A stretch of 64,000 nt of DNA, taken from Spirochaetia bacterium (GTDB lineage Bacteria; Spirochaetota; Spirochaetia; SZUA-6; Bin103). Numbering within the stretch: the stretch's first letter is position 1; the number at the start of each line of letters is the position of its first letter. Shown piece by piece: positions 1 through 64,000 of the stretch. Both the position numbers and the translations under genes were made by a program. Under the pieces are notes generated by a model. That model worked only from the letters and a program-made list of their open reading frames with translations, ran no database searches and had not been told where the DNA came from. The stretch spans positions 5,568,001-5,632,000 of the forward strand of contig CBDBDQ010000005.1 in the NCBI GenBank assembly GCA_965203905.1, in the 5' to 3' direction.

Positions 1-1035
1 CAAGGACATTCGATGTCCCCGCTTCTTCAGAAAATCGATCACGAAGCGGTCGTCCTTGATTTCCTTGATCCGGCCCAGCCCCCAGGTCCGGTGGAACACG
101 TAATTGCCCTCGTCGAAACTGATGTGCTTCTCGAAGTCGGCGATCGCGTCGTGGACGTTGCGCCAGGACTGGTTCAGGTTGGACACCTTGATATACTCTT
201 CGAGATGGCTGTGGCCGGCATAGCGATTGGTATAGACATCCACCAATTCGGCTCGAGCACCACTCTTTCTGGGATCGTGATTGAGGATTCGTTTCAATAT
301 GTCGACCGAGGCATTCCAGTCTTCCTTTTCCCGGTAGTATGGGTAGAGTACCTCCAACAAGGTGATTCCGCGGTCTCCGCCGAGCCCCCGGACCACCTGG
401 TTCTCGATCTGTAGCAAGCCCTCGAAGTCTTCCGGCTGCAGCTCCACCAGCTTCTCCCACATTTGTTTGAGCGGAGAAAACTGGCGTCGGTTGATGTACC
501 GGTGCAGTGCTTTCTTGTAGTAGTCGAGAGCCCCGTCGAAGTCTCCTTCCTGCTCCCGTCTGGTGGCCAGGAGACGGACCGTGTCAGCATCCTCATAGTC
601 AACCTTTATGAGCCGTTCGAGGATTTCATAATGACGCTCATGATCGTCTTTCTTGGCATAGGTCTCGGCCAGTGTCCGCAATGCAAACTTGTTCTCGCCG
701 TAGCGCAGAATTCGTTCACAGAGGTATTCGACGATGTTCCATTTTTCTCCGTCGACAAACATGTTGGTCAGCGCTACCAGATTCGAGTCGTCCACAATGC
801 GTTTGCTGAGAGCCAGGATGCCGGACAGGTACAGGCCGATCACACTGTCCCTGCTGGTTTGCAGGTGCTGCTCACAAATCTCCTGGATTTCGTCCTGAGT
901 GTCTGCTCCGAGGGTCTCCTCGAGCAACTCATCCAGAGTCCTGAAACTGGACGTCGAGTAGCCCGACAAGTCGGCTCTGGTCCATTTCTCTTCGTTGATC
1001 ATTTCACTGATACGCTGGACAAGGGTGTCTGTCAT
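1..1035 (-). CDS. greA: Transcription elongation factor GreA, long spirochaete-type form (5' part; runs off the left edge)
   Basis: Open minus-strand frame absent from the ORF track: MTDTLVQRISEMINEEKWTRADL...FDEGNYVFHRTWGLGRIKEI. GGAG RBS before ATG 1035. The EEKWTRA N-terminus recalls spirochaete long GreA; the C-terminal Gre domain is outside the window. Confidence 0.75.
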   Translation of the reverse strand, partial: MTDTLVQRISEMINEEKWTRADLSGYSTSSFRTLDELLEETLGADTQDEIQEICEQHLQTSRDSVIGLYLSGILALSKRIVDDSNLVALTNMFVDGEKWNIVEYLCERILRYGENKFALRTLAETYAKKDDHERHYEILERLIKVDYEDADTVRLLATRREQEGDFDGALDYYKKALHRYINRRQFSPLKQMWEKLVELQPEDFEGLLQIENQVVRGLGGDRGITLLEVLYPYYREKEDWNASVDILKRILNHDPRKSGARAELVDVYTNRYAGHSHLEEYIKVSNLNQSWRNVHDAIADFEKHISFDEGNYVFHRTWGLGRIKEIKDDRFVIDFLKKRGHRMSL

Positions 1036-1095
1036 TACATTTACTCCGACTCAGGCTGCAGGCAGGTTAGGTGCGTGCGCTTGGTGATTGTTGTG

Positions 1096-2118
1096 TCAGC
1101 CGGCGTACTGCTGATATACGCCGATATCCAACACCTTGATACGGCGTAGGATGTCGTCCACCTTGGCGCGTTCTTCATGAGTAGCAAGAAAGTGCGCGAT
1201 CAACCAGAAGTAGCGATTGATCAACCGCGGTATCAAAGCCGCCTGATCGTCGCTCGGTTCCGGAGGGTCCACCGGACGCAGCTCCGGGCCGGTGGCCACA
1301 CCGAGGCGCTGCTCCAGTTCGAAGATGGATTGTCGTAGCTTTCCGTATTCCAGTGCGGTAAGCTCGCGAGTTACACTGAAGGCGCCCAACAGGACGCCGT
1401 AGACCGGCACCCACTCGGGCACGTTGCGGGTGATTCCGGCGGCCTTCACGGCGGCCACCAGGCGCCGAATCATCGGCGACTCGAGCTCTTCCAGCGGAAT
1501 TTCCGAGGCCCCGAGAAAAAACGCCTCTCGGAAGAAGATCTTGGCGGCGCGCGACTCTTCGATCAATGAGTAGCAGTCGGCGAGCTCCGCCAGAAGTGGC
1601 GCCCAGTCGCGCTCGAGACGCCGCGCGTGCTCCAGGTACCGGACCGCGTTGGCGAAGTCGCCCATGGCCTTTAACGAGTGGCCGAGCAGCAGCAGGCGGC
1701 GGGCTTGCGGGCTCGGGCGCGTATACCCGGTGCCGGCGGCAGCCGGAGTTTCCGAAGCCGAGGTCTGCAGCAGGTTGGCCACGGCGGTGGCATGTATGTA
1801 GTGCTTGATGTCCTGGTAGCATCGCTCCGGCAGGTCCCCAATGCGCGCCGCGAAGCCGCGGAAGGCGGCCCATTGGTCCAGCAGATAGCCGGCCCGTTCA
1901 GCGCTCGTCTCGATTTCGTCCAGCCGTTGTTGGCGCTCGGCCCAGTAGCGTACGCTCTTGAGCGCAGGGCCTACACCCTCGTACTCCACGTCGAGTTCGA
2001 GGGTGCGCTCCAACAACTTGGCGGCCTCCCCAAATGCACCGGACCGCAACTTGCCGTACGCACCGTTGACCATGTGCGCGATATCATTCTCTGCGAACGT
2101 GAGCTGTCGATCGGTCAT
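1096..2118 (-). CDS. Conserved TPR-like helical protein
   Basis: 340 aa with TPR-like helices (LGHSLKAMGDFANAVRYLEHA; LAELADCYSLI...FFREAF); upstream of greA. Confidence 0.7.
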   Translation of the reverse strand: MTDRQLTFAENDIAHMVNGAYGKLRSGAFGEAAKLLERTLELDVEYEGVGPALKSVRYWAERQQRLDEIETSAERAGYLLDQWAAFRGFAARIGDLPERCYQDIKHYIHATAVANLLQTSASETPAAAGTGYTRPSPQARRLLLLGHSLKAMGDFANAVRYLEHARRLERDWAPLLAELADCYSLIEESRAAKIFFREAFFLGASEIPLEELESPMIRRLVAAVKAAGITRNVPEWVPVYGVLLGAFSVTRELTALEYGKLRQSIFELEQRLGVATGPELRPVDPPEPSDDQAALIPRLINRYFWLIAHFLATHEERAKVDDILRRIKVLDIGVYQQYAG

Positions 2119-2231
2119 GTGGGAGGTATGCTATGACCAAAGGCTACACCGCACGGGCCGTCGGGGTCAATCGAGGGTGTTCGAGGGTCCGGGTTGTGCG
2201 ACCGGGGGCAACCGCCTACCTTTGCATCAGC

Positions 2232-2942
2232 ATGAGCCGCCCCCCACGCCTGCGACCGTTCCTGCCGTATGCCGGCGCTTCGCGACAGACCGTGGTGGCG
2301 CCCTCCATTCTGGCGGCTGACAGCGCCGATCTGGCGGGCGCCGTGGCGTTGGCAGCGCGTGCCGGGGCGAAGTGGCTGCATATCGACGTGATGGACGGCC
2401 GGTTCGTGCCGCCCATCACCTTCGGGGCGCAGACGGTGGCAGCTCTGCGCCGCCGCACCGAGCTGTTGCTCGACGTCCACCTGATGACCAGCCAACCGGA
2501 GCGCCACGTCGCCGCGTTTGCGGACGCCGGCGCCGACCTCATAACCTTTCATGTCGAAGCCACCGTTCACGTGCACCGTACCCTGCAGGCGATCCGTGCG
2601 GCCGGAATCGGTGCCGGGGTTGCATTGGTGCCGTCCACGCCCGCGGCGATGATCGGCGAGCTCGCGGAGATGGTGGATCTGGTCCTGGTCATGACCGTGA
2701 ATCCGGGGTATGGCGGGCAACGTCTCATCACCCGCTGTCTGGACAAGGTGGCCGAGGTCGCCGCCAGGCGCGAGGCGGCCGCGGCCGCGTACTTGATCCA
2801 GGTGGATGGCGGCATCAACCACCTGACCGCGGCTCGCGCCTGCGGCGCCGGCGCCGACGTGATGGTAGTCGGCACGGCATTCTACGGTGCCTCGGAGCCG
2901 CACGCCGCGCTGCGTGCTCTCGCCACTGCCGGCGCCTCCTGA
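2232..2942 (+). CDS. rpe: Ribulose-phosphate 3-epimerase
   Basis: APSILAAD, HIDVMDGRFVP, DVHLM, MTVNPGYGGQ and VDGGIN motifs. Start approximate. Confidence 0.95.
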   Translation: MSRPPRLRPFLPYAGASRQTVVAPSILAADSADLAGAVALAARAGAKWLHIDVMDGRFVPPITFGAQTVAALRRRTELLLDVHLMTSQPERHVAAFADAGADLITFHVEATVHVHRTLQAIRAAGIGAGVALVPSTPAAMIGELAEMVDLVLVMTVNPGYGGQRLITRCLDKVAEVAARREAAAAAYLIQVDGGINHLTAARACGAGADVMVVGTAFYGASEPHAALRALATAGAS

Positions 2943-3418
2943 TGCGGGCCGTGGTGCAGCGCGTGAGCAGCTGCGAGGTGAGGGTGGTGGATCCGGTCGC
3001 TGCCGGATCGGAGGAGTCCGGATTTCGGGTAGGGATCGGACCGGGGCTGCTGGTGTACGTTGCGGTCGCGGCCGAAGATGGAGAGCAAGACCTGGGCTAC
3101 CTGGTGGAGAAGATTCGCGGCCTGCGGATATTTCCCGATGCCGCCGGGCGCATGAACCGATCGGTGCAGGAACGAGACGGCGAGGTGCTGGTGGTGTCGC
3201 AGTTTACCCTGTATGGCGACACTCGCCGCGGACGCCGGCCCTGGTTCGGGCGGGCGGCCGCACCGGAGCGTGCCGAGGCCCTCTACGAGGAATTGATTTC
3301 GCGCCTGCGGACCTGCGGGCTGCGCGTGAGCGGCGGCAGGTTTCAGGCGCACATGGCGGTGGCCGCGGTCAACGATGGCCCGGTGACGATCCTGCTTGAC
3401 TCCGAGCGTACGTTCTGA
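2942..3418 (+). CDS. dtd: D-aminoacyl-tRNA deacylase
   Basis: MRAVVQRV, SQFTLYGD, GRRP, NDGPVT motifs; TGATG overlap with rpe. Confidence 0.95.
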   Translation: MRAVVQRVSSCEVRVVDPVAAGSEESGFRVGIGPGLLVYVAVAAEDGEQDLGYLVEKIRGLRIFPDAAGRMNRSVQERDGEVLVVSQFTLYGDTRRGRRPWFGRAAAPERAEALYEELISRLRTCGLRVSGGRFQAHMAVAAVNDGPVTILLDSERTF

Positions 3419-3607
3419 GCAATTGACCGCCGGATCGCCGCTGGCCTACCATGCGGGCAGAAGGTCGGGCCGGGCCACCGCGCGCTCGAGGCAGGGCGAT
3501 CGACGCATGGGCGCGACACCGCTTTGAAGCGCCAGCCGATACCGCGCCGTTATCATTATCACACACGGGCCGCTGGCGCGCGGGATAGCGCGTCGGCCCG
3601 GTGACAG

Positions 3608-3651
3608 CCCAGGGGGTATTATCCCCCAGGGGGATTATCCCAGGAGGGATT

Positions 3652-3653
<2 letters not shown>
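3608..3653 (+). repeat. Three imperfect tandem 14-15 bp repeats overlapping the recA RBS and start codon
   Basis: CCCAGGGGGTATTAT (3608-3622), CCCAGGGGGATTAT (3625-3638), CCCAGGAGGGATTAT (3639-3653). Confidence 0.8.
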
Positions 3654-4740
<1,087 letters not shown>

Positions 4741-4770
4741 GTGGCCCGTCCGCGGGCAGGTTCAGTAAGC

Positions 4771-5655
4771 ATGAGCGCCCAGATCGTGACTGACCAGGGA
4801 GCCGGGACGGTGCCTCCGCCCCATCAGGCAGCCGGTCGAACCGGTCCCGAGTTGCCGTTCGGTGCCGCGCCGGCGCCGCAGGGTGTCAGCTTTCAACTGC
4901 AGGAATTCGAAGGTCCGCTGGACTTGCTCCTGCACTTGATCCAGCGTGCCGAGGTCAACATCTACGACATTCCGATCGCCACCATCACCGACCAGTACCT
5001 GCAGTACCTGGCGGCGGCGAAAGAGAACCCCGGGGCCACCCCCGACGATGGCGCGGAGCAGAGCCGGCGCCGGCTCGAAGACCTGTCCCGGTTTCAGGTG
5101 ATGGCGGCCACCCTCCTGCACATCAAGTCGCGCATGCTGCTGCCGTTGCCGTACACCTCCGAGGAACCGTACGAGGATCCGCGCCAGGAGCTGGTCGAGC
5201 GCCTGCTGGAGTATCAGCGCTTCAAGCGGCTCAGCGAAGTGCTGGCCGAGCAGCAACAGCAGGCCCACTGGATCATCACTCGCTCCGAGCCGCGGATGCT
5301 GCCCGATTCGGAGGTGATCCCGGAACCCGCCGCGGCGCAACTGTCACCGGACCAGCTGCTGGCGGCGTTCAAGGAAATCGTAGCGGCGATCGGTGGCGAG
5401 CAGCTTACCAGCCTGTACGAAGAGTTTACCGTCAAGGAAAAGATTGCCCTGGTGCACGAGCGGTTGGCGCTCACGGCGGCGTTTTCGTTCCTGGAGCTGG
5501 TTCGCGGCGGCTCTGCCCTGGAGATCATCTGCGCATTCTGGGCGGTCCTCGAACTGGCCAAGACGCAGGCCATCGTCGTGCTCCAGCGCCATCAGTTCGC
5601 GGCGATCACCGTGGAGCGTGGATTCCGAGCCGCGGTGCCGGATCGGGCAGGGTAG
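4771..5655 (+). CDS. scpA: Segregation and condensation protein A
   Basis: FEGPLDLLLHLI, IKSRMLLP, EDPRQELVERLLEY, FWAVLEL. Confidence 0.92.
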   Translation: MSAQIVTDQGAGTVPPPHQAAGRTGPELPFGAAPAPQGVSFQLQEFEGPLDLLLHLIQRAEVNIYDIPIATITDQYLQYLAAAKENPGATPDDGAEQSRRRLEDLSRFQVMAATLLHIKSRMLLPLPYTSEEPYEDPRQELVERLLEYQRFKRLSEVLAEQQQQAHWIITRSEPRMLPDSEVIPEPAAAQLSPDQLLAAFKEIVAAIGGEQLTSLYEEFTVKEKIALVHERLALTAAFSFLELVRGGSALEIICAFWAVLELAKTQAIVVLQRHQFAAITVERGFRAAVPDRAG

Positions 5656-6230
5656 TGGTGAGCCCCACCGGGGCACTCGCCGCGCCGGGCGGGATGGAGC
5701 AGCAGAGCAGGCTGGTAGAGGCAATCCTGTTCCTGGAGGCGGAACCGCAGAGCGCGGCGCGTCTGGCGCGCCTTACGGGACTGACGGTGGCAGCGGTGCG
5801 CGCCGCCGTCGGCCAGGTGCAGCGCCGCTTCGCCGGCGCCGACCACGGGGTCCAGGTGCTGGAGGTCGCCGGCGGCTATACGCTGGTTCCGAAACCAGAC
5901 CTGTGGCCGTGGCTGCGTCCCCACTACGGGCGCCTTTCGCAGGGCAGGATGTCGCGTGCGGCCCTGGAGACGCTTGCCATCATCGCCTATTCGCAACCGG
6001 TGACGCGCAGCGAGATCGAGAGCATCCGAGGAGTGTCTCCGGATTCCATGCTGCGCGTTCTCGGCGAGCGCGATCTGATCTGCGAAGTGGGACGCAAGGA
6101 GGTCCCCGGAAGGCCAATTCAGTACGGCACCTCGGCTGAGTTTCTGCGGATCTTCGGCCTGACGTCCATCGCCGACCTGCCGAAGCTGACTGACGCGGAT
6201 CGCGCCAGGTTCAGAGCCGCCGATGAATGA
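5655..6230 (+). CDS. scpB: Segregation and condensation protein B
   Basis: EAILF, SRAALETLAIIAYSQPVTRSEIESIRGV, PGRPIQYGT. The start may be ATG 5694. Confidence 0.95.
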   Translation: MVSPTGALAAPGGMEQQSRLVEAILFLEAEPQSAARLARLTGLTVAAVRAAVGQVQRRFAGADHGVQVLEVAGGYTLVPKPDLWPWLRPHYGRLSQGRMSRAALETLAIIAYSQPVTRSEIESIRGVSPDSMLRVLGERDLICEVGRKEVPGRPIQYGTSAEFLRIFGLTSIADLPKLTDADRARFRAADE

Positions 6231-7017
6231 CGCGGCGCCCGTACCCGGCGCGGAAGGATTACGCCGCGAGCGCTTGCAGGTATTTCTGGCGCGCTCCGGG
6301 GTGGCCTCGCGGCGCGCCGCTGAGCGGCTGATCGACGCCGGCCGGGTAACGGTGAACGGCAAGCTCGTGGTGACACAGGGCAGCAAGGTGGGTCCCGGCG
6401 ACCGGGTCGCCGTAGACGGCAGGGATGTGGCCGCGACCATCGAACCGGCCTATCTTGCGCTGCACAAGCCGCCCGGTTATCTGTGCGCCAATCACGATCC
6501 GGCGAACCGACCGCTGGCGCGCAGCCTGTTGCCCGCTGCCGCGGGGCGCCTGTTTCATGTCGGTCGGCTGGACCTCGCTTCCCAGGGACTGATCCTGTTC
6601 ACCAACGACGGCCAGCTCGCGGTGCGCGCCACTCACCCGCGCTTCGGAGTGGAGAAGGAGTACCACGTGCTCACCGACCGGAGCGTGCCGGTCGCAGTGC
6701 TGGAGGAATATCGCGCCGGATGTCGCATCGGCGGTGTCACCTACCGGCTGTCCAGCTACCGGCTCGGTCCCGGCGCCCGGGTAACCCTGACACTGGCGGA
6801 AGGCCGCAACCGCGAGATTCGTCGCGTGTTGGGGAATGCCGGCCTGGAGGTGCGCCGTCTCACCCGGGTGCGGGTGGGGCCGGTGACTCTGCACGGGCTG
6901 GTCCCCGGAGGCTGGCGGCGGTTGACGCCGCGGGAGGTGGCATGGTTTCTGCGCCTGCGGCCGCGCCGGCCGGATCCCGCCGCAGCCTCGGACGCGCTCC
7001 CGGTGGCGTCCGCGTGA
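6223..7017 (+). CDS. rluB: rRNA pseudouridine synthase (RsuA/RluB family)
   Basis: S4 domain (RLQVFLARSGVASRR), catalytic VGRLD, EGRNREIRR; usual position after scpB. Confidence 0.88.
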   Translation: MNDAAPVPGAEGLRRERLQVFLARSGVASRRAAERLIDAGRVTVNGKLVVTQGSKVGPGDRVAVDGRDVAATIEPAYLALHKPPGYLCANHDPANRPLARSLLPAAAGRLFHVGRLDLASQGLILFTNDGQLAVRATHPRFGVEKEYHVLTDRSVPVAVLEEYRAGCRIGGVTYRLSSYRLGPGARVTLTLAEGRNREIRRVLGNAGLEVRRLTRVRVGPVTLHGLVPGGWRRLTPREVAWFLRLRPRRPDPAAASDALPVASA

Positions 7018-7042
7018 GCAGCCGCTGCGGCGGGGCACACCG

Positions 7043-7702
7043 ATGCCGGTGATCGCCATCGATGGCCCGTCCGGGTCGGGCAAGTCCACGGTAGCGGCGT
7101 GTCTGGCGGCTCGGCTCGGAGTGTCGTGGCTCAGTTCCGGCGCGTTGTATCGCGCCGTGACGCGGCTGACGCTGGAGCGTCTGGGCGCCGCCGCGCCTGC
7201 CGGGCCAATAAGCGCGCTGGTGCGCTCCGTGCACTGGGAGGTAACCGGTGCGGCGGTACGGGCCGATCATCGGGATCTGACGGCGTCGCTGCACAGCGCC
7301 GAGGTCGACCGCCACGTAGCGCAGGTGTCCGCCATTCCCGGGGTCAGGCAAGCGATCAACCACCTGCTGCGGATAACCGTCGGCGCCGGCCGCTGGGTGG
7401 TCGAGGGCCGCGACATCGGTACCGAGGTGTTTCCCGAAGCGGTGCTCAAGGTGTACCTTGATGCCGAGCCGGTGGTTCGCGCGGAGCGGCGCGCGCTGCA
7501 GCACCACTCCGCCGTCAGTGCTTCTGCGGTGGCGCAGGTTGCCGCGTCGCTGGCCGAACGCGACCGCCGTGACCGGCGTAAACCGGTAGGTGCGTTGCGG
7601 CCGGCAGAGGACGCGCAACGTATCGACACATCGCACTTGACGGTCCCCGAGGTTTGTGCAAATCTATTCCACATTGTCCCCAGCGATTTCCTCCCGGAGT
7701 AA
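7043..7702 (+). CDS. cmk: Cytidylate kinase
   Basis: IAIDGPSGSGKST, GALYRA, EGRDIGTEVFP; precedes rpsA. Confidence 0.95.
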   Translation: MPVIAIDGPSGSGKSTVAACLAARLGVSWLSSGALYRAVTRLTLERLGAAAPAGPISALVRSVHWEVTGAAVRADHRDLTASLHSAEVDRHVAQVSAIPGVRQAINHLLRITVGAGRWVVEGRDIGTEVFPEAVLKVYLDAEPVVRAERRALQHHSAVSASAVAQVAASLAERDRRDRRKPVGALRPAEDAQRIDTSHLTVPEVCANLFHIVPSDFLPE

Positions 7703-7715
7703 TCCTGTTCTCACC

Positions 7716-9419
7716 ATGAGCGACTCGGAAACGGGCTCGTCAAAGCCCAAGTCCTTCGAATCCCAGCTCCAAGAGCAATACATCACCCGTCTCGACCGGG
7801 TGGAAGAGGGTCAACTGATCACTGGCCACGTGATCGAGGTAGGCCCGGAAACCGTGTTCGTTGACGTAGGACTCAAGTCGGAAGGTCGCATTCCGATTGA
7901 GGAATTCGTCGAGCCCCCGCACGTGGACGACGAAGTGAACGTCGTGCTGTTGCGCAAGGAGGGCCGCCATGGCGAGGTGGTCGTGTCCAAGCGCAAGGCG
8001 GACGAACAGGTGGTGTGGCGCGCGCTGAAGGACTCGGGCGAGACCGGTGAGCCGGTTCCCGGACGCATCACGCGCAAGATCAAGGGTGGCTACGAGGTCG
8101 ACCTCGGTGCCGCCTTGCGCGCCTTCGTTCCATTCTCCAAGGTCGACGTGATGCGGGTGCGGGACGAAGACGCCTACATTGGACTCGAAACCCGTTTCTT
8201 CGTGGAGCAGCTCTACAACCGCGGCAAGGTGAACATCGTCCTGAACCGCAAGGCGTGGCTGGAGCGGGAGGCCAAGAAAAAGCGCGACCAGTTCTACGAC
8301 ACCGCCGCGATCGGAGACGTGTACCGCGGTACCGTCAAGACCTTCACCTCGTTCGGAGCCTTCGTCGACCTGGGCGGCTTCGATGGCCTGCTCCACGTCA
8401 ACGACATGCGCTGGGGCCACGTGGCCTCGCCGAAGGACGCGGTGGTGATCGGCGAGGAGGTCAACGTCAAGGTCATTCGCATCGACCGCGAGGCGCAGAA
8501 GGTCAACCTCAGTCTCAAGCACTTTACGCCCGATCCATGGACCACCTTCGAGGAGCGGTACACGCTCGACGATCTGGTAACCGGCAAGGTAACGAAGATC
8601 ACCGATTTCGGTGCATTCATCGAGATCGAACCGGGCATCGAGGGGCTGTTGCACATCTCCGACATGTCGTGGGTCAAGAAGATCGGGCATCCGCGCGAGA
8701 TCCTCGCCAACGGCGACGAGGTGCAGGTGAAGATTCTCGCCTACGACCTGGAGCGCGGCAAGCTGTCGCTGGGTCTCAAGCACGTCTTGCCCAACCCCTG
8801 GGACACCGCGGAGGAGCGCTATCCGCCCGGCAAGGTGGTAAAGGGTATCGTCCGCAACATCACCAGCTACGGGGCGTTCGTACAACTGGAGGAAGGGATC
8901 GACGGATTGCTGCACGTCGATGACATGTCGTGGACCAAGAAAGTTCGCAATCCCGCCTCGGTTGTGCAGACCGACCAGGAACTCGAGGTCGCCGTGGTGG
9001 ACCTCGACAAGAAGGCACGCCGTATTCGCCTTGGCTTGAAGCAGCTCTCCGACGACCCGTGGGTGGCGTTGGCCCGCGCCTTCCGTCGTGGCAGCGTGAT
9101 CGAGGGGCAGGTAACCAGCAAGACCGACTTCGGCGTGTTCGTTCGGGTGCAGGGCGGCATCGAAGGCCTCATAGCCAACAACCAACTGGTCGATCCGGTC
9201 GGCGGCAGCATCGACAAGGCGCGCGAGGAACTTCAGCCGGGCGCCCAACTGAAGGCCGTGGTCACCGAGGTCAGTGCCGAAAAGCAGCGCCTGTCGCTGT
9301 CTCTGCGTGAAATGCAGCGCCGGGAAGAGCGCCAGGAACTGGTGAAGTACATCCATGACGACGAACAGCCCGAAAGCGTATCCCTGGGCGAATTCCTGAA
9401 GGACCGATCGTCCAATTGA
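7716..9419 (+). CDS. rpsA: 30S ribosomal protein S1
   Basis: Six S1 repeats (FGAFVDLGGFDGLLHV, FGAFIEIEPGIEGLLHISD and others). Confidence 0.97.
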   Translation: MSDSETGSSKPKSFESQLQEQYITRLDRVEEGQLITGHVIEVGPETVFVDVGLKSEGRIPIEEFVEPPHVDDEVNVVLLRKEGRHGEVVVSKRKADEQVVWRALKDSGETGEPVPGRITRKIKGGYEVDLGAALRAFVPFSKVDVMRVRDEDAYIGLETRFFVEQLYNRGKVNIVLNRKAWLEREAKKKRDQFYDTAAIGDVYRGTVKTFTSFGAFVDLGGFDGLLHVNDMRWGHVASPKDAVVIGEEVNVKVIRIDREAQKVNLSLKHFTPDPWTTFEERYTLDDLVTGKVTKITDFGAFIEIEPGIEGLLHISDMSWVKKIGHPREILANGDEVQVKILAYDLERGKLSLGLKHVLPNPWDTAEERYPPGKVVKGIVRNITSYGAFVQLEEGIDGLLHVDDMSWTKKVRNPASVVQTDQELEVAVVDLDKKARRIRLGLKQLSDDPWVALARAFRRGSVIEGQVTSKTDFGVFVRVQGGIEGLIANNQLVDPVGGSIDKAREELQPGAQLKAVVTEVSAEKQRLSLSLREMQRREERQELVKYIHDDEQPESVSLGEFLKDRSSN

Positions 9420-9456
9420 TGGTTCCTGGTAGCGTATCGGCAGGTGGGGCGCAGGC

Positions 9457-10158
9457 ATGAGTAGCGCCCTGTCCACGGGCGCAACGTCGAGCCCGGCGGC
9501 GGTAGTATCGGCTTTCGTAGAGCGCCACAAGGTAGTGTTGCTGGTGGTTGCGGCCGTGATGCTGGCGGCGCTGATCGTGTGGTTGGCCTGGGCCGAGCGC
9601 GAACGCAGCGTCACCGAGAGTTCGGCGTTGCGCGCCGAGCGCTTGCAGGATCTGTATCAGACCTGGCGGGCGGAGCCCGAGGGGACGCGCAAGACCAACC
9701 TGGGCGAGGACCTGGTCGAGGATGTGGAACGCATCGTGCGGCAGTTCCCGCGCCGTTATGCGGCACAGCGGGCGTTGTACGTCCGCGCCCAGTACCGGTT
9801 CGACCTGGAGCAGTGGAGCGACGCCGTGGCCGATTGGCTGGAGCTGGCTGCCCGCTGGCCCGACAGCTATCTGGCACCGCTGAGCGTCTTCAACGCCGCG
9901 ATTGCCAGCGAGGAGGCGGGCCAACCGGAGCAGGCGCTGGAGCAGCTGCAGCGGATCGTGGACCAATGGGGGGACACGATTCTGGTCCCGCGCGCGCTGT
10001 TTTCGATCGGTCGCATGGCCGAGCAGCGCGGCGACGCCGGTACGGCACAGGCGACCTACGACCGCCTGACGGAGGAACATGGCGGCAGCAGGTGGGCCGT
10101 GGCGGCGCGCAACCGCCTCATCGTACTGGAGACCCAGGGCCAACCGGCCGCGGAGTAG
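9457..10158 (+). CDS. Membrane-anchored TPR protein (YfgM-like)
   Basis: Single N-terminal TM helix followed by TPR-like repeats. Confidence 0.75.
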   Translation: MSSALSTGATSSPAAVVSAFVERHKVVLLVVAAVMLAALIVWLAWAERERSVTESSALRAERLQDLYQTWRAEPEGTRKTNLGEDLVEDVERIVRQFPRRYAAQRALYVRAQYRFDLEQWSDAVADWLELAARWPDSYLAPLSVFNAAIASEEAGQPEQALEQLQRIVDQWGDTILVPRALFSIGRMAEQRGDAGTAQATYDRLTEEHGGSRWAVAARNRLIVLETQGQPAAE

Positions 10159-10189
10159 GGCGCATTGGGGCGCGCCCGTACGCTGTCCG

Positions 10190-10858
10190 GTGCGGCTCCT
10201 GGCCGCGATCCTGGTCGGCGTGGTTGGCGGCTGCGGACTGCCCGATCCACGTCCACTGCTGCCACCGCCGTCCGCTCCTGCCTTCTCCGACACGGCGGAT
10301 ACGTTCAGTTTCTCCCAGCCCACGGGCGCCGGCAGCGACCAGGTGCCGAGCCTGCAGACCTTCGGTTACGAGGTCTATTACCGATTCTCCGCCATCGGAG
10401 CAGCCACCGACCGCAACCTCCCGGATCGCACTCAGCTCGGTGCCAACGGGTTCGTGGCTCTGCGCACGGCGGATGATCGTCACCCGCTGGCGGCGACCGG
10501 GCGGCCGTTGATCGCGGTGCCGAGCGCGGCGCGAGCCGAGCACCGCGTGACGCTGAGCTTCGTGGCACTGGAAACCGGTGCCGACCCCCACGCCACCTTG
10601 GGTTCGGGGGGCCGCATCTCGCTGCGCCGCGGCGTGGAGGATACGTTCACCGGCCGCTATGAGCGCTTCGCGTGTGAGGAGTTCGACTCGGACCATCCCG
10701 ATGTGGAGGCCTACCCGGAGCTGCCCCAGGACTGCGCCGCGGGATTGGAGGTGCAACTGCAGCTTTACGCCGTTGCCTACGGGCGCGACGCGGAACGCAA
10801 CGAGCAGTTCAGCGAACCGCTGTACCTGGCTTCGATCAACGTCACCTTCAGTAGCTGA
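10190..10858 (+). CDS. Putative lipoprotein
   Basis: VRLLAAILVGVVGG-C lipobox-like signal, followed by GYEVYYRF; start approximate. Confidence 0.65.
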   Translation: MRLLAAILVGVVGGCGLPDPRPLLPPPSAPAFSDTADTFSFSQPTGAGSDQVPSLQTFGYEVYYRFSAIGAATDRNLPDRTQLGANGFVALRTADDRHPLAATGRPLIAVPSAARAEHRVTLSFVALETGADPHATLGSGGRISLRRGVEDTFTGRYERFACEEFDSDHPDVEAYPELPQDCAAGLEVQLQLYAVAYGRDAERNEQFSEPLYLASINVTFSS

Positions 10859-10863
10859 CAACC

Positions 10864-11133
10864 GTGTTCCCGTACCTCACCGTCGGCCTGACCTACATCA
10901 CCGTCGGGCTGGCGGCGGCCATCTTCTGCCACTTCGTGCTGCGGCGGCGGGTGCTGGGCAACTTCTGGGGTGCCCTCATCGTCGGCCTGATCGGCGCCGT
11001 CCTCGGCGGCATGCTGGACCAGGTGCTGGCCGGCGTGATCGAGCGGCTGGCCCACTTCAACCGCGTCAACCTGTTCGCGGCGGGGTTCTGCGCGATCGTC
11101 CTGATCTGGACGTTGTCGCGGCTCAACGAGTGA
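10864..11133 (+). CDS. Small membrane protein (GlsB/YeaQ-like)
   Basis: 89 aa, three hydrophobic Gly-rich helices (LIVGLIGAVLGG). Confidence 0.65.
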   Translation: MFPYLTVGLTYITVGLAAAIFCHFVLRRRVLGNFWGALIVGLIGAVLGGMLDQVLAGVIERLAHFNRVNLFAAGFCAIVLIWTLSRLNE

Positions 11134-11575
11134 CCGTACCGAGCCAGGTGCGGGCGCGGAGAATGTGGTCCAACGGCCGGAACAGCGACGAGAAGATATC
11201 CCGTACGATGCCGACCTCATCCACCAGGTAGGTGACCCGTCCGATCGGCAGCAGCCCGGAGTACGCGCCGTAGAGCCGGCGCACCGCATTGCCGGGATCG
11301 CTGACGATCGGGTACGGCAGCCTGCGGTGCTCGGCGAACTGCCGGTGCGATGCGATCGAGCCGCTGTTGATCCCCACCACCTCCGCACCGGCGTCGACCA
11401 GTTCGTCATAGGCGTCGCGGAACCCGCACGCCTGTGCCACGCAGCCTGGTGTCTCATCCTGAGGGTAGAAGAACAGCACCACCTTGCGGCCGCGCAGGGC
11501 GCTGAGGCGGAACGGCTCGCCGCCGGCGGTCGGCAATGTGAAATCGGGGGCTTCGTCTCCGACTGCGATCTTCAT
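11123..11575 (-). CDS. bcp: Peroxiredoxin, BCP/PrxQ family
   Basis: APDFTL, FYPQDETPGCVAQACGFRD (PxxxTxxC...C). Confidence 0.92.
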   Translation of the reverse strand: MKIAVGDEAPDFTLPTAGGEPFRLSALRGRKVVLFFYPQDETPGCVAQACGFRDAYDELVDAGAEVVGINSGSIASHRQFAEHRRLPYPIVSDPGNAVRRLYGAYSGLLPIGRVTYLVDEVGIVRDIFSSLFRPLDHILRARTWLGTVTR

Positions 11576-11638
11576 CGCGGACCTACGGTAGCGGGATCGC
11601 GCCGGGTGATCAACGACGCACCTGGAGCGAGGAATTCT

Positions 11639-11666
11639 ACTTCCGATAATGTATATTCTGTCTACT
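11639..11666 (+). other. dif-like XerC/XerD recombination site
   Basis: ACTTCCGATAA-TGTATA-TTCTGTCTACT: 11-6-11 layout, central hexamer identical to E. coli dif, AT-rich patch in an intergenic region; XerD arm deviates from TTATGT(T/C)AA(A/C)T. Confidence 0.6.
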
Positions 11667-11742
11667 TGCAGGTGAGAAAAACGCCGGCTTCCGTAGCGAC
11701 CTGCCTTCGCAGCGCTTGCGAGTACCCGGTATGCTGCTGCCC

Positions 11743-13299
11743 ATGACTATGGGCGAATACTGGGAAACGCTCCGCGGCGCGGTGCAGCGGACGGTGGACG
11801 CGGGACGCATCGGGCGGCCGGCGGCGCTGAGGCTGACGGTGCATGTCGGTGGCGAGGCGAGCGTGGCCGGCGAGTGCCGTGCAGCGGTGCGCGCGATGGC
11901 TGCCGGATGGTTCGGGAGCGAGCCTGTGGCGGTGCATCGCATTGGCGGCGACGGAGCGCCGTCGGTCGAGGCGCTGCGCTGGTCGGGCGGTCAGAGCGCC
12001 GTGTTGGCGGTGAGCGCGGGGCCCGGCCCTATCGGGGGCAACCTGGCGCTGATGGGCTCGAACGGAACGCTCTACCATGAGATCGGCGGCGACGCCGCCG
12101 CGATCGCGGCCGCAATGGGTGCACCGGAACCGGCGGCGGGCGGCGCGGCCGCTGGCAGCGGCGGGAAGGCGCGCTACGGCGTGGTTGCGGTGGGCGGGAA
12201 CCGCACCCACCTGGAGGGCTACGCACGCACGTTCGCGGCCGATCCGCGCTGCGAGTTGAAGGCGGTGGCGGACCAGCCGGGGCTGCCGGAGTACCGCGAG
12301 GGGCTGAACCGGCTGCTGGCGGCGGAGTTGGAGGTGCCGTATCTGCCGTTGGAGCAAGCGCTCGCTCTGGATGGCGTGGACATCGCGATCAACTGCGCCG
12401 ACGTCGAGCGCAGGGCGCCGGTGGCGCGCGCCATCCTGGAGGCCGGCAAGCACCTGTACGCCGACAAGCCGCTCGCCGGTACCCGCGAAGCGGCACGCGA
12501 AGTCGCCGCGGCGGCCGCAGCGGCGGGTGTCACCACGCAGATGTTCACCCAGGTGTGGTCGGATTGGGCGCAACGTGCCCGAGCGGCGATCGAGCAGGAC
12601 GTCACCGGACCGGTGCAGGCGCTGCACTGCGACATGCTGATGGCCAAGGGCAAGCCGGGCACGGCGCCGCCGGGAGCACGCAGAGAGCGTCCGGGCGACG
12701 GTCGCTTCACGTTCGTAGCCGCCAAGCGCGAACTGTTCGACATGGGCGTGTACCCCATCGCACTGGTGCAGTGGCTGAGCGGGCGCCGGATCGCGGAGGT
12801 ATACGCCGTGACCGGGAACTACTTCTTCGCCGAGCACGCGGCACTGGACATCGAGGACTACGGCGCGCTGGCGCTGCGGCTGGATGACGGGCGCGTGGCG
12901 AGCATCTGTTGCGGCCGGATCGGCGCCACCAGTCACCCGCGCATGGGTGAGCAGCGCATCACCCTGATCGGACAGCGTGGCATCTTTACGTTCTCCGACG
13001 CCAGTCCCCGGCTCGAGGTGTACAACGACCAGCCGCCGTTCACGGCACCGCCGGTGCATCCCTTCGATCCGATGCAGATGTGGTCCTCGTCGCAACGCGA
13101 CATCCAGCCCCGTCCCAAGGATCGCTGGGTGCCGTTGGCCGCCGGCGCGGCGGACACCGACGTGTGCGCGTTCCTGGACTGCATCGACCAGGGAAGGCGG
13201 CCGCAGGTGACCGTAGCCGACGCCGTGCACCACGTGGACGTGATCCTGGCCGGCTACGAGTCGGCGGCCAGTGGGAAGCCGGTTGCCCTGCCCCGATAG
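11743..13299 (+). CDS. Gfo/Idh/MocA oxidoreductase with an extra N-terminal domain
   Basis: GKHLYADKPLA motif, GVYPI; about 115-aa N-terminal module joined by an Ala/Gly linker. Confidence 0.8.
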   Translation: MTMGEYWETLRGAVQRTVDAGRIGRPAALRLTVHVGGEASVAGECRAAVRAMAAGWFGSEPVAVHRIGGDGAPSVEALRWSGGQSAVLAVSAGPGPIGGNLALMGSNGTLYHEIGGDAAAIAAAMGAPEPAAGGAAAGSGGKARYGVVAVGGNRTHLEGYARTFAADPRCELKAVADQPGLPEYREGLNRLLAAELEVPYLPLEQALALDGVDIAINCADVERRAPVARAILEAGKHLYADKPLAGTREAAREVAAAAAAAGVTTQMFTQVWSDWAQRARAAIEQDVTGPVQALHCDMLMAKGKPGTAPPGARRERPGDGRFTFVAAKRELFDMGVYPIALVQWLSGRRIAEVYAVTGNYFFAEHAALDIEDYGALALRLDDGRVASICCGRIGATSHPRMGEQRITLIGQRGIFTFSDASPRLEVYNDQPPFTAPPVHPFDPMQMWSSSQRDIQPRPKDRWVPLAAGAADTDVCAFLDCIDQGRRPQVTVADAVHHVDVILAGYESAASGKPVALPR

Positions 13300-13348
13300 G
13301 GAGCAACTCCCCTCCCCGGCCGCCGGCGCGTCGTGCTAAGCTGAGGCC

Positions 13349-14275
13349 ATGAACAAGATCGAACGCATGCAGGCGATGCTGCGGGGTGAACGCCCGGACC
13401 GGGTGCCGGCCGGGTTCTGGTTTCACTTTCCGGACGCCAACGCCGCCGGCCACGCGATGGCCCAGGCGCACATCGACTACTACCGTACCGCGGACCCCGA
13501 CCTGCTCAAGGTGATGAACGACAACGTCTACGAGCGGGTCGGCGTGGATGCCATCGAGACCCCCGCGGACTGGCGCAAGCTGGAGCCGGCGCCGCAGTCG
13601 TCGGCCGCCTACGAGGCACAGCTCAGCGGCCTGCGCGAACTGGTGGACACGCTCGGCGACGAGGTGCTGATGGCCACCACCATCTTCAATCCCTATGCCA
13701 CCGGAAACAAGATCAGCGACGGCAAGGTGACCGAGCACCTGAAGGAAGATCCCGAGTCGGTCTCGGTCGGACTCGGAGCGATTGCCGAGAGCCTGGCGGG
13801 CTTCGCCGCGGCCTGCATCGAGGCGGGTGCCGCCGGCATCTACTTCTCGGCCCAGGGCGGCGACGGCGATCGCTTCACCGCCGAGGAACATGCCCGCTAC
13901 GTCAAGCCGCACGACATCGCCGTGCTGGAAGCCGCCACCGCCGCCGGCGCCACCTGCAACGTGCTGCACGTGTGCGGCAAGGGGTTGCGCCTGGAGGACT
14001 TCCGGGACTATCCGGGGCACACGGTGAACTGGGCGCCACAGAACGACAATCCGAGCCTGAGCGCCGGCCGCGAGCTGTTTCAACGGCCGATCATCGGCGG
14101 GCTCGACGAGCGCGGTCCCATCGTGGACGGTCCGCGGGAGGCGATCGTGGACGAGGTGCGCACTGCGCTGGCCGAGATGGGAAGCGCCGGCTTCATGATC
14201 GGCGCCGGCTGCACCGTGCCCAACGACATCAACGTCCAGCACCTGGTGTGGGCGCGCGAGGCGGTGCCGGGGTAA
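13349..14275 (+). CDS. Uroporphyrinogen decarboxylase/methyltransferase-family protein
   Basis: GERPDRVP, FWFHF, LHVCG, IIGGLD, GAGCTVP. Confidence 0.85.
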   Translation: MNKIERMQAMLRGERPDRVPAGFWFHFPDANAAGHAMAQAHIDYYRTADPDLLKVMNDNVYERVGVDAIETPADWRKLEPAPQSSAAYEAQLSGLRELVDTLGDEVLMATTIFNPYATGNKISDGKVTEHLKEDPESVSVGLGAIAESLAGFAAACIEAGAAGIYFSAQGGDGDRFTAEEHARYVKPHDIAVLEAATAAGATCNVLHVCGKGLRLEDFRDYPGHTVNWAPQNDNPSLSAGRELFQRPIIGGLDERGPIVDGPREAIVDEVRTALAEMGSAGFMIGAGCTVPNDINVQHLVWAREAVPG

Positions 14276-14970
14276 TGAGCGACTCGCTCGTCGCGGCACC
14301 TACCCTGCCCTTGCAGAGCGGTGATCACCTGACGCGGCGGGAGTTCGAACGGCGTTACGCCGCGCACCCGGAAATCAAGAAGGCGGAACTGATCGAGGGG
14401 CGGGTCTACGTGTCATCGCCATTGCGCTTTGCTGCTCACGGGCAACCTCACATCGCGGTCGCGGCGTGGCTGGGTACCTACGCCGCCTTCACGCCGCCGG
14501 TAAGTGCGGCCGACAACGCCACCGTACGCCTCGATGCGATCAATGAGCCCCAGCCGGACGCTCAGTTGCGCCTCGATCCTGCCGCGGGTGGCCATTCGCG
14601 GCTCGACGAGGACGATTACGTGGAAGGGGCGCCCGAACTGGTCATCGAAATCGCGGCCAGCAGCGCGTCCTACGACCTGCATGACAAACTGCACGCGTAC
14701 CGCCGCAATGGCGTGGACGAGTACCTGGTATGGCGCGTTCACGAGCGCCAGTTCGATTGGTTCGTCCTCGTGGGCGACGACTACGTACCGCTCGCCCCCG
14801 ATGGTTGGGGCATTCTCCGCAGCAGGATGTTCCCCGGGCTGTGCCTCGACGTAGGGGCGTTGCTGGCGGGCGACCTCGCTCGGGTCCTGGCCACGTTGCA
14901 GCGCGGACTGGAGAGTCCCGAGCACGCCGCATTCGTGGCGCGTGTGCAAGGGCCGGGCGATCAGGGGTAG
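14275..14970 (+). CDS. Uma2-family PD-(D/E)XK endonuclease
   Basis: KAELIEG, EPQPD, GAPELVIEIAASS, YRRNGVDEYLVW; TAATG coupling to the upstream gene. Confidence 0.9.
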   Translation: MSDSLVAAPTLPLQSGDHLTRREFERRYAAHPEIKKAELIEGRVYVSSPLRFAAHGQPHIAVAAWLGTYAAFTPPVSAADNATVRLDAINEPQPDAQLRLDPAAGGHSRLDEDDYVEGAPELVIEIAASSASYDLHDKLHAYRRNGVDEYLVWRVHERQFDWFVLVGDDYVPLAPDGWGILRSRMFPGLCLDVGALLAGDLARVLATLQRGLESPEHAAFVARVQGPGDQG

Positions 14971-15971
14971 CGGGCGCGGAATTCCCCTACCCGCGCGCGG
15001 GCGTTGACCTCCAGCCCGCTGCGCTCGCCGCGGGCCAGGAGCTGGTAGCCGAGACCGGCGATCATGGCCGCGTTGTCGGTGCACAACGTCAGGCTGGGGT
15101 ACACGGTACGCACCGGCGCCTCATCCAGGCGTTGCCGCAGATAGGTGTTGGCGGCTACCCCACCGGCGGCGACCAGGCACTCGATCCCGGTCTCGCGGCA
15201 GGCCAGCAGCGCCTTGTCCACCACGATGTCCACGGCGGTCTGCTGAAAGGCGGCGGCGAGGTTGGGCTGAGTATCGGGAAAGGCAGGATCGCGGAATTGC
15301 TCCCGCTGGTGGATCACCGCCGTCTTGAGTCCCGAGTAGGAGACGTCGAAGCGGTGGTCTCCCTTGTGCAGCGAGGGGCGCGGAAAGCGGTAGGCCGCGG
15401 GGTCGCCAGCGGCCGACAGGCGCTGGATCGCGACGCCGCCCGGATAGCCCATGGAGAAGTACTTGGCCACCTTGTCGAACGCCTCGCCGCAGGCGTCGTC
15501 GATGGTGGCCCCCAGCACCTTGATGCGGTCGAAGCCGTGGACTTCCGCAATGAGCGTGTGCCCCCCCGACAACAGCAGTCCGATGTACGGATAGGAGAGG
15601 TCGCACTCCATGTGTGGGGCGTAGAAGTGGGCCTGCACGTGATCCACCGCAATCAGCGGCAGGTCACGTACCAAGGCCAGCCCCTTCGCATACGAGAGCC
15701 CGACCAGCAGCGATCCGATCAGACCGGGCCGCGTGGTCACCGCTACCGCGTCCATTCCGTCAAGGCCAGCCGCCGCCTCGCGCAGTGCGTGCTCCACGAC
15801 GGCATCGATCCACTCGACGTGCTTGCGGCTGGCGATCTCGGGCACCACGCCCTGGTAACGCCGGTGTTCCTCGATTTGGGAATAGACAATGTTGCTGCGG
15901 ATCTCGACACCGTCGGTGACCACCGCCGCGGCGCACTCGTCACATGAGGTCTCGATCCCCAGAACGGTCAT
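14961..15971 (-). CDS. tsaD: tRNA threonylcarbamoyltransferase subunit TsaD
   Basis: LGIETSCDE, GVVPEIASRKH, HVQAH, SGGHT, DDACGEAFDKVA, CTDNAAMIA. Confidence 0.97.
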   Translation of the reverse strand: MTVLGIETSCDECAAAVVTDGVEIRSNIVYSQIEEHRRYQGVVPEIASRKHVEWIDAVVEHALREAAAGLDGMDAVAVTTRPGLIGSLLVGLSYAKGLALVRDLPLIAVDHVQAHFYAPHMECDLSYPYIGLLLSGGHTLIAEVHGFDRIKVLGATIDDACGEAFDKVAKYFSMGYPGGVAIQRLSAAGDPAAYRFPRPSLHKGDHRFDVSYSGLKTAVIHQREQFRDPAFPDTQPNLAAAFQQTAVDIVVDKALLACRETGIECLVAAGGVAANTYLRQRLDEAPVRTVYPSLTLCTDNAAMIAGLGYQLLARGERSGLEVNARARVGEFRARYP

Positions 15972-17020
15972 GGGCTGGCAGTGGATCCGTGCTGCCCGCC
16001 ACCGCCCGGTCCGTTGGCGACACGTTGCGCGTCGCCGGGAGGGAACAGCGCGGACAGCGGCACCACCTCGTAGCCGCGGCGCTGGAGCTGCGGATACACC
16101 TCGAACAGCGCTGTGGCAACGTCCGTCACCGAAGCGTGGCCGATCAGCACCGCGTGCCCGTGCTCGCGGGCGACCGCGAGACCCTTCCGCAGTGCCGCCC
16201 GGATCGCCGCGGGATCACGATCGTGGTCCAGGAACACGTCGCGCTGCATGAACGGCACGCCATACTTGGCGGCGTAGGGAGCGGCGACGCTGGTCGGCGT
16301 GGTGCGGCTGTCGACGAAGAACTTGCCGCTCTCGGCAAGATACGCCATCACCGCGTTCATGATGCGGGGATCCGCGGTGCCGGCCGATCCCATGTGGTTG
16401 TTGGTGCCCGCGGCGCCGGTGATGGAATCGAAGTTGCGCTCCAGGAGGCTCCGGATCTCGCCATCGGAGAGCTCGGCGGTTACCGTACCGGGCCCGGGAT
16501 AGAGGCCGCTGACCGCCGCCATGGGCAGATGCAGGATCACCTCGTGACCGTGGGAACGCGCCAGCTTCGCCGCTCGCGCCGAGTGCTGCAGTTGCGGCAG
16601 CACGGCGAAGGTCAGCGGTGCCGGGAACTCCAGAAACGGGCGTAGTTCCTGCAGGTTGTTGCCGGCGTCGTCGATCACGATGGCCAGTCTCGCGCCAGCA
16701 GCCTGAGGCGGGGGCGCGGTGCGAGCTGCCTCGGGGCGGGGCTCGGGCTGGAGTTCCGGGGTCGCCGCGGTCTCCGGCGGCTCGCCCATCGGCGGAGGTT
16801 CGAACGCCGGCCCCACCGTGGGCAGTGCGCGGTCGGGGACCCACGGCAACCGGAACGCAACCTCACGTTCCGGCGCGGTGGCGCCGGATTCCGGCGGCCG
16901 CAGAACGAGACCGACGAGAATCCCGGTGAGGACCACGATCATCGTGACCAGGAACACCACCAGGCGCGCCTGCGGCACCTGGGCCGTTCTGCTCCTGCCG
17001 CTCATCCGCAAATGGCCCAT
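15968..17020 (-). CDS. Divergent polysaccharide deacetylase (YibQ family), membrane anchored
   Basis: AIVIDDAG, HLPM, NNHMGS, FVDSRT, RDVFLD, IGH. Confidence 0.9.
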   Translation of the reverse strand: MGHLRMSGRSRTAQVPQARLVVFLVTMIVVLTGILVGLVLRPPESGATAPEREVAFRLPWVPDRALPTVGPAFEPPPMGEPPETAATPELQPEPRPEAARTAPPPQAAGARLAIVIDDAGNNLQELRPFLEFPAPLTFAVLPQLQHSARAAKLARSHGHEVILHLPMAAVSGLYPGPGTVTAELSDGEIRSLLERNFDSITGAAGTNNHMGSAGTADPRIMNAVMAYLAESGKFFVDSRTTPTSVAAPYAAKYGVPFMQRDVFLDHDRDPAAIRAALRKGLAVAREHGHAVLIGHASVTDVATALFEVYPQLQRRGYEVVPLSALFPPGDAQRVANGPGGGGQHGSTASP

Positions 17021-17111
17021 GGCGCTGACGGCGCCCGCGTATCTCCCGTGCCACGCTTCACGTTCTGTTTATCGGTTGCACCCGGTCGCGGGATTACGCA
17101 CACTGCCTCCC

Positions 17112-17819
17112 ATGTGCGGGCGTTACGCGTTGTACGCGGAGACCGAGGAGTTGATCGCGACGTTCGCCGTGCAGCGTGATGCCGCCACTCCCCACCTGGA
17201 GCCCCGCTACAACGTCGCTCCCACCCAGGACGTACCCATAGTCGTCGCGGAACGCGGTGCGCGGCGCCTGCGGCTGGTGCGCTGGGGACTGGTGCCGTCG
17301 CAGTGGTCCACACCCGAGGAGCGCCGGGCACCGCTGATCAACGCGCGCGCGGAGAGCGTGGCGTCGCGCCCGGTATTCCGCCACGCCTACGCGAGCAGCC
17401 GCTGCCTGATACCCGCCAGCGGTTTCTTCGAGTGGCGCCGTGCGGATGGCGTGCGCCAGCCCTACTTCGTGACCATCGACTCGGGAGGCCCGCTGGCCTT
17501 CGCCGGCCTCCACGACGTGTGGCAGCGGGACGACCAGCCCCCGGTACCGAGCTGCACCATCATCACGGTCCCGCCCAACTCGCTGGTGGCCGGACTCCAC
17601 GACCGGATGCCGGCGCTGCTGCCCGCCGCGGACTGGGAGCCGTGGCTCGACCCCGCCGCCCCGCGCGATGCGCTGCGCAGCCTGCTGCGCCCGGCCGAGA
17701 TCCGGCTGGCCATCCACCCGGTGACCCCGCGCATGAACCACCACGCCTACGAGGAGCCCGCGGCGGTCGCACCGCTGGCGGCAGCGGCCGGTGCCGAGCA
17801 GTTGAGCCTGGAGTGGTAG
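17112..17819 (+). CDS. SOS response-associated peptidase (SRAP/YedK, abasic-site processing)
   Basis: MCGRY N-terminus, RYNVAPTQ, WGLVP, INARAE, GFFEW, HDRMP. Confidence 0.95.
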   Translation: MCGRYALYAETEELIATFAVQRDAATPHLEPRYNVAPTQDVPIVVAERGARRLRLVRWGLVPSQWSTPEERRAPLINARAESVASRPVFRHAYASSRCLIPASGFFEWRRADGVRQPYFVTIDSGGPLAFAGLHDVWQRDDQPPVPSCTIITVPPNSLVAGLHDRMPALLPAADWEPWLDPAAPRDALRSLLRPAEIRLAIHPVTPRMNHHAYEEPAAVAPLAAAAGAEQLSLEW

Positions 17820-17847
17820 GCAGCGGCAACGTGTGCCGCCGCGACCT

Positions 17848-18795
17848 CTATTCCTGAGCCAGCACGAAGTAGTGGCCCGGATTCCAGGCCTGGCAGATCA
17901 GGTAGAGCTGTCCGTCATGCTCGTACCACACCGTGTTGTGAATGTGGTCGGCCAGCTCGACGCCCAGCTCTTCCTTCGGCCGGATGGTGGACACCACCGC
18001 ATAGGTGTTGGCATCCAGGATGTAGATGGGCGCCGCCCTCCCCTCCTGGGGATCGTCGAGGCTGCCCACCAGGGCATACCAGTGGTGGCCGCGCTGCAGG
18101 AAGTCGATGCCGCACGGCTTGGAGTTGTCCGGGATGCCGTGCGAGGAATGGAAATGGCCGCCGTGGCTGAAGTGCTGAAAGCGGGCATGGGGCCGGTCCG
18201 CGATCGACAGGTGGTGGCCGTCCGGATGCGCCCCCAGGCCGTGGGCGGTGCCGAACAGTCCCTCGGCCGTCGGGTCGTCGCTCCTGCCGGCGAAGATACC
18301 CGTCCACGTTCCCTGCGCCGGATCGACGGTGGAGATGTAGTTGGCGCCGTAGCCGTCGGCCACGTACAGGGTCCCATCGGCGAAGGTGGTGTCGGTGGGC
18401 TTGTACGGCGTCTCGGCATCCTGGTACTCGTCGAACTCCGGCCGTGAGAGCATATAGTCCACGTTGCCGTCCAGGCTGATCACCACCACCTTTTCGTCGT
18501 TGTTGGCGGGCAGCACCAGGCGCCGCTTGCCGTCGAACTCGATCAGCGTGGTGCCGTGAAAGTTGACCGGCTTCAGGTCGGAGGGCAGCTCGATGATCTC
18601 CTGGCCGCTCAGGTCGGGCGCGATCGACATCAGCCCGCAGCCGGGCATGCCGTAGTAGATGTGCCCGCCGGGGCTCGGGTCCACGGCGAAGCCGCCGTGC
18701 AGGTCGACCTCGCACGGCCGCGCCGCCTCGGGCAGGGTGTACAGGTCCTCGCACAGTGAGAACACGAAGGGTGCTTGACCGCTGGTCTTGGGCAT
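17848..18795 (-). CDS. NHL-repeat / six-bladed beta-propeller protein
   Basis: PTDT, LYVADGYG, AHGL, IADR repeats; GAGG RBS before MPKTSG. Confidence 0.75.
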   Translation of the reverse strand: MPKTSGQAPFVFSLCEDLYTLPEAARPCEVDLHGGFAVDPSPGGHIYYGMPGCGLMSIAPDLSGQEIIELPSDLKPVNFHGTTLIEFDGKRRLVLPANNDEKVVVISLDGNVDYMLSRPEFDEYQDAETPYKPTDTTFADGTLYVADGYGANYISTVDPAQGTWTGIFAGRSDDPTAEGLFGTAHGLGAHPDGHHLSIADRPHARFQHFSHGGHFHSSHGIPDNSKPCGIDFLQRGHHWYALVGSLDDPQEGRAAPIYILDANTYAVVSTIRPKEELGVELADHIHNTVWYEHDGQLYLICQAWNPGHYFVLAQE

Positions 18796-18889
18796 GGTGG
18801 CCTCCTCGTTTGCCGGGCGATGTCGTGCGCCATGGTAGCCGATTTGCCGGTGCTTGGTCGCGCCGCCGGCACGTGGTTTAATGATTGGC

Positions 18890-19891
18890 ATGAGAATGGC
18901 GCAGTACGGCATCGGCCACGACCATGCCGCGGGCAAGGCGCGGGTGATGCGGGACAGCGAGGCGGTCGATCTGGTGGGCGTATGCGAGCCGTCGGAGCGG
19001 TTGCGCGCGGCCCTGGGCGGGACTTCGACCTACGCCGGCGTGCACTGGTTTGCGACCTCGGAAGAGATGCTCGAGGACTCCACGATCGAGGCGATTGCGG
19101 TGCAGGGGCGGGTGTCGGAAAACCTGGCGTTCGCCCGTGCCTGCCTGGAGCACGGCAAGCACGTGTGGCTGGACAAGCCCGCCGGCGACGACCTGGAGGC
19201 GTTCGCCGCGATCCTGGAGCTGGCCGCGGCACGCAAGCTGCACCTGCAGCTCGGCTACATGTTCCGCTACAACGCGGGGTTCCAGTTCATCGTCGACTGG
19301 GCTGCATCCGGCAAGCTGGGCGACCTGGTTTCGGTACGGGCGCGGATTTCGAGCGGCACCTCGGCTGCCGACCACTGGATGCGCTGGGACTCGCGCGGCG
19401 AGCGCGCCGGCGGCATCATGTTCATTCTCGCCGGCCACCTGATCGACATCGTGGTGGCGCTGCTGGGACGGCCACACCGGGTGACGCCCTTCGCGCGCCA
19501 GCACAGCGCGGAGTATCCGTGGTACCGCGACAACACCGTCGCGGTGCTGGAGTATCCGGCGGCGCTGGCGGTGGTGGAGTCGGTTGCCGCGGAGGTGGAA
19601 TCCGGTCCGTCGCGCCGCCTGGAGGTGTACGGCACCCGCGGCAGCGCCATCCTGGAGCCGCTGGAGCCGCCGCGGCTGCGCCTGTGCCTCGATGCCGAGC
19701 GCGACGGCTTCGCCGCCGGCTGGCAGGAGGTGGCGGTGGAGCCCCGGCCGCGCTACGTCGAGAGCCTGCGCGCGTTCCTGGCCACGATCCGCGGCGAGCA
19801 GCCGGCCGACCGCAGCTTCGCCCACGAGCTGGCGGTGCAGGAGACGATCCTCGCCGCCGCCGGCCTGCAGTCCCTGTCAACTTCGGCGTAG
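18890..19891 (+). CDS. Gfo/Idh/MocA oxidoreductase
   Basis: GKHVWLDKPAG, GYMFRY, GHLID. Confidence 0.88.
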   Translation: MRMAQYGIGHDHAAGKARVMRDSEAVDLVGVCEPSERLRAALGGTSTYAGVHWFATSEEMLEDSTIEAIAVQGRVSENLAFARACLEHGKHVWLDKPAGDDLEAFAAILELAAARKLHLQLGYMFRYNAGFQFIVDWAASGKLGDLVSVRARISSGTSAADHWMRWDSRGERAGGIMFILAGHLIDIVVALLGRPHRVTPFARQHSAEYPWYRDNTVAVLEYPAALAVVESVAAEVESGPSRRLEVYGTRGSAILEPLEPPRLRLCLDAERDGFAAGWQEVAVEPRPRYVESLRAFLATIRGEQPADRSFAHELAVQETILAAAGLQSLSTSA

Positions 19892-19958
19892 CGGCGGGTT
19901 TCCGCTGCTGCGGCGGCACCGCCAGCGGCGGACCGCTCGCGGCGTGACCTGCGCGCGC

Positions 19959-21095
19959 CTACTTCCGGCGCTTGGGGCGCAGCCGGGCGGGCGTGTGGTC
20001 CTGGTACGTGTCGCTGGACACCAGCCGCAGCTCGCGGTCGGCGAGCGGCAACTTCACGCGCCGGAAGTCGCGGCGGTGCGACTCCCGCATCGCGATCGCG
20101 ACCTCCAGGGCCGCGAGGCCATCCTCACCGGAGCACTGCGGCGCCGCGCCGCTGGCGATGCAGGACACCAGGTCCTCGACGATGGCCAGCCCACTGGCCT
20201 GGAGGCGGTTGGGCAGCGGAAACGGGTACTCCGCCGGCAGTGAGCCCTGGAAGCGGTTGGACAGCGGGCGCATGCTGGGGCGCTCGGTGTTGCCCTGGAC
20301 CCGGCGAATCAGCTTCCAGCTCATGCCGTCGTCGCCGGTCCAGGCGCGCGCCTCGTCGCCGATGATGTCGAAGGAGGTGAAGGCTGCGCCGCTGGGCATG
20401 GTGCGAATGAAGCCACGCACGCCGTTAGCGTAGGCCAGGTAGCCGTTGCCCTGCGGATCGTCGTCGCCGGCCGCAACGGCGTCCGACTCCATCTCGCCGA
20501 ACACCCACTCGACGTGGCTCCCGGCCAGGAAGTTCATGGTGTCGAGCATGTGGCTGCCGTTGCTCGACAGGCCAAAGGTGCCGTGCACGTTGATCTGGCG
20601 CAGCGTACCGAACTCGCCGGCGTCGAGCATCGTCTTGATCTCCTTGAACAGCGCGTTCCAGCGCCGGTGGCAGTTGACCGCCACCACGGTGCCGTGTTCG
20701 CGGCACACCTGCAACGCCGAATCCGCCTCCGCCAGGCTCACGGAGATCGGTTTCTCCGCCCAGATGCCGCGCACCCCGGCGCGCGCCGTGTCCTCGATGA
20801 TGGCGGCACGCGGGCGGGCGCTGGTGCACATGCTGACCAGGTCCAGATTCTCCCGCGCCAGCATCTCGCGGTAGTCCGCGTAGACGTGCTCTTCTTCCAG
20901 GCCCCACCGTTCCGCGAACCAGGTGCGCTGCTGGGCGTTGGGATCCGCCCCTGCGACCAGTTCCACCAGCGGCGACTCCGCGTAGGCCGGTGCGTGACAG
21001 TACGGCAGGAAGAACGTGCCGCCCCGGATGATCTCGTCGTCGAAGGTGCTGCCGATGCGCCCCAGACCGATAACCGCTGCTCGAAGCCGTGCCAT
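19959..21095 (-). CDS. Gfo/Idh/MocA oxidoreductase
   Basis: VIGLGRIG, AEKPI, NCHRRW, GSHMLD. Confidence 0.88.
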   Translation of the reverse strand: MARLRAAVIGLGRIGSTFDDEIIRGGTFFLPYCHAPAYAESPLVELVAGADPNAQQRTWFAERWGLEEEHVYADYREMLARENLDLVSMCTSARPRAAIIEDTARAGVRGIWAEKPISVSLAEADSALQVCREHGTVVAVNCHRRWNALFKEIKTMLDAGEFGTLRQINVHGTFGLSSNGSHMLDTMNFLAGSHVEWVFGEMESDAVAAGDDDPQGNGYLAYANGVRGFIRTMPSGAAFTSFDIIGDEARAWTGDDGMSWKLIRRVQGNTERPSMRPLSNRFQGSLPAEYPFPLPNRLQASGLAIVEDLVSCIASGAAPQCSGEDGLAALEVAIAMRESHRRDFRRVKLPLADRELRLVSSDTYQDHTPARLRPKRRK

Positions 21096-21240
21096 GGACC
21101 GGCAGCATGCACCCAACTGACGCACCGCGCAAGACGGCACCGGCGAAGCGGGTGCGGGGGCAAGCGGGACTTGAACATGAATCGATGAAGCCATATTATA
21201 TTTATGGATTATGCGCTTGATCGTCAGGACGCGGGGCTGG

Positions 21241-21267
21241 TTGACGATAGATCGTCTATCCCATAAC
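21241..21267 (+). promoter_or_regulatory. Candidate promoter/operator of the first AbiE operon
   Basis: TTGACG followed by the palindrome GATAGA-TCG-TCTATC (21246-21260), about 45-65 bp upstream of the antitoxin start. Confidence 0.4.
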
Positions 21268-21304
21268 CAGCTCTGGGAAACGTGATAGGAAGTCAACGGC
21301 CATC

Positions 21305-22098
21305 GTGAAACATGAAGCGTTCTTCCCGGCATCCGGTATTTACCGGAGCAGAGTTGGCCGACCTCCCGAGGCGAGGTCGGCTCCCGGGGGCAGGAAGCGC
21401 TATTGGCCTACTACACCAAGACCGGCCGAGTCGTCCGGGTGCGGCGCGGGCGTATGCCGTCATCCCGCCGAGCAGATCCCGGTTCCTACCCCGTCGACCC
21501 CTATCTGGTCGCCACCAAGCTCACCCCGGATACGGTCCTGTCCCATCACACGGCACTCGAATTCCACGGCCGAGCCTATTCGGTCTGGACTCACCTGATC
21601 TACTCCGCATCCCGCCCGGTGGGGCCGCTCACGTTCCGCTCTCAGGTGTTCCGGGGAGCCAAGTTTCCGGAGGCGCTCTTCCGCTCCGGGAGGAAGCACG
21701 TCGGTGTGGTGACCTCCGAGAGCTCGGGTGTGGCAGTACGCGTCACAAGTCTGGAACGGACTCTGGTGGACGTCCTGCAGCGCCCGGACCTGTCGGGAGG
21801 CTGGGAGGAAATCTGGCGTTCGTTGGAATCAGTTGAATTCTTCAACGTCGATCAGGTCGTGGAGTACACGCTCCTGCTCGGCAACTCGACCACGGCCGCG
21901 AAAGTCGGGTTGTTTTTCGATCAGCACCGCGAAGCCCTGATGGTCGAAGAAAGTCATCTCAAGCCTCTTCGGGACCGGCGCCCCCGGCAACCCCACTATC
22001 TGGATCGTGCCAGCCGGAACTCCCCATGCCTGGTGGCCGACTGGAACCTGGTGGTTCCAAAAGACGTGCTCGAACGTTCGTGGGGCGCGGTCTTGTGA
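21305..22098 (+). pseudogene. Type IV TA antitoxin AbiEi with frameshifted N-terminus
   Basis: VKHEAFF / RHPVFTGAELA / GEVGSRGQEALLAYY / YAVIPP switch frame repeatedly; the C-terminal part (SHHTALEFHG, TSLERTLVD) is open from TTG 21403. Confidence 0.75.
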
Positions 22099-23066
22099 GA
22101 ATCTCCCCGGAGAAGCTGGCCGCCGAAGCCGAGGCGACCGGATTCCGGACCGACATGCTGGAGAAGGCAGCCCGGCTGCTGGGCGTGCTCGACACCCTTC
22201 GTACTCACCCCGGCCTCAAGGGGAAGCTGGTCCTCAAGGGTGGCACGGCTCTGAACCTGTTCATCTTCGATGTCCCGAGACTGTCGGTCGACATCGATCT
22301 GAACTACGTGGGCGCCCGCAGTCGGGATGCCATGCTGGAAGAGCGTCCCCGAATCGAAGAAGCAGTCCAGGCCGTGTTTCGCCGCGAGGACTTTGCAGTC
22401 CGGCGGATGCCTGATGAACACGCCGGCGGGAAGTGGTCGCTCCAGTATTCGAGCGCGTCCGGGCACAACGCCAGACTCGATGTGGATGTCAATTTCATGT
22501 ACCGCGTGCCCTTGTGGCCGGTCACCGTCATGGACTCGCGATCGCTGGGAAGTTGGCGCGCAACCAACGTTCCGGTGGTGGACCTTCACGAACTCGTGGC
22601 AGGCAAGCTCTCGGCGTTGTTGGCGCGCCGCAAAGCGAGGGATCTGTTCGATAGCCGATTGATCTTCTCCATGGACGGTCTCGACTTCGAGCGGCTCAGA
22701 ATCGCCTTCGTCGTCTACGGCGCAATGAGCCGGAAGGACTGGCGCACGGTATCGGTCGCGGACCTGGACGTCGACGTTGCGGACCTCGTAAACCAGTTGG
22801 TACCTTCGCTCCACATCGGTGCAATTGGAGGGCCGGACGAGGCTGCGACCTATGGAGAGACCCTGGTAGAAGAGTGCCGGCGCGGGCTGTCAGCAGTGTT
22901 GCCCTTCAGTGACGCTGAGCGTGGGTTCCTCGATTTGCTGCTGGAGAAAGGTGAAATCGACGCGACGATTCTGACCTCGGATCGATCCCTTCAGGAACGC
23001 ATTCAAGCCCAACCGCTGCTCGCATGGAAGGCGCTCAACGTGCGGCGTCACAAGGGATTGTCCTGA
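22095..23066 (+). CDS. AbiEii/AbiGii-family nucleotidyltransferase toxin
   Basis: LKGGTALNL, RLSVDIDL, GKLSALLAR, ARDLFD; GTGA overlap with the antitoxin. Confidence 0.92.
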   Translation: MRISPEKLAAEAEATGFRTDMLEKAARLLGVLDTLRTHPGLKGKLVLKGGTALNLFIFDVPRLSVDIDLNYVGARSRDAMLEERPRIEEAVQAVFRREDFAVRRMPDEHAGGKWSLQYSSASGHNARLDVDVNFMYRVPLWPVTVMDSRSLGSWRATNVPVVDLHELVAGKLSALLARRKARDLFDSRLIFSMDGLDFERLRIAFVVYGAMSRKDWRTVSVADLDVDVADLVNQLVPSLHIGAIGGPDEAATYGETLVEECRRGLSAVLPFSDAERGFLDLLLEKGEIDATILTSDRSLQERIQAQPLLAWKALNVRRHKGLS

Positions 23067-23092
23067 CCCTTGCGCGGTTTGGCCACGGGGCG

Positions 23093-23119
23093 TCTTCCTG
23101 CCGGCACTGTGGCGGGACG
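23093..23119 (+). repeat. Dispersed repeat, copy 1 (27-bp core)
   Basis: TCTTCCTGCCGGCACTGTGGCGGGACG, 26/27 identical to 39845-39871. Confidence 0.8.
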
Positions 23120-23204
23120 AGCTAGCAACGCGGTAGCCGATGTTCGCCGAGTACCGCTCGACACCGGGTTCACAAGACAACGGCCGTTCCATCAGGTATC
23201 TCTC

Positions 23205-23650
23205 CCGTGATCGAGTAGATGATGATGACCGGCGCCGTGATGTTGGGCCACACGTGGCGCAGCAGCGTCCGCCACGACGAACTCGACGATAGTCATGCTG
23301 GTCAGCAGCAGCAGTCCGGGAAACGACATCCAGGCGTCCACCACGCGCTGCACCGCCAGGTCGAGCTTGCCACCCGCGAACCCGGCCACCCCGCCGATCA
23401 GCAGCGACACCATCACGCTCAGGGTGGTGGCGGCGGACCCCACCCCGAGCGACATTCGCGCGCCGTACAGCAGGCGGCTGAGGACGTCGCGGCCGATGTG
23501 GTCGGTGCCCAGCGGGTAGGTGCGAGTTCGCGTTCCCCACCCCATCCAATCCACCTGCCCCGAGCGCATCAGGGACAACCTGGTAGCCGGATCGAAGACG
23601 ATCAGGAGCTCGATCTGATCGATCTGATCGGCGCAGGGCAAACGGTTGGC
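23205..23650 (-). pseudogene. Fused remnants of a peptide-ABC substrate-binding protein and a DppC permease
   Basis: NRLP...DPATRLSLMRSGQVDW (SBP family 5) joined directly to YPLGTDHIGRDVLSRLLYGAR...VDAWMSFPG (DppC), then an internal deletion before LRHVWPNI. Confidence 0.8.
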
Positions 23651-23765
23651 GGTCTCACGGGAGACAGGAGCACCCGGGTTCGTTCCGCGAATTCCGCGGC
23701 GTCCACTTTTCGTCCGGGATAGACGCGGCACGGATAGGATGACAGCCGCGCCACACTCTGCGACG

Positions 23766-24134
23766 ATGGCGACCGTGCGCCAGTTCAACACCGCAGGTCC
23801 CGTAGTGGCTGCGGACCACAACTGCATCCCGCCCCTTGAACGCGTCGATCTCGCGGCGGTGCTCGGCTTGATCCGGGACAAGAAGTACTCTGCGCTGCAC
23901 GCGCCGTGGCAGTCCGGCAGGACCTCGGCGCTGCCGGCGCTGCGAGATCTGCTGAACGGCGGCGCCGCGGGCGCCTACCGCTGCGAGTACCTTGACGTCG
24001 AGGATGGCGAGGCGATGCGTGAGAACGTGGCGGAAGCGATGTGCACCGCGCTTGCCGAACTGCCGCTTCAGGCCAGCGTAACGCTGGGTGAGGAGCTGCT
24101 GGAGGAGCTCTGCGCGGGGGTGCTGCGGCGATGA
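23766..24134 (+). pseudogene. N-terminal fragment of an AAA-like ATPase
   Basis: RQFNTAGPV...CIPPLER...LHAPWQSGRTS (decayed APRQxGKT Walker A); ends after about 120 aa, overlapping the next gene (ATGA). Confidence 0.7.
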
Positions 24135-25678
24135 CCCGGCGCCGACTTCCCATCGGCATCCAGACCTTCCGCACCCTGCGCGAACGGGGCTGCTACTACG
24201 TGGACAAGACCGCCTTCGTCGAGCGGCTGCTCGATGAAGGCACGCATTACTTTCTGTCACGCCCGCGGCGGTTCGGCAAGAGCCTGTTCCTGGACACGCT
24301 GAAGGAGCTGTTCGAAGGCAGCGAGGAGCTGTTCGAAGGGCTGCACATCCACGCGGGTCACGACTGGTCACAGCGGCATCCGGTCGTGCGGCTGAGCTTC
24401 GGCGGTAGCAGCTTCACGGAGCCTGCACATCTGCAGGCCAACGTGATGGCGCAGTTGGAGGGGGCAGCGGAACAACAGGGAGTGAGCGCACGCTACGCCA
24501 CTGCGCCGGAGCGGTTCGCGCATCTGCTCAGGACCGTGCATGCGCATGCCGGGCAGCGGGTGGTGGTGCTCGTGGACGAGTACGACAAGCCGATTTTGGA
24601 CGCGCTGGAGACGCCGGAGGTGGCGCTCGCCAACCGCGGCTTTCTGCGCGGGCTGTACGGGGTGATCAAGGACAGCGACGCGCACGTGCGGTTCGCGTTT
24701 CTGACGGGCATCAGCAAGTTCTCGAAGGTGAACCTGTTTTCGCAACTGAACAACCTCACCGACCTCACACTGGATCCGGTGTACTCGTCGATCTGCGGGT
24801 ATACGGAGGGTGACCTGGAAACGGTGTTCGCCCCGGAGCTGGCCGGGCTGGACCGGGAGCGGATGCGCGAGTGGTACAACGGCTATAGCTGGCTGGGGGC
24901 AGAGAAGGTGTACAACCCCTACGATGTGCTGCTGCTGCTGCGTCGCCGCAAATTCGCCGCGCACTGGTTCGAGACCGGGACGCCGGCGTTTCTGGTGGAC
25001 ACGCTGTTCCAGCGCCGGGTGGCGTCGGTGTCGCTGGACCAGAGGGTGAGCACGGAGGAGTTGCTGTCGACGTTCGACGTGGAGCACATTGGCACCGAGG
25101 CGCTGCTGTTCCAGACCGGGTATCTGACGATCACCGGCGAAGAGGAACTGGGCGGAGAGGCGCTGTATCGGCTCGGCTATCCGAACCGCGAGGTCCGCCA
25201 GAGCCTGAACCGCGTGCTGCTGCGGCAACTGGTGCAGGACGTGACTGGTCAGATGGCCAATAGCACGCGCTTGGCGCGGCTGTTGGAAGCGCACGACTGC
25301 GCGGGGCTGAAGGAGCTGTTCGAGGCCTTCTTCGCGAGCATTCCGTACCAATGGTACACCAACAACGACATCGCGCGGTACGAGGGATTCTACGCGAGCG
25401 TGGTCTACTCCTACTTTGCGGCGTTGGGGTACGAAGTCGCGGTGGAGGAGTCGAGCAGCCACAGCCGGCTGGACATGGCGGTGCGGACCGGGGGGCACGT
25501 GTATCTGTTCGAGTTCAAGGTGGTGGAGATGGCGTCGCCGGGATCGGCCCTGGCGCAGCTGCGGGAGCGGGACTACGCGGCGAAGTACCGGGGGCGGGGG
25601 GAACCGATCCACCTGATCGGGGTGGAGTTCAGCCGCGAGGCGCGCAACGTGACGGCGTTCGAGGTGGCCGACGACTGA
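24131..25678 (+). CDS. AAA-ATPase-like protein with C-terminal PD-(D/E)XK nuclease (copy 1)
   Basis: LPIGIQTF, YYVDKT, RPRRFGKS, VDEYDKP, YEGFYAS, RLDM...FEFK. Confidence 0.92.
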   Translation: MTRRRLPIGIQTFRTLRERGCYYVDKTAFVERLLDEGTHYFLSRPRRFGKSLFLDTLKELFEGSEELFEGLHIHAGHDWSQRHPVVRLSFGGSSFTEPAHLQANVMAQLEGAAEQQGVSARYATAPERFAHLLRTVHAHAGQRVVVLVDEYDKPILDALETPEVALANRGFLRGLYGVIKDSDAHVRFAFLTGISKFSKVNLFSQLNNLTDLTLDPVYSSICGYTEGDLETVFAPELAGLDRERMREWYNGYSWLGAEKVYNPYDVLLLLRRRKFAAHWFETGTPAFLVDTLFQRRVASVSLDQRVSTEELLSTFDVEHIGTEALLFQTGYLTITGEEELGGEALYRLGYPNREVRQSLNRVLLRQLVQDVTGQMANSTRLARLLEAHDCAGLKELFEAFFASIPYQWYTNNDIARYEGFYASVVYSYFAALGYEVAVEESSSHSRLDMAVRTGGHVYLFEFKVVEMASPGSALAQLRERDYAAKYRGRGEPIHLIGVEFSREARNVTAFEVADD

Positions 25679-25804
25679 CGCTGGCGGCCGTTGCGACTGC
25701 GTTCAGGTTTGTTCAGTAGGTCAGGCGGGTACCTCTGCGGATGCTGGATGCGATCACGTCAAGGTCCACGTCCATGTCGGCCCAGTGCTGATCGGCTGAT
25801 GGGC

Positions 25805-26537
25805 TCAGGTGGACGGGCTTCCCTTGCGCTCCAGCTTCTGCAGGGCCTTCGTGGCGCGCTCGGCGGCGCGGGCGCCTACTCCGCCGGCCACCCCGCCGCC
25901 GCCGCGCAGGCGCGGGTCCAGCAGGTCGCGCAGCGCGTCGCCCACCATGTTCAGGCAGTACACCACCAGGGTCAGCGCCACCCCCGGCCACATCGCCAGC
26001 CGCGGCGCCATCTCCATGTATTGCCGCCCCTCCCGGCTCAGTATCGTGCCCCAGCTCGGCACGTCCGGCGGCAGCCCGAACCCCAGAAAGCTCAAGGACG
26101 CCTCCGCGATGATCGCCCAGCCGATCGTGATGTTGGGCCACACGTGACGCAGCAGCGTCCGCCACGACGGGCTGCCGATGGCATGTGCCGATCAGCAGCG
26201 ACACCACCACGCTCAGGGTGGTGGCGGCGAACCCCACCGCAAGCGACACCCGCGCCCCGTACAGCAGGCGGCTCAGGAGGTCGCGGCCGATGTGGTCGGT
26301 GCCCAGCGGGTAGGTGCTCGACGGCCCCTTGAGCCGGTCGATCATGGTCATCTCCATGAAGTGGAACGGCGCCAGCAGGTCGGCGAAGATGGCCACCAGG
26401 CACAGCAGCAGCACGATCACGCCGCTGACCGCGCCCACCGGCCGCTCCCTGATCAGCCGGCGCAGCAGGTCGCGCAGAAACGACTGCCCCTTCGCCCCCT
26501 GCTCCCGCCGCGCGAGCGGCACGGTCACCTCACCCAT
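25805..26537 (-). pseudogene. Peptide ABC permease DppC/OppC with internal deletions
   Basis: LGTDHIGRD and EASLSFLGFG in different frames; the central TM segments are missing. Confidence 0.85.
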
Positions 26538-26630
26538 GGTGTCGCCACTGTCACTCCGTGACGCCGGAGACCATGAACATCGATGCTCTGGAATCGACCG
26601 CTGGTCATCACTTTCGGACCCGGCACCCCG

Positions 26631-27597
26631 TCACCCGTAGTGGACGCGCGGGTCCAGGTAGGCGTACAGCACGTCGACCAGCAAGTTGATCACCATCACC
26701 GCGACGGCGAAGAACAGGTTGATCCCCGAGATCAGCGGATAGTCGCGGTCGAACAGGGCGTCGATCATCAGCCGCCCCAGGCCGGGGATCGCGAACATCT
26801 GCTCCATGATCACCGAGCCGCCGACGATGATCGGCACCTGCAGCCCCACCAGCGTCACCACCGGAATCAGCGCGTTCTTGATCACGTGGCGCAGGATCAC
26901 CAGCCGCTCGCGCAGGCCCTTGGCCCAGGCGGTGCGAATGTAGTCCTGCCGGAGCACCTCCAGCATCATGGTGCGGGTCATGCGCATGGTGCTGGCCGCC
27001 AGGTAGGTGCCCAGGATCAACCCCGGCACGATGAACATGCTGAGGTGGCGCACCGGGTCGGCGCTCAGCCGCACCAGCCGCAGCGGCGGCGACCAACCCC
27101 ACCAGATCGCCGGAAAGATGAGGATAAATGGTGGCCAGCCAGAAGTTGGGCGTGGCCAACCCGAAGACGGCAAAGGAGCGACCCACGTAGTCGCCCACCG
27201 TGTCCTGCCGCACCGCCGAGTAGATGCCAATCGGCACGCCGATCAGTACCCCTACAATCAGCGCCACCACGCCCAGCTCGATGGTGGTCGGCAGCCGGCC
27301 GGCGATCAGCTGACCGACCGGTTCGGGCCGCAGCAGCGGTGTGCCCAGATCGCCGCGCAGCAGGATGGCCCCCATCCAGCGTGCGTACTGCACGGGCACC
27401 GGCACGTCCAGCCCCAGCCGCCGCTCCAACACCGCCCGGTCGATGCCGGTGCCGCCACCTGCCTCCATGACCATCCTGCCCAGCAGTACGTCGATGACAT
27501 CGCCGGGTATGAACCGCACCGAGAGGAACACCAGAATCGTCAGCAGGAAGAAGGTGGGGATCAGCAGCAGGACGCGGCGGATGACGTACGCTCTTAT
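26631..27597 (-). pseudogene. Peptide ABC permease DppB/OppB, frameshifted
   Basis: Start position reads ATA (IRAYVIRR versus MKAYIIRR in the intact paralogue); frameshift near 27127; QDYIRTAWAKGL and LDPRV present. Confidence 0.85.
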
Positions 27598-27734
27598 GTC
27601 CGGCTGCTCAACTCGATCCCACCGTTGACGGAAGAAATGTCACTTCACCGTTGCTCGCGGTAGCACAAATGAGAGAGCCCGAATGCACGCTCCTGGAAGG
27701 CGCCCGACCCCCAGCTCCCTACTCAACAGCTTGC

Positions 27735-27890
27735 AGGGCGCCCGGCGCGAGGCAGGGCGCCCTCCGGTTTTTTGCTCAGGAGCCCGCCCTCAGGCGGGCC
27801 CTTGCTGGTTCAATCGCCCAGGGGCGAGTTGATTCGTGCAGTTCCAACGGCAAAGCCTTCGCGGCGCAGGCGCGCCCAGCGCGCCTACAA
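27735..27890. repeat. Cluster of GC-rich hairpins (REP-like)
   Basis: GGGCGCCC twice, GCCCGCC-CTCA-GGCGGGC, TCAATCGCCC-AG-GGGCGAGTTGA, AGGCGCGC-CCA-GCGCGCCT. Confidence 0.45.
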
Positions 27891-27913
27891 TGGAAACGCC
27901 ACAGGCGGTTCCC

Positions 27914-27985
27914 TCAGAAATCCATCTCCCGCTTCAGATCCTGGTCGACCCAGACGTAGGCGAGCCACGTTTTGTGCGCATTCAG
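27914..27985 (-). pseudogene. C-terminal remnant of a peptide-ABC substrate-binding protein
   Basis: WLAYVWVDQDLKREMDF* resembles the end ARMWLDPDLKKSLGF* of the SBP at 33010, and sits in the expected place upstream of dppB. Confidence 0.6.
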
Positions 27986-28057
27986 GTCAAGATCACACCC
28001 GCGGCCCGTACAGCAGACGGCTCAGGAGTGCCGACGATGCCAACGACCGCCATGAGG

Positions 28058-28282
28058 TCATGTCTCGAGAAATTCGCCAGGCTCGATGCCCGCTTGTCTG
28101 AGAATCGCTCTCAGTGTTCCTTCCGGTACATCGCCGGTGTGATTGGGAATTGTTGTCCGGGCTCTCGACACCGGGTTCCACCAGATCTCATGGCTCCCTT
28201 TTGCGATGCGATCGAAGACAAACCCGCGCTCGCCCAACCGCTTGGTGATGTCTCGGTACGAGAACCCAGCGAGCCTCCCCAC
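28058..28282 (-). CDS. hicA: HicA-family mRNA interferase toxin
   Basis: 74 aa, GF...AKGSHEIW...TTIPNH...GTLRAILRQAG. Confidence 0.92.
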   Translation of the reverse strand: MGRLAGFSYRDITKRLGERGFVFDRIAKGSHEIWWNPVSRARTTIPNHTGDVPEGTLRAILRQAGIEPGEFLET

Positions 28283-28525
28283 TCAGGCAGACACGGCAAC
28301 GTCGAGGTCGACTGAACTGCCCATCCTGCGCAACCCTTCGGGAATAGGATCATCGTGTTCTCGATACGACTCCAAGAGCCTCCGCGCAACATCCTGGGCG
28401 ATCTCGACTGTTTCTTGAACGGTTCTGCCTTGGGCGACCAGACCTGGAAGTTCCTCGGAGGTAGCTAGGTAGTTGCCGTTCTCGACCCGCTCAACGTGAA
28501 GCCGAACGGTGAACTGATCTGACAT
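28283..28525 (-). CDS. hicB: HicB-family antitoxin (short form)
   Basis: LPGLVAQGRTVQE...; directly upstream of hicA. Confidence 0.9.
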   Translation of the reverse strand: MSDQFTVRLHVERVENGNYLATSEELPGLVAQGRTVQETVEIAQDVARRLLESYREHDDPIPEGLRRMGSSVDLDVAVSA

Positions 28526-28811
28526 AGCAGGACCCATCATACCGCCAGTGAGACATCTGAACCAATGGGTCTCGCTGGACCTTGATGATCGGTATCTGCA
28601 GGCCCCCCAGCGGGTTGCGGTACGCAACTAAGCCCGGCCGGCCGTCTCCAGCGTACCGGAGGCAACGTCGACGGCCGTACGGTTGCCCTCCCGGCTCACC
28701 ATCGTGCTCGGCACTCAAAGACGCCTTGGCGATGATCGCCCGGCCGCGTGCACCGTTGTCATCGTCTTCCGTGTCACGGCGTGTCCGTGCCCGACCCGAA
28801 AGTGCGGGCCG

Positions 28812-28925
28812 GAGGACGATCCGCAAATGCTTTGAGCACTACCAGATCCTCCGCCGAGCACGTATTCAGACGGACCTCAGGCAGGAATCCGTAGAGGGTC
28901 GCTCGTTCGATTACCCGCTGCTCGA
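28812..28925 (-). pseudogene. Internal fragment of a nucleotidyltransferase-fold toxin-like gene
   Basis: EQRVIERATLYGFLPEVRLNTCSAEDLVVLKAFADRP; the S-x-EDL-x-x-x-K motif is typical of minimal NTase toxins. Confidence 0.55.
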
Positions 28926-29036
28926 CATATGCGGGTGACGAATCCGCGCAACTCGCCGTTGAGATCGCCCGCCATCAGACGCAGTCTACGAGTTCCGATC
29001 ACGTCCGACAACAATCCTCCCACCCGCAGGGCAGGC

Positions 29037-30209
<1,173 letters not shown>

Positions 30210-30220
30210 CGCCGCGGGCC

Positions 30221-31003
30221 CTACATGCCGTAGACCTTGCGCTTCTGTTCCTTGCTGCCGCCGCTCCACTTCGCTTCCCAGGAGTCCGGCTTGTGCACGT
30301 CCTCGAACGGGTAGACATCGACGACGGGAGTGTAGGCACGCGGGTGCTGGGTGACGGCGTGGACAATCGCTTCCGCGATATCCTCCGGCTGCATGAGCTT
30401 GTCGGAGTAGACGTCGTGATTGTCATGCTGCATCTGGGTATCGACGTTCCCGGGCCGAATCAGAACCGCCCGCACGCCGTGCGGACGCCCCTCCTCCTGC
30501 GTAATCCCGGTGAGGCCTGCCACACCCCACTTCGCCGAGCCATACGCCGCCATCTTGTACGGATGGTACTTGCCGGCTAGAGAGGAGACGTTGACGATGT
30601 GGCCGCTTCCCTGCGCGCACAGGTGCGTGAACACCGCCTGCGTACACAGGAAGACCGCCTTGAGGTTGACGTTGATATGGACGTCCCAGTCCGCCTCGCT
30701 GATGTCGGGAATGGCCTTGTGGTCGGCGAATCCGGCGTTGTTCACGAGAATATCCACCCGGCCGAACCGCTCCAGGGTCTGTTGCACCATGGCATCCACG
30801 TCGGACTTGCTGGTCACGTCGGTCCGTACCGGGAGCGCCTCCCGGCCGGAACCTCCAATCTCCTCGGCCAGCTCGTCGATCTCCGCGCCGGTACGCGCGG
30901 CGAGCACAACACCTGCCCCCTCACGAGCAAGGGCAAGGGCGGTGGCTCTCCCGATGCCACGTCCCGCGCCGGTAACGATCGCGACTTTGCCTTCCAGTTT
31001 CAC
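30221..31003 (-). CDS. Short-chain dehydrogenase/reductase
   Basis: TGAGRGIG, NNAG, YGSAK (YxxxK), PGNVDT. Confidence 0.92.
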   Translation of the reverse strand: MKLEGKVAIVTGAGRGIGRATALALAREGAGVVLAARTGAEIDELAEEIGGSGREALPVRTDVTSKSDVDAMVQQTLERFGRVDILVNNAGFADHKAIPDISEADWDVHINVNLKAVFLCTQAVFTHLCAQGSGHIVNVSSLAGKYHPYKMAAYGSAKWGVAGLTGITQEEGRPHGVRAVLIRPGNVDTQMQHDNHDVYSDKLMQPEDIAEAIVHAVTQHPRAYTPVVDVYPFEDVHKPDSWEAKWSGGSKEQKRKVYGM

Positions 31004-31102
31004 AGTGACCCCCTCCGCTCCGGCAAGGCTCACGCCGGCCGCGTCAGCCCGTTCGGCGACGGTAAATCATCCCGCCCCGCGGCCATCGGATCAAGCACCT
31101 CG

Positions 31103-31978
31103 TTAGCTGCGCGCTCCCCGCTTGGAGGTTCCGTAGCGGCCGCCGCCGCCCCGCAGGCGCGGGTCGAGCAGGTCGCGCACGGCGTCGCCGAACATGTTGA
31201 TGCCATACACGACAATCGTCAGGCACAACCCCGGCCAGATCGCCAGCCGCGGCGCGATCGTCATGTACTGGCGTCCCTCGCGGCTGAGCATGCCACCCCA
31301 GCTGGGCACATCGGGTGGCAGACCGAAGCCGAGGAAGCTCAGCGAGGCCTCCGCGACGATGGTGGCGCCGATGGTGATCGAGAAGATGATGATGATGGGC
31401 GGCATGACATTCGGCAGCACGTGTCGCCACAGGATCTGCGCGGCGGGGCTGCCAACCGCCCGGGCCGCCTGGAAGTAGTCGTTCTCCTTGATGGCGATGA
31501 CGGCACTGCGCACCACCCGGGAATTGCTGATGCCCGAGGAGATGCCGAGCACGAGAATGATCTGCAGCAGACCGCGGCCGGCCAGCGACATGATCGTCAG
31601 CAACACCAGCAGCCCCGGCATCGACATCCACGCGTCGACGAAGCGCTGCACCACCAGATCGAATCTCCCGCCGAAAAAGCCGGCGGTGCCGCCGATCAGC
31701 GCCGCGACCACCACATGCAAGGTGGTCGCCGCCAGCCCGACGAACAGCGACAGGCGCGCCCCGTGGATCAGGCGGCTCAGGAAGTCGCGTCCCAACTGGT
31801 CGGTGCCGAGCGGATGCAGGCTCGATGGCGCGGCCAGGCGATCGTCCAGGTTCATCTCGCCGAAGCGAAACGGCGCCAGAGCATCGGCAAAGATACTCAC
31901 CAGGATCAACACCAGGATGATGGCGGCCCCGATGGTACCCAACGGATGCTCCCGGAACAGTCTCTTCAGCAGCACCAT
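31103..31978 (-). CDS. Peptide/nickel ABC transporter permease (DppC/OppC)
   Basis: HPLGTDQLGRD, QAARAVG, HVLPN, EASLSFLGFG, GDAVRDLLDPR. Confidence 0.93.
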   Translation of the reverse strand: MVLLKRLFREHPLGTIGAAIILVLILVSIFADALAPFRFGEMNLDDRLAAPSSLHPLGTDQLGRDFLSRLIHGARLSLFVGLAATTLHVVVAALIGGTAGFFGGRFDLVVQRFVDAWMSMPGLLVLLTIMSLAGRGLLQIILVLGISSGISNSRVVRSAVIAIKENDYFQAARAVGSPAAQILWRHVLPNVMPPIIIIFSITIGATIVAEASLSFLGFGLPPDVPSWGGMLSREGRQYMTIAPRLAIWPGLCLTIVVYGINMFGDAVRDLLDPRLRGGGGRYGTSKRGARS

Positions 31979-31983
31979 GCTCG

Positions 31984-32943
31984 CTACCGGTAGCGCACGC
32001 GCGGGTCGAGGAACGCGTAGAGCAGATCGACCACCAGGTTGATGACCACCACGCCGGCGGCAAAGACCAGGTTTACGCCGGAGACCATCGGGTAATCTCG
32101 GTCGAGGAGGGCATCCACCAAGAGACGCCCGATCCCCGGCAGGTTGAAGATGTTCTCCATTATTACTGATCCGCCGATCAGGACAGGCAGCTGCAGACCG
32201 GTCAGGGTGATGACCGGAATGAGGGCATTCTTGATGGCGTGCCTGACCACGACCACTCGCTCCCGCAGGCCCTTGGACCAGGCGGTGCGCACGTAGTCTT
32301 GCCTGAGCACCTCCAGCATCATGGTGCGGGTCATGCGCATGGTCGCGGCGGCGAAGTAGGTGCCCAGAATCAGACTGGGGACGATGAACACGCCGAGATT
32401 GCCGAGCAGGTCATCGGAGAGTGCAATCATCCGAATCGGCGGAGTCCAGTTCCACCAGATCGCGGGAAAGACAATAACCAGCAGACCCAGCCAGAAGTTG
32501 GGCGTCGCCAATCCGACGACCGCTACGGTACGCCCAGCGTAGTCGGCGAGCGTGTTACGGCGGATCGCCGAGTAGATGCCCACCGGCAGCGCGATGATGA
32601 GCCCGATGGCGATCGCCAGAAGGCCAAGCTCGAGGGTGACCGGCAACCTGCGGAGAATCTGCTGCTCGATCGTGATGGCGCTGCCAAGCAGCGACTTCCC
32701 GAGCGTGCCGTGCAGCACGATGCCGCCGATCCAGCGCGCGTACTGCACGTGCGCAGGCACATCAAGGCCGAGAAAGCGCTCGAGATCCGCGCGAGTTTCA
32801 GCAGATCCGCCCCTATAGGAGCTCGCAAACATCGCGTCGATGACATCGCCGGGGATGAACCGGATGAGCAGGAACACCAGGATGCTGACCAACAACAACG
32901 TCGGGATCATCAGCAGCAGTCGTCTAATGATGTAGGCTTTCAT
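31984..32943 (-). CDS. Peptide/nickel ABC transporter permease (DppB/OppB)
   Basis: IPGD, RLPVTLEL, QDYVRTAWSKGL, LDPRVR. Confidence 0.93.
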   Translation of the reverse strand: MKAYIIRRLLLMIPTLLLVSILVFLLIRFIPGDVIDAMFASSYRGGSAETRADLERFLGLDVPAHVQYARWIGGIVLHGTLGKSLLGSAITIEQQILRRLPVTLELGLLAIAIGLIIALPVGIYSAIRRNTLADYAGRTVAVVGLATPNFWLGLLVIVFPAIWWNWTPPIRMIALSDDLLGNLGVFIVPSLILGTYFAAATMRMTRTMMLEVLRQDYVRTAWSKGLRERVVVVRHAIKNALIPVITLTGLQLPVLIGGSVIMENIFNLPGIGRLLVDALLDRDYPMVSGVNLVFAAGVVVINLVVDLLYAFLDPRVRYR

Positions 32944-33009
32944 GCAGTGTGGTGCTGGAGGGGTGGCCGTTGGGACGGCGGCTCTGTCACCGCCATCCCA
33001 ACGCCACGA

Positions 33010-34803
33010 TCAGAACCCCAACGATTTCTTCAGATCGGGGTCGAGCCACATACGCGCCACCATGGCGCCGGCGCCGACGGATACAAGGTCATACTCGCCG
33101 TTGAAGCCCTTGACCCAGGGCTGGCTCACGGAGACATTGCCGGTGCTTCGCCGGCCGTCGTGTAGTAGTGGTTCTTCAGCATGACCAAAAGCGCCTCCTG
33201 CGAAGCCTTCTGCTGCCTCCTCGAGAGTAGACGCATTCTGCGCGGCTGCAACCAGGGCATCATACTCCGGGTTCGCGATCGGGCCCGCGGGCTGCCACGC
33301 GTTACCCGTGACGGAGTGCGTCAACGGAACCAGCTGACCCCACGTATTCGCCACCGTTGCGGAGGTCATGCTTTGGTACGTCTTGTTATTGATATTGCTC
33401 ACCCACGGAGCGGTTTCCATGACCTGTAGCTCGGCGTCGATACCAACCGCCAGAAGCTGTTCCGCATAGATCTCGTACACGTTCACATCGTAGACATTTC
33501 TGACCTCGATGTTGGTCTTGAACCTGATACCGTTGGCGCCGCGCGGGTAGCCGGCAGCGTCGAGGAGCCTTTCTGCCTCTGCCGGGTCGTGTCGGTAGAA
33601 CTTCTTGATCTCCTCGGGCCACTCGGCGAACGGCGGTGCGTATCCCACGATGGCGCTGCTCGTATGGGCTTGAGGCGTCGTGTTTGCCAAGCCCTTCCAG
33701 TAGCCGTCGTTGATCGCTTCCGCATCGAGTGCCATCTGGATCGCCTGGCGGACTCTGAGGTCGTTAACTGGCTCCACGGACAGGTTGAACGCGAGAGATG
33801 GTCCGCCCTGATAGTACGGCCACACCCCGATATCGGGATTGGTCCGCTTGAGATCGTCGATTACGTCGATACTGTGTATCTCCGAGAAGGAAACCGCACC
33901 CAGGTAGTCGATCTGGCCCGACCGGAATGCCGCCACCCGTGTCGACTCTTCGGGCATGATCAACCAGGCGACCTCGTCGATGTAGGGCAGGCGGTTGTCC
34001 GGGTACTTCTCGTCGAACGCCCAGTAGTTGGGGTTCTTGGTGAAGGTCAGGGAGCTGCCTTCAACCCAGTCGGCCAGCTCATAGGGGCCGGTGCCGACCA
34101 TGTTGCGCCAATCCAGAAGGTCGCCGTGCTCTTCGATAACTTCAGGAGGCGCGATGTGAGTACTGTATTCATGGACGATCGTCCGCTCCGCGAGGACATC
34201 CGGCGCGCTCAGTCGAAAGACGACCGTGCGGTCGTCGGTGGCGGTTACCGACACGATGCCTACATCGTCGACCTGCGCCCATTGCGCTACGAAGGGGTTG
34301 ACTTCGGTGTAGCCACTGCCCAGGCCCAGATAGCGGTGCCAGTTGTACTCCACGTCCTTGGCAGTGAGCTCGCGGCCATTCATCGGTGCCTTGTCGTGCC
34401 AGTGCACGCCGCTGCGGATCCGGACTGTCAGCGTTACCGGGTCGGTCCAGTCCCAGCTCTCGGCCAACTGACCGGTTATCGCGAAGTCAGGAATATACGG
34501 GGATTGCAGGGCGTTTTGCTGTCTGTCGAGCGCCCAATCCCCCATGGCCAGCTTCTCGAGCGTGAACATCCAACAACCGAAACCCGGGTGCCCCTGCCCG
34601 GGGTCACAATTGGGCGGCTCGCTGGCGGTGCCGAGGGTAATGGTGCCACCGTACTCGGGCGCGGTCACCATCTTGCCGGTGGCCGGGTCGCGCACCATTT
34701 CCTTCTCGGCGGCGGCGGTGTCGTCTTCGCCGGCGGGGCTGGCCAACGTAGCGGTAGCCACCAGCGCGAACACCAGCGGCAGCAACAGGAGTCTGGGAGT
34801 CAT
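33010..34803 (-). CDS. Peptide ABC substrate-binding protein (family 5)
   Basis: Signal peptide, LAESW, GVHWH, GTGPY, KNPNYW, RVRQAI; GAGGAG RBS. Confidence 0.9.
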   Translation of the reverse strand: MTPRLLLLPLVFALVATATLASPAGEDDTAAAEKEMVRDPATGKMVTAPEYGGTITLGTASEPPNCDPGQGHPGFGCWMFTLEKLAMGDWALDRQQNALQSPYIPDFAITGQLAESWDWTDPVTLTVRIRSGVHWHDKAPMNGRELTAKDVEYNWHRYLGLGSGYTEVNPFVAQWAQVDDVGIVSVTATDDRTVVFRLSAPDVLAERTIVHEYSTHIAPPEVIEEHGDLLDWRNMVGTGPYELADWVEGSSLTFTKNPNYWAFDEKYPDNRLPYIDEVAWLIMPEESTRVAAFRSGQIDYLGAVSFSEIHSIDVIDDLKRTNPDIGVWPYYQGGPSLAFNLSVEPVNDLRVRQAIQMALDAEAINDGYWKGLANTTPQAHTSSAIVGYAPPFAEWPEEIKKFYRHDPAEAERLLDAAGYPRGANGIRFKTNIEVRNVYDVNVYEIYAEQLLAVGIDAELQVMETAPWVSNINNKTYQSMTSATVANTWGQLVPLTHSVTGNAWQPAGPIANPEYDALVAAAQNASTLEEAAEGFAGGAFGHAEEPLLHDGRRSTGNVSVSQPWVKGFNGEYDLVSVGAGAMVARMWLDPDLKKSLGF

Positions 34804-35149
34804 AACGTACTCCTCCTCGTTATTTTCGGGATCGGGACTGCGCCCCGTTGCTAACGGGCAACTGTGGTGGGCTGCGTGATCGAGCTTCATCCGCGTCTTT
34901 CCGAGTCCCGAATCAAGACTATGCCACACGCCCGGCGACGGTTCAAGCACGCGAAATCGTCCGCAGTCAACCAGGGCATTTCGCTTGCGCCAGCCGCGTC
35001 AGTCTCTGGCGCTTGATCGTGGCGGGAAGCATGCTCGGATGTCAGGCCGGTGGAAGTGCCGGTCCCGCTCTCTGCGCGGTGGTGGAACTGCCGGGGTTAT
35101 CGTCGCAGAGATGCGCCGCACGGGCTGGCAGCCGGAGCCGGCAGCCGCG

Positions 35150-35514
35150 GGGGAGATGCTGGTCCGCGGCGGCTTTCCCGAGCTGTGGGCGGACCGCACC
35201 ATACCGGCGCGCGAGTTCTACCAGAGCTACGTAAGTACCTACCTGGACGTGACCTGCGCCAAGTCGTGAACGTCGGCAGCCTGCGCGACTTCGAGCGCTT
35301 TCTGCGGTCCTGCGCGGTGCGCGCCGGCCTGCTGGCGCGTCACGGTGCGTTCGCGTCGCTGGACGCCGTCGCGGCCGTGTTGCACAGCGCATCCGGCATC
35401 GTGCACGTGGATGTCGGCCTGGTGGGGCGCATGACGGGGACACGACGGCTGGCCGTCAACCGCACCGCGGTGTCCGGTTTCGCGATCGCCGACTTTCTGC
35501 CGGCGGACGACTAA
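35150..35514 (+). pseudogene. Fragments of an AAA_14/DUF4143-type ATP-binding protein
   Basis: RGGFPEL...SYVSTYL then, frameshifted, RDLRQVVNVGSLRDFERFLRSCAVR. Confidence 0.6.
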
Positions 35515-35519
35515 ACTGA

Positions 35520-35714
35520 ATGGGCGGGGCCGATTTCGCCCCGGGCAACGTGTATCTGAGCGCAGCCGAAACGCTGTTGCCCAGAGACTCGGTGGTCGTC
35601 GTGTCCCAATTGACCTGCATCGACCGCACGCGACTGGTGGAACAGGCGGGAACACTGGGGCCACCGAACCTCGCCGAAGTGGAGGCTGGGCTCCGACTCG
35701 TGCTCGCGCTCTAG
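35520..35714 (+). pseudogene. C-terminal half of a MazF/PemK toxin
   Basis: APGNVYL...LPRDSVVVVSQLTCIDRTRL...GLRLVL; the N-terminal RP motif is absent. Confidence 0.7.
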
Positions 35715-35901
35715 TGTGGTGTCCCGCAAGTTTGCCCACGCGCCGCGCGATGTAGCTCGGTCACTCCACGTAGCAGGTGGCCGCAGGACTGCGCCGCCAG
35801 CCTGCTACCGCTGCCGCCAGGTGGGTGCGCGGCGCTTCGCCACGGGCGGCAACCCTTCAGCGGCCCGCCTCTTGTGTAGAGGGATTTCCGGGACACCACA
35901 C
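35714..35901. mobile_element. MITE-like non-autonomous element, 188 bp
   Basis: Terminal IRs GTGTGGTGTCCCGCAAGT (35714-35731) and the reverse complement of GTGTGGTGTCCCGGAAAT (35884-35901), 16/18 match; ends embedded in CTAG and CGAG. Confidence 0.7.
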
Positions 35902-36054
35902 GAGAGACCTGCCGCGGTGGACCGCTCACGACGCGGGTCCGTCTCCATGCGATCCGCGCGGCAGGGCTGTTCGACGTACATCGCTCATGAGTCGAGCCGC
36001 GGCGACTCATCGCCGTTGGCGGTCGGCACGCGAACTCCGATAGACTGGCGGCGC

Positions 36055-37302
36055 ATGCAGAGTCGAGCCACACCGCCAGCCGACGTGTTCAACCTCGGCG
36101 TGCTCGCTGTCGCGCAGGCGCTGGGGCTGTCGGCCATGTCGATGATGATCTTCATCGGCGGCATAGTCGGGCGCGAGCTGGCCCCGCGGCCGGCGCTGGC
36201 GACGCTGCCCCTGGCGCTCGCCATCATCGGTCTGGCCGCGACCACCGTCCCGGCGGCGCTGCTGGCGCGCCGGCTCGGCCGGCGGCGCGCGTTCGTTATC
36301 GGGGCGCTGCTGGCAACCGCGGCGGCGCTGGTGCTCGTGCTCGCGGTCAGCCGCGTCAGCTTCCCGCTGTTCTGCGGAGCGGCCGTGGTGCTCGGTATGA
36401 ACGGCGCGTTCGTGCAGCAGTACCGCTTCGCCGCCGCCGAGAGCGCAACGCCCGAATATGCCGGGCGCGCCGTTGCCTACGTGCTGGTCGGCGGCATGAT
36501 GGGCGGTGTGCTCGGGCCCGAGGTGGCCAAGCGGAGCCGCCATCTGCTGGAGGCCGAATATGCCGGCGGCTTTCTGGTGCTTGCCGCTCTGCTGGTGCTG
36601 TTGGCGCTGGTGGTCAGCCGCCTGCGGGACAACGGCGCTCGCTTCGCCACGCCACCGCCGCCGCCCCATCGCACGCCGGTCGCAGGCGCGCCGCCCGAGG
36701 TGCGGTCCGCTGCCGCCTCCCGCCTGTCCGCGCCCGGCTTCGGCGTGGCGGTCCTGGCGGCGGCGGTCGCCTACGCGGTCATGTCGTCGATCATGACCGC
36801 CACGCCGCTGCACCTGAACGCTACCGGCCTGCCCCTCGATCGCACCGCCATCATCATCCAGAGCCACGTCATCGCGATGTACCTGCCGTCGCTCGCCAGC
36901 GGCTACATCATGGATCGCCTGGGCGTCGCTCGCGTGCTCTTAGTGGGCGTGGTCGGCATGACCGCATCGATCGTGGTGGGGGTGTACGCGGCAAGCTTCC
37001 TGGCGTCCTGGGCCGCACTGGTCCTGCTCGGCCTCGGGTGGAACATGCTGTTTCTCGGCGGCACCGTGCTCTTGGCGCGGAGGGCCGCCGGGGCCGAACG
37101 CTTTCGCCTGCAGGCCATCAACGACTTCGGCGTGTTCGGCGCGCAGGCGCTGGCCTCCCTGTCGGCCGGAACCGCGCTGGCCCTGGTGGGGTGGGACGCC
37201 CTCAACCTCGCTGTGCTGCCGCTGCTGGCCTGGGTAGCGATCACCGTCCTGGTACGGCGCGCCGCCCTCTCGGGCACCGCCCGGCGCGCCGCCGTCGCCT
37301 AG
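36055..37302 (+). CDS. MFS transporter
   Basis: About 12 TM segments, RLGRRRAF, QQYRFAAAE, HVIAMYLPS, GWNMLF. Confidence 0.9.
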   Translation: MQSRATPPADVFNLGVLAVAQALGLSAMSMMIFIGGIVGRELAPRPALATLPLALAIIGLAATTVPAALLARRLGRRRAFVIGALLATAAALVLVLAVSRVSFPLFCGAAVVLGMNGAFVQQYRFAAAESATPEYAGRAVAYVLVGGMMGGVLGPEVAKRSRHLLEAEYAGGFLVLAALLVLLALVVSRLRDNGARFATPPPPPHRTPVAGAPPEVRSAAASRLSAPGFGVAVLAAAVAYAVMSSIMTATPLHLNATGLPLDRTAIIIQSHVIAMYLPSLASGYIMDRLGVARVLLVGVVGMTASIVVGVYAASFLASWAALVLLGLGWNMLFLGGTVLLARRAAGAERFRLQAINDFGVFGAQALASLSAGTALALVGWDALNLAVLPLLAWVAITVLVRRAALSGTARRAAVA

Positions 37303-37554
37303 TGGGACGGGACAATCCACTTAAAGCTCAACACATGTGACTGATAAAGCGGGGGTCTCCGACTGACCGCGGGCGGGAATCAAAAAAGCCAGCGCAGCAG
37401 GGGACGCGCCCAGACTACCTGAGTCAGCTTCAGGGGTCGCGTGGCGGTCTGGAGTGCCTTCATCGTGCCGGAAGTCGGGGCGCTGCGCGCTCGCGGATGT
37501 CGACCCAGAGTGCCGGCCCCGAATTGACCCGCCCCCGCAGCGCGCACGGTCGCA

Positions 37555-38049
37555 TCACGTTTCGCCTGCTTGCTCGAGGATCGCCTGAACGAGTTGGTCC
37601 GAGAGTCTGAAATCCCGCGCAGCCAGTCGCTCGAAGAAGGGCCTGACGCTCTCCACCAAGCTCGCCCTCTTGGCGGCAAGCAGTACGCCAGCAAGGCCGG
37701 TGACCGCGAGTCCATGAGCATCCGCATACGATCGTCCAAGCGGCTCGTCCATCAGTATCAACGAGGGACCGACGTGAGCGGCCGCCAGGGTGAGCGTGCT
37801 CGATTCGCCGGCGTCCAGATCAGCGAAGGCAGCGTTCGCCGCGGGCGTGTGCTCGACCTGGATCCATCCATCGCGGATGGCTGCGGCCAACTCTGCCGCC
37901 CCCGGCAGGTACCCGCCGGCCAGCACCTCGTCGCGCACCGTGTTGGTGATCGTCAACTGGCCGAACAGCCTGCGAAGCAGATCGAATCCCCCCGCGGCGG
38001 CCAGCCCGATCAGTGGGCTTGCGTCGGCCGCGACGAGCCGCTCCGCCAT
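37555..38049 (-). CDS. DUF3368 PIN-domain protein (putative toxin)
   Basis: VAADASPLI, LDAGE, LMDE, GLAGVLLAAK. Confidence 0.85.
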   Translation of the reverse strand: MAERLVAADASPLIGLAAAGGFDLLRRLFGQLTITNTVRDEVLAGGYLPGAAELAAAIRDGWIQVEHTPAANAAFADLDAGESSTLTLAAAHVGPSLILMDEPLGRSYADAHGLAVTGLAGVLLAAKRASLVESVRPFFERLAARDFRLSDQLVQAILEQAGET

Positions 38050-38375
38050 GCCTCGACTGCCTGGGTATCTTCACGCACCGTGGCGGGCGTGCCGTCGACG
38101 ACCGGAATGCCAAGATGGGACACTCGCTGGATGAACTTGGCAATCCCGAGGCGGGAGAACCGCGCGGCCTGACCCAGCGACAGGCTGCGCTCGCGAAACA
38201 GCGCCGTGGCGAGGGCGAGCCGGATGCCCGGCTCCGCGAGCAACGAGTCATCATCAAGATGCACCAGCAGCGCCTCCGGTTGATGTCGGTTGAGTACCAT
38301 GACCGGGTGTTCACGCGCCTCGCGAAGTGCCGCTGACGGGTTGTTCTTTAGCTCGCGGATGCTGACTGCTTTCAC
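38010..38375 (-). CDS. Phd-like/UPF0175 antitoxin
   Basis: VSIRELKNNPS (Phd-like) plus LFRERSLSLGQAARFS (UPF0175). Confidence 0.82.
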   Translation of the reverse strand: MKAVSIRELKNNPSAALREAREHPVMVLNRHQPEALLVHLDDDSLLAEPGIRLALATALFRERSLSLGQAARFSRLGIAKFIQRVSHLGIPVVDGTPATVREDTQAVEAWRSGSSRPTQAH

Positions 38376-38379
38376 CCTG

Positions 38380-38395
38380 CTACCTCATGAGGTAG
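38380..38395. promoter_or_regulatory. Perfect 16-bp palindrome, probable TA operator
   Basis: CTACCTCATGAGGTAG, 4 bp upstream of the antitoxin GTG. Confidence 0.65.
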
Positions 38396-38998
38396 GAACA
38401 TACCGCGGGAACACGAGGAGGAGCAAGGCTCCAACACACGCCACAGCAGCACGAGCGGCGTGCGGTCGTCAGCGCCCAGCGACTCAGCCTCAGGTTCAGC
38501 TCGCCACCCGGTGCGGCGCTGTTCATTGCCTCGCGGCGGATACGCTCCGCCGTGTCGTCCGCCCGGCGTCAGGCTCGCCCTGAGTAGGGTCGGCTACTCC
38601 AGCTCGCCAGTCAGCGTCGGCAGGACGTCCGCCAGGGTGATGCCGAAGTCGTTTTCCTGGGTGGCTTGAATAGAAAGGGGTTGTAGAACCCGCGGACACC
38701 CGACCCAACTAACCGCTGGGGTGTCGTCACGCCCAAACCATCATAGAGGCTCTCGTGTCTCTACGTCTATTGCCAACTGCATCGCCTGACGCACTCGGAT
38801 GTCATCAAAGGGCGGCTTGCGCACGTCCATGGCATAGGAGCTTTTCGATTTACCGGTTTTCGACGGAGCAGGACGGAGGCAGACGCCGAGCTACAGCGGG
38901 TTGTATCTATCATCGCGCTCATTGCGTTGTCCACCTCCCTGCGACGACCACTGTACTACACTCCCGGCAACCGTCAAGTTCGTGGAGATGCATGCGGG

Positions 38999-39451
38999 TC
39001 ATTCGAGTATCTCGTCGGGAGTTGCGACCCGGCCCGCGTATCGGTCGAGGAAGTGGTCACGGTCCCAGGTCACGAGCGTGGTCACGAACGCCACGTACTT
39101 GCGCGCGGTCAACAGGAACTGGGCGTCACCGAGAGACATCCGCTGCTGAAGAAGCGCGAACAGTTCGCCGATGCCCATCTTGGGGACCGGAACATCGAGA
39201 TCCGGTACCGGCAGGACATCGACGCCGTAGCGATCCGGAAACTGCTCCCACAACGTGCTCAGTTGTCGTGGATTGAGGTTGAACGAAAGAATGCCGCACA
39301 ACTCAAGCAGGTTGATGGTGGTCGTAACCCCTGATCGTTCCCGCTTGATCGCGTCCAGGAAGCGGCGGTTGACGCCGAAGTTTCGATCCCGCGGGTAGCG
39401 CAGGTCGATCACGAAGACGTTGGTGTCGATGAGGTACGGTCCCTGATCCAT
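38999..39451 (-). CDS. PIN-domain (VapC-like) toxin
   Basis: LIDTNVF, NLLEL, SLGDA, VTWD. Confidence 0.85.
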   Translation of the reverse strand: MDQGPYLIDTNVFVIDLRYPRDRNFGVNRRFLDAIKRERSGVTTTINLLELCGILSFNLNPRQLSTLWEQFPDRYGVDVLPVPDLDVPVPKMGIGELFALLQQRMSLGDAQFLLTARKYVAFVTTLVTWDRDHFLDRYAGRVATPDEILE

Positions 39452-39687
39452 GCCGTGGCCTGCGACCAGTCGGGAAACGCCGGTTCGGACTGCGCCAGCG
39501 CTGCTTCAACCTCCGCCCAGCGTTGGTCGGCCCCTGCGGCCGAACCCTCCCACTGGTCGTCGGTGCACGGTGTCACTACCCCGATACGCTTGCCGCGGTA
39601 GGTAAGTACAAAGGGTTCTCCGGCGCGCAATCGCTTGATGAAGTCTCCGGTGTGCTGTTTCAACGCCTTTGCCGTGATCACTCCCAT
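39409..39687 (-). CDS. Phd/YefM antitoxin
   Basis: ITAKALKQHTG...GEPFVLTYRGKRIG; overlaps the PIN gene. Confidence 0.85.
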   Translation of the reverse strand: MGVITAKALKQHTGDFIKRLRAGEPFVLTYRGKRIGVVTPCTDDQWEGSAAGADQRWAEVEAALAQSEPAFPDWSQATAWIRDRTSSTPTSS

Positions 39688-39693
39688 CCGCGA

Positions 39694-39724
39694 AGTGTAC
39701 ACCCCCGAGCGGTAAGTGTCTACT
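39694..39724 (-). promoter_or_regulatory. Phd-type operator overlapping a -10 box
   Basis: GTGTACAC palindrome (39695-39702), the known Phd/YefM operator core, overlapping TACACT 6 nt before the ATG. Confidence 0.6.
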
Positions 39725-39744
39725 CCGCGACATCGTCCGTGAGC

Positions 39745-39802
39745 AGCCGATCTCGCGGCAGAACGACTGGAACTCATTCGCCAGGCGAAAGAGGTCTCGC
39801 AT
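39745..39802 (-). pseudogene. Possible N-terminal remnant of a nucleotidyltransferase toxin-like gene
   Basis: MRDLFRLANEFQSFCRE recalls the N-terminus of the family seen at 28812-28925; very short. Confidence 0.3.
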
Positions 39803-39844
39803 CCCGGATTCTGGCGCGCGACGTCGAGATCTGGCCGCTCGAAT

Positions 39845-39871
39845 TCTTCCTGGCGGCACTGTGGCGGGACG
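39845..39871 (+). repeat. Dispersed repeat, copy 2 (27-bp core)
   Basis: TCTTCCTGGCGGCACTGTGGCGGGACG, direct orientation relative to 23093-23119. Confidence 0.8.
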
Positions 39872-39907
39872 CCCTCGCATCGTGAGGATATACCGCGGCA
39901 CGTCGGC

Positions 39908-41620
<1,713 letters not shown>

Positions 41621-41647
41621 CGCCGCGGCCCCTACGTTCCGTCGCCT

Positions 41648-42850
41648 CTAGCGGTGCGCCAGGTCGCCGATGGAAGCCTCGGCGGCAAGCCGCTCGCCGT
41701 CCGGCAGGACCACCTCGTCCTCACGCAACACCGCCGGGTGCGCGGTGGCCGGCAGCGGCGTCCGGTACTGGTAGTTCGGGTCGTGCCGCTGGCGTTCGGC
41801 GCTCTGGATTATCTCCGCCCACGCCTGCCACAGGGTGCGCAGCCGCGGCATGTCGGGAGCGATCTCCCCGGCCAGCTCCTTGAGGTGGTAGCAGGGCACA
41901 CCGGCGTACATATGGTGCTCGGCATGCCAGTTCATGCGCCAGTACAGGAACGAGGTGAACGGGTTCAGCTTGATGGAGCGGGTCGTCATCCGGAAATCCG
42001 GGACGCTGTCCATCAGTCCGAAGTGCTGCGGAATCACGATCAGTGTGAACAGCCAGCGGCCGACGAACACCGCGCCGGTCAGGACGATCGGCAGCCACCA
42101 CGCGCTCAGCGCCGCGCCAATCAGCAACGCGGCCAGGTGAAAGGCGAGGGTGAGCCGGGCGAAACGCACCGCCTTGCGTTCGATCTGTGGGCTCGTCGCG
42201 AACAGGGCGGCGGCCCACTCGCTGGCGAAAATGCCGGTGAACTTCATCCGGTAACGCCGCGTGGCCAGGCGCAGCGTGGACATCGTCAGGTGGCGCAGGC
42301 TGGCGAAACTGAACGTCAACTCCTGAACCGCCCACCACGGCGTGATGTTCAGCAGCCAGGGGTGCACCACTGTGCCGGCATCGTAGTATTGGCCGGGCAG
42401 TTCGCGGTCGCCCTCCGGATAGAGGGTGTAGCGATGATGGTAGATGTGGCTCAGGTCGTGCTCATGCGGGTTCCAGAACGACAGCACGCCGAAGATGCTC
42501 TGGAAGAAACGGTTCAGCCACCTGGTGCGAAACACGGTGCCGTGGCCGAGATCGTGACCGGCGATGTACATGAACGTGCCGAAGGTGCCGTGGCACCATA
42601 GCGCCAGGGCAAACGGCAGCCACATCGCCTGCGTGAAGAACCAGGCGGTGAGGATGCCGGTAGCGGCGAACAGGCCCAGATGGCCCAACGCCTGCAGCGC
42701 CCCCTGCAGGTCGCTGCGCCGCATCAGGCGGCGCAGCGTCGACGGGTCGATCGGCGAGCGATACCACTTCACCCGCAGGTTCCGTCGAACCTCGTCGAGC
42801 GGCGGAAACTCGAACGGACGCGCCGCAGGCGCGGTCGCCTGCTCACTCAC
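41648..42850 (-). CDS. Membrane fatty-acid desaturase-family protein
   Basis: Three His boxes: HDLGH, HIYHH, HAEHH; start approximate. Confidence 0.88.
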   Translation of the reverse strand: MSEQATAPAARPFEFPPLDEVRRNLRVKWYRSPIDPSTLRRLMRRSDLQGALQALGHLGLFAATGILTAWFFTQAMWLPFALALWCHGTFGTFMYIAGHDLGHGTVFRTRWLNRFFQSIFGVLSFWNPHEHDLSHIYHHRYTLYPEGDRELPGQYYDAGTVVHPWLLNITPWWAVQELTFSFASLRHLTMSTLRLATRRYRMKFTGIFASEWAAALFATSPQIERKAVRFARLTLAFHLAALLIGAALSAWWLPIVLTGAVFVGRWLFTLIVIPQHFGLMDSVPDFRMTTRSIKLNPFTSFLYWRMNWHAEHHMYAGVPCYHLKELAGEIAPDMPRLRTLWQAWAEIIQSAERQRHDPNYQYRTPLPATAHPAVLREDEVVLPDGERLAAEASIGDLAHR

Positions 42851-43214
42851 GGGCGAGGAGACTCGGCAGGCGGTCTTCGGGGCGCTGGACACGCATCCCC
42901 GCCCCATGGGTGCACCGCGACGATGTAAAGCGCTTCCACCTGAAGGATCAGTCGTACCAGCTCGGCTTTCGGCATGCACGTTGCTCCTTCTCCGTGTCGA
43001 ACCCTCCGGGCTCCTGAATGCTGTTCCCATATTAGGCATCCGCAACCAACCACGCAATCGCTGCAGCGACATCGGCGACATCGGCGGCGCCAGCGGCCAC
43101 CCTGCGAGCCGCAGCGGAAGCCAGAAACTGCGCAAGACGACGTAACACGTTACGTTACGCGTGTTAAGACATTGCAAGCCGAACACTCCAGAGGAGAGTC
43201 CATCGTTCACTATC

Positions 43215-43245
43215 GCAAAAGGTAACATTTTGTGTTATCTTTTGC
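43215..43245. promoter_or_regulatory. 13-bp inverted repeat, probable AbiEi operator
   Basis: GCAAAAGGTAACA-TTTTG-TGTTATCTTTTGC (12/13), 24 bp before the AbiEi ATG. Confidence 0.65.
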
Positions 43246-43269
43246 ACGCGAAGACACTGGAACCCGAGG

Positions 43270-44055
43270 ATGCCGTCCATCTCAGACTATCTTGATGACC
43301 TGCAGGCCGCCGGACGATTCGTGTTTACTACCGAGCAAGCTGTCAAGGCGCTCGGGGTGTCCGTGACCGCCGCGAGGGCCGCGCTACGCAGGCTGAAGCG
43401 CAGGACCTCTGTCGCCGACCCGTTTCGCGGCTTCCACGTTATCGTGCCTCCAGCCTATCGGCGGCTGGGCTGCCTGCCCGCGGACCAATTCATCCCTGAC
43501 CTGATGTCCCACCTCGGTGAGCCCTACTACGTCGGGCTGCTCAGCGCGGCGAAGTACCACGGGGCTGGGCACCAGGCACCGCTCGTATTTCAGGTTGTCG
43601 TACCCAAGTCACGACGGGCGCTGCAATGCGGAGGTGTCCGAGTGGAGTTCGTGGCCCGGCGAAACATGCACGAAACTCCCGTCATCGAGCGGAACACACA
43701 GACGGGGACGATCCGCATCGCCGCGACCCAGGCCACCGCCTTCGAGGTTGTCGGTTATGCCGAGCGCTGCGGCTCCCTTGACAACGTCGCGACCGTGCTG
43801 GCCGAGCTCTCCGAGTCGCTGTGCGGCGAATTGCTTGCGGAAGAGGCCCGCCGGGCCCCATTGGCCTGGGTCCAGCGCCTTGGCTATCTGCTTGAACGCG
43901 TTGACCAAGCGGATCTGGCAGACTACCTCGACCCCGTGCTGACGGCGCGAACCGCATTTCCGGTCGCGTTAGCGCCATGGAAGAAAATGAATGGGTCCCA
44001 ACGCGATCGCCGCTGGAATGTCGCCGAAAACATCGAAGTAGTTCCCGACCTGTGA
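43270..44055 (+). CDS. Type IV TA antitoxin AbiEi
   Basis: GRFVFT wHTH, YYVGLLSAAKYHGAGHQ, VQRLGYLLE, DRRWNV. Confidence 0.9.
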   Translation: MPSISDYLDDLQAAGRFVFTTEQAVKALGVSVTAARAALRRLKRRTSVADPFRGFHVIVPPAYRRLGCLPADQFIPDLMSHLGEPYYVGLLSAAKYHGAGHQAPLVFQVVVPKSRRALQCGGVRVEFVARRNMHETPVIERNTQTGTIRIAATQATAFEVVGYAERCGSLDNVATVLAELSESLCGELLAEEARRAPLAWVQRLGYLLERVDQADLADYLDPVLTARTAFPVALAPWKKMNGSQRDRRWNVAENIEVVPDL

Positions 44056-44897
44056 TCCCTCGCGCGTATATCACCGAGTGGCGGGCGGTTGCCCCGTGGA
44101 GTCAGGACGCATGGGTCGAGCAGGATCTCGTCATCAGCCGAGCCCTCGTAGCGCTGTTCAGTGTAGCCGCGCTGGCCGAACGCTTGGCTTTCCGGGGTGG
44201 CACAGCACTCTACAAGCTCCATCTCCGTCCACCCGCCCGCTACTCCGAAGACATCGACTTGGTGCAGGTGCGCGCGGAACCCATCGGCGGGACGCTCGAT
44301 CTCGTCCGTGGCGCGCTTGATCCGTGGCTCGGCACCTCGCAGCACAGGCTCAGCGAGAGCAGCGCCACCTTGGTGTACCGGTTCGATTCGGAAGATGACC
44401 CGCCGCTGAGGATGCGCCTGAAGATCGAAATCAACACCCGCGAGCACTTCACCGAGTTGGGCCTGACGCGCGTCCCGTTTCGGGTGGAGAGTCGCTGGTT
44501 CAGCGGCGACGCCGGAGTGACCACCTTCAAGATCGACGAACTGATGGGGACAAAGCTGCGAGCTCTCTATCAACGCAGCAAGGGGCGCGACCTCTTCGAC
44601 CTGTGGTTTGCCCTCGTACACGGCACGGTAGACACGGGGGCGCTGTTCCGCAGCTTCCGGCGCTACATGGCCGAGGGCGGCCACACGGTTACCCGCGCGC
44701 AGTTTGAGCGGAACCTCCACGAGAAGGCCCGAAGCCGCGGATTTCGACGGGACATCCAACCACTGCTGAGACCGGATTCCAACCAGGACTTCGATATCGA
44801 TGAAGCGCTGGACGTTGTGCGGGAGCGGCTCATAAGGATGCTGCCGGGCGAACCGTGGCAGGGAGTGCGAGTGCGCCCCGGCAGCCCCACTATCTGA
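44052..44897 (+). CDS. AbiEii-family nucleotidyltransferase toxin
   Basis: VEQDLVISRAL, FRGGTAL, RYSEDIDL, KIEINTRE, TKLRALYQRSKGRDLFD; GTGA overlap. Confidence 0.93.
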   Translation: MIPRAYITEWRAVAPWSQDAWVEQDLVISRALVALFSVAALAERLAFRGGTALYKLHLRPPARYSEDIDLVQVRAEPIGGTLDLVRGALDPWLGTSQHRLSESSATLVYRFDSEDDPPLRMRLKIEINTREHFTELGLTRVPFRVESRWFSGDAGVTTFKIDELMGTKLRALYQRSKGRDLFDLWFALVHGTVDTGALFRSFRRYMAEGGHTVTRAQFERNLHEKARSRGFRRDIQPLLRPDSNQDFDIDEALDVVRERLIRMLPGEPWQGVRVRPGSPTI

Positions 44898-45083
44898 CGC
44901 GGGGCAGGCGCAGAGGCTGCTAGTGGGTCAAAGGCTGGAACCTCATGATCCCGGCCGAAATCCTCGAATGGAAGGCCCTCCACGTGCGGTGCCACAAGGG
45001 ACTATCCTGAATGGTCCTGGTATACTCTGGTGTCCGTAACTCAGCCGCGGCGCGTGTGCGGCGGCGTTCCCCAGGAGTACTTC

Positions 45084-45575
45084 ATGTTGCAGCATCTGCT
45101 GAACGTCTACGCGATGAACTTGAAACGCTTGGGCATGCACGTCCAGGACCTGTCCGCCGAGCAGATGGCGGAGCAGCCGTCCGGAGTGATCAATCACCCG
45201 GCATGGACCCTGGGCCATCTGGCGGCGACTGCCGACAACCTGGCCAGGACGCTGGGTCAGGAATCGACCTTTCCCGAGGAGTGGCGCGCGGCCTGCAGCA
45301 CCGGCGGGACGCCCAGCGGCAACGCCGCCGACTTCCCCTCCAGGGAACAGCTCCTGGAGCAGCTCGGCGCCCAGCACGAGCGGGTGGCCGCGGCCTTTGC
45401 CGCCGCCGGCGCGGAGCTGCTGGATCAGCCCCACCCCAACCCCCGCGGGCGCAAGGTATTCGGCACCGTCGGCGGCTACGCCGTGGCCCTGATGACCACC
45501 CACGAGGCCAACCACCTCGGGCAGCTCGCGGCTTGGCGCCGGGCCATGGGGCTCGGCTCGGCGACCGGTATCTGA
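45084..45575 (+). CDS. DinB/DUF664-family metalloprotein
   Basis: HPAWTLGHL...HEANHLGQL; AGGAG RBS. Confidence 0.88.
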   Translation: MLQHLLNVYAMNLKRLGMHVQDLSAEQMAEQPSGVINHPAWTLGHLAATADNLARTLGQESTFPEEWRAACSTGGTPSGNAADFPSREQLLEQLGAQHERVAAAFAAAGAELLDQPHPNPRGRKVFGTVGGYAVALMTTHEANHLGQLAAWRRAMGLGSATGI

Positions 45576-45654
45576 GCCCTGCGCCGCGGCGCCCCGGACC
45601 GGTGATCGCGAAGCTGCCGCCGGTGGCAAGGCCGGGCGCGAGGCTGCTGCAGCG

Positions 45655-47073
45655 ATGGTAGATATCCGTAACCCGGCCTTCAGCGCCATGTTCCGCGAGT
45701 ACGACCTGCGCGGGCGCGTCGCCGAGGGCGAGCTCACCGACGACTCGGTGCGGCTGATCGCCAACGCGTTCGGACGCCTGCTGCAGGCGCGCGGCATCGA
45801 CCGCGTAGTGGTCGGTTACGACAACCGGCCGGCCTCGCCCGGCTTCAAGGATGCGGCCATCGGCGGCCTGCTGTCCGCGGGCCTGGAGGCGGTGGACATC
45901 GGCCTCACCATCAGCCCGGCGCTCTACTTCAGCCAGTACCACCTGGAGACGCCGGCCGGCCTCATGATCACGGCCAGCCACAACCCCAGCGAGTGGTGCG
46001 GCATGAAGCTGGCGCACGGCTACTCGCGGACCCTGGGCCCGGCCGAGATGCGCGAGTTGTACGCGCTGGTGGAAGCGGGCGAGAGCGGCACCGGCACCGG
46101 CCGGTGCCGTACCGCGGACACCCGCGACGCCTACCTGGAGCGGGTCACCGCCGGCACCCGGCTGGAGCATCCGTTGCGGGTGGCGGTGGACTGCGGCAAC
46201 GGCGGCGCCGGCGTGTTCGCCTACGAGGCCCTGCAGCGCATCGGCTGCCTCACCTTCCAGCTCTACTGCGACCCCGACGACAGCTATCCGCACTACTTCC
46301 CCAACCCGTCCGACCTGAAGGCGCGGCGGCGGCTGCGGCAGATCGTGACCCACCCCTACATCCGCGCCGACCTGGGCCTGGCCCTGGACGGCGACGGCGA
46401 CCGCATCGGGGTGATGGACGAGCGCGGCGACGACGTGTGGAGCGACCGGGTGCTGATCCTGCTGGCGCGGCAGGTGCTGCAGCGCAACGCCGGCGCCACC
46501 GTCGTCTACGACGTCAAGTGCACGCGTGGCCTGGAGGAGGAGGTGGCCGCCCGCGGCGGCAACCCGGTGATGTGGAAGACCGGCCACTCCCACATCAAGG
46601 CCAAGCTGCACGAAACCGGCGCCGCGCTGGCCGGCGAGCGCAGCGGCCACATCTTCTACCAGGAGGGCTACTACGGCTTCGACGACGCCCTCTTCGCCGG
46701 CATCCGCCTGCTGGAGGTGCTGGCCGCGCACGACGGCAGCCTCTCGGAGCTGGTCGCCACCACCCCACCCTACCTCACCTCGCCCGAGATCGCCGCGCAC
46801 TGCGCCGACGACCGCAAGTACCAGGTAGTGGACGCACTGGTGGCCGAGTTCAAGCGCGAATATGGAGAGCGGGTGAACGACATCAACGGCGCCCGCGTCG
46901 ATTTCGGCGACGGCTGGGGGCTGGTGCGCGCCTCCTCCAACCTGCCGGAGCTGGTGATCATCTTCGAGGCCAGGACCGAGCAGCGGCTGCGCGAGATCCG
47001 CGCCCTGTTCCGGGACAAGCTGGACGCCCACCCGGAGATCGACCCGGCGTGGCGCAACGACATCTACCACTGA
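45655..47073 (+). CDS. Phosphomannomutase/phosphoglucomutase
   Basis: FREYDLRG, ITASHNP, DGDGDR, GERSGH, VRASS. Confidence 0.95.
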   Translation: MVDIRNPAFSAMFREYDLRGRVAEGELTDDSVRLIANAFGRLLQARGIDRVVVGYDNRPASPGFKDAAIGGLLSAGLEAVDIGLTISPALYFSQYHLETPAGLMITASHNPSEWCGMKLAHGYSRTLGPAEMRELYALVEAGESGTGTGRCRTADTRDAYLERVTAGTRLEHPLRVAVDCGNGGAGVFAYEALQRIGCLTFQLYCDPDDSYPHYFPNPSDLKARRRLRQIVTHPYIRADLGLALDGDGDRIGVMDERGDDVWSDRVLILLARQVLQRNAGATVVYDVKCTRGLEEEVAARGGNPVMWKTGHSHIKAKLHETGAALAGERSGHIFYQEGYYGFDDALFAGIRLLEVLAAHDGSLSELVATTPPYLTSPEIAAHCADDRKYQVVDALVAEFKREYGERVNDINGARVDFGDGWGLVRASSNLPELVIIFEARTEQRLREIRALFRDKLDAHPEIDPAWRNDIYH

Positions 47074-47101
47074 AGCAACCGCGAGCGACATGGGAGAGCG
47101 C

Positions 47102-48508
47102 ATGACCAAGACACCGCCGGCGCGGGCCCGCATCGGCCTGCTGCCCACCGGGCACAGCTACTACTGGGAGCAGTTTCCGCGGCTCAAGGAGATGGGCCTG
47201 CGCATGTACCGCAAGCTGCGGGAATTGCTGGAGCCCCACGGCGAGCTGATCGCGCCGGAGCTGGTCGACACCGAGGCCAAGGGGCGCGCCGCCGCGGAGC
47301 TGTTCCGCAATGCCGGGATCGACATCCTGGTGATCTTTCCGTTCGGCTACACCACCAGCATGAACATGCTGCCCGCGGTGCAGGGAGTGGAGGTGCCGAT
47401 CCGCATCCTGAACGCGCACGAGGACCGCTCCTACGACTACGCCACCGCGGACACCACCGTCTACCTGCACCACGAGGGGGTGTGCTGCATCCCGGAGTTC
47501 GCCGGCTCGCTGACCAACATCGGCAAGCGCTTCCGGGTGCGCACCGGCCCGTTCGACGATCCCGGCCTGCAGCGGCAGCTGGCGGCCGACTTCCGCGGGG
47601 TCGCCGCCGCGCGCGCGTTCCGGGAGCTGAACGTGGGCCTGATCGGCCAGGTCTATACCGGCATGTCGGACATGCCGATCGACGAGCACCGTCTGCTACG
47701 CGCCACCGGCAGCCTGCTGGCGCGCCCCGAGGTGGAGGAGATCCAGGAGGCATACGCGCGCGTCACGGAGGCGGAGCTGGAGGAGATGTACCGCCAGTTC
47801 CGCGAGATGTACGAGGTCGATGCCACGGTGACCAACGAGCACATGCGCTTCTCGGCCCAGGTGGCGGTGGCGTTCGAGCGAGTGATCACCCGCCACGACA
47901 TCGGCCCCTTCGGCTACTACTGGTGGGGCGAGCAGGAACTGGTGACGCAACTGCGGGCGCAGTCGGGGCTGGCGGTGTCACGCCTGGCGGCGCTGGGCCG
48001 ACCGGGGGTGACCGAGGGCGACGTCAAGACCGCCATGGCGATGAAGATCCTCGACCTGCTCGGCGGCGGCGGCATGTTCGTGGAGTTCTTCGCCATGGAC
48101 TTCGACGACAACTTCCTGCTCATGGGCCATGACGGGCCGGCCAACATCAGCGTGGCCGAGGGGCGGCCGCGCCTCACCCACCTGGAGGTGCACCACGGCA
48201 AATCGGGGCATGGGCTCGGCATCGACTTCGACATGCAGCAGGGCCCGGCCACCCTGGTCAACCTGACCCAGGTCGACGCCGGCGAGTCGTTCAAGCTGAT
48301 CTACACGGTGGGAGAGATCATCCCCGGCCCGATCCTCAACATCGGCAATCCCAATGCCCGCGTGCGGGTAGACAAGCCGCTGCCGGAGTTCATCGACACC
48401 TGGTGCCAGCAGGGCCCCTCGCACCATATCGCCCTGGGCGTGGGCGACCACGGCGACGCCCTGGAGACCTTCGCCGAGGCGATGCGCTTCCCGATCCTGC
48501 GCATCTGA
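47102..48508 (+). CDS. L-arabinose/L-fucose isomerase-family protein
   Basis: TEGD, MFVEF, MGHDG, GPSHH. Confidence 0.82.
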   Translation: MTKTPPARARIGLLPTGHSYYWEQFPRLKEMGLRMYRKLRELLEPHGELIAPELVDTEAKGRAAAELFRNAGIDILVIFPFGYTTSMNMLPAVQGVEVPIRILNAHEDRSYDYATADTTVYLHHEGVCCIPEFAGSLTNIGKRFRVRTGPFDDPGLQRQLAADFRGVAAARAFRELNVGLIGQVYTGMSDMPIDEHRLLRATGSLLARPEVEEIQEAYARVTEAELEEMYRQFREMYEVDATVTNEHMRFSAQVAVAFERVITRHDIGPFGYYWWGEQELVTQLRAQSGLAVSRLAALGRPGVTEGDVKTAMAMKILDLLGGGGMFVEFFAMDFDDNFLLMGHDGPANISVAEGRPRLTHLEVHHGKSGHGLGIDFDMQQGPATLVNLTQVDAGESFKLIYTVGEIIPGPILNIGNPNARVRVDKPLPEFIDTWCQQGPSHHIALGVGDHGDALETFAEAMRFPILRI

Positions 48509-48528
48509 ACGCGGGATGTCGCGGGCGG

Positions 48529-49170
48529 CTATGGAGTCGCCGGGAGCGTTGCGGAGAAGGTTTCGCGTACGTCGACGGAGAAGCCGGGCAGCAGCGGCGA
48601 GTCGGCCTGCTGTCCGGGGCGGAACACGCCGTGTTCGCGGTACCCGCCGTCACCGAGGACGAGCACGGTGATGGTCTCGTCGATGGGATTCACGATCCAG
48701 TATTCGGGGACGCGCGCCTCGGCGTAGTCGGCGCGCTTGTCGACCAGGTCACGGCCGGGATCGTCGGGACTGACCACCTCCAGCACCAGGTCGGCGCCGA
48801 GCCAGTATTCGTCGCGGCAGCGCGGGTCACCGGCTTGGCGCACCAGCAGCAGGTCCGGCTCGCGGAACTTGCCCTCACGGACTCGCAGGCGCAACGGCGC
48901 GAAGACCGCGTCGCCACCTAGACCCCGCACGAACGGGAACAGGGCGAGGAACAGGAATCGCAGGATCACCTGATGTCGGTACGTAGGCATGGGCAGAATC
49001 TCGATGCATCCGTCAGTGAACTCGATCAGCCGGTTACACTGATCCGTCAGCTTCAAGTATTGGGCCTCGGTCCAGGAACCCTGCAGGGCGGACAGGTCGG
49101 CTACCGATGAGGCATCGGCGGTAACGAGGCGCAGTCCATCGGTGGGTTGTCGGGCGACCGTCACGTTCAT
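48529..49170 (-). CDS. Uma2-family endonuclease
   Basis: REPDLL, ADLVLEVVSPD, KRADYAEARVPEYWIV. Confidence 0.9.
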   Translation of the reverse strand: MNVTVARQPTDGLRLVTADASSVADLSALQGSWTEAQYLKLTDQCNRLIEFTDGCIEILPMPTYRHQVILRFLFLALFPFVRGLGGDAVFAPLRLRVREGKFREPDLLLVRQAGDPRCRDEYWLGADLVLEVVSPDDPGRDLVDKRADYAEARVPEYWIVNPIDETITVLVLGDGGYREHGVFRPGQQADSPLLPGFSVDVRETFSATLPATP

Positions 49171-49290
49171 GGGCCTGCCACCAGTTTCGGCTCGCCGATG
49201 TTCTCTGTCAACAGTAGCAGGAACTGCTGGAGCCGCCGTGGGTTTGCCCGCTGCCGAGGCGGTGCTATCATCCGCGGTGGGCACGACGGT

Positions 49291-49899
49291 ATGGCAGACG
49301 ACGACACACCCGGAACGCTGCGCAGCATCGTCATCTTCCTGGACATCGATGGCGTCCTGCAGCCTCCATCGAAACAGACCCGATTCAAGCATGACCTGGA
49401 GGAGCTGCGCCGCTCTCTGGCGGACAGGTTTGACGATGCGACCTATCTGAGCATGGACAAGTACGACCTTGGGGCGGTCTACCATGACTGGGACGGCGAA
49501 GCGGTCGAACGGCTGCGCACGCTGTGCGCGGAGTTCCGCCCGAGCATCGTGATCAGCTCGGATTGGCGCAGAAGCAACCCCATCCGCTGGCTCCGGGCGC
49601 TGTTTCGCCTGCACGACCTGCATCACTACGTAACCGACGCGACGAAGGAGCTCGACGGACCGCCGCACTACCGGGCAGGAGAGGTCAAGGAGTACCTGGA
49701 GTCGCATCCGGAGATCGAGCGGTTCGTGATCATCGACGATGGCTACGGACACGAGTTCGGCGAGCTGTTTCCCGAGCAATTCGTGCACACCGGATACCGC
49801 TTCGAGGCCCACGACGAGCAGCGTGCGCGGCAGATTCTGTCCGGGCTGCCGGCGCAGCCGAACCGACCCTGGCCTCCCCCGCCTGCAGGGTGGCGCTGA
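49291..49899 (+). CDS. HAD-domain protein (type found in RNA-repair proteins)
   Basis: IFLDIDGVL, IVISSDWR, RAGEV, FVIIDD. Confidence 0.8.
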   Translation: MADDDTPGTLRSIVIFLDIDGVLQPPSKQTRFKHDLEELRRSLADRFDDATYLSMDKYDLGAVYHDWDGEAVERLRTLCAEFRPSIVISSDWRRSNPIRWLRALFRLHDLHHYVTDATKELDGPPHYRAGEVKEYLESHPEIERFVIIDDGYGHEFGELFPEQFVHTGYRFEAHDEQRARQILSGLPAQPNRPWPPPPAGWR

Positions 49900-49952
49900 G
49901 AGTGACGGTAGCGCCCGGCACTACGCTGGGCACTGCGACGGTCCGGCGCCGG

Positions 49953-49979
49953 CGCACCCGGCCAGGGCGGCCGGGTGCG
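49953..49979. terminator. Hairpin between convergent genes
   Basis: CGCACCCGGCC-AGGGC-GGCCGGGTGCG, perfect 11-bp stem; no U-tract. Confidence 0.5.
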
Positions 49980-49991
49980 TGGCACATGTAA

Positions 49992-51689
49992 CTACGGCAT
50001 GCTGGCGCCGAGCTGTTCGGCCGCGACCTGCATCAGCTCCTCGCCTCCGGCCTGCTTCCACTCCTCGATGTAGGCGTCCCACTCCGAGATGTCGCGCTCG
50101 CCGAGGATGAACTCCAGCTCGCGCTGCAACTGCAGGTCCTTGATGCGGGTCGCAGTGCTCGCGTCGAGGTCGATCAGCAATTCGAAGTCGCGCACCCGCG
50201 GCATCGGGATCACCATCTGGTCCAGCAATCCGCCCGCCCAGTCGCGCGCCTTGGTATCCCGAAGCGGGTCGTCGTCGGCGTACGGCGGGGCTTCATACGT
50301 CTTCCAGCGCAACGAGATGCTCAGCACGTTCCAGTTGCCGAGCGGCAGATACTCGGGATCGTGAATCCCGGGGTGATCGTCGGCGAAGGCGAGCGAGTGC
50401 AGGCCGGTCTCCGGGTAGAAGTGGCGCTCGCCCGAGCCCGGGAAGATCGCCTCGCCGCCGCCCTCGATCACCTCGATGTTGCCCTGGTTGGGATAGGTGA
50501 TGAAGTCATGGAAGTGCATGATGCGCTTCATGAGTCCCTCGTCCTTCTCCAGTGACTTCGGAGAAATCAACAGCCGCCCGGGGCGGCCACCCGGCCCGTA
50601 CGCGCCGCCGCGCCCGTCGTCGGACATCGGCGGATCGATCGGCTGCCAGACATCCGAGACCGCCAGGTTGCCGTCGTGCGCGGTGGTGTTCTCGAAGATC
50701 AGGTTCCAGCCCGGGTAGTACACCATGCCGATCTGGTCGTTCATCGAGTAGGCGGTGAAGTTCTCCCACGAGATGGTGAACCAGTCGGGATGCAGCACAC
50801 CGGCGTCCCGCAGACGCTTGAGCCACAGCACGAAGCTCTTGCTGGTGCCGTCCAGGTTGGGGTGGTTGATCACGCCGTCCTTGACGTTCCAGCCGGGATG
50901 GCCGTACATGGTGCGGAACGGCTCCAGCATGGTGAAGCCGTTGCCATCCCCTGCGCCGCCCATGAACCAGGTGTCGGCGCTGCCGGTGCCGTTGGGATCC
51001 TCACGCACCACGCGCTGGGCGAATTCGAACAGCTCCGACTCGGTGCGTGGCGCATCCATCCCGAACTGCCCCAGCCAGTCCTTGCGGATCTGCAGTCCCC
51101 AGTTGTCCGCGAACACCGGGTAGCGCGGCAGCCCGTACATCACCCCGTCGTCGCTGCTGGTGGCCCAGGCCTTGTAGTCCTTGGTGAGGAACTGCTGCCA
51201 GGTCGGCAGGTATTGCAGGTAGGGCTCCACGTTGAGCAGCAACCCGTCTTCGTGCAGCTTCTTGGCAACGTTCTTCTGGCCGAAGCTGAGCGTGGTGATG
51301 GCGGGCGGATCGCCGGCGATGAAGCGCGTCGTCAACTGGTTTACCAGATCATCGCCGGGCAGAAAGTTGATCTCGATGTTGGCGTTGAGCTGCTCGTTCA
51401 GATACTCGTTGATGGGATCGTCCGGTACCGGGGTGAACCAGTAGCCGCTGGACAGAATCTCGAAGTCGTAGCTCTTGCTCATATCGTCGTAATCCCAGGC
51501 CGACGGGTCCGGGCGCACCGGTATCAGCGGCAGGGTGTCGGGCAAGTCCAGCTCCGGCATTGCCTCGCCGCCGCCGCCGGCGGTGCCGCCGCCCTCTTCC
51601 TGGCCGGGGCTGGCACCGAGATGTACGGCCGCCAGCAGCAGGGCCACCGCCACGGGCAGCCCGATCAGGTTTCGAATCGTCACTTTCAC
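49992..51689 (-). CDS. Carbohydrate ABC substrate-binding protein (LplA-like)
   Basis: Signal peptide, MYGLP, IRKDWL, DPNGTG, FILGERDISEWDAYIEEWKQAGG. Confidence 0.88.
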   Translation of the reverse strand: MKVTIRNLIGLPVAVALLLAAVHLGASPGQEEGGGTAGGGGEAMPELDLPDTLPLIPVRPDPSAWDYDDMSKSYDFEILSSGYWFTPVPDDPINEYLNEQLNANIEINFLPGDDLVNQLTTRFIAGDPPAITTLSFGQKNVAKKLHEDGLLLNVEPYLQYLPTWQQFLTKDYKAWATSSDDGVMYGLPRYPVFADNWGLQIRKDWLGQFGMDAPRTESELFEFAQRVVREDPNGTGSADTWFMGGAGDGNGFTMLEPFRTMYGHPGWNVKDGVINHPNLDGTSKSFVLWLKRLRDAGVLHPDWFTISWENFTAYSMNDQIGMVYYPGWNLIFENTTAHDGNLAVSDVWQPIDPPMSDDGRGGAYGPGGRPGRLLISPKSLEKDEGLMKRIMHFHDFITYPNQGNIEVIEGGGEAIFPGSGERHFYPETGLHSLAFADDHPGIHDPEYLPLGNWNVLSISLRWKTYEAPPYADDDPLRDTKARDWAGGLLDQMVIPMPRVRDFELLIDLDASTATRIKDLQLQRELEFILGERDISEWDAYIEEWKQAGGEELMQVAAEQLGASMP

Positions 51690-52059
51690 TTGAAATCCCT
51701 CCTCTGGGGTTTCTTCTGCCGGCCGAGCGCTCGCTCGTGCCGTGCAGGTCCTTGTTGCATGCCGGCGCGCACTCCTTGCGGCGCCGCCACTGACGACATG
51801 GTGCCGTCACTATCCCTTGATCGCTCCCAGGTATACCCCCTTGATGAAATGCTTCGGGTGCGGCTCTTTTAGGACGACCTCTATCTTCAGTTTGATGCGT
51901 TAATTGGGGGTTCTGTCGGACGCCCGGCGCTGGTTCAGCGGCATACGCTTGGGGAACGGGGCCATAGGCTGCCACGTATCGTGCTGGCGGGCATAGCAAG
52001 GGCTGGACAAAACCCACCACGACTCGGTACGGTGCCTCCGTTGTCAGCGGAGGGTGCCG

Positions 52060-52959
52060 ATGAATGCCAACAGCGAGGGCGTGCGCAGCGCCGGCAGAAC
52101 GTTCAGTGAGGCTGAACTGCGGATCGTCTGCCAGATCGTTGCCGCCGGTGGCCGCCTCAGTCGTACGCAGTTGATGGTGCAGGTGTGTCGGCGGCTGCGC
52201 TGGCAGCGCCCGAACGGTGCGCTGAAGGTCCGCGAATGTCGTGATCTGTTTGCAATGCTGCAGCGCAGCGGTCGCCTGCGCCTGCCGCCGAAGCGCAGCA
52301 CCGGGCGCCCGCTGGGCTCGCACACCGAGGTGCCGTGCACGCCGGCTGGCGAGCCGGGACGGCCAGTATGCGGCACCGTCGGGCAGTTCGGCAGCGTACA
52401 CCTGGAGCCGGTCACGACCGCCGGCGAGCAGCGCTGGTGGCGGGAGCTGGTGGGCCGCTATCACTACCTGGGCTACCGGGTGCCGTTCGGTGCCCAACTG
52501 CGCTACCTGGCGTTCGTCAGCGAGCCCACCACGACGCTGGTGGCGGCGTTGCAACTGTCCTCGCCGGCGTGGCGGCTGGCGGCGCGCGAGCGCTGGATCG
52601 GCTGGGACGAACCGACTCGGACACGCAATCTGCAACGGGTGGTCAACAACAGTCGCTTCCTGGTGCTGCCGTGGGTCCGGGTGAAGAACTTGGCCAGCCG
52701 CCTGCTGGCGCTGCTGGCCGGGCGGCTGGCTGCCGATTGGCAGCAGCGGTTCGCGGTCGAGCCGCTGCTGCTGGAGACGCTGGTGGATAGCGGTCGCTTT
52801 GCCGGCACCTGCTACCGGGCTGCCAACTGGATCGAGTTGGGCGCCACGGCAGGTCGGGGACGCATGGACCGCGCCCATACCCGTCATGGGCAAGCGCCGA
52901 AGCGGGTTCTGGTGTATCCTCTGGTGGCCGACGCGCAACGCCGGCTGGCGCAGGGCTGA
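52060..52959 (+). CDS. DUF4338 / Druantia DruA-like protein (IS passenger)
   Basis: YHYLGY, LRYL, SPAWRLAARERWIGW, VVNNSRFLVLPWV, LLETLVD, GTCYRAANW, GRGRMD; GGAGG RBS. Confidence 0.88.
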   Translation: MNANSEGVRSAGRTFSEAELRIVCQIVAAGGRLSRTQLMVQVCRRLRWQRPNGALKVRECRDLFAMLQRSGRLRLPPKRSTGRPLGSHTEVPCTPAGEPGRPVCGTVGQFGSVHLEPVTTAGEQRWWRELVGRYHYLGYRVPFGAQLRYLAFVSEPTTTLVAALQLSSPAWRLAARERWIGWDEPTRTRNLQRVVNNSRFLVLPWVRVKNLASRLLALLAGRLAADWQQRFAVEPLLLETLVDSGRFAGTCYRAANWIELGATAGRGRMDRAHTRHGQAPKRVLVYPLVADAQRRLAQG

Positions 52960-54573
52960 GTGATGGGCGCTCCTCAGGCGTGGGCGAGTGAGCCGGCCGC
53001 CGACCCCTTCGCTGCCACGCGGGCGCGGTTCGAGCACCTGCTGCGAATAGCCAACGACGTAGAGACGCGACAGATGAAGCACAGTGACCTGGAGCGACTG
53101 CTGACCAGCGAAGGTCAGGAACTGTTACGGCAACTCTACCAGAACTGTCTTGACCAGCAGGCCGAGGCGCAGGTCAGCGCAGAGGTGGTGGATGCGCAAG
53201 GCCAGCCGCGCACGCGCCAGCGGACCCAGCAGCGCCAGTTGGAGACGATCTTCGGCACCGTCCAGGTAGCGCGCACCGGCTACGGGGCGGAGGGGCAAGC
53301 GAGCCTGCATCCGCTGGATGCGCAGTTGAACCTTCCCGCCGAGCGCTACTCGCTGGAGGTGCGGCGGCGAGTAGCGCTGGAAGCAGCGAAGAACTCGTTT
53401 GACGAGACGGTGGAGACGCTCAATCGCTGCACCGGTGCCAAGATCGGCAAGCGGCAGGTGGAAGAACTGGTCAGTCGGGCGGCGCAGGACTTCGACGCCT
53501 TCTACCAGCAGCGGCGCCAGCAAGCGTCTGCGGAGCAGACGGTCGCCGACCACGGAGCGGTCGAGCCGCAGGCGACTGAGGATGCCCTGCTGGTGATCAC
53601 CAGCGACGCCAAGGGCGTGGTCATGCACCAGCAGGACCTGCGACCTGCCACGCGCGCGGCCAGCGAGCGCACGGCGCGTGGCAAGCTGGCCACGCGCCTG
53701 AGCAAGGGCGAGAAACGCAACCGCAAGCGCATGGCCACGGTGGCGGTCGTCTACTCGGTGGCCGCCCACGTGCGCACGCCGCAGCAGATGCTGGCGCTGC
53801 TGGCGCGCGCTGAGGACGCCGAGCAGCAACGCTCGCCGCCGCGACCGCGACCGCAGCACAAGCGCGTGTGGGCGAGTCTGAAGCAGGAACCTCGGCAGAT
53901 GTTGCAGGAGGCGTTCCGAGAAGCGCGCGAGCGCGATCCGCAGCAGCAGCAGACCTGGGTCGCGGTGGTCGACGGCAACCGGACGCAGTTGGACCTCCTG
54001 GCAGAGCTGGCCGCGCACCACGGGGTGCAGGTGACCATCGTGCTGGACATCTTTCACGTGCTCGAATACCTGTGGAAAGCCGGCCACGCCCTGGAGGCCG
54101 AAGGCAGCCAACGGTTGGAGCAGTGGGTCTTGCAGCGCCTGGGACGTATCCTGGAAGGCCGCGCCCGCTCGGTGGCTGCCGGCATGCGCCGGAGCGCCAC
54201 CAGGCGCCGCCTGACGAAGCGGCAGCGGCGACCGATCGACCAGTGCGCCAACTACCTGCTGAAGTACCAGGGCTACCTGGCCTACGACCGCTACCTGGCC
54301 GCTGGGCTGCCGATTGGCTCGGGCGTCGTCGAAGGCGCCTGCCGGCACTTGGTCAACGACCGCCTTGGCATTACCGGTGCGCGCTGGCGACTACGCTCGG
54401 CCGAAGCGGTACTGCGCCTCAGGGCGCTGCGCAGCAGCGGCGATTTCGACGCCTACTGGACGTTCCACGAGCAGCAGGAGTGGGAGCGTACCCACCGCCA
54501 ACGTTACGCTGAAGGCAACGTGCCGTCGCTGGAACACCCGAACCCCGTGCCGCACCTGAGACTCGTCCGGTAG
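52960..54573 (+). CDS. ISKra4-family DDE transposase
   Basis: LETIFG, SDAKGV, VVDGN, DIFH (DxxH of Mutator-like transposases), GLPIGSGVVEGACRHLV. Confidence 0.9.
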   Translation: MMGAPQAWASEPAADPFAATRARFEHLLRIANDVETRQMKHSDLERLLTSEGQELLRQLYQNCLDQQAEAQVSAEVVDAQGQPRTRQRTQQRQLETIFGTVQVARTGYGAEGQASLHPLDAQLNLPAERYSLEVRRRVALEAAKNSFDETVETLNRCTGAKIGKRQVEELVSRAAQDFDAFYQQRRQQASAEQTVADHGAVEPQATEDALLVITSDAKGVVMHQQDLRPATRAASERTARGKLATRLSKGEKRNRKRMATVAVVYSVAAHVRTPQQMLALLARAEDAEQQRSPPRPRPQHKRVWASLKQEPRQMLQEAFREARERDPQQQQTWVAVVDGNRTQLDLLAELAAHHGVQVTIVLDIFHVLEYLWKAGHALEAEGSQRLEQWVLQRLGRILEGRARSVAAGMRRSATRRRLTKRQRRPIDQCANYLLKYQGYLAYDRYLAAGLPIGSGVVEGACRHLVNDRLGITGARWRLRSAEAVLRLRALRSSGDFDAYWTFHEQQEWERTHRQRYAEGNVPSLEHPNPVPHLRLVR

Positions 54574-55623
54574 CGCCCCAGCTTTCCACCGCTCACCCGC
54601 GCCCGCCAGCCGCCGCCTGCGTACCGGCTCATCTGCGTCCGTCACGCTCCTGACTTAACTTGCCGTCCGCAGCCCCCATCGCAACGCGGAATCCCCGCCG
54701 TAGCCATGAGTAATACATGCTCTCCCCACCACGCCTATGCCCTCCCCCGCGTCGTCGCAAAAGAGCCGCACCCAAATGCTTCTGGACGAATGGATAGACG
54801 CACAACAACGGCACGATTCCCACCACCACCGTAGTCATTTTCAGCGACTCGGGATTGATCTGGCGGCGCCCCATCACCTGGTATACCTCGCTCTGAGCGT
54901 AAGCGCCCAGCAGGATGTGGCGCAGGATGAGCTGCAACGGCCAAAGCGCGTCATCGCTCAGGTAGACCAGCGCATCGAACCAGGAATTCCAGTGCTCCAC
55001 GATGCTGAACATGCCGATCGCCGCCAACGCCGGCGCGGTCAGCGGGGTGATGATCCAGACCAGCATCTGCAGGTGACCCGCTCCGTCGATGCGGGCCGAC
55101 TCCACCAGCCCCTCCGGCAGGTTCTCGATGAACACCTTGATCACCAGCAGTCCGAAACTGTGCCCCAGGAAGGGCAGAATCATCACCCAGAAGTTGTTCA
55201 GCAGCCCCAGGCGCCGCATCACCAGGTAACTGGGGATCAGCCCGCCGGGAAAGATGATCGACGCCAGCACCAGCAGCAGAATGATGCCGCGCCCCGGCAG
55301 GCTGCGAATCGACAGACAGTAGGCTCCCACCAGGGTAAGCACCAGCGCCATGGCCGGCCCTATGGTGCTGCGCAATACCGAGATCATGAACGCGCGCCAC
55401 ACCGCGGTCTGCCCCAGTATCCGCTCGTAGCCCTGCAGCGTCGGCTCCAGGGGGATGATCACGAAGTAGTTGCGCTTGATCAGCTCGGTCTGGGTGGTCA
55501 TCGACATGCCGATCACGTACACCAGCGGGAACACCGCGGTCACGGCGATCAGGGCGACGATCAGGTGTATCGAGACCTGGTAGGCACGTTCGGCCGGATT
55601 CGAGTAGAGGACCATGCAGCCCC

Positions 55624-56586
55624 CTACCAGATCCCGCGGCCCGTGTAGCGCCGGGCGACGTAGTTGGCCGCCACCACGGTGAGCAGGCCGAAGAACGACT
55701 GGAACAGGCCCATGGCCGCGCCCAGGCTGAGCTCCAGTTGGCGCAGCCCGACGCGGTAGATCCAGGTGTCGATGATGTCGCCCACGTCGTACACCGCCGG
55801 GTTGTAGAACAACAGCACCTGCTCGCCGCCGGCGTACAGGATGAAGCCGAAGTTCAGGCACAGCACGAACGACACCACCGGCAGGATGGAGGGAAAGGTG
55901 ATGTGGCGGATCCGCGAGATGGGACCGGCGCCGTCGATCACCGCGGCGTCGTAGAGTTCCGGGTCCACGGTGGAGAGCGCCGCCAGGTAGATGATGGTCC
56001 CCCACCCCAGCTCCTTCCAGATCGCCGAGCCGATCAGGATCGGCCGGAACGCGCCCTGGCTGAGCAAGAACTCCATCCGCTCCAGGCCCACGAACACGCG
56101 AATGTTGTTTATCAGCCCGTTGGCGGAGGAGAACACCGCGAACACGATCCCCCAGATGATCACCCAGGAGAAGAAGTGCGGGATGTAGACGATGGTCTGG
56201 GTGGTCTTCCTGAACCACTGGATCGCCATGTCGTGGAACAGGATCGCCAGCAGGATCGGCGGCAGGAACCCGAATACGATGCGCAGCAGGCTGATCTCGA
56301 AGGTGTTGCGGATCACCCGCACGATGCCCCGCTGGCTGAAGATTTCGACGAAGTTGCCCAGGCCGACCCACTCGCTGCCCCACACGCCGCGGCCGATGCT
56401 CAGATCCGTGAACGACACCACCAGCGACAGCCCGATCGGCCAGTAGCGGAACAGCAGGTAGTAGGCCAGCACCGGCAGCAGCAGCAGGTACACGGTGCGG
56501 TGCTCGTTGATGCGCTCCAGGAGGGTCTTCCTGCGGCGTGCCGGCAGCGCCGGCGCCGCCACCGAACTGGCGGGCGTGGCTGGCAT
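55624..56586 (-). CDS. Carbohydrate ABC permease (LplB-like)
   Basis: EWVGLGNF, YIPHFFSWV, WKELGWGTIIYLAAL, YDAAVIDGAG. Confidence 0.92.
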   Translation of the reverse strand: MPATPASSVAAPALPARRRKTLLERINEHRTVYLLLLPVLAYYLLFRYWPIGLSLVVSFTDLSIGRGVWGSEWVGLGNFVEIFSQRGIVRVIRNTFEISLLRIVFGFLPPILLAILFHDMAIQWFRKTTQTIVYIPHFFSWVIIWGIVFAVFSSANGLINNIRVFVGLERMEFLLSQGAFRPILIGSAIWKELGWGTIIYLAALSTVDPELYDAAVIDGAGPISRIRHITFPSILPVVSFVLCLNFGFILYAGGEQVLLFYNPAVYDVGDIIDTWIYRVGLRQLELSLGAAMGLFQSFFGLLTVVAANYVARRYTGRGIW

Positions 56587-56804
56587 GAACGTGCCGCATT
56601 CTGCCACGCCCCGCCGGGCCGCGCAAACCGCCGCGGCCGCTGCATCCGCCGCCGCCACCGTTGCCGCGGCAGTGACTTGTCAGCCGTCGACCTGCGGACG
56701 CACGGTGGGGCATGCCGGTCGGTCGGATGCGCAGCGTGTGCATGCGTCGGGTTGCGCCGGTTGCGCCGGTTGGTGCATCGTGCGCGGCGGGATAGGATGG
56801 GCCG

Positions 56805-58373
56805 GTGGACAGACGCCGACTGCCGATCGGCATACAGACCTTTCGCACGCTGCGCGAGGAAAACGCGTACTACGTCGACAAGACACCTTACATCCGCCGG
56901 CTGCTGGACGAAGGCTCGCACTACTTCCTGTCGCGTCCACGGCGGTTCGGCAAGAGTCTGTTCCTGGACACGCTGAAGGAGTTCTTCGAGGGCAGCGAGG
57001 AGTTGTTCGCGGGGCTGTTCATCCACGACCGGCACGACTGGTCCCAGCGTCATCCGGTGGTGCGGCTGGACTTCGCGGGCGGCACATTCAAGGACTCTGC
57101 TGTTCTGGACGAGGACGTAATGCTCCAACTGGAGTATCTGGAGGAAGAAGCGGGCATTCCCGCCCGCCGCGTCAACACGGCGGCGCGCTTTCGCCGTCTG
57201 CTGCAGACGGTGCACCGGAAGACTGGGCGGCGCGTCGTGGTCCTGGTGGACGAGTACGACAAGCCGATCCTGGACGCGCTCGATGAACCGGAGGCGGCGG
57301 TCACCAACCGCGACTACCTGCGCGGGTTGTACGGGATGATCAAGTCCTGTGCGGCACAGGTGCGGTTCACGTTCGTGACCGGGGTGAGCAAGTTTTCGAA
57401 GGTCAACATCTTCTCCCAGTTGAACAACCTCGTCGATATCACCCTGGATCGGCGCTACTCCGGGATCTGCGGCTACACCGAAGGCGACCTCGATATGGTG
57501 TTCGCGCCCGAACTCGCGGGGCTGGACCGGGAGCAGGTGCGGGAATGGTACAATGGCTATCGCTGGCGCGGCGCTGAGAAGGTGTACAACCCGTACGACG
57601 TGCTGCTGTTGTTCGACAGCCGCGAATTCAAGGCGCACTGGTTCGAGACCGGTTCCCCGGCGTTTCTAGTGGACAAGCTGTTCATGCGCCGGGTTTCGTC
57701 GGTTTCTTTGAGCGAGACGGTGAGCACGGAAGACCTGCTGTCAGTGTTCGACGTGGAACACATCGGCACCGAGGCGCTGATGTTCCAGACCGGCTACCTG
57801 ACGATCACCGCGGAAGAACGGTTGGGCGGCACCACGCTGTACCGGCTGGACTATCCAAACCGAGAAGTGCGCGAGAGCCTGAATCGCGTGCTGCTGCGGC
57901 GATTGGTACAGGACACCCGGCAGCAGACGGCCAACAGCAGCAGGCTGGCGCGCCTGTTGGAGACGCACGATTGCGCTGGGCTGAAGGAGCTGTTCCACGC
58001 CTTCTTCGCCAGCATCCCGTACGAATGGTATGCCGCCGACGGTTGTCGGCGGACCAACAACGACATTGCGAAGTACGAAGGCTACTATGCGAGCGTGTTC
58101 TACTCCTACTTCGCGGCGCTGGGGTACGAGATCACGGTGGAAGAATCGAGCAGCCACGGGCGGCTGGACATGGCGGTGCGAACGGGCGGGCACGTATATC
58201 TGTTCGAGTTCAAGGTGGTGGAGATGGCGCCGCCGGGCTCGGCGCTTGTGCAGTTGCGGGAACGGGGCTACGCCGACAAGTACCGGGGCGAGGGCGAGGC
58301 GATTCATCTGATCGGCGTGGAGTTCAGCCGCGAGACCCGCAACGTCACGGCGTTCGAAGTAGCCGACGCCTGA
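56805..58373 (+). CDS. AAA-ATPase-like protein with C-terminal PD-(D/E)XK nuclease (copy 2)
   Basis: Close paralogue of 24131-25678 with the same motifs plus a 7-aa insertion (AADGCRR). Confidence 0.92.
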   Translation: MDRRRLPIGIQTFRTLREENAYYVDKTPYIRRLLDEGSHYFLSRPRRFGKSLFLDTLKEFFEGSEELFAGLFIHDRHDWSQRHPVVRLDFAGGTFKDSAVLDEDVMLQLEYLEEEAGIPARRVNTAARFRRLLQTVHRKTGRRVVVLVDEYDKPILDALDEPEAAVTNRDYLRGLYGMIKSCAAQVRFTFVTGVSKFSKVNIFSQLNNLVDITLDRRYSGICGYTEGDLDMVFAPELAGLDREQVREWYNGYRWRGAEKVYNPYDVLLLFDSREFKAHWFETGSPAFLVDKLFMRRVSSVSLSETVSTEDLLSVFDVEHIGTEALMFQTGYLTITAEERLGGTTLYRLDYPNREVRESLNRVLLRRLVQDTRQQTANSSRLARLLETHDCAGLKELFHAFFASIPYEWYAADGCRRTNNDIAKYEGYYASVFYSYFAALGYEITVEESSSHGRLDMAVRTGGHVYLFEFKVVEMAPPGSALVQLRERGYADKYRGEGEAIHLIGVEFSRETRNVTAFEVADA

Positions 58374-58426
58374 CGACAGCCATACCGAGCACTCGGCAAC
58401 GCGCGTACATACAATCGTGGCGGTTG

Positions 58427-58579
58427 CGCACCATCGCCATCATCAAGCAACTGCCGGTCCTGCAGTGCAGGACCGGCCGCGAGTACCTGATCGAGGATCC
58501 GGTCATGCAGCGGATCGACGTACTTCTGATGCACGCCGACAGCTCCGCGGAACTGGAGGTTCTTCGGTACGCTGCGTGA
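58427..58579 (+). pseudogene. C-terminal fragment of a YgiT/MqsA-type zinc-finger antitoxin
   Basis: TIAIIKQLPVLQCRTGREYLIEDPVM...ELEVLRYAA*; N-terminal CxxC and start are missing. Confidence 0.55.
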
Positions 58580-58666
58580 CGGTCGGTAGCGCTGCCGGCG
58601 AACGCCGAGCCCTCCGCCCTTGACCAACGGGGCGCTGTGGCGTCCAAGATCGGGCGGGAGGTGTCC

Positions 58667-61600
58667 ATGGAGCCGATTCCGGATCGCCTGATCGTTCTCA
58701 CCTTCGATGACGGCAAGAAGTCGAACGCCACGTTCGTGGCCCCGCTGCTGAGCCGCCACGGGTTCGGAGCCACGTTCTTCATCACCGAGGGGCTGGAGTT
58801 CGCCGACAAGAGCCGCTATATGGACTGGGACGAGATCAAGGCGCTGCACGACGCCGGCTTCGAGATCGGGAACCACCACGGCAACCACGTGGACGTGACC
58901 ACCCAGTCGCGGGAGGAGTTCATCCGCGACCTGGAGCAGGTGGAGCGGAGCTGCGCTGCGCACGGCATCGACGTGCCGACCAGCTACGGCTATCCGGGCG
59001 GCCACCATGACCTGGGCGCGATGGAGGCCCTCGCCGCCAAGGGATACCGCTTCGCCCGCAGGGGGATCTGGCCGGAGCGTCCGGACCACGTCGACGGCGC
59101 CTTCGGGCGCGCCTTCGAGCCCGGCGTCGATCACCCGTTGCTGATTCCCTGCGCCGGGGTGAACGGCGCGTCCTGGGACCTGGCAGACCTGTGCGCCGCG
59201 GCGTCATGCGCCGGCCCCGGGGAAGTGGCGGTGCTCACCTTCCACGGGGTGCCCGACCACCATCCCTGGTGCGACACCGACCCGGCCCTGTTCACGCGTT
59301 TCGTGTCCTGGCTCGCGGCCAACGACTACCAGGTGGTCGCCCTGCGCGACCTGGCTCGCTACGTGGACCCGGACCGGCGGCCGGCCGACCCCTACGCCTC
59401 GATCGAGGCTCGCCGGTGCCTCGAGGCGCGCGAGCTGACCTGCGAATACGCCCCCGACCCGCTCGGCCTGCAGTGCGCCACGCCGCGGTTCCGCTGGACG
59501 CTGGCCAGCGAGCAGCGTGATCAGCAACAGGCTGCATACCAGGTGCTGGTCGCGAGCAGTCCTGAGTTGCTGCAGCCAGGAGCCGCCGACCGCTGGGACA
59601 GCGGCAAGGTGAGCGCTCCCTCGGGGACCGCTGCGACGTACGCCGGGCAGCCCCTGTCCAGCGCCGACACCTGCTACTGGAGCGTGCGCTGCTGGAATGG
59701 CGGCGACCGCGTGGGAGCGTGGGCGGAGCCGGCGCGCTTCGAGCTCGGCCTGCTGCGGGAGACCGACTGGACCGGTGACTGGATCGGCGCCGCCGCCGAT
59801 GTCAGCTCGCCGTTGTTGCGGCGCGAGTTCGACCTGGCAGGTGCGGTGCGCCGCGCCCGCCTCTACGCGGCCGGGTTGGGGTTCGCCGAGCTGTTCGTGA
59901 ACGGCATCCGGCTCGGCGACGCGGTGCTCGATCCGGCGGCTACCGACTACGACAAGCGGATCCTCTACGTCACCCACGACGTGACCGGCCTGCTACGGGA
60001 GGGCGCCAACGCCGTGGGCGCGATGCTCGGCAACGGCTGGTACAGCGAGCCCTCGGCGCACCGCTACGGCGACTCACCGCGGCTGCTGCTGCAACTCGAC
60101 GTGGAGCTGGCGGACGGCACCAGGGTCGCGTTGGCCAGCGGCGCGGAATGGCGCGCGGCGTCCGGTCCGATCACGGCCAACGGCCTGTGGGGCGGCGAGT
60201 GCTACGACGCGCGCCTGGAGCAGGAGGGCTGGACCGAGCCGGGCTTCGACGCCGGCGCCTGGGCGCCCGTGGAGCGGAAGAGCGCGCCCGGCGGCGTGCT
60301 GGAGGCGCAGGAGCTGCCGCCGATCCGGGTGGTGCGCACCCTGCCGCCGCAGGCGGTCACCAATCCGCGCGCCGGCACCTGGGTGTTCGACTTCGGCCAG
60401 CTCTTCGGCGGCTGGGCAAGGGTGCGGGTGCGCGGCGCCCGCGGACACCGGGTGCGCATCACCTATTCGGCGCGCCTGGACCGCGTCACCGGGCTACTGG
60501 ACGAGCGCCACCACGTCAAGGGCGCGGAAACCGACAGCTACGTGCTGCGTGGCGGCGGCGAGGAGAGCTACGCGCCACGCTTCACCTACCACCCGGTGCG
60601 CTACGTGCAACTGGACGACTACCCCGGACAGCCGGCGGTTGACTCGGTCACCGGCTGCGTGGTGCGTTCGGCGGTGGACCTGACGCAGACCTTCACCTGC
60701 TCCGACCCGCTGCTGGAACGGATCCACCGCAACGTGGGCTGGACCTTCAGCAACGGTCTCTACGGGTTTCCCCTCGACTGCCTGCATCGCGAGCACTGGG
60801 GCTGGACCGACCCGGCCACCATCACCTCCACCCTCTACGCCCGTGCCTGGATGCCCCGGTTCTGGAAGAAATGGCTGGCCGACATCCGCTGCGCCCAGGA
60901 CGAGGCGGGCGTGGTGCCGGACATCGTTCCCGACTACCGGCCCTCGGGCAGCAGCCCGAAGAATCCGTTGCGGCGCAAGGGCGATCCCGCCTGGGGCGGC
61001 AACTACCCGCTGCTGGTGTGGTACCTCTACCAGTACTACGGCGACCGGGAGCTGCTGGCCGCCCACTACGACGGGATGTGCCGCTGCGTCGCCGCCCACA
61101 CCGAGATTGCCGAGGAACACCTGGTCACCCACGGGCACTACGGCGACCACATGCTGCCGGGCACCGCCCCCGGCGACGAGGAATTCGTCTCCAGCGAGAC
61201 GCCGCCGGAGCTGCTGTGGAGTGGCTACTACTACCGCGGCGCGGCGATCCTGGCGCAGGCGGCCCAGGTGTTGGGCAAGGAGGAGGATGCGCGTTCCTAC
61301 GCGCTCCTGGCCGGGCAGATCCGCGACGCCATCAACCGCCGCTGGTTCGACTCCGCGGGCGGCCGCTACGCCTCCGGCTCGCAGACCGCGCACGCCTTCG
61401 CCCTGGCGCTCGGCATCGTGCCGGAGGGGCACGCCGACGCGGTGCTGGCGGCGCTGGTGGATACCATCGAACGGCGCCACGGCGGGCGTCTGCACACCGG
61501 CAACACCGGCACTACCTGTCTCATCGACGTGCTCCCGAGTCACGGCCACGGCGCGCTGCTGCACCGCATCGCGACCCAGACCGAGTATCCCGGCTGGGGC

Positions 61601-62140
61601 TACATGGTGCGCCAGGGGGCGACCACGATCTGGGAAAGCTGGAGCCTCGAGAGCGGTGTCGGAGCCGAGGACAGCATGATCATGTGGGGCGCCATCGACG
61701 AGCTGTTCTGGGGCGTGCTGCTGGGGATCCGCGGACCCGACTACTACGGCCCCCGGTTGCTGGCTCCCGGTTTCGCGCGGGTCGAGATCCGGCCCCAGGT
61801 GGTGGGCGATCTCAGCGCCGCGGCGGGCTCGGTCAGGACCGTCCACGGCCGGGTGGCGGTGGCGTGGCGGCGGGAGCCGGAGCAGTTGGTCCTGGAAGTG
61901 TCGCTGCCGCCCGGGGTGCGCGGAAGCGTGAGCGTGCCCAGCCTGGGCCACGCCACGTTCCGGATCGAGGAGCACGGCTCACCGGTGTGGCGGCAGGACG
62001 GCACGGCGGGAGCGGCCGGCCCGTGGCCGGTAACGGGAATCGCCACGGCCTCGCCTGCTGACGAGGCGGTCGTCTTCGAGGTCGGCTCGGGCGACTACCG
62101 GTTCGTGCTGCGGAGCGACACCGGCCAGAGCGGGGATTGA
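58667..62140 (+). CDS. Fusion: NodB/CE4 polysaccharide deacetylase + GH78 alpha-L-rhamnosidase
   Basis: LTFDDG, GNHHGNH, YGYPGG, TFHGV, then GH78 motifs (DFGQ, PRFTYH, DCLHRE, GATTIWESW); GGAGG RBS. Confidence 0.88.
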   Translation: MEPIPDRLIVLTFDDGKKSNATFVAPLLSRHGFGATFFITEGLEFADKSRYMDWDEIKALHDAGFEIGNHHGNHVDVTTQSREEFIRDLEQVERSCAAHGIDVPTSYGYPGGHHDLGAMEALAAKGYRFARRGIWPERPDHVDGAFGRAFEPGVDHPLLIPCAGVNGASWDLADLCAAASCAGPGEVAVLTFHGVPDHHPWCDTDPALFTRFVSWLAANDYQVVALRDLARYVDPDRRPADPYASIEARRCLEARELTCEYAPDPLGLQCATPRFRWTLASEQRDQQQAAYQVLVASSPELLQPGAADRWDSGKVSAPSGTAATYAGQPLSSADTCYWSVRCWNGGDRVGAWAEPARFELGLLRETDWTGDWIGAAADVSSPLLRREFDLAGAVRRARLYAAGLGFAELFVNGIRLGDAVLDPAATDYDKRILYVTHDVTGLLREGANAVGAMLGNGWYSEPSAHRYGDSPRLLLQLDVELADGTRVALASGAEWRAASGPITANGLWGGECYDARLEQEGWTEPGFDAGAWAPVERKSAPGGVLEAQELPPIRVVRTLPPQAVTNPRAGTWVFDFGQLFGGWARVRVRGARGHRVRITYSARLDRVTGLLDERHHVKGAETDSYVLRGGGEESYAPRFTYHPVRYVQLDDYPGQPAVDSVTGCVVRSAVDLTQTFTCSDPLLERIHRNVGWTFSNGLYGFPLDCLHREHWGWTDPATITSTLYARAWMPRFWKKWLADIRCAQDEAGVVPDIVPDYRPSGSSPKNPLRRKGDPAWGGNYPLLVWYLYQYYGDRELLAAHYDGMCRCVAAHTEIAEEHLVTHGHYGDHMLPGTAPGDEEFVSSETPPELLWSGYYYRGAAILAQAAQVLGKEEDARSYALLAGQIRDAINRRWFDSAGGRYASGSQTAHAFALALGIVPEGHADAVLAALVDTIERRHGGRLHTGNTGTTCLIDVLPSHGHGALLHRIATQTEYPGWGYMVRQGATTIWESWSLESGVGAEDSMIMWGAIDELFWGVLLGIRGPDYYGPRLLAPGFARVEIRPQVVGDLSAAAGSVRTVHGRVAVAWRREPEQLVLEVSLPPGVRGSVSVPSLGHATFRIEEHGSPVWRQDGTAGAAGPWPVTGIATASPADEAVVFEVGSGDYRFVLRSDTGQSGD

Positions 62141-64000
62141 ACCGGGCCGTCAGCGTGGGCCGCCGGCGCGCCGCCATCCTGGCGCTGTTTCTGTTTTCGG
62201 GGGCGAGCGGGCTGATCTACCAGGTGGTGTGGTTCCGGCTGCTGGCCACCGTGTTCGGCGCCACCGTGCCGGCGGCCACGACCGTGCTGGCCGCCTTCAT
62301 GAGCGGCCTCGCGCTGGGCAGCTGGCTGCTCGGCGGCAGCGGCGACCGCAGCCGCCGGCCGCTGCGTCTCTACGCCGGTTACGAGCTGGGAATCGCCGTC
62401 ACCGCGCTGGCGGCGCTGGTGGCGATGGAGCGGATGCGCCCCGTGGCCACGCTGCTGAGCAGCGCCCTGGGCGACGGCGGCGCCGGCCTCGTCGCCGCGC
62501 GCTTCGCGGTCACGTTCCTGGTGCTGCTGGTCCCCACCACGCTGATGGGCGCCACCCTCCCCGTCCTGAGCCGCGCCCTGGTGCGGGATCGGGAGGAGGC
62601 GGGGGTGAACCTCTCCGCCCTCTACGCGGCCAACACCTGGGGCGCCGCGCTCGGCGCGCTGGTCGCCGGCTTCCTGCTGATTCGCCTGCTGGGCCTGCGG
62701 GGTACGGTATTGGTGGCCGTGGTCATCAATGCGGCCGTAGCCGCAGCCGCGTGGTTGATGGCCCGGCGCAGCGCCGCGGCCGCCCGCCAGGTCGCCGCCG
62801 CCGAGGCACGGCGCGAGAGCGCGGCAGCACGTGGCACGACCGCGGTCGCCGCGCGCAGACATGGCCCGAAGGCGTCGGCCGGCGGACGATCTCGCGGCGT
62901 CGATTCCCGTCGTCTCCCGAGTTTCGGGGAGGCCGCGTCCCCTCGTCCGGCAACGCTGCTGCTCACATTCGGCGCCGCCGGAGCGACCACCCTCGCTTAC
63001 GAGGTGCTCTGGTCACGGGTTCTGCACGCGCTCCTCGGCAACTCGACCTACGCCTTCACCACCACGCTGGTGGTGTTCCTCGGCGGCATCGCGCTGGGGG
63101 GCTGGCTGGTGCGCCATGTCATCGACCGCATTCCTCCAGTCCGGCTGTACGCCGGCCTCCAGGCGGGGATCGCCGCCGCCGCGCTGCTGAGCCTGCCGCT
63201 GCTTACCGGCGTGGCCGACCTGCGCGGCCTGCAGGCCTTCTTCGCGGCCGGCGCCACGCCGTGGGCTGCCGAGCTGGCGGTCCGGTTCGGCGCCAGCGTG
63301 GCGGTGCTGCTGATCCCCACCACGCTGATGGGCGCCACCTTCCCGCTGGTGGCGCGCCTCTACCTGTCGCACGCCGGCCGCGTCGGGGCGGAGGTCGGCA
63401 CGGTGTACGCGGCCGGTACCGCCGGCAACATCGCCGGGGCGCTGCTGGCCGGCTTCCTGCTGGTGCCGCTGGCCGGCATCACCCGTTCGCTGGCCCTCGT
63501 GGCGCTGCTCAACGGCGTGGTGGCGGTGGCCATCGTGCTGCTCGCCGGGCGGCCGCGGCGGGCCACGCGGCTGGCCCTGAGCGGCGCCTGCCTGGCGCTG
63601 GGGGTGGCGGCGGTGGCGGGCCCAGTGTCGTTCCAGTTCCCGGCCGACACGGAAGCCCCGGGTGACGTGGTGCTGTTCTACCGGGAGGGGATCACCGCCA
63701 CCACCAAGGTGTACGAGAAGCCGCTCACCGCGCGCAAGCACATGAGCGTCGACGGCATCTACATCGGCGGCGCCGGTGGCGCGGAAAAGAAGGAGCAAGT
63801 GCTCGCTCACCTGCCCAAGCTGCTGCTGCCGCGGTACCGCAGCGAGCTGGCCGTGGGGCTCGGCTCCGGCGTGGTGCCGGGAGAGAGCGGCCGCCACCCG
63901 GAGCTGGAGCGGCTCGACATCGTGGAGATTGCCGCCAGCGTGGCGGCCGGCGCCGCCCGCTTCGAGCGCGAGAACCACGCCATCCTGGACGATCCGCGGG
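62137..64000 (+). CDS. Fused multi-TM / spermidine synthase-like protein (runs off the right edge)
   Basis: Not in the ORF track: FSGASGLIYQVVW, MGATLP, LYAANTWGA, a duplicated TM module, then VGLGSG and DIVEI (SAM-binding). Confidence 0.85.
   Translation, partial: MNRAVSVGRRRAAILALFLFSGASGLIYQVVWFRLLATVFGATVPAATTVLAAFMSGLALGSWLLGGSGDRSRRPLRLYAGYELGIAVTALAALVAMERMRPVATLLSSALGDGGAGLVAARFAVTFLVLLVPTTLMGATLPVLSRALVRDREEAGVNLSALYAANTWGAALGALVAGFLLIRLLGLRGTVLVAVVINAAVAAAAWLMARRSAAAARQVAAAEARRESAAARGTTAVAARRHGPKASAGGRSRGVDSRRLPSFGEAASPRPATLLLTFGAAGATTLAYEVLWSRVLHALLGNSTYAFTTTLVVFLGGIALGGWLVRHVIDRIPPVRLYAGLQAGIAAAALLSLPLLTGVADLRGLQAFFAAGATPWAAELAVRFGASVAVLLIPTTLMGATFPLVARLYLSHAGRVGAEVGTVYAAGTAGNIAGALLAGFLLVPLAGITRSLALVALLNGVVAVAIVLLAGRPRRATRLALSGACLALGVAAVAGPVSFQFPADTEAPGDVVLFYREGITATTKVYEKPLTARKHMSVDGIYIGGAGGAEKKEQVLAHLPKLLLPRYRSELAVGLGSGVVPGESGRHPELERLDIVEIAASVAAGAARFERENHAILDDPR

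Follow-up and report, generated by a model that had tools for sequence, protein, structure and literature searches.

The window—the whole stretch of 64,000 nucleotides analyzed here—carries an ISKra4-family insertion sequence of 2918 bp at positions 51856–54773. The element is bounded by a left terminal inverted repeat (IRL, GGGTGCGGCTCTTTTAGGACGAC, 51856–51878, forward strand) and a right one (IRR, 54751–54773, reverse strand), which match at 21 of 23 positions in the repeat comparison and are identical over their first 15 nucleotides, GGGTGCGGCTCTTTT. Directly outside of these repeats, the sequence reads as two copies of a perfect 9-bp target-site duplication, AAATGCTTC, at 51847–51855 and 54774–54782. 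Both ends begin with GGG; such ends and a 9-bp target duplication are features of the ISKra4 family in ISfinder. The terminus GGGTGCGGCTCTT is common to 18 of the 20 relatives examined, and for the other two the best repeat found is unrelated.

Two genes lie on the forward strand within these ends. The first one, orf1 (52060–52959), encodes 299 amino acids from the ATG at 52060, where its relatives start as well, to a TGA stop at 52957–52959; the longest frame opens at the GTG at 52054 and would yield 301 amino acids. Five nucleotides upstream of the ATG, a Shine-Dalgarno-like GGAGGG can be read on the same strand (52049–52054). Farther upstream, TGGACA (52004–52009) and TACGGT (52028–52033), separated by an 18-nt spacer, form a putative forward-strand promoter of the orf1–transposase operon (52004–52033). 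A consensus promoter scan did not flag this element; its assignment is suggested by the conserved position, as each of the six aligned divergent left ends has TG[GA]ACA-N17/18-TAnnnT there. The second gene (52963–54573, forward strand) encodes a DDE transposase, which matches the NCBIfam model of the ISKra4 family (NF033572) with an E-value of 8.6e-106 and 354.5 bits—well above the curated cut-off of 205. Its frame opens with the GTG at 52960, right after the orf1 stop, and would encode 537 amino acids from there; judging from the junctions of relatives, translation probably starts at the ATG at 52963, giving 536 amino acids. In the classification of Guerillot et al. 2014 (PMC3942029), the ISKra4 group is given as p-MULT 4 of the Mutator-like transposases.

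The sequence-only reading had described about 200 bp of non-coding DNA inside each end as unexplained. On the left, this is largely resolved by the conserved promoter-like element and the ribosome-binding site. On the right, the C-rich non-coding stretch at 54574–54750 (forward strand) is poorly conserved and gave no match in an Rfam search. The length of the right-end non-coding DNA is lineage-specific—58–70 bp in most relatives, 200–226 bp only in the clade of the window itself, and 160 bp in one relative (L066).

Five near-identical copies are present in the genome, four of them complete with 99.2–100% identity and one split by another insertion sequence. They occupy differing sites, each with its own 9-bp duplication (perfect in four copies, 7/9 in one), and the targets are distinct AT-rich 9-mers (67–89% A+T), although the genomic G+C content is 66%. 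In a DNA metagenome run (X3), a contig joins position 51846 to position 54774 and represents the empty-site allele. The element is an intact, recently active two-gene ISKra4-family insertion sequence, and the complete and recent element that had been recognized from its repeats and its target duplication was found with all parts in place. In two RNA libraries (X17 and X18), contigs span both genes and bridge their junction, which is consistent with two-gene expression but is no proof of it.

Partnership of orf1 and the transposase

The junction of both genes is highly regular. Among 36 unique junctions, 30 consist of a stop codon, three nucleotides, and a start codon (stop-NNN-ATG type); 33 of the 36 use TGA as the stop, and 31 of the 36 have an SD-like 4-mer upstream. 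The ribosome-binding site for the transposase is embedded in the last codons of orf1. Of 79 related loci, which come from 44 assemblies, 64 have an ISKra4 transposase frame starting 0–124 nt downstream of the orf1-type gene; a few relatives have no transposase nearby (L084, L085, L089, and L090). The pairwise protein distances of orf1 and transposase correlate with r = 0.985 over 32 unique pairs, a value reached by none of 2000 permutations in a Mantel test. This conserved junction, the adjacency, and the codivergence of the proteins bear out the earlier suggestion of a single unit made up of both genes.

Across 41 related genomes, there are 112 matches to the ISKra4 family. The gene lies immediately upstream of all 16 matches scoring at least 279 bits and of no match at 180–240 bits. 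Within these related genomes, the orf1 partner is constant in one clade of long transposases (approximately 530–560 amino acids), while the ISKra4 clades with shorter transposases lack it. In seven of nine pairs, dN/dS amounts to 0.15–0.32 for orf1 and 0.19–0.32 for the transposase, and on this measure orf1 is under purifying selection similar to that of the transposase. Judged from gene order and protein divergence, orf1 is a constant partner coevolving with the transposase rather than loose cargo. The label of a passenger, which the sequence-only reading had attached to it, is wrong: the gene is an obligate, coevolving partner, and in other families of insertion sequences it appears as a domain of the transposase itself.

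Other insertion sequences also carry a dedicated accessory gene, such as IS21 with IstB, IS66 with TnpA/TnpB, and IS200/IS605 with TnpB. As here, the second gene is kept within the ends of the element and inherited together with the transposase. To our knowledge, none of these accessory proteins is a GNAT-fold enzyme, and their roles—ATP-dependent target delivery or that of an RNA-guided nuclease—are not predictive of the role of orf1.

The module encoded by orf1 is found far beyond this clade. A phmmer search with it returned 7843 cluster representatives (50% identity) at E-values up to 0.001. Transposase domains are present in 118 of the 120 best longer homologues, which BLAST to seeds assigns to Tn5-type IS4 (75), ISAzo13 (25), other IS4 (9), IS66 (6), and IS630 (3). 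The module furthermore adjoins IS66 and weakly IS1182-like transposases and is fused to an ISAs1-type one, which bears no winged helix. The DUF4338 module is adjacent or fused to transposases of at least seven insertion sequence families. The fused forms (IS4/Tn5-type, ISAzo13, IS630, IS66, and ISAs1-type) share the same module at 39–54% identity to orf1, and, IS66 excepted, carry it on the N-terminal side; the domain order in the fusions equals the gene order in the split forms. In contrast to these fused transposases, the module is encoded here by a separate, translationally coupled gene. Hence, it is testable in trans, and its evolution can be compared with that of the transposase. As the module can be given or withheld in trans, the split two-gene form is the easiest version for testing.

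In the ISKra4 group, four elements bearing extra genes of unknown function are described in PMC3942029; compared with that account, the extra gene is identified here as one for a protein with a winged-helix and a Mom-like GNAT domain. Our literature search found no paper on this association of the module with transposases. The present analysis adds the split form with two genes and the codivergence of orf1 and transposase.

The orf1 protein, Mom, and DruA

That the first gene carries DUF4338 had been noticed from its letters, and it matches the corresponding Pfam family (PF14236, DruA/DUF4338) with an E-value of 6.6e-46 and 157.2 bits (gathering cut-off 27), residues 108–275 aligning to profile positions 43–227 of 297. 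Likewise, the motifs SRTQL...VCRRLRW, HYL, SRF, and GTCYRAANW are present in the translation and conserved in relatives. AF2 models predict two domains. The N-terminal one (approximately residues 8–79; 52081–52296, forward strand; model of residues 1–105 with a pLDDT of 75.6) finds its best VIA-align matches in winged-helix domains, at weak Z-scores of 4.7–5.8. The second one (approximately residues 107–298; 52378–52953, forward strand; pLDDT 85.2) adopts a GNAT fold with H135, S213, and Y252 at the positions of the Mom active site. The GNAT core fold is recovered with Z-scores of at least 8 in 695 of 997 aligned chains from the top matches of Foldseek, and the 50 listed entries, almost exclusively acyltransferases of the GNAT type, cover model residues 109–295. 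In PMC10853773, DUF4338 is likewise termed a GNAT domain. The substrates of GNATs are very varied and the likeness in fold does hence not fix the substrate, which we counted against the reading proposed in the next section.

Mom of bacteriophage Mu is described as a Gly-tRNA(Gly)-dependent adenine-N6 DNA aminoacyltransferase (PMC13219725; PMC7261163) and as an anti-restriction enzyme (PMC13219725). A likeness to Mom had been suggested in the sequence-only reading, together with a proposal for a fold check of the HHpred/Foldseek type, and the structural comparison agrees with it: the Mom structure 8bv8 ranks first in Foldseek (E-value 2.6e-5) and is aligned by VIA-align over 167 residues with a Z-score of 14.5 and an rmsd of 3.4. 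Other GNATs reach at most 12.4, and generic protein and polyamine N-acetyltransferases lie at 11–12.4. On the level of sequence, identity to Mom is approximately 16–23%. The Pfam family of Mom (PF25680) is matched weakly by 10 of 42 relatives (E-values up to 10, best 2e-4), and no other GNAT family is matched; the protein of the window itself gave no match to PF25680 (gathering score 27.1 bits) at E-values up to 0.1. A collinear profile alignment of 176 columns—weak as a profile–profile score, with an hhalign probability of 1.7% and an E-value of 0.03—places H135/Y136, S213, D243, and Y252 on H48/Y49, S114, D139, and Y149 of Mom, residues that matter for its activity according to PMC7261163 and PMC13219725. 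The full active-site set given in the latter reads H58, Y59, R111, S124, D149, R151, and Y159, from which 10 has to be subtracted for the numbering of PMC7261163. Across 60 diverse representatives, H135 and S213 show no variation and Y252 reaches a conservation of at least 90%, while Y136 and D243 fall below 90%. The essential R101 (R111) of Mom falls in a gap of the profile alignment, in which no orf1 equivalent was found, and R141 (R151) has no clear match there.

Both proteins share, besides the GNAT fold, an HY motif, NxxS at the start of helix 3, a D preceding the final strands of the core, and GxxYxAxN(W/F)xxxG, and both lack the Gly-rich CoA loop. In contrast, the HTH-like insertion of Mom (approximately 175–209, needed for Mom activity) is largely missing from orf1, which shows gaps of approximately 28 residues there and bears the N-terminal winged helix instead. 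Mom is moreover encoded in a phage late operon, orf1 in insertion sequences. A resident insertion sequence has no obvious need of anti-restriction modification, a consideration counted against DNA marking.

Druantia type I is described as an operon of druA with druB, druC, druD, and the large DUF1998 helicase gene druE (PMC7251935). The DUF4338 core is common to its DruA and to orf1; the true DruA, however, covers positions 3–295 of the 297 of PF14236, orf1 only 43–227. PADLOC models of DruA match orf1 weakly and partially (E-values 2.6e-4 and 7.5e-4), and a true DruA from a genome of the same genus is 24% identical over 173 columns, with an hhalign probability of 93%. At the Mom-like H and S positions, this one DruA examined carries other residues. 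In the genome, all 11 PF14236 genes lie inside copies of insertion sequences and none has dru genes beside it; over 100 kb separate them from both PF09369 matches, and the neighbors of orf1 are the transposase and ABC-transporter genes. An identity as Druantia type I was rejected for the lack of druB–E neighbors and the location of all 11 genes. The earlier statement that no other dru genes are present hence holds, at least for the surroundings of these genes, while the suggested link between cargo of insertion sequences and the evolution of Druantia comes out as weak, given the low identity and the differing H and S positions. The Pfam name "Druantia protein DruA" leads defense-system finders and annotators to mislabel what are mostly transposon genes.

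Possible roles of the partner protein

Tentatively, and with some reserve, we favor the reading that the orf1 protein might be a catalytic accessory factor of transposition acting on nucleic acid. Within one operon, orf1 precedes the gene of the DDE transposase, whose start lies 3 nt past the orf1 stop. An activated donor—an aminoacyl-tRNA, as for Mom, or an acyl-CoA—would supply an acyl or aminoacyl group, which the GNAT domain would attach to a nucleic acid. The likeliest recipient would be a DNA base located at or close to the element or its target, with the winged-helix domain bringing the enzyme to this nucleic acid. The mark might then regulate or assist transposition, for example by end marking, target immunity, or reaction timing. 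The sequence-only reading had proposed that the protein may protect transposition intermediates, regulate transposition, or mark targets.

A wider extension of this reading is doubtful: bacterial DDE transposons of several families might form one large class, in which a Mom-like enzyme writes a covalent acyl or aminoacyl mark on DNA bases in the course of transposition or afterwards—possibly via charged tRNA—as an epigenetic handle on their own ends or targets (copy control, target immunity, or timing), and DruA of Druantia would be its defense offshoot. If the module modifies DNA like Mom, a chemical step would be added to transposition, the recently defined class of tRNA-dependent DNA aminoacyltransferases would become wider, and there would be an initial clue to the function of DruA of Druantia. 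An insertion sequence is commonly pictured as two repeats enclosing a transposase; in this element, an additional module of enzyme-like character is equally constrained.

Alternatively, the partner might be a protein acyltransferase acting on the transposase or on a host nucleoid or transcription protein, and thereby make transposition depend on the metabolic state or serve as an on/off switch for the transposase. Proteins or small amines are the targets of most characterized GNATs, the generic N-acetyltransferases score not far under Mom, and a fusion to the transposase would place a protein substrate in cis. However, the module does not bear the Gly-rich Q/RxxGxG/A acetyl-CoA loop—its consensus there is PWVxVxNLASxxL—and its best likeness in both structure and sequence is to a DNA-modifying enzyme. 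Together with the presence of a winged-helix domain of the nucleic-acid type, this makes a protein substrate appear unlikely.

The invariance of the counterparts of the catalytic H and S of Mom, and the near invariance of the Y, argue against a protein that is no enzyme at all, namely a DNA-binding, architectural, or target-choice factor on a GNAT-like scaffold, like the accessory proteins of other transposons. The winged helix, the conserved basic loops (KRxGRPxGS and GRGRMDR), and the AT-rich targets in a G+C-rich genome would suit such a factor. Yet the ISAs1-type fusion does entirely without a winged helix. Furthermore, the partners of ISKra4-type and IS66-type elements are 43% identical despite unrelated terminal repeats; hence, the winged helix is probably not a reader of element-specific ends. 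We regard a nonenzymatic role as improbable.

Similarly slim are the prospects of orf1 being selfish or host-beneficial cargo apart from the chemistry of transposition, that is, an anti-restriction or anti-defense DNA modifier acting after horizontal transfer or a Druantia-related defense module. Such a role is hinted at by the activity of Mom itself, by the name of the Pfam family, and by a fusion of DUF4338 to the defense protein DndF (PMC10853773). It would, however, lead one to expect neither fusions to five families of transposases in a constant domain order nor a codivergence with the transposase as tight as the one observed, and the missing dru neighbors at all 11 copies, the weak PADLOC matches, and the true DruA without the Mom-like H and S speak against it as well.

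Very improbable, finally, is an occasional readthrough of the TGA that would yield a low-level DUF4338–transposase fusion as an active or regulatory form: although the frames are in phase with one stop between them (TGA in 33 and a 3-nt spacer in 30 of the 36 unique junctions) and N-terminal fusions of the module exist in IS4, ISAzo13, and IS630 transposases, no signal for readthrough was found, the spacer measures 0, 1, or 2 nt in three junctions—two of these being out of phase—and the conserved SD-like sequence with a start 3 nt past the stop already explains the spacing by ordinary translational coupling.

The element, its copies and its insertion site

The span 51856–54773 (plus strand), proposed for this ISKra4-type element in the sequence-only reading, is borne out by terminal inverted repeats that are equal at 21/23 positions (IRL, 51856–51878, and IRR, 54751–54773, without a mismatch over the first 15 nt, GGGTGCGGCTCTTTT) and by a direct repeat of 9 bp, AAATGCTTC, that flanks it in two perfect copies (51847–51855 and 54774–54782). 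The first gene, orf1 (plus strand, 299 aa from ATG 52060), ends with the TGA at 52957–52959, and the transposase frame (plus strand; GTG 52960, ATG 52963, running to 54573) opens at the adjacent base, as had been stated. The family assignments hold as well: orf1 matches PF14236 (DruA/DUF4338) at E 6.6e-46, and the transposase scores 354.5 bits with the NCBIfam ISKra4 model against a cut-off of 205.

This two-gene element is active. The genome (8.0 Mb, 5 contigs; the window is C5:5568001–5632000) has four complete copies of 99.2–100% identity, all four with both frames open (301 and 537 aa in the longest reading), and a fifth copy interrupted by 2590 bp of inserted DNA that carries an IS3-like frame; length differences among the copies fall upstream of orf1. 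The five copies bear duplications of their own—AAATGCTTC, AAACGAAAA, AATTCAATT, GAACCATAT and GTATTACTT/GTATGATTT, the last agreeing at 7/9 positions—with an A+T content of 67–89% against a G+C content of 66% for the contig. In addition, a contig of X3, a metagenome DNA run, passes from 51846 straight to 54774, the two sides sharing 9 letters, and represents the unoccupied site in a related strain. Near-identical copies with open frames, separate duplications and this empty site agree with the earlier view of a complete, recent element. The insert splitting the fifth copy lies inside its orf1 (G000:C5:5380352–5382941) and has ends sharing 3 nt; another X3 contig stops at the IS and carries the flank of genome copy D.

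The IS part of 51500–55100 recurs nearly identically in runs of 11 studies, several of these runs carrying the label of a sponge or coral metagenome; three of the runs are on record as RNA. In X17 and X18, metatranscriptomes from different studies, contigs lie over both genes and bridge their junction (52825–53494 and 52488–53154), which is consistent with expression, with the reservation that no contig can establish one continuous transcript and that such libraries may contain contaminating DNA. RNA-library contigs span 25/30 bins of the element for X17 and 11/30 for X18, uncovered bins carrying no meaning.

The window copy interrupts an ABC sugar-permease gene 12 codons short of its stop (minus strand, 54629–55648 and 51800–51855). 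In silico removal of the IS and one repeat restores the permease end ...FVQKHFIKGVYLGAIKG-stop; with the IS present, the permease frame continues through 50 IS-encoded residues, which replace the native tail FIKGVYLGAIKG. The downstream solute-binding-protein gene (51689–49992) is now parted from the permease genes by the IS. Some ISKra4 members are reported to insert upstream of sigma-A promoters (PMC3942029); by-eye inspection of the five insertion flanks revealed no consistent promoter.

Roughly 200 bp at each end had been described as unexplained. The terminus GGGTGCGGCTCTT is common to 18/20 relatives, the best repeat of the other two being unrelated, and the distance from IRL to orf1 is 150–330 bp in all relatives. 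On the left, little is conserved except TG[GA]ACA-N17/18-TAnnnT just upstream of the ribosome-binding site, present in 6/6 aligned left ends and in the window as TGGACA (52004–52009) and TACGGT (52028–52033). Judged by its conserved position only, this is the putative operon promoter; a sigma-70 consensus scan returned 0 promoter-like sites. The left end is largely accounted for by this promoter-like element and the ribosome-binding site. The description still fits the right spacer, which is C-rich, poorly conserved and, at about 200 bp, peculiar to the window's own clade (58–70 bp in most relatives); Rfam gave no match in 51700–54950 at E <= 1.

The first gene and its transposase partners

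Scanning species-representative genomes with an orf1 profile yielded 79 loci in 44 assemblies, labelled as at least 8 phylum-level groups, and an ISKra4-type transposase frame starts 0–124 nt past the orf1 stop in 64 of them. Among the others, L054 has its two genes separated by a group II intron, whose reverse transcriptase/maturase gene (504 aa) lies at L054:5874–7964, and L078 carries a decayed ISKra4 frame. IS66-type neighbours are found at L082 and L088, and a 615-aa neighbour, weakly IS1182-like and under the model's cut-off, at L083 and L087. L091 adjoins a TniQ/HerA-like gene, the contig ends within L034, L044 and L081, an open frame with no family assigned follows at L086, and L084, L085, L089 and L090 show no transposase nearby.

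The junction between the genes is conserved: among 36 unique junctions, the orf1 stop is TGA in 33, the spacer from stop to start is exactly 3 nt in 30, and an SD-like 4-mer lies in the last 21 nt of orf1 in 31 (typically ...GGGAGnnnTGAnnnATG). Such an arrangement is the classic one of translational coupling. The two genes co-diverge under purifying selection. Pairwise distances of orf1 and transposase correlate with r = 0.985 and a slope of 1.12 (32 unique pairs, full-length transposase), a value reached in 0/2000 permutations of a Mantel test, and in 7/9 pairs dN/dS is 0.15–0.32 for orf1 and 0.19–0.32 for the transposase. The pair L013/L077 gives 0.57 for orf1 and 0.30 for the transposase, and L017/L033, with almost no substitutions, about 0.65 for both. 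The proposal that the genes form one unit is thereby strengthened, and co-divergence, suggested as a check, is found. The term passenger does not survive: by adjacency, co-divergence and purifying selection, orf1 is a partner gene. A complex prediction of the two proteins scored 0.00 ('no answer') and is evidence neither way.

In the reverse direction, 112 matches to the ISKra4 family reach E <= 1e-20 in 41 related genomes, and their neighbours were assigned by cross-reading the coordinates. All 16 matches of at least 279 bits (frames of about 460–600 aa) have a DUF4338 gene directly upstream, as do two more partial pairs, whereas none of those at about 180–240 bits (frames of about 435–490 aa) does; hence, the gene marks one clade of the family.

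Within this genome, the proposed survey of IS boundaries places 11/11 PF14236 genes inside insertion sequences, five in the ISKra4-type element and six in an IS66-type one. The latter is a two-gene element of 2591–2593 bp, with inverted repeats beginning GTAAAC (GTAAACATTCGG) and a 541-aa transposase followed by a 335-aa DUF4338 gene, whose product is 43% identical to orf1. Its six copies are 100% identical, with 8-bp duplications and unrelated flanks; one lies at G000:C5:7577415–7580007, and none falls within the window. A repeat of about 1.7–2.1 kb with more than 40 diverged copies on the same contig (84–93% identity; e.g., 7575700–7577414, beside that IS66 copy) encodes a 428-aa frame without Pfam match. 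Targeting of a highly repeated element by the IS66-type element was considered and rejected on account of the unrelated flanks.

A phmmer search of 1.84 billion cluster representatives returned 7843 homologues at E <= 0.001 and 750 at E <= 1e-30. Longer homologues of orf1 number 688 at E <= 1e-5, and 118 of the best 120 contain transposase domains: in other families, the module—the DUF4338 protein or domain accompanying transposases—is part of the transposase protein itself. By BLAST to seeds, these best homologues comprise 75 Tn5-type IS4, 25 ISAzo13, 9 other IS4, 6 IS66 and 3 IS630 proteins. The module is N-terminal everywhere but in IS66, where it is C-terminal, so that the domain order of fusions equals the gene order of split elements. 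Many fusion proteins sit on 2.4–3.3-kb contigs, the size of a collapsed IS, and an ISAs1-type fusion without winged helix occurs in relatives of this genome.

A FastTree of the domain was built from 64 rows thinned from 158 (retaining 18/75 Tn5-type, 8/25 ISAzo13 and 9/29 ISKra4), neither the true DruA row, dropped for its short coverage of the profile, nor that of the window, lost in thinning, being among them. On this tree, the transposase-family label changes 12 times (minimum 9; shuffled mean 41.4; 0/200 shuffles as low), with IS66 in at least 3 places, ISKra4 in at least 2 and 'solo' genes nested within IS-linked clades. These few changes indicate that, on a small number of occasions, the module went over to another transposase partner and remained with each thereafter.

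Predicted structure of orf1 and its likeness to Mom

The AlphaFold2 model of orf1 (42-row alignment) reaches a pLDDT of 85.2, with a predicted GNAT domain at residues ~107–298, counted from ATG 52060. Foldseek ranks Mom of phage Mu (8bv8) first for this domain (E 2.6e-5), and VIA-align gives Mom a Z of 14.5 (rmsd 3.4, 167 residues), followed by generic GNATs at Z <= 12.4; the likeness to Mom, proposed earlier from motifs, is thus recovered in structure. Scanned singly against Pfam (E <= 10), 42/42 family members match DruA and 10 match Mom (best E 2e-4), with no match to other acetyltransferase families.

The profile–profile alignment to 38 Mom homologues is collinear over 176 columns with a weak score (probability 1.7%, E 0.03), hhalign of the family profile with a single Mom sequence aligns 17 columns (E 0.069), and a family-profile search of solved structures returned nothing meaningful (best, chimallin, E 0.068). 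The profile–profile alignment pairs H135-Y136, S213, D243, Y252 and N256 of orf1 with H48-Y49, S114, D139, Y149 and N153 of Mom (numbered as in PMC7261163; PMC13219725 adds 10), residues whose mutation harms cofactor binding or activity (PMC7261163). A set of 60 diverse representatives shows no variation at H135 or S213 and at least 90% conservation of Y252, so that the catalytic-type H, S and Y are retained. Several differences speak against simply equating the two proteins: the essential R101 (R111) of Mom faces a gap, R141 (R151) has no match, and the HTH-like insertion required for Mom activity is mostly missing from orf1. By-eye reading finds a Gly-rich acetyl-CoA loop in neither. At the N-terminus of orf1, residues ~8–79, folded alone (pLDDT 75.6), match winged-helix domains only (MCM, Stn1, SAMD1-DNA, MarR/AsnC-type, Z-alpha; Z 4.7–5.8), a weak but uniform assignment.

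Relation to Druantia and possible roles of the module

The absence of other dru genes, noted from sequence, extends to all IS-borne DUF4338 genes of this genome, none of which has dru neighbours; over 100 kb separate its two PF09369 (DUF1998) frames, 835 and 652 aa long, from the nearest such copy. A Druantia type-I-like operon is present in the same-genus genome G005 (L095, G005:C3:38000–57000), in the order 417-aa DruA, frames of 989 aa and 361 aa, and a DEAD-helicase frame no shorter than 1739 aa. This DruA spans the whole Pfam model (positions 3–295, E 1.2e-84). An hhalign comparison pairs it with the IS family across 173 columns (24% identity, probability 93%); at the positions of the H and S common to the IS family and Mom, this one sequence has other residues. 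Together with the missing dru neighbours, these differences from one true DruA make the Pfam label misleading for the IS-borne majority.

Guerillot et al. noted four ISKra4 elements with extra genes that are left unidentified there (PMC3942029), and Aravind's group counts DUF4338 among the GNAT domains and describes its fusion to some DndF proteins (PMC10853773). No paper linking the module to transposons or Mom was found in a search with subscription journals, ISfinder and TnPedia outside its coverage. This analysis adds the split forms of the module, translationally coupled, in ISKra4 and IS66 elements, together with figures for co-divergence and selection, the association with one particular clade, the evidence for an empty site, and the contrast of the IS family with a true DruA.

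Mom moves glycine from Gly-tRNA(Gly) onto adenine N6 of double-stranded DNA (PMC13219725). We tentatively favour, at somewhat under even chances, a composite reading in which the module would be catalytic, would work with the transposase and would have nucleic acid as its substrate, with the acyl or aminoacyl group coming from an activated donor; within it, modification of a DNA base would be the likeliest single chemistry. Acylation of a protein by the same GNAT domain is an unlikely alternative, generic GNATs following Mom in the structural ranking and no other acetyltransferase family matching in Pfam. A DNA-binding role without catalysis would draw on the winged-helix-like N-terminus; given the conserved catalytic-type residues, we consider this role improbable. 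Similarly doubtful is cargo for anti-restriction or defence, to which the Mom fold and the DruA label might point and against which the constant pairing with transposases speaks. Least probable, though compatible with the other readings, is a readthrough fusion as the working form: stop, 3 nt and start keep both frames in phase, so that occasional readthrough to a fusion protein is possible.

Two further architectures of the module were seen: in a 1301-aa protein (L096, G012:C1:1149000–1155500), DUF4338 occurs twice beside a weak AAA match that stays under the Pfam cut-off, and the 972-aa P0160 combines a Ser/Thr kinase domain, DUF4338 and a Tn5-type transposase, in this order.
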